This document shows, piece after piece, positions 1 to 19,015 of a stretch of DNA of 19,015 nt (its first letter is position 1; every line of letters begins with the position of its first letter). The position numbers and the translations under genes are program-made. The stretch is from Planctomycetota bacterium. GTDB lineage: Bacteria > Planctomycetota > GCA-002687715 > DRQF01. The DNA is taken from the NCBI GenBank assembly GCA_027001995.1, contig JALTLO010000074.1, forward strand, positions 1 to 19,015, read 5' to 3'. The notes under the pieces are model-generated. The model made no database searches and was not told the origin of the DNA. It saw only the letters and a list, made by a program, of their open reading frames with translations.

Positions 1-1
1 G

Positions 2-664
2 GGTCAAAGCGAGTATGCGGGTCGAGCGCGGGTTGTTGGCATCGTACCTTGCCCGCCAATTGCCCAAGGTGATGGTTATGTCGTAACAGCGACGATTCGT
101 CGCATCGCTAAGTCTCACCTGAAGATCGACTTCGGCGAAGAGTCAATCGGCGTCACCGAAGAGCACCCGTTCTGGTCTGAAGATCGCAATGGTTGGGTTT
201 CTGCCAGACGCTTGAAGGTCAATGAAGTTGTTCGCAGTACGGGCAACAAGCAAGTATTCGTCAAGTCGATTACCCGCCAGAAACAAGCCACAGTCTACAA
301 TCTCGAGGTGAACCGCAGTCATTCTTATCTAGTTGGCAAGAGCCGATTGGTTGTGCACAATGGGTGTGGGGAGCAAGAGAAGAAGTGGCACACAATCTAT
401 CTCGTTTCGGGAGAGCACACAAGATCTGGATTGCCCTATGTCGGTCGAACGAGTGATCCCGATCGAAGGCTTAATTTTACTGCTGACGATCGCGATCGCA
501 CCAAAGCCGTTATCATCGAAAAGATTTTCGGAACAGAAGCAGACGCTCGTCTCGCCGAGCAGAATGCCATGAATAACGTGGGTCGCCTCGAAAAGCTCGA
601 CAACAAGCGCAACGAAATAGCTGAAAAGAAATGGGGCGAAAGAGGTGTTTGCCCGATAAAATAA
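2..664 (+). CDS. Polymorphic toxin, 5'-partial: pretoxin Hint domain + C-terminal GIY-YIG/URI-fold nuclease toxin domain
   Basis: The frame is open from base 2 (GQSEYAGRARVVGIVPCPPIAQGDGYVVTATI...), upstream of the called start at 212. Hint motifs are GVTEEHPFWS (TxxH) and VYNLEVNRSHSYLVG...LVVHN (His-Asn at 356-361). The following 100 aa contain TIYLV...YVGRT...RRL...ARLAEQ...LDNKRNEI, the GIY-YIG pattern with conserved Arg, Glu and Asn. Confidence 0.88.
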   Translation, partial: GQSEYAGRARVVGIVPCPPIAQGDGYVVTATIRRIAKSHLKIDFGEESIGVTEEHPFWSEDRNGWVSARRLKVNEVVRSTGNKQVFVKSITRQKQATVYNLEVNRSHSYLVGKSRLVVHNGCGEQEKKWHTIYLVSGEHTRSGLPYVGRTSDPDRRLNFTADDRDRTKAVIIEKIFGTEADARLAEQNAMNNVGRLEKLDNKRNEIAEKKWGERGVCPIK

Positions 665-678
665 CGGAGGATCGTCAA

Positions 679-1635
679 GTGATCGAATTTGTAAGAACCG
701 AATATCCCTATCAGGAATTCGCGGTGACCTGCGAACGTGGATATAATTTTCGTTCTAATCCTGCCGGATGGTTCTGCGTAGGAAGAGATGAACCAGGGGC
801 TAACGTTAAGGCACCGGAAGAAGGGGCACTTTCTTTGTTCATTAATGTTGCCAGGGGATTTGAGGGAGAATCTTGTGAGTTCCTCAAACAAATTGGTGAA
901 AATGTGGAGTTTCTCGATTGGGTGGGTTCATCAAATCCAGACCTTCGCCCAGTCGGGGAGCTGGCGTCTCTACGGCATTTGTCCATTCAACCGGACGCCG
1001 ACCCTATGAGGCATTTGGGTCTCGGCAATTGCTCGAAATTAATAAGCTTGGTTGTTGATTGGCCGTTGGTCGTTGACACAGTCTTTTCATGTACGAAACT
1101 CCTTGATCTGACGATCGATCGGGTTCCAGAGGGGGAACTTCAAGAATTTGGCGTCTTCTCAAGTTTGCGCGCGCTGAAATTGACAAGATGCCGGACACGA
1201 AGTTTGGAATTTCTCAAGGGAAATACGGAAATCGAGTCACTGGAGCTTGAGACATGCCGGAACATAAGCGATCTTTCGCCAATCGGTAGTTTGAAGAAAT
1301 TAAGACGCTTGAGTTTGGACGGATGCCGCGCTATTGAATCACTTGAGCCGCTCGCAGAGCTCACAAATCTCGAAATTTTGGGCCTTCGAGATGTTGGAAC
1401 CATCCCATCGCTGTCACCGGTTGCGAATTGCAAGTCTCTACTCGCTTTGTCTTGTGGCGGCAGGAGTTTCATCGAAGACAGAGATCTTTCTTCGATTGCT
1501 CAGCTGCCGAATCTTACCATGGCCTTCTTTTCGACGCCGACCAAGTACTCGCATCGAGTAAATAGGAGCTGGAACTGGAATGATTTTGGAAAGCCAGGAC
1601 TTGAACTGATCCCCAAGAGCAGCAAACGACGCTAA
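679..1635 (+). CDS. Leucine-rich repeat protein, candidate immunity protein for the upstream toxin
   Basis: GGAGG at 666-670 precedes an in-frame GTG at 679, 14 nt after the toxin stop. It has LxxLxxLxL repeats (LRALKLTRC, IESLELETC, LKKLRRLSLDGC, LTNLEILGLRDV). The immunity role is inferred from position. Confidence 0.82.
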   Translation: MIEFVRTEYPYQEFAVTCERGYNFRSNPAGWFCVGRDEPGANVKAPEEGALSLFINVARGFEGESCEFLKQIGENVEFLDWVGSSNPDLRPVGELASLRHLSIQPDADPMRHLGLGNCSKLISLVVDWPLVVDTVFSCTKLLDLTIDRVPEGELQEFGVFSSLRALKLTRCRTRSLEFLKGNTEIESLELETCRNISDLSPIGSLKKLRRLSLDGCRAIESLEPLAELTNLEILGLRDVGTIPSLSPVANCKSLLALSCGGRSFIEDRDLSSIAQLPNLTMAFFSTPTKYSHRVNRSWNWNDFGKPGLELIPKSSKRR

Positions 1636-1717
1636 GCCGTGCTTCCCGTTTACATCGGGGTTGTTGCACGTGCGCGTGTGATGACGCAACATTTCTTCTG
1701 TAAATTCCATGAGCGAG

Positions 1718-2899
1718 TCAATCCTGTCCCATGGTCAAATAGGTCCGTCCAGTTTCCCTTTCTCCGCTTTTCTCTGCGAGCATGGCAGAGACTAGCCTAA
1801 GCAAGGAGTCGACATTGGGAAATACGCCGACGACCTTGACTCTCCTGCTCACCTCCAAATTGAGGCGCTCAATCGAGTTCGAAGTTCTTAGTTTCTTCTG
1901 ATGCCTTGCTGGCACGGCGAAGACAGTCAAGGATTCCGGTATGTTCTCTTCCATCCAAGTCGCCAGCTCGGGCGCTTGCCCTTGATATTCCTTGACGGTC
2001 TCTTTGAGCAGTCTGTCAGCGTTCGTCCGATTTTTCGCATTGAAGACAGCCTTTATGGCCCTCGCGACGTCTTCTTTCATCGCCACTTTTGGCACGTGTG
2101 CCTGGGCGTTCTGTTGCAGATGAAATTGGCATCTTTGCCAGGGTACGGTCGGGAATCGGGCAGATATAGCCGCTTTCAATCCCGAATGCCTATCGCTGGT
2201 AATCAGTTCGACACCATAAAGCCCTCGATTTTGCAAACTCTCAAAAAAGTCTCGCCAGTGCGTTTCGGCTTCCGACAGGGCCACGCTAACGCCAAGAATG
2301 GACCTCTTGCCACTTTCGTTGACTCCGACAGCAATCAAGACCGCGACGTCGATGACGCTGCCGCTATGGCGCACTTTTACGTACTTTGCGTCTACAGTGA
2401 GATAGCGGGTTTCTCCGATGGCTCGGTTGCGCCATATCTCCAGTTCGTCATCGAGAAGCTTGGCCGCTCGTGAGACCTGCATGGAGGTGATATTGAGACC
2501 ACAGAGTTTCTCGGTGATGGCCGCCACTTTACGAGTCGAGACCCCCTGCACGTAAGACTCTGCCACCGCCAACACCAAAGCCCGTTCGCCACGAGGGCCT
2601 TTGTCCAAGGTCTGGGGGTAGAATCGTTCCTCACCTTCCTCTAACCCTCTCACTTGAGGGATCTTGAGTTCGATTTGACCAGCTCGGGTGTCCATTTTCT
2701 TCGGTTTGTAGCCGTTGGCGTAGCCATGCCTCGTTTCACTTCGCTGGTAAGGGCCTGCACCAATGAAAGCGGAGCGCTCATGCCTCATGGCTTCGTTCAT
2801 GAGAATTTCCATGCACTTGGCCATGGCGTCAAAGCCATTTTCAGTGAGTAGTTCCAAAACGCATTCCATCACAGCAGGATCATTTTCGGGTCGAGTCAT
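1718..2899 (-). CDS. IS256-family (Mutator-like) DDE transposase
   Basis: 393 aa with family motifs NGYKPK, YVQGVSTRKV, YLTVDAKY (D), LITSDRHSG (D), WQRCQFH (CxxH) and TSNSIERLNLE (E). Confidence 0.96.
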   Translation of the reverse strand: MTRPENDPAVMECVLELLTENGFDAMAKCMEILMNEAMRHERSAFIGAGPYQRSETRHGYANGYKPKKMDTRAGQIELKIPQVRGLEEGEERFYPQTLDKGPRGERALVLAVAESYVQGVSTRKVAAITEKLCGLNITSMQVSRAAKLLDDELEIWRNRAIGETRYLTVDAKYVKVRHSGSVIDVAVLIAVGVNESGKRSILGVSVALSEAETHWRDFFESLQNRGLYGVELITSDRHSGLKAAISARFPTVPWQRCQFHLQQNAQAHVPKVAMKEDVARAIKAVFNAKNRTNADRLLKETVKEYQGQAPELATWMEENIPESLTVFAVPARHQKKLRTSNSIERLNLEVSRRVKVVGVFPNVDSLLRLVSAMLAEKSGERETGRTYLTMGQD

Positions 2900-2950
2900 T
2901 TTACTGTTCCTTGAAGTAGTGGTTACTTACAAGAGACAGGAAATGGCTCG
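2892..2950 (-). promoter_or_regulatory. Long imperfect hairpin covering the transposase RBS and start codon
   Basis: The arm CGAGTCATTTTACTGTTCCTTGAAGTA (from 2892) matches the reverse complement of TACTTACAAGAGACAGGAAATGGCTCG (to 2950). It includes the ATG (2897-2899) and the AAGGA RBS. Confidence 0.65.
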
Positions 2951-3129
2951 CTCCTTCAAGCTAAACTTTTTGCCATGCCCGAAGCGGGCATGGATTCAAT
3001 GCCTATGCCGAAGACGGCAAAGGCAGGCCGCGCCCATGCGGTGGCAAAGCCCACCGCCCGGGGCCCCGCGGCCAAGAAAAAAGCTTGAAGAGGAAAGTAC
3101 AGAAGAGAAGTTACACCAACACCACGTAG

Positions 3130-3460
3130 CGTGTCGCACCCAAGAGTGGGGTTGCCCAGGCCACGGATATCACCTTGCTCCGAAAGCGGGAAGGCACGTA
3201 TGTCGAGAACTCGACATCTTCGCAAACGCTCCTCAGCATACGTATGTTGTGGATGGTGATGACCGCTGGCGTCTGATATTGACAACGGAAGGGTGCCGTC
3301 GTCTGGGAGAAATTGTAGATCGCGGCATATCATCAGCTCTGCTAGATTTGGGGCTCCAGTCGGGTATTGTAACCAAGGGCAGTAGGGCATTCCCCCGTGC
3401 CTTGAAACGATATATAATCTAAGGCTCGGTGGGCTATGCCGCGAATTTGTTTTGCTCACC
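3130..3460 (+). pseudogene. Frameshifted remnants of Hint-domain C-terminal halves (decayed toxin cassettes)
   Basis: Stitching frames gives RVAPKSGVAQATDITLLRKREGTYVEN/LDIFANAPQHTYVVDGD...GV..(I)DNG (3130-3289), resembling VYNLEV..HTYxV..GVxVHN. A second segment, QSGIVTK...PRA/ETIYNLRLGG, lies at about 3357-3433. Confidence 0.45.
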
Positions 3461-3546
3461 GTCTAAGGGGGTGGTTCCGGGCTAAGTGCTCGATCCGATG
3501 GGCGATAAGTGTGATAGATTGTCGATCTAGCGAAACATCAGGATGA

Positions 3547-4269
3547 ATGTTGTTGACTGAACTGGAAGTGAACGATCCAATGGGCGAAAAAGAAGATCAA
3601 GAAGGGCCGTCGCGCCCGGTCCCGTCTCGCGTGGCGATGAGAGCTCTTGTGCTTGTGGCTGTATCCTGTCGGGGCGCGATCGAGCAAGAGCCTGCGGGGG
3701 CGGATCATCAAGAGTTGTGTCTGGAAATCTGTGAGTGGTTGGAAGAAGTTGGGGCTTGGCAAGAAACAGAAAGCCAAGAACGCGAAGTCCTGGAGTCCAG
3801 GCTTGGCACGCTGTCCAGGCGAGACCGTGTTGATGCTACTTGGTGCTCGGAAGGGGCGGCAGTCTTGGCTTGGGCCCTTGGCGTTGGAGGGTTGCCCTCA
3901 TGTCATATCCCCTGCGATCCTATTTCCACCGCGAGCCGTGTTGGCTTCTTGGCTGACAGTGATGAAACGGTGCTTGAGGCTCCAGTTCTTTTATTGGAAT
4001 CTCGGCTTCAAGATTGTGCGAAACACTACATGGAGGTCCACGGGAGGTTGAGGGATCTTAGGATAAAAAGAGAATCAATTGCTTTTGGTTCCGATGCACA
4101 CACCAAGATGTCGTTCGACGATAGCTTGTGTGTTGGCGGCCAACGCATCGACCTGTCGTCCATAGCGAAACGAGATAGCGTCAATAGCATTGTCATGGAG
4201 CGCCATAGAGCACTCAACTGGCTTCTTGGAGATGAATCGATCTATTCCGAGGTGACAACTGATACGTGA
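3547..4269 (+). CDS. DUF4272 domain-containing protein (possible immunity-type protein)
   Basis: Motifs VAMRALVL, WLEEVG..ETESQEREVL, WCSEGAAVLAWALG and the C-terminal VMERHRALNWL...YSEVTTDT are characteristic of DUF4272. There is an alternative start at ATG 3580. Confidence 0.85.
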   Translation: MLLTELEVNDPMGEKEDQEGPSRPVPSRVAMRALVLVAVSCRGAIEQEPAGADHQELCLEICEWLEEVGAWQETESQEREVLESRLGTLSRRDRVDATWCSEGAAVLAWALGVGGLPSCHIPCDPISTASRVGFLADSDETVLEAPVLLLESRLQDCAKHYMEVHGRLRDLRIKRESIAFGSDAHTKMSFDDSLCVGGQRIDLSSIAKRDSVNSIVMERHRALNWLLGDESIYSEVTTDT

Positions 4270-4521
4270 GCCGGGAAGTGAGCCCGTTTGAATGATCCGC
4301 ACAACGATCACATATTCTTGGAGCCAACATGGCGTTTGCGGGTGAGTGATGTGGCCACCGCTCAAGACGAGCCCTTTCCACCAATCTGAGTCAGCCAGTC
4401 CACTATTACGCTCGGCGGATTGCACCTTGGCCCATACAGTGTCAGGCTCTTCAGTTTTCTCAATCGCGACTCCAATTCGTCCGTGGTTGTCGCGAATCAT
4501 ACCGCCAATCTTGATGCGCAT
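4075..4521 (-). CDS. Hypothetical protein, possibly with a decayed C-terminus
   Basis: The first ~60 aa from ATG 4521 look like a compact real protein (MRIKIGGMIRDNHGRIGVAIEK...DWWKGLVLSGG). The rest runs antisense 195 nt into DUF4272, suggesting the true stop was lost. Confidence 0.35.
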   Translation of the reverse strand: MRIKIGGMIRDNHGRIGVAIEKTEEPDTVWAKVQSAERNSGLADSDWWKGLVLSGGHITHPQTPCWLQEYVIVVRIIQTGSLPGSRISCHLGIDRFISKKPVECSMALHDNAIDAISFRYGRQVDALAANTQAIVERHLGVCIGTKSN

Positions 4522-4647
4522 GAACCTTGTCTTCAGCTGACCTCTGATTCCGTGCATTAGACAAAAATTTCATCTTTGGTGCTCGGTCGATTTCGCCCGT
4601 TTTCGGTATTCTCACCCGGCTTCCAAGAAGCTCTTTGGGGCTGAGTT

Positions 4648-4968
4648 GTGTCCTATGGAATACCGAGCAGAGCGATAGAGTCCTCCATAGCCAATTCCGT
4701 TCATAAGCCAGTCGACAAGCGACGAATTTTTCAATCTCGAACATTCTATGATGAAAATGGCCATCCGTCTTTGCGGCAAGATCTTGATCTTGAACACAAC
4801 GGAATGAAACCATATGAACATCGTTCCGAATTCAACAAGAAAGGGCAGATGACAAGTTCGAAAAAAGGTAACGGAAGTGAACTTCCGGTCAATTTCAAGG
4901 TAGTTTGCGCTTTTGCGTCTCTAGCTAGCTGGCATTCTCCTTCTCGCCTAGTCGTTCATTCAGCGTAA
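4648..4968 (+). pseudogene. Degenerate orphan polymorphic-toxin tip (Ntox24-like predicted RNase)
   Basis: ANSVHK...SRTFYDENGHPSLRQDLDLEHNGMKPYEH resembles the YDxxG..RxD..H..PHxH signature, with some His positions substituted. There is no good RBS or start and no intact immunity gene behind it. Confidence 0.55.
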
Positions 4969-5322
4969 CACTCTCAATGTAAGACCAGTCTCTGGTCTTT
5001 CGGCTCCTGTGTATCCCGAAAACCCAAGGAACCTATCTTGACAGCCGGTCAAGCCTGCGATTTTCGAGGGCGACCGATGATTTGGGCGTTGGTCAACTGA
5101 GTTTCTCCGGGAGATGAAAAGCCAGGACAGACTTCGACATGGAATCGACCTGTCTCTTTTTCTTTTCTTAGGCTGCGGAACGTGTCCATATGCGGAATCG
5201 CTGAACAAAGGCAAGTTGTCTGAACTTTTTCTTTTGATTAGGGTATATGGATTAAGGTGGATTACAGATGTGGTGTACTCATCGCTCCACGGGGCATCCA
5301 TTCCCATGTAATAGGGCAATTT

Positions 5323-8124
5323 ATGCGTTCGCAATATCCAGCTGGAGGCTTTTGGGCAGCCATTTTGGTTTGCTTTCTCGTCGATTTTCTTTTCTTAGGC
5401 CATGCCCTTCTCTCGGATGACGTCCGAGCTCCTGCGGCAGACATTGACTATGCGTTGCCATACGCCCAGGAGTTTAACGTGCGCCCCGATCCCTGCGCCA
5501 ACATCTATCTCATTGATTGGTCTCACTCGGTCCATTCGTGGCAGCGATTGGTGCGAGATTCCTATTTAAAGGGCCAACTGCCTCTGTGGAATGACCGGGC
5601 TGGCTGTGGCCAGCCCCTCTTGGGGAACCTTCAAACTGAGATTTTCTCACCGTACCAACCAATCAACCTCATAGCAGGCGACCAATACGTCGATTGGAGG
5701 CAGCTAGCCACTTTGCTTGTCGCTCAGGTCTGTTCTTTGTTCTTGATCTATGTTCTCGGTCTATCTCCTTGGGCTGGTCTTGTTGCTGCGATCGGATTTT
5801 CGTTCGGTTCCTATATGCAGGTTTGGTCTGTGCTGCCTGTCGTTGGCAGTGCGGCATTCTCGCCAGCCATCTTCGCCTCCTTCATTTGCTTGCGCCGCCG
5901 GTTCTCTTGGACTACGGTTTCTTGGGGTGGGTTGGTTGTCGGTTTGTCGATCTTGTCCGGTCATATTGAATCGACGTTTATGGCTTGTTTAGCGGCATGT
6001 GGTGTGACCTTTCTTGCGGGCGGTGACCGCAACGAGGGGATGCCTCAAGCCCTCAGAGCCCGCGCTCTCTTTGTCTTCCAGGCCGGACTAGTTGGTCTCG
6101 TGGGTTTAGGATTGGCGGCTTGTCAACTTCTGCCCTTCTTTGACTATCTTGATCAGTCCCTTGTAATGAGCATTCGGAAATCCGCCCCTCAAGTCACAAT
6201 TCCGCCCCGCCAAGTATTGGCGCTCATGGACCCGAAGGCTTTTGGGTTTCCGACAGATGCCGGAGGCTATTTTGGTGCTAAGAACTATCTTGAGGCCATC
6301 GTTCATGTGGGGCGAGTCGTTTTGGCGTTGTCTCTCGTGGGGTTGATTGGGGGTATTTGGGCCAGAAGAAAATTTGTCATTCCTCTTTTTTTGATAGTCA
6401 CATTCAGCATCGCTCTGGCGTTTTCTCCTCCTTCATTTCACGACAAGATTCAGTTCTTCCCGTTCAACGTCATGCCCATGATGCGTATGCATTTTGTCGG
6501 TTCGATGCTCTTGCCCGTCTTGGCTGCCTTCGGCCTTGACTTCATCATGAATAGCATCAAAAAGAGGCAAATAGTTGCCAAGCGCATTGCCATGGCTACT
6601 TTGATCCTTTTGGCATTGTTCCATGTTGTATTGCTGTCGTTCTTTGCCCCCCGGCCCGAGAACATCGGGGCATTCGCCATCGGAGGAGTTGATTTTATTG
6701 GGCCACTTATTTTCTTGGGGATGACGGCAGCCGTCTTGATCTTCTGGAGGCATGGAAAAAAACGAGCCCCTTGGCTGTGCGCCGTTTTGCTATTGAGCGT
6801 TGCGATTTTGGAATCTACCACCCTTTGGTGGCCTTTTGTTCCACTTGGCAAAGCGACCTCGCTTTCTCCGCAGTCCCCAAGCATTGAGTACATCGAAGAA
6901 AAGACGGAAAGGCTTCGCTTGCTGCCGTCGGAGAAACAGCTTACGCCTGAGTTGGGGAATCTGCATGACATAACCAGCCTGAAGGTCTACGATGGCATGG
7001 GCATGGCGAGGCACACAGCGTTGTTCTTTTTTCAAGGTGGGCTCTATGGTGTAACGACTCACTTGCCTATTTTTGGAATTCAGCCAGCGACTTTGGACAT
7101 GTTGAGTGTTGGTTGGACGTTGACTGAGTGGGCCCCTGAGAGATCATTGTTGCCGATGGGGGAGCAAGTCCTGGCATCTGGGCACGAGTCGGAATTCCCT
7201 TTTGTTTACCAAGAAGGCGTGCCTCTCGAATTCATCGTTTCTCAATCTGGCAAGCAAGCACTTGTTCCGGGCGCATTTGAGCTTTCGATGTGGACCAAGG
7301 ACGAGGCGAAGTTGACTTGGGTCTTGGGGGAGGAAGGCAAAGCCAATTCTATGGGCGCGATTCATGCAAAAGCGGACGATGCAATGCGCTCTTATCTCAA
7401 CAATCTCGATCGTATTTTCGATCGACCCCATACTTACATTGCATTTCAACCGACGTCTTCGATCAAGACGGGAACAAGAATGACTGGCAAGATTCGCGTG
7501 GCAACGACAAGCCCCTCTATTCACTTGCGCGTCATCGCGAGAGACGGTCTTCAGGCGAAAGAAGTGTTTCAGCATCGAGGGATCTTCGTCGGACGCCGAG
7601 AGACCGCAATGCCACGATCCTATTTGGCGGCAGCCACGACGTTTTGCCAACCTGAGCCCTCGAAGAATGACGATGAACCCCTTGACGTCCGTTTCATGAG
7701 ACAAGCGATTGCTGATGTCTCCGCATCCGGGTTTGATCCTCATAAAGTTACAATCCTTGAGTCGGGGGAACGATCAGATTTTTCCATTCCTCATAGAGTC
7801 TCAAGCGAACCCACAGCTCTTGTGGTGAAGAAACTTGCGTCTGGTAGGTTTCTAATAGACTCAGAGAAACAAGATTCGTCGGTACTTGTGTTTTCCGAGT
7901 GCTATGATCGGGGATGGCGGGCCCGCATTGATGGTGAACTCACCGACATCATTCCCGCCAATGTTTGTTCAATGGCAGTTGCCTTGCCTCCTGGTAGGCA
8001 CACGATCGAGTTTTACTTCTGGCCACGATCGTTGACGGTGGGGTTTGCGATAACCTTCGCGACACTCTTGTTTGTGATAGCTGTTCTCATCTATGGACGT
8101 CGTCCAGCGACCCTCGGTAGATAG
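5323..8124 (+). CDS. YfhO-family multi-pass membrane protein (GT-C fold glycosyltransferase-like)
   Basis: Motifs GQLPLWNDRAGCGQPLLGNLQTEIFSP, LSILSGHIE and QLLPFFDYLDQS, many TM helices, and the C-terminal LVFSECYDRGWRARIDG...ANVCSMAVALPPGRHTIEFYFWP followed by a final TM helix. ATG 5323 is preferred over the ORF-track start at 5257. Confidence 0.88.
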   Translation: MRSQYPAGGFWAAILVCFLVDFLFLGHALLSDDVRAPAADIDYALPYAQEFNVRPDPCANIYLIDWSHSVHSWQRLVRDSYLKGQLPLWNDRAGCGQPLLGNLQTEIFSPYQPINLIAGDQYVDWRQLATLLVAQVCSLFLIYVLGLSPWAGLVAAIGFSFGSYMQVWSVLPVVGSAAFSPAIFASFICLRRRFSWTTVSWGGLVVGLSILSGHIESTFMACLAACGVTFLAGGDRNEGMPQALRARALFVFQAGLVGLVGLGLAACQLLPFFDYLDQSLVMSIRKSAPQVTIPPRQVLALMDPKAFGFPTDAGGYFGAKNYLEAIVHVGRVVLALSLVGLIGGIWARRKFVIPLFLIVTFSIALAFSPPSFHDKIQFFPFNVMPMMRMHFVGSMLLPVLAAFGLDFIMNSIKKRQIVAKRIAMATLILLALFHVVLLSFFAPRPENIGAFAIGGVDFIGPLIFLGMTAAVLIFWRHGKKRAPWLCAVLLLSVAILESTTLWWPFVPLGKATSLSPQSPSIEYIEEKTERLRLLPSEKQLTPELGNLHDITSLKVYDGMGMARHTALFFFQGGLYGVTTHLPIFGIQPATLDMLSVGWTLTEWAPERSLLPMGEQVLASGHESEFPFVYQEGVPLEFIVSQSGKQALVPGAFELSMWTKDEAKLTWVLGEEGKANSMGAIHAKADDAMRSYLNNLDRIFDRPHTYIAFQPTSSIKTGTRMTGKIRVATTSPSIHLRVIARDGLQAKEVFQHRGIFVGRRETAMPRSYLAAATTFCQPEPSKNDDEPLDVRFMRQAIADVSASGFDPHKVTILESGERSDFSIPHRVSSEPTALVVKKLASGRFLIDSEKQDSSVLVFSECYDRGWRARIDGELTDIIPANVCSMAVALPPGRHTIEFYFWPRSLTVGFAITFATLLFVIAVLIYGRRPATLGR

Positions 8125-8271
8125 CGATTGGTCTCACGTCGTCGCTGGCTTCTTGATCTCGAAGGGACCTTGCTTGCCAGTTCTTTGTTTGCCCTTTCTT
8201 GATCTTTCCGGACCTTAGGGGTGAGTGGTGCATTGGCATTGTCTTCGTCTCTGAGGTGAGGTGGGTTTTGA

Positions 8272-10056
8272 TCAATACCCGACCTTCGTTTGAATTGCAT
8301 TGGTCGTTTCTATGGGTGGACCCGCAAGGACAGCCTGATAGCAGAAGTACCAGTTTCTTCGAAAATAAAAGTCACTCATGGGAAAAGTGTGGGTCCAAGT
8401 TCCTTCTGCATTCGTGGTGAAGTTGATGCGATTCTGTTCGGCGAATTTTTGGGGAACGAATAAATTGAGTTTCTGATTCCCTGGAAGCCCGATTTTCGAG
8501 CGCTTGGCTTTTCCCTGATACCAAAGTAAAGACCCGGGGGTATTGGGCCGTTTGCTGGTCACGGTCACATTCATGTCCTTTCCCATAACAGGGGGCGTGC
8601 AAGAAAGGCTTGGGAGACCCGAAGTATCGCCGTCACCAGAGGCTTTCAGAGCAAGACTCTCGGCAACAGGACGGCCATCAAAGGGTTGGCTGTAGTCCCA
8701 TTCGTCGACCAGGATAATCCATGGCCGCGGCCAGATCCTCAAGCCAAGATGGGGATCCTGCACGTGTTTCACGCACTCGGCTTGCCAATCTGACCATTCT
8801 TGATTGGCGCTCTGATCAGTTCGGATTCTCTCGATACCTTTGTAGATGGGCAATAAGAGCAGGCCAAGCAACAAGAGATTCATCAGTTTACGCTTCCAAG
8901 TCCAATCGATCATGGAAACGACTAGGATGAGTAGTAAGATCGTCGAGCAATAGAGATATCGCGGAGCCTGGCCGACCATGAGTTGCGTCTTCATGTCGTT
9001 GAAACCCAGCACTGATCCGCAAAGTATGAAAAAGAAGCTGGCTAGTAGCAAGACCAAAGGGCCTCGGTGACGATTGGATTGAATGTAGGCACGGGTTCCT
9101 CCTATTAACGCAGCCAGAAGAAGCAGGTTGAGAAAGGCCAAGAGCATGGGTGACTCTTGGGATAGATAGACGGCATGAAAACCTAAGTAGATCGCTTGGC
9201 TCCGAGGAAGAAATGGACTCAAACATCCCTGAATGAGCACGTTCGGCAGGGTCAGGTTGAAATCCAAGCCAAGGAGACGAGAAGCAAGGCTCAGTCTGTC
9301 GCCAAGGTATGTGGGGGTACTGTCAATTTCAACTTGTGAAGCGATGAATTGCAGAAAGGCGCAGATCACGATAATTGTTAGAGATAACCGAGATAGCCTC
9401 GTTCTGTTGTTGAAGAAGGCAACAAGAAAAAACGGAAAGAGTAGACAGACAAGGGGGCTTGATAGGGCGGCCAAAGTTAAGACTAAGAGCGTAATCATCA
9501 ATGGTCGTTGAGTGGATTCTTGCTCGAACAACTCAGCCATGAGGATCAGGCCGACGATCCCAAAGTGGAATTGAGCAGATAGGCTGGTGAGCACTAAGCC
9601 ATCTCCACCATCAACTAAGACAACGGCCAGTGCGACCAAGAGTTTGGTTCGAAGGCCCGCGAGAATTCTAAGTTGGCTTGAGGTGATGATCGATAGGGTG
9701 ATGGCAATAGAAAAGAGTCCAGCTAATTGGGTGATCAGTGGCGCCGTGTGTAGAGGGAATAGCTTGGCAGAAATTAGCGTAGAGAGGTTGGTCCAGAGGG
9801 AATAGTATCCTTGGTGGGGTGCCAACAAAGTTTGCCATGTGCCGTGTCGATAGGCATTGGCGAAATAGACGCGGCCTTCTTCCGCGTAGAATCGGGGGTT
9901 AGCCCACAAGGAGTAATTCTTGAAGGCCCCTAGGCAAACCGATGTCAGGAATATGGCCCACCGGGACAACAATCTGGATTTTTGATCTGCGGACAAATTG
10001 TGGCCCTCATTTTCCTGAGAAACCGAGGAGTGATAGAAGTCACAAAGCGACTTCAT
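8272..10056 (-). CDS. Multi-pass membrane protein, probable GT-C glycosyltransferase with an extra soluble C-terminal beta-rich domain
   Basis: PRFYAEEGRVYFANAY...HQGYYSL follows TM1 (acidic pair typical of GT-C). About 10 or more hydrophobic helices follow, then PRYLY, the WPRPW domain end and a further ~140 aa soluble domain. Confidence 0.72.
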   Translation of the reverse strand: MKSLCDFYHSSVSQENEGHNLSADQKSRLLSRWAIFLTSVCLGAFKNYSLWANPRFYAEEGRVYFANAYRHGTWQTLLAPHQGYYSLWTNLSTLISAKLFPLHTAPLITQLAGLFSIAITLSIITSSQLRILAGLRTKLLVALAVVLVDGGDGLVLTSLSAQFHFGIVGLILMAELFEQESTQRPLMITLLVLTLAALSSPLVCLLFPFFLVAFFNNRTRLSRLSLTIIVICAFLQFIASQVEIDSTPTYLGDRLSLASRLLGLDFNLTLPNVLIQGCLSPFLPRSQAIYLGFHAVYLSQESPMLLAFLNLLLLAALIGGTRAYIQSNRHRGPLVLLLASFFFILCGSVLGFNDMKTQLMVGQAPRYLYCSTILLLILVVSMIDWTWKRKLMNLLLLGLLLLPIYKGIERIRTDQSANQEWSDWQAECVKHVQDPHLGLRIWPRPWIILVDEWDYSQPFDGRPVAESLALKASGDGDTSGLPSLSCTPPVMGKDMNVTVTSKRPNTPGSLLWYQGKAKRSKIGLPGNQKLNLFVPQKFAEQNRINFTTNAEGTWTHTFPMSDFYFRRNWYFCYQAVLAGPPIETTNAIQTKVGY

Positions 10057-10456
10057 GCATAGAAAAATGCAAGAGCGGAGTTCTCATTTTTCATCTTCGG
10101 TTTGCCTGTCTTTGCTATCGTTTCGAAACGCCTATTCGTCGGTGTCCTGGTAGTCATTCCCTTCCACTTGATGAGTCTGGAGGATGACAGGTGGAGGTTT
10201 TTCTTGCAAGAAATTTCTTGGCCTGCCACAAGAAAGCTTGGTTGGAGTGGTCGTGAGCCTTCTCGTTTTCCCAAGTCGATGGAGTCAGGGGTGGGAAACG
10301 GCACGTCAATAGGGGCGGGATGTAGAACAAGAAGTAAAATCGCATGGGAATTCCTCTTGGTCTTCACGACGATGCTTGGACTAGTATAGCTCGCCTCGTG
10401 CGCCTGTCATGAAAGACTGACAGCGATCGCCATCGTTGATCGTCCATGGTTGAAAA

Positions 10457-11521
10457 TCATTTTTCGCTGTCGAAGCGCCTGCGCCATCTCAGTGCTAGGC
10501 CCACCAAACCGATGAGCATCGGCACCTCAACCAAAGGGCCGATAATCGCTGCGAAAGCAACATCAGAGTGAATGCCAAAAACTCCAACAGAAACGGCGAT
10601 GGCTAGTTCGAAGTTGTTGCTGGCTGCGGTAAACGCGATGGTTGCGGTTTTCGGGTAGTCTGCACCAAGTTTCCTGCCGAGCCAGAAGGACACGATGAAC
10701 ATGACAAGGAAATAGATCCCGAGAGGGAGGGCAATGCGTAAGACATCAAACGGTAGCTCGACGATGGCACCACCTTTGAGTGAGAACATTGTGACAATTG
10801 TAAACAACAAAGCGATGAGTGTTAGGGGCGAGATCTTGGGAATGAAGTGGTTTTCGTACCAATGGTGCCCCTTTGACTTGACAAGGGTAAAACGCGTGAA
10901 GATCCCTGCAGCGAAGGGAATGCCAAGATAAATGAAGACACTCGTGGCGATGTCCGCGATGGCAACATCGACGGTCGCACTTGCAAATCCAAAGATGGGT
11001 GGTAACACCGTCACAAAAAACCAGGCGTAGGCCGAGAAAAGAAGCATTTGAAATATTGAGTTCAACGCCACCAAACCAGCAGCGTACTCGGGATCTCCAC
11101 CTGCCAGATCGTTCCAAACGATGACCATGGCAATACAGCGCGCCAAACCGATGATGATCAGTCCGATTCGATATTCTGGGTGGCTGGGCAGTAGGAGCAA
11201 GGCGAGCCCAAACATCAGGATTGGGCCAAGGAACCAATTGAGAAACAAGGAGGCGGAAAGTACTTTGCCGTCGCGTAAGACGTTGGAGAGTTTGTCGTAT
11301 CGTACTTTTGCTAGGGGTGGATACATCATCAAGATGAGGCCAGCGGCAATGGGGATGTTTGTCGACCCGACGCTGAGACGCCCGATCATCTCACCCATAC
11401 CCTCGATGAAATGGCCCAAGGTGACGCCAAGAATCATCGCTAAGATGATCCACAGGCTCAGATACCGATCGAGGAATGAAAGGCGGCCTTGCGCATTCTC
11501 GAAGGAGCTTGAGTCTTTCAT
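10457..11521 (-). CDS. acr3: ACR3-family arsenite efflux transporter
   Basis: Motifs [38 protein letters not shown] (conserved Cys), [11 protein letters not shown] and IGPLVEVP. The real start is ATG 11521 (MKDSSS), preceded by AGGAAGG. The 92-aa extension in the ORF track is not protein-like. Confidence 0.96.
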
Positions 11522-11901
11522 TTTAGCCTTCCTGCTTTTTGTGAAGCGGCCGAAGCATAAGACTATATAACAAAAAATGAATATATTAAAACCCCTTCGA
11601 TTGGGGATAAATTGCCACCCATTTTTGGCTTGCAGAACGCAGGGCACCAATGTCATGAAGGAGGAAGGTTCATCTTTCCCCAATAGATGATCGTTCTTCG
11701 AGGGAGTTAACGGTCGCATGGTGTAGCTGTGTGCAATCAATCGGCCGACTCTATCAGGCGAGGTGCAATTGGGATACCATCTTCCCATGGTCGACACGAA
11801 GATTGGAAAACTTGCTAGGGCCTGAAAATCCTTCTTCGCGACCAGGGCTTTATTGGTGAATCACTATTGGAGGGGGAATGTTCCCTCTGTGGGAGGAAAT
11901 G

Positions 11902-12696
11902 ATGAAGAAGAATCTAACGATGATCCCAGCTATTCTGGCCGTGACGATTGTGGGTGCCCTATGCAGTTGTGGCGAGGGGCCGGCAGATCAGCAAGAAGGG
12001 TTGTTGGTATCGTCGGATAGACCTGGCCATGATCAACAGGAGGCCCAACCCATGGCATCAAGAGAGACGGAAGTTACTTTCTACGTGGGTGGTTTGATGA
12101 AAACAGAATCTGGCGCCACCTGACTTGGCTGACCCAATAAGGTCGACGAATCCCTGGAAGGGATTCACCCATCCGTGAAGACGTCATGGAATTATGACGC
12201 CGATCAAATCACAATCACTTTCGATGCGAGTGTCGTTCAGTCATCCATTCTCAAGAAGAAAATCGAAGAGCTTGGATATGAAGCCAAAGCAGCCGAAAAA
12301 GTTCCAGGAAAACGGGCGCCAACAAAGCGCATGTCTTTAGAAAAATCGATTCCAAGCGACTTGCAAGCTGCCCTCGCTCGTGCAGAGAAAGACAATCACC
12401 TCGTTGTCGTTGACTTCTGGGCCACCTGGTGTGCTCCCTGCATCAAACTCAAGAAGACGACCCTTCAAAATCCACTGGTGACACAACTTTTGGAGGGGGT
12501 TGAGCTGGTGTTTGTTGACCTGGATCAGCATCCTGAGCTTGGCAAATTGTGGGGCGTGCATTCCGTTCCAGACGTCTTGTTTATTGATAGCCGAGGCCGA
12601 GTCTTTGATCGACTTAAGAGCTACGAGGCTCCTGGCCCCTTCGGGAAACGTCTCGAGGCTGCTATTGCCGAACACAGTAGAACTTCGGAGAAATGA
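11902..12696 (+). CDS. Putative selenoprotein lipoprotein: HMA-like domain with a UxxU motif fused to thioredoxin (WCAPC), 264 aa with two in-frame TGA codons
   Basis: RBS GGAGG at 11892-11896. The signal peptide ends in the lipobox LCSC. Reading through TGA 12121-12123 and TGA 12130-12132 gives VTFYVGGLMKTESGAT-U-LG-U-PNKVDESLEGIHPSVKTSWNYDADQITITFDASVV...IEELGYEA, in frame with VVVDFWATWCAPC...SVPDVLF. Confidence 0.85.
12148..12166 (+). promoter_or_regulatory. Candidate bacterial SECIS element
   Basis: Perfect 8-bp stem GAATCCCT/AGGGATTC with a GGA loop (12156-12158). The loop begins 23 nt after the second TGA and 32 nt after the first, and its first base is G. Confidence 0.72.
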
Positions 12697-13172
12697 ACGG
12701 AATTTCGAATGAATGGGTAGAACGAGCATTCCATGATGGTGATAGCGCTTAATAGGGTGCCACATTCGTATATCGTCCGTGTGATGCCTCAAGAGTAGTT
12801 GAACATGGAGGCTCGGCCTGGAGATTGATATTGAGGACAGAGAGGGGGCCTTGTGGTCCATTTCGGAGTTCGGAAGAGGGTGAAGATGATCCACAAACGG
12901 GTGTAAAACATCTCAACTTCTGCAGAGAATCACCAACGCTCCAGCCGAGAGCTCCAATGGCCGGATGCGATCATTGAAACAATCAGTTCTGGGATTTCGA
13001 CCTTTGCCAACTGCCGGCTGAGAATCCCGCTCCTCTCTGGGGTCTTCGATTACTTTCTTGAATCACAGAGCCATGATAATCCGTGAAGAATCTCGATCCC
13101 TAAGGCATGAATGAAGAATTGCTCATGTACAGGAAAAGACGAAGGTTGTCATCTATAGGGCAAATTGAGCCA

Positions 13173-13211
13173 GCACGGTGTTGAGATAGTGGGAATTGCC
13201 TGACACCGTGC
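13173..13211. other. Stem-loop just downstream of the RND gene (possible terminator or stability hairpin)
   Basis: GCACGGTGT...ACACCGTGC forms a 9-bp perfect stem 9 nt beyond the RND stop. There is no adjacent U-tract. Confidence 0.4.
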
Positions 13212-13220
13212 AGGAGAGAA

Positions 13221-16200
13221 TCATGACTCTTGTGTTGGTTTGCTTGTCGTCGAGAGGCCGTAACCAAAGCGTCGTCGCATGCTTTCGATCAAGTGAAAGA
13301 GTACCGGCACCACAAGAAGCGTCAAGAAAGTACCGGCAATCAGCCCGCCAATAGCGACAACCGCCAGGGGTGAAAGCCTTTCAATACCAGCCGCCCATTC
13401 TAGGGCAATAGGAACCATGCCCACGACGGATGCACCTGCCGTCATAAGAATTGGACGGGTTCGCACTTTCACCGCAGCGAGAATCGCGTCCCGCAATGAC
13501 TGGCCCTGTTCAATTCCCAGTTTGGCAAAATCTACCAGGAGGATGCCGTTGTTGACCACAATCCCCATGAGAAGAATGAAACCCATGAATGAAGGTAGAC
13601 AACCGTGCTTATCTGCGGCCAGCATAGCCCAGGCCGCACCAATCAGAGCCAGGGGCAGCGTCCCCATGATGGCCAAAGGATCAAGGAAAGATTTGAACGT
13701 GACGACCAACATGAAATAGAGCAGAACGAGGCCGATGACGAGTGCTTTCAGGAGCCGTCCGAAAGACTCATCCATCTGATTGATTTCCCCTTCGAATGAC
13801 AAAGCATAGTCTCTTGGAATCACCAAATCAGAAAGAGCGTTCTTTATATTTTCGTGGAGTGCCGTTACGGAAATGTTCCGGCGATAACCGACGACATCCA
13901 CAGTGGGCAAGAGATTTTGATGAGTTTCTGCCGTATGTGCTTCGGTGGTAACCATCTTGGCCATGCTCACAAGTGGAACAGTTTTACCATCAGTACCTCG
14001 GATCTGGAGTGCATCTAGTTGCTCCTCGGACTCCGTCTGGGTGTGTGGTAGCCGCACCCTGATCGGGATGGGGTTGCGACTCTCAACACGCAAGAAGCCT
14101 GCAATTTGTCCAGAAACGGCGGAAGATACTTGGGTGGCAACATCACTTGCAGATAGCCGATGCAGCTTCGCTTCCGTTGCATCCACTTTGAGATTCCAGC
14201 GCTTGGCTCCCCCGTGCCACGTACGAAATGAACCTGTCATGCCCGGGACTTGGGCCATCCGATGAAGCACGTCGTCCGCGAGGCCGTCGAGCACCACTGG
14301 GTCAGGGCCTGTCACCATGACATCTACACAACCCCGAAGTGAGGTCACGGCCGTTGCGCCAAACTCAAAAACATCAGCCGTAATAAGCCCCGGAATCGAG
14401 CGGATCTTAGAGCGCAACTCTTCTTCAAAATCGTAGATCGAACGCTCTCTTTGTAGCCGATCAACGATGTTAACGGTGATATCACCTTGTTGGAGCGTCC
14501 TCGCCGCCCCAAATGACTTGACACCCGGTTCAGAACCGACGATAGCCGAGATGGTCAAGAGCTCCTTTGTTGGAATGACTTCAGAAATCATCGATTCGAC
14601 CTGTTTGGTAATCGCCGACATACCTTGATCGTCTGTGTCTGGTTCCGCCTCGAAGTGAATCTGAATGACCCCGGTGTCCATGAGGGGCATGAGCTCACGA
14701 CCTAGGACCGGCATTTGACGAGCGGATACCCCAAATAGAACTAAGGCACCAAGCAAGACGACGAACCGCCAACCCAAACCCCATGATACGACTGCACCGT
14801 AGAAAGCTCGGGCAGGCTGCAGTAAGCCCACCGCGAAGATTCGAAACACCCAAGATAAAGGGTCCTTCGCTTTTGGATTCAAGAACCAGGCCGCTAGGAG
14901 TGGGATAATGGTGACGGAGATGACTAATGAGGCTATGAGAGAAACTGAGAGAGTGACTGTGAGTGGACGCAAGACAGTTTCGACAAATCCACCGACAAGC
15001 ATGATCGGAATGAGAACGATGACAGTACTGATCGTACCCGAGGCATCAGCCAACAAGATTTCTTTGGTGGCATCGGCGGCCGCTTTCAATCCATTCTTCT
15101 TCAGTTCGCGCATATGGCGTTCGACATTCTCGATAACGACAACCGCATCATCCGCCAAGAGGCCAACGGCGATGATGATGGCGGTCAAAGTGACCATGTC
15201 TAATTCAAAATCGAGAAGGCGCAAAACGACGAAGGTCAGGAGATAGGTGAGTGGCAAGGAAACAGCCGTTATAATGGCGGCTCTCAGGTTGCCAATGAAC
15301 AAGAGAATGACCAACAGCGTCATGATCAATGCGTCTCTTAGAGCATCAACTAGGTTGGCGACTGTGATGTCAATGAGCCGGCCTTGCGTGTCAGCGATAT
15401 CGATCCTAAGCATGGGGAAGCGCGTTCGAAGCCGGGGGAGAGCCTCTTCTACGGACTTCAGGCAAGTGCTGGCATTTCCCTGTTCTGAGCGCAGCAAAGA
15501 AACCGCGATAGCCCTGTGCCCGTTGCCCCGATAGAGGGCAGTTGGGTCATCCTCGCTCCAGTGAACTTCTGCTATATCAGACACTCGCACGTATTGACCT
15601 TCACCCAAAGAAACAAGGATTTCCCCTAGGTCTGAAGGTCCAATTTTTAGGTCTTGAACGTTGAGAAGAATTCGCTCCCGGCCCGCATGAATCTCACCAG
15701 CAGGTATGGAAACATTTGAGTCCGCAATAGCGCGGGACACATCTCCAACAGTCAGTTTGTAAGTGTCGAGAAGATCGCGGTCCACTTCCACCAATAATTC
15801 TCGTTTGTGACCACCGAAGATTTCGACTTCGGCAATGCCTTCTATGCCTAACAGGGCATCACGCAAGGGGTTCTCAGCCAGCAGCCGCACTTCGTCCAAA
15901 CTCATGGTTTGGTCGTCGGCCACGGATACGGCAAGTACCACCACGGGATGAGCCGCATCCGTCACCTTAAAGATGAGGGAGTTGCCTACATTCTTGGGTA
16001 GAATACCTCTCACACGCGGTAGTTCGTTGGCGACGTCCGTAGCAGCTGCTTCTATGTTCACGCCATATTCAAATTCAACGCTGACTGACGAAACCTCATC
16101 CCTCGATGTCGAGGTGACACGGCGAACACCATCGATCGCCGACAGCCGGACTTCAATGGGGTGTGAGACATCAGTTGCGACATCATCCGAAGTCGCCCCT

Positions 16201-16355
16201 TTCCATGGGGTGATGACGCTGACGACCGGCCTACTCGTATCGGGGAAAAGATTGAGTGGCATTGCCTCAAATGAAAGCCAACCGCCAAAGATTGTCGCCA
16301 CGCAAAATGCAAGAACGAAGTGTGGATTCTTAAGGATGCGGTCAACGAAACTCAT
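13221..16355 (-). CDS. RND efflux transporter permease subunit (AcrB/AcrD/AcrF family)
   Basis: 1044 aa with MPLNLFPD, GLLADDAVVVIENV (TM4 Asp pair), GIVVNNGILLVDF, RTRPILMT and PLAVVAIGGL. Confidence 0.96.
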   Translation of the reverse strand: MSFVDRILKNPHFVLAFCVATIFGGWLSFEAMPLNLFPDTSRPVVSVITPWKGATSDDVATDVSHPIEVRLSAIDGVRRVTSTSRDEVSSVSVEFEYGVNIEAAATDVANELPRVRGILPKNVGNSLIFKVTDAAHPVVVLAVSVADDQTMSLDEVRLLAENPLRDALLGIEGIAEVEIFGGHKRELLVEVDRDLLDTYKLTVGDVSRAIADSNVSIPAGEIHAGRERILLNVQDLKIGPSDLGEILVSLGEGQYVRVSDIAEVHWSEDDPTALYRGNGHRAIAVSLLRSEQGNASTCLKSVEEALPRLRTRFPMLRIDIADTQGRLIDITVANLVDALRDALIMTLLVILLFIGNLRAAIITAVSLPLTYLLTFVVLRLLDFELDMVTLTAIIIAVGLLADDAVVVIENVERHMRELKKNGLKAAADATKEILLADASGTISTVIVLIPIMLVGGFVETVLRPLTVTLSVSLIASLVISVTIIPLLAAWFLNPKAKDPLSWVFRIFAVGLLQPARAFYGAVVSWGLGWRFVVLLGALVLFGVSARQMPVLGRELMPLMDTGVIQIHFEAEPDTDDQGMSAITKQVESMISEVIPTKELLTISAIVGSEPGVKSFGAARTLQQGDITVNIVDRLQRERSIYDFEEELRSKIRSIPGLITADVFEFGATAVTSLRGCVDVMVTGPDPVVLDGLADDVLHRMAQVPGMTGSFRTWHGGAKRWNLKVDATEAKLHRLSASDVATQVSSAVSGQIAGFLRVESRNPIPIRVRLPHTQTESEEQLDALQIRGTDGKTVPLVSMAKMVTTEAHTAETHQNLLPTVDVVGYRRNISVTALHENIKNALSDLVIPRDYALSFEGEINQMDESFGRLLKALVIGLVLLYFMLVVTFKSFLDPLAIMGTLPLALIGAAWAMLAADKHGCLPSFMGFILLMGIVVNNGILLVDFAKLGIEQGQSLRDAILAAVKVRTRPILMTAGASVVGMVPIALEWAAGIERLSPLAVVAIGGLIAGTFLTLLVVPVLFHLIESMRRRFGYGLSTTSKPTQES

Positions 16356-17518
16356 CGGGAACCCCTCCGGACAGGCTGCACGTTGTCACCATCCTTGAGC
16401 CGCCGAAGAGTGCTACGGTGCGCGACGACGACGGCATCGCCAGTCTGAACATCACCAAGCACGGCAATTTCCCGCCCGGATCTCAGATCGGCGATGACGC
16501 GGACCAATTCCAAGACGAAGCTCCCTTCACCTTGACCTTGTACTACTTTGAACAGGACGCCATGGCGATCCTTCCTAGTCGGCAAGAATGCGCGGGCAGG
16601 AATGATTGTCGCGTTGTCTCTTTTCTCGAGGGCAATGAGAGCTTTCACCCTGGCCCCACTTGGTAGACCAAATGGCCTTTCCTCTAAGTCAGATTCGACC
16701 ATCCCCAGTGCATCGGCGTCCAGCGCGGGATGAATGCGGTTGATGACAACGGGAATGGCTTTCTCTTGGTAAGCAAGAGAAAAGGTCGTTCCTGGTTCTA
16801 CCTGTTCGATGACCCTTTGGGGTAGCTTCACTGTGACCCGCGCACCTTTCGCCACAGTAATCCGATAGAGAGGGTGAGCCAAAGAACAAACAGCACCGGG
16901 CTCAGCCAAGCGTGCAGCGATGACGCCATCGGTGGGGGAACGGACCATGCCATAGCCTCTTCGGACGTTGAGCGCGGCGATACTTCGACGGAGCGATTCT
17001 TCACTGTCTTTTGACTCAAGTACCGAAGTCTCGTAGGTGTCAACACGAGATTGAGTGCTGCCACCAACCTTAAGCAAACTCTTCTCGCGTTCTCGTTCTA
17101 CGAGAAGATTGGCGGTTGCAGCAGCTGTGGCCCTGAGTTTGGCCTCTGTTGATTTGATCTGTTCCTCAATTTCACGAGAATCGATCTGAGCCAATAGATC
17201 TCCTTTCTTGACAGCAACGCCTTCTCTTGGCCCCATTTTGATGATGGACCCAGAGAGTTGGCCATTGACCACAATTTCTGCCTTACTCGTGAGGGTTGCA
17301 AGAGCGGGAAACTCTCGCGCCAAATTCCCTTTTCTCACATCAACAGTTTCTAATGCCCAAGGAGGAACCTCGCTCACCTGTTGATTGGCAATGGCCTGGA
17401 TGCGATCATTTCGCAAGCGTAAGGCACGTTTGCCAACGAGAATCGCTGCCACAACAAGAAGCGCAACCCCCAAGATCTTTAGGAGCGTTCTTCCTCGCCC
17501 GTGTTTCGCAACATTCAT
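16352..17518 (-). CDS. RND efflux periplasmic adaptor (membrane fusion protein)
   Basis: N-terminal TM anchor, lipoyl half-motifs EGVAVKKGDLLAQID and VRSPTDGVI, a coiled-coil hairpin and LKDGDNV. It overlaps the permease by ATGA. Confidence 0.93.
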   Translation of the reverse strand: MNVAKHGRGRTLLKILGVALLVVAAILVGKRALRLRNDRIQAIANQQVSEVPPWALETVDVRKGNLAREFPALATLTSKAEIVVNGQLSGSIIKMGPREGVAVKKGDLLAQIDSREIEEQIKSTEAKLRATAAATANLLVEREREKSLLKVGGSTQSRVDTYETSVLESKDSEESLRRSIAALNVRRGYGMVRSPTDGVIAARLAEPGAVCSLAHPLYRITVAKGARVTVKLPQRVIEQVEPGTTFSLAYQEKAIPVVINRIHPALDADALGMVESDLEERPFGLPSGARVKALIALEKRDNATIIPARAFLPTRKDRHGVLFKVVQGQGEGSFVLELVRVIADLRSGREIAVLGDVQTGDAVVVAHRSTLRRLKDGDNVQPVRRGSR

Positions 17519-18981
17519 GGACGTACCTCTTTCTTTTGAGTACTTGGGTAAGACATGGGCTCCAGCCCAACTGTTAGGTGCATCAGGTCAACGGCTGCTA
17601 GGACATCGACTTTCGCAATCGATAACTCGCCACGAGCGCGGGCCAAGGCGGCTTCGGTATCGACCAGATCCGCCGCAGAAAGCCGACCAATCTTAAACCG
17701 CTCTCTTTGAGAAACCGCCGTCTTTTCTGCAGCTTCCGAGCCCGTCTTCGCTGCCAAATATCGGGTTCGAGCTGAATCATTTAAGGCTTGGGCGGTGAAG
17801 TAGTCGGCCCGTGCTGTTTCTTCCAAACGATGTAATTCTTCTAAGGCTTCGCGCCGTTTTGATCTGGCGATCCCCAACAGTGCTGCTCGTCTCCCGCCGG
17901 AGAAAAGAGGCATCTCCAATCCGATGCTGACCTGCCCAATCGTGTTGCCTTGAACATCCGCTCCTGCGAGGTGTTCCAACCTACCTTCCAAGAACAACTC
18001 TGGTTTGTACCGTGAGAGGGCCACTTCTTCGGCCTCCCCGGCAGCGTACAGTTGTGCCAGAGCCGCTTGCAGGTCAGGTCTGTCTGCGACCAATTCAATG
18101 GAAGGCGCGAAAATCGGTGGAAGTACGCCGGGTCGCGGAATCTGAGGTATCTGCGGGCCGGCAAGGATGGCCTCCAGATTTGCCTTGGCTGCTACACGAC
18201 GACTCTTCAGGGTGGCGAGATCTCCTTGAACTCGCGCCAGAGCAGCCTCCAAGCGGTGTTGCTCGACTTCAGCGAGCCGGCCTAATTTGACTGACTCGAT
18301 CGCAATGTTCACTTGCGCGGCAAGAGATCTTCGTTGTTGCTCCAAAGCAGTTTCCAAGCCATCAATCCGTTGTAAGTCGCGATAAAAAGTAGCAGCCGCG
18401 TGTAGCACTGTCAGTCGCGTATTCTTTTCCAGGAATGCCGTTGCATCCCGGCTCCAACCGGCCTTGCGCGTATTGGCTCCAATCCGGCCGCTTAAATCGA
18501 GATTTAGCCGTCCGGAAAGCCCAACATCAACCACGTTGTCGTCAAAGGGAAGAGAACCGATGTTGATGGGAGGTGACAAAGGAACGATGACTCTCTTGTT
18601 GGCGAACTGAGTATCGCGAACGAATAAGGAAATCTCGCCCCAGTATTCCGAGCGGGCCAGATCGAACCCGTCTTGTCCCGACTTTGTTCTGGCCGCGGCA
18701 GCGAGAACCGCCGGGGCACGGGTTTCGGCTGCGCGCAGGATTGCCGCCAGAACAGGCTCTGAGGAGGTACTATCTAGCGAAGGAAGAGTCATCGTGGAAG
18801 CCTGAGGCTCTCGGCGAATCTGAATGCCTCGATTAAGAGGCTGAGCCGGTGGCCAGTTTATGCCAGCGCATGCTGAGAATAGGGTGGAAGCTGCAACCAA
18901 CACGACGAGGTGGCTTGTCCTAAGACCTGCTTTTTTCTCCGCCTGCTTAGCCATGGCTAAGTTTCGGATGAACGCGCTCAT
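17515..18981 (-). CDS. TolC-family outer membrane efflux protein (lipoprotein)
   Basis: Lipobox LFSAC, RPDLQAA, IGLEMPLFSGG and ERFKIGRLSAADLVDTE. It overlaps the MFP by ATGA. The exact start is uncertain. Confidence 0.92.
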   Translation of the reverse strand: MSAFIRNLAMAKQAEKKAGLRTSHLVVLVAASTLFSACAGINWPPAQPLNRGIQIRREPQASTMTLPSLDSTSSEPVLAAILRAAETRAPAVLAAAARTKSGQDGFDLARSEYWGEISLFVRDTQFANKRVIVPLSPPINIGSLPFDDNVVDVGLSGRLNLDLSGRIGANTRKAGWSRDATAFLEKNTRLTVLHAAATFYRDLQRIDGLETALEQQRRSLAAQVNIAIESVKLGRLAEVEQHRLEAALARVQGDLATLKSRRVAAKANLEAILAGPQIPQIPRPGVLPPIFAPSIELVADRPDLQAALAQLYAAGEAEEVALSRYKPELFLEGRLEHLAGADVQGNTIGQVSIGLEMPLFSGGRRAALLGIARSKRREALEELHRLEETARADYFTAQALNDSARTRYLAAKTGSEAAEKTAVSQRERFKIGRLSAADLVDTEAALARARGELSIAKVDVLAAVDLMHLTVGLEPMSYPSTQKKEVRP

Positions 18982-19015
18982 AAACTGACTCCGAATATAT
19001 GATTGAGGCAGAGAT

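Follow-up and report, generated by a model that had tools for sequence, protein, structure and literature searches.

The gene studied here lies on the forward strand of the window, by which we mean the whole stretch of 19,015 nucleotides that was analysed, and gene callers had divided it in two. The original prediction held that the two called open reading frames (11878..12123 and 12175..12696) share one frame and are separated only by TGA-CTT-GGC-TGA and 14 sense codons, and translation confirmed this arrangement. The only in-frame stops between 11902 and 12696 are the triplets at 12121-12123 and 12130-12132 and the terminal TGA at 12694-12696. The features of the locus, with the evidence for each, are as follows.

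10457..11521, minus strand: acr3 arsenite efflux gene, divergent and probably linked (TIGR00832 over cut-off)
11892..11896, plus strand: GGAGG, Shine-Dalgarno-like, 5 nt upstream of the ATG at 11902 (sequence)
11902..12696, plus strand: complete coding sequence, 264 residues with selenocysteine (Sec) at both internal TGAs, with signal, HMA domain with UxxU, and thioredoxin
11902..11970, plus strand: lipoprotein-type signal peptide with a lipobox-like LCSC end, Cys23 at 11968-11970 (sequence)
11971..12060, plus strand: variable polar stretch, putative tether from the lipid anchor to the HMA domain (length and sequence unconserved among homologs)
12061..12294, plus strand: HMA domain of the MerP/CopZ fold (Pfam PF00403 over cut-off, AlphaFold2, Foldseek)
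12094..12120, plus strand: family-specific 9-residue loop LMKTESGAT, from strand 1 to the first Sec (8-9 residues in 33/33 aligned members)
12121-12123, plus strand: TGA codon of Sec74 (TGA at 34/34 family loci)
12130-12132, plus strand: TGA codon of Sec77 (TGA at 33/34 family loci, TGC for Cys at one)
12148..12166, plus strand: SECIS-type hairpin with an 8-bp stem and a GGA loop (folding, frozen codons, covariation)
12175..12177, plus strand: GTG, called start of the spurious second reading frame (ORF list; database homologs begin past UxxU)
12349..12672, plus strand: thioredoxin domain (Pfam Thioredoxin and Thioredoxin_7, structural matches)
12427-12441, plus strand: WCAPC of the thioredoxin (sequence)
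12562-12573, plus strand: cis-Pro loop SVPD of the thioredoxin (sequence)

As originally proposed, TGA is a normal stop in this DNA: of 10 window ORFs checked, 7 terminate in TGA, the UxxU-HMA-thioredoxin gene among them. Since TGG is used by all 10 of these ORFs and a tRNA-Trp(CCA) was found in the genome, the code is the standard one, and genome-wide recoding of TGA was rejected. The run that best covers the gene is a hydrothermal vent metagenome, possibly its source, and a contig from a second sample in this study matches positions 11933-12139 without difference; it carries both TGAs and ends 7 bases later, which speaks, if weakly, against an assembly error. Three sequencing runs from other studies left the TGAs uncovered, one of them having a contig that matches the SECIS stretch only, and no RNA is listed among the runs that match this gene. 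A promoter and terminator scan at the locus stayed at chance level, and it yielded no convincing operator repeat.

We then looked at the domains of the read-through protein. Its HMA domain scores 28-30 bits with Pfam PF00403 (gathering cut-off, 24.8), and the two TGAs align with the CxxC of the CopZ, CopA and ATP7B metal-binding domains, which is the position assigned to them at the outset. The expectation that the read-through sequence folds as an HMA domain was borne out by AlphaFold2, which returned the beta-alpha-beta-beta-alpha-beta order with a pLDDT of 91.8 for this domain alone. Foldseek gave MerP (1osd) as the best solved match of the model (TM 0.80/0.87, rmsd 1.5 A), CopZ also being among the nearest solved folds. 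Canonical HMA models align to the protein from residue 70 onward only. In canonical HMA domains strand 1 and the ligand pair are 2 residues apart, so that the loop of this family would be 6-7 residues longer. By analogy with the CxxC site, the two Sec residues may bind metal as a diselenol.

The thioredoxin domain obtained 44 bits with Pfam Thioredoxin. AlphaFold2 modelled the two-domain part (HMA and thioredoxin) with a pLDDT of 93 and a pTM of 0.85, the best structural matches of the thioredoxin being DsbD gamma domains; the fold, the CxxC and the cis-Pro loop expected of a thioredoxin-fold oxidoreductase are all present. The domain was found in all 33 complete loci of the family described below, with CxxC in 16 and UxxC in 17, and on the family tree, which is unrooted and built from related genomes, this label needs two changes. 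Two close homologs carry CVPC in their thioredoxin. At two loci (L144 and L149), we observed an in-frame TGA two residues past the cis-Pro (IPDTU), which would bring the predicted number of Sec to four per chain. A lipobox-like motif, scored by a loose pattern match and not by a dedicated predictor, stands at 30 of the 34 family loci, and Lgt was found in the genome; the protein is thus probably exported and lipid-anchored. DsbD is present in the genome as well.

A family profile was built from 10 homologs and searched over 401 genomes of the same phylum. The top 33 matches (E ≤1.6e-14; the 10 used to build the profile and 23 new ones) all have two TGAs, in agreement with the initial view that chance nonsense mutations would hardly strike these two codons alone. 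The next match reads TGA...TGC and is followed by a gap, after which ordinary HMA domains appear from E 2.8e-10. The family therefore comprises 34 loci in 32 of the 401 genomes, this genome included, which also carries a second copy (a paralog). As anticipated, homologs have TGA or Cys at both sites: 33 of the 34 have both TGAs and one has TGA...TGC, and the two TGAs recur across the 33 loci even where protein identity falls to about 22%. The full architecture of signal, HMA domain and thioredoxin is present at 33 of 34 loci, whereas a contig end truncates the remaining one. On inspection, six weaker matches with TGA were excluded from the family counts: four are U-x-x-x-U HMA domains with the canonical loop length (one of them thioredoxin-fused), one is a single-U HMA domain and one has an ordinary stop.

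Searches of public databases returned fragments. All 11 database homologs with E ≤1e-20 are split and start downstream of the UxxU, and close homologs on titled public contigs belong to Planctomycetota MAGs. A metagenome scan with the full protein kept 80 loci, all matching the thioredoxin part only at 25-45% identity. A profile run against 1.84 billion representatives had only multi-HMA proteins among its best 150 matches, none with a single matching stretch, and the 6 of these that we inspected are ordinary HMA repeats. A region-limited homolog search recovered only the window's own second ORF, and the 16 matches obtained when longer proteins were searched are P-type ATPases. These database and profile searches, whose limited sensitivity makes them weak evidence of absence, did not yield a full-length homolog with Cys only. 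On plasmids, 78 records matched, none over more than 80% of the query, and the 10 listed are thioredoxin-level matches.

Decoding of UGA as Sec calls for a dedicated machinery, and the genes selA, selB, selC and selD, named in the original prediction as a check, are all present in the genome. The selA and selD genes and the tRNA-Sec are clustered on one contig and selB is on another (the genome is 92% complete); selD, an ORF beside selA identified by inspection, itself carries a TGA in frame where the catalytic residue is encoded. Among the other 31 carriers, selA was found in 29 and selB in the other 2, meaning that Sec machinery was detected in all 32 carrier genomes. For reference, selA exceeds its cut-off in 278 of the 401 sampled Planctomycetota genomes, which is the background of the phylum.

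The SECIS-type hairpin has a predicted folding energy of about -12 kcal/mol, and its loop lies 32 nt past the first UGA and 23 nt past the second. Both values fall inside the 16-37 nt that the bacterial spacing rule, as quoted in a recent review (PMC13188914), allows after a UGA. Within the hairpin the codons are frozen (Leu CTG 34/34, Gly GGG 33/33, Ala GCC 26/27); the invariant Pro and Val just past the second TGA and a nearby invariant Gly use mixed synonymous codons. In the ungapped 34-row alignment the stem is paired in 91% of cells with 19 two-sided changes, the rows being related so that these counts are not probabilities. None of 500 shuffles reached the observed pairing, controls in which the stem was slid along the alignment gave at most 61%, and RNAalifold recovered the same stem unaided. 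A single SECIS hairpin would thus appear to serve both UGAs.

One could argue that the two triplets are genuine stops or errors, the locus being a pseudogene, two separate genes or an assembly error. In favour of this stand the database records, split in 11 of 11 cases, and the failure of database searches to find a full-length Cys-only homolog. Against it, the same two TGAs are retained in 33 loci whose protein identity goes as low as about 22%, a split would sever the HMA fold at its active site, the codons right past the stops are under protein-level constraint and then run into a covarying SECIS, and all 32 carriers have Sec machinery. We consider the broken-gene reading strongly disfavoured and give it hardly any weight. 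Taken together, these results lead us to set at about 96% the probability that SelB and tRNA-Sec decode both UGAs by means of a single downstream SECIS, giving an HMA domain with a UxxU motif fused to a thioredoxin. That the gene encodes a genuine double-Sec HMA-thioredoxin lipoprotein is well supported by the comparative sequence data, its function being a matter of prediction.

How does this protein relate to known families? The original prediction cited SelL as the known UxxU example, and on this point it was too narrow, since HMA-type UxxU selenoproteins are already catalogued: NCBIfam NF041115 (UxxU_metal_bind, 'metal-binding (seleno)protein') is tabulated with 2 Sec as a 'putative mercuric reductase' (tables of PMC13188914 and PMC9312934), and Prx-like proteins with UxxU are known too. 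Like NF041115, our family has an HMA-type domain in which both metal-binding Cys positions are Sec, and when 4 relatives were scanned, all 4 matched NF041115 best among the HMA models (33-58 bits). The present domain, however, reaches only 26-27 bits against a cut-off of 95, four CopZ/MerTP-type models score equally or higher, and NF041115, a model of 74 positions, differs from a family that has a lipoprotein signal, a pre-Sec loop of 8-9 residues and a thioredoxin. No protein of the 401 phylum genomes passes the NF041115 cut-off, and ordinary CxxC HMA domains there reach 73 bits. Membership in NF041115 was rejected on these scores.

The protein resembles MerP, CopZ and Atx1 in its fold, in the position of the ligand pair, in its predicted export and in the genes for MerT-family transporters and MerR-family regulators that often lie beside its own. 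It differs from them by Sec in place of Cys, the loop insertion, the lipid anchor, the thioredoxin fusion and the lack of a MerA over cut-off in the carriers, and it misses the MerP and CopZ equivalog cut-offs (17-20 bits against 92.55 for TIGR02052, MerP). The thioredoxin shares its fold, WCxxC and cis-Pro loop with DsbD gamma, which is the best structural match, and with TlpA, whose motif is the CVPC (PMC6669012) seen in the two close homologs; unlike these, it is fused to its presumed client, carries UxxC in half of the family and remains below all equivalog cut-offs. The selenoproteins NF045683 (MerT_CopZ_Se), NF045694 (TsoB) and NF041199 (Trx7/PDZ) each share one domain with the protein, its fusions or its neighbours, with other architectures and Sec positions and with scores far from the cut-offs (17/375, 48/805 and, for a PDZ-fused relative, 45/300). 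A 'MerP' selenoprotein entry of the GOS set was rejected as the same protein, its supplementary sequence being unrelated.

The family had been put forward as undescribed, and this stood in the libraries and literature searched. No NCBIfam model (June 2026) and no row in the table of 119 families of a 2026 review (PMC13188914) corresponds to an HMA-thioredoxin selenoprotein. Nor was a description found in the accessible portions of the literature, including 10.1101/2022.07.06.499078, PMC1976440, PMC2398784 and PMC13326102; BSepDB, Haft and Tolstoy 2025, the SelL paper and the bioRxiv supplements could mention one. Thus, UxxU in an HMA domain is already known, and what is new is the predicted combination of lipid anchor, longer loop and thioredoxin fusion.

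We next studied the neighbours of the 34 loci using crude ORF scripts and a Pfam scan, which covered 119 of 121 near ORFs and 185 of 283 wider-flank ORFs; the flanks were between 0.2 and about 6 kb long. In the fetched flanks of 19 loci we found a metal or metalloid gene (a raw count with overlapping categories), and in the examined flanks of the other 15 none. Counted by locus, a MerT-domain gene occurs at 6 (at 5 of them a CopZ-N/MerT/HMA fusion), a MerR-family gene at 8, a CsoR-type gene at 2 and acr3 at 3, with arsR alongside at 2; a CopZ-N or HMA gene is present at 2 more loci, and MerC, a Cu-type ATPase and a Cus-like RND system were also seen. For comparison, regulator and transporter genes of these kinds number about ten in the 5.2 Mb of this genome. 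Among 6 MerR-family neighbours scanned, the best model was MerR for 5 and ZntR for 1, all below cut-off; 5 of 7 such regulators keep three Cys, a pattern that we take to be of the Hg or divalent type.

At the window locus acr3 takes the place of merT or merR; apart from this divergent gene, only a convergent RND operon belongs to the metal context. The divergent acr3, together with arsR, recurs in two other genomes (G003 and G007). Between the window's acr3 and the UxxU-HMA-thioredoxin gene, upstream of the latter, neither arsR nor a remnant of it was detected. The RND efflux operon (outer-membrane factor, adaptor and permease; 13221-18981, minus strand) converges on the gene and scores below the CusA/CzcA cut-off. 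The window also contains a Mutator-family transposase (1718-2899, minus strand), an LRR protein (631-1635) and a YfhO-like membrane protein (5257-8124).

The second copy of this genome lies at the beginning of contig C188 (1-1060), behind the tail of an HMA gene, and at the end of another contig, C156, stand merR and a CopZ-N/MerT gene that is cut short; the end of C156 and the start of C188 are probably one operon interrupted by the contig break. On its minus strand, from about 6624 to 1, this C156 metal island (genome G000) encodes MerR, an outer-membrane barrel-like protein, a small lipoprotein, a second MerR and the cut CopZ-N/MerT fusion, and the small lipoprotein has a UxxU HMA domain with canonical spacing. 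MerA exceeded the TIGR02053 cut-off in none of the 32 carriers, which are MAGs of 76-95% completeness and include some with matches of 385-417 bits; in this genome the best score is 312 bits against a cut-off of 454. The matches of 385-417 bits in several carriers might represent a divergent MerA. One MerA-like flavoprotein (G045:C184:11912-13252; 390 bits, below cut-off) lies about 7 kb from a family member. Since no carrier has a MerA over cut-off, the classical MerP-MerT-MerA mercury route is unsupported, and a classical mer system was rejected.

As to function, we favour, with some reserve, a periplasmic soft-metal chaperone of the MerP/CopZ type with a built-in reductase; this seems somewhat better than an even bet. 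Selenolates bind soft metals more tightly than thiolates, and diselenides are harder to reduce than disulfides. The two selenolates would capture a soft, thiophilic ion in the periplasm, such as Cu(I)/Ag(I), Hg(II), Cd(II) or, in this clade, As(III), and hand it over to a transporter. The typical partner would be the CopZ-N/MerT/HMA fusion transcribed together with the gene. With DsbD recharging it, the fused thioredoxin would keep the easily oxidised Se pair reduced or help the ion to leave, and the UxxC version found in half of the family would suit the reduction of a diselenide. A precedent for a periplasmic thioredoxin acting on a metal chaperone is TlpA, reported to reduce the Cu chaperone ScoI (PMC6669012). 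Several observations count against the chaperone reading: the partners are mixed (Hg/Zn-type MerR, CsoR with Cus, ArsR/Acr3), and 15 of the 34 loci lack a metal gene in the examined flanks. A thioredoxin with Cys only may, moreover, be too weak for diselenide reduction, which we also counted against the coupling of chaperone and reductase.

The selenoprotein could instead be a pure redox device that carries no metal. Its HMA diselenide would then exchange electrons with the attached thioredoxin and with proteins of the envelope, serving reduction or isomerisation during metal or oxidative stress. A PDZ/thioredoxin-like protein with two adjacent TGAs is paired or fused with the family gene in at least 5 genomes, which points to redox work, as do the thioredoxin present in every complete member (UxxC in 17 of 33), the fourth Sec by the cis-Pro loop at 2 loci and the fact that the closest solved structure is oxidised MerP; the pTM of 0.85 of the two-domain model further suggests that the domains pack together. 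The HMA fold and the Sec positions are nevertheless those of metal chaperones, and 19 of the 34 loci adjoin metal transporters or metalloregulators, so that we regard this reading as unlikely, if the most serious competitor of the chaperone. Less probable still is a dedicated arsenic role in this clade, where the diselenol would bind As(III) or methyl-As(III), either leaving via Acr3 or scavenged in the periplasm, and the thioredoxin would reset the site or release the ligand. Arsenic-linked selenoproteins do exist (families tabulated in PMC13188914), and the acr3 of the window is divergent, as are the arsR-acr3 pairs of G003 and G007. However, acr3 occurs at only 3 of 34 loci, which are not independent because all come from one GTDB family; for the close paralog here and for the ortholog in G001 the neighbours are MerR or MerT-fusion genes instead; and arsR was not detected between acr3 and the window gene.

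Extending the chaperone reading, one may imagine the family as the core of a selenium-based system for handling metals in the envelope of Planctomycetota without a recognised MerA. Electrons would pass along an intramolecular relay, from DsbD to the CxxC or UxxC of the thioredoxin and on to the UxxU of the HMA domain; the diselenol would capture a soft metal or metalloid, release or reduce it chemically and hand it to the MerT fusion with its Fe-S domain. With up to four Sec per chain, and with one SECIS for two UGAs three codons apart, such a system would cooperate with selenoproteins encoded nearby, among them the PDZ/thioredoxin Sec-Sec protein. As a whole this scheme is speculative and we would not expect all of it to hold.

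The results add to the known selenoproteins a family present in 32 of 401 sampled Planctomycetota genomes, of which every database record found is a fragment, and they suggest that in uncultured Planctomycetota the use of selenium to handle metals or metalloids has escaped annotation. The protein offers a small soluble test case for the role of a diselenol at a classical CxxC metal site and for the recycling of a diselenide by a tethered thioredoxin, where the natural CxxC and UxxC versions allow comparison. The gene likewise offers one for a single bacterial SECIS serving two UGAs three codons apart.

Other TGA-bearing genes were observed in or beside family members and elsewhere in the phylum. 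The PDZ/thioredoxin-like proteins are secreted; they are fused to the family gene in L125 and L130 and neighbour it in L121 (2209-3021), L135 and L142. They carry a GAETUU motif followed by a conserved hairpin-forming stretch, their match to NF041199 (listed as CxxU) is weak or absent, and they are possibly Sec-Sec dipeptide selenoproteins; tblastn did not find one in the genome of the window. A MerR-family regulator (L136:2150-2600, minus strand) has a TGA at the second conserved Cys with the third Cys in frame, and could be either a Sec-containing metalloregulator or the product of a nonsense mutation. Directly upstream of another family member, a MerT-domain protein runs into GMT-TGA (L138:2133-2636, minus strand) and is a candidate MerT/HMA selenoprotein. 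Extra UxxU or UxxxU domains occur within L145 and L151 and in the gene downstream of L131. Further TGA-bearing HMA types of the phylum, with U-x-x-x-U and a canonical loop (one of them thioredoxin-fused) or with a single U, were seen at L154, L155, L156, L158 and L157.
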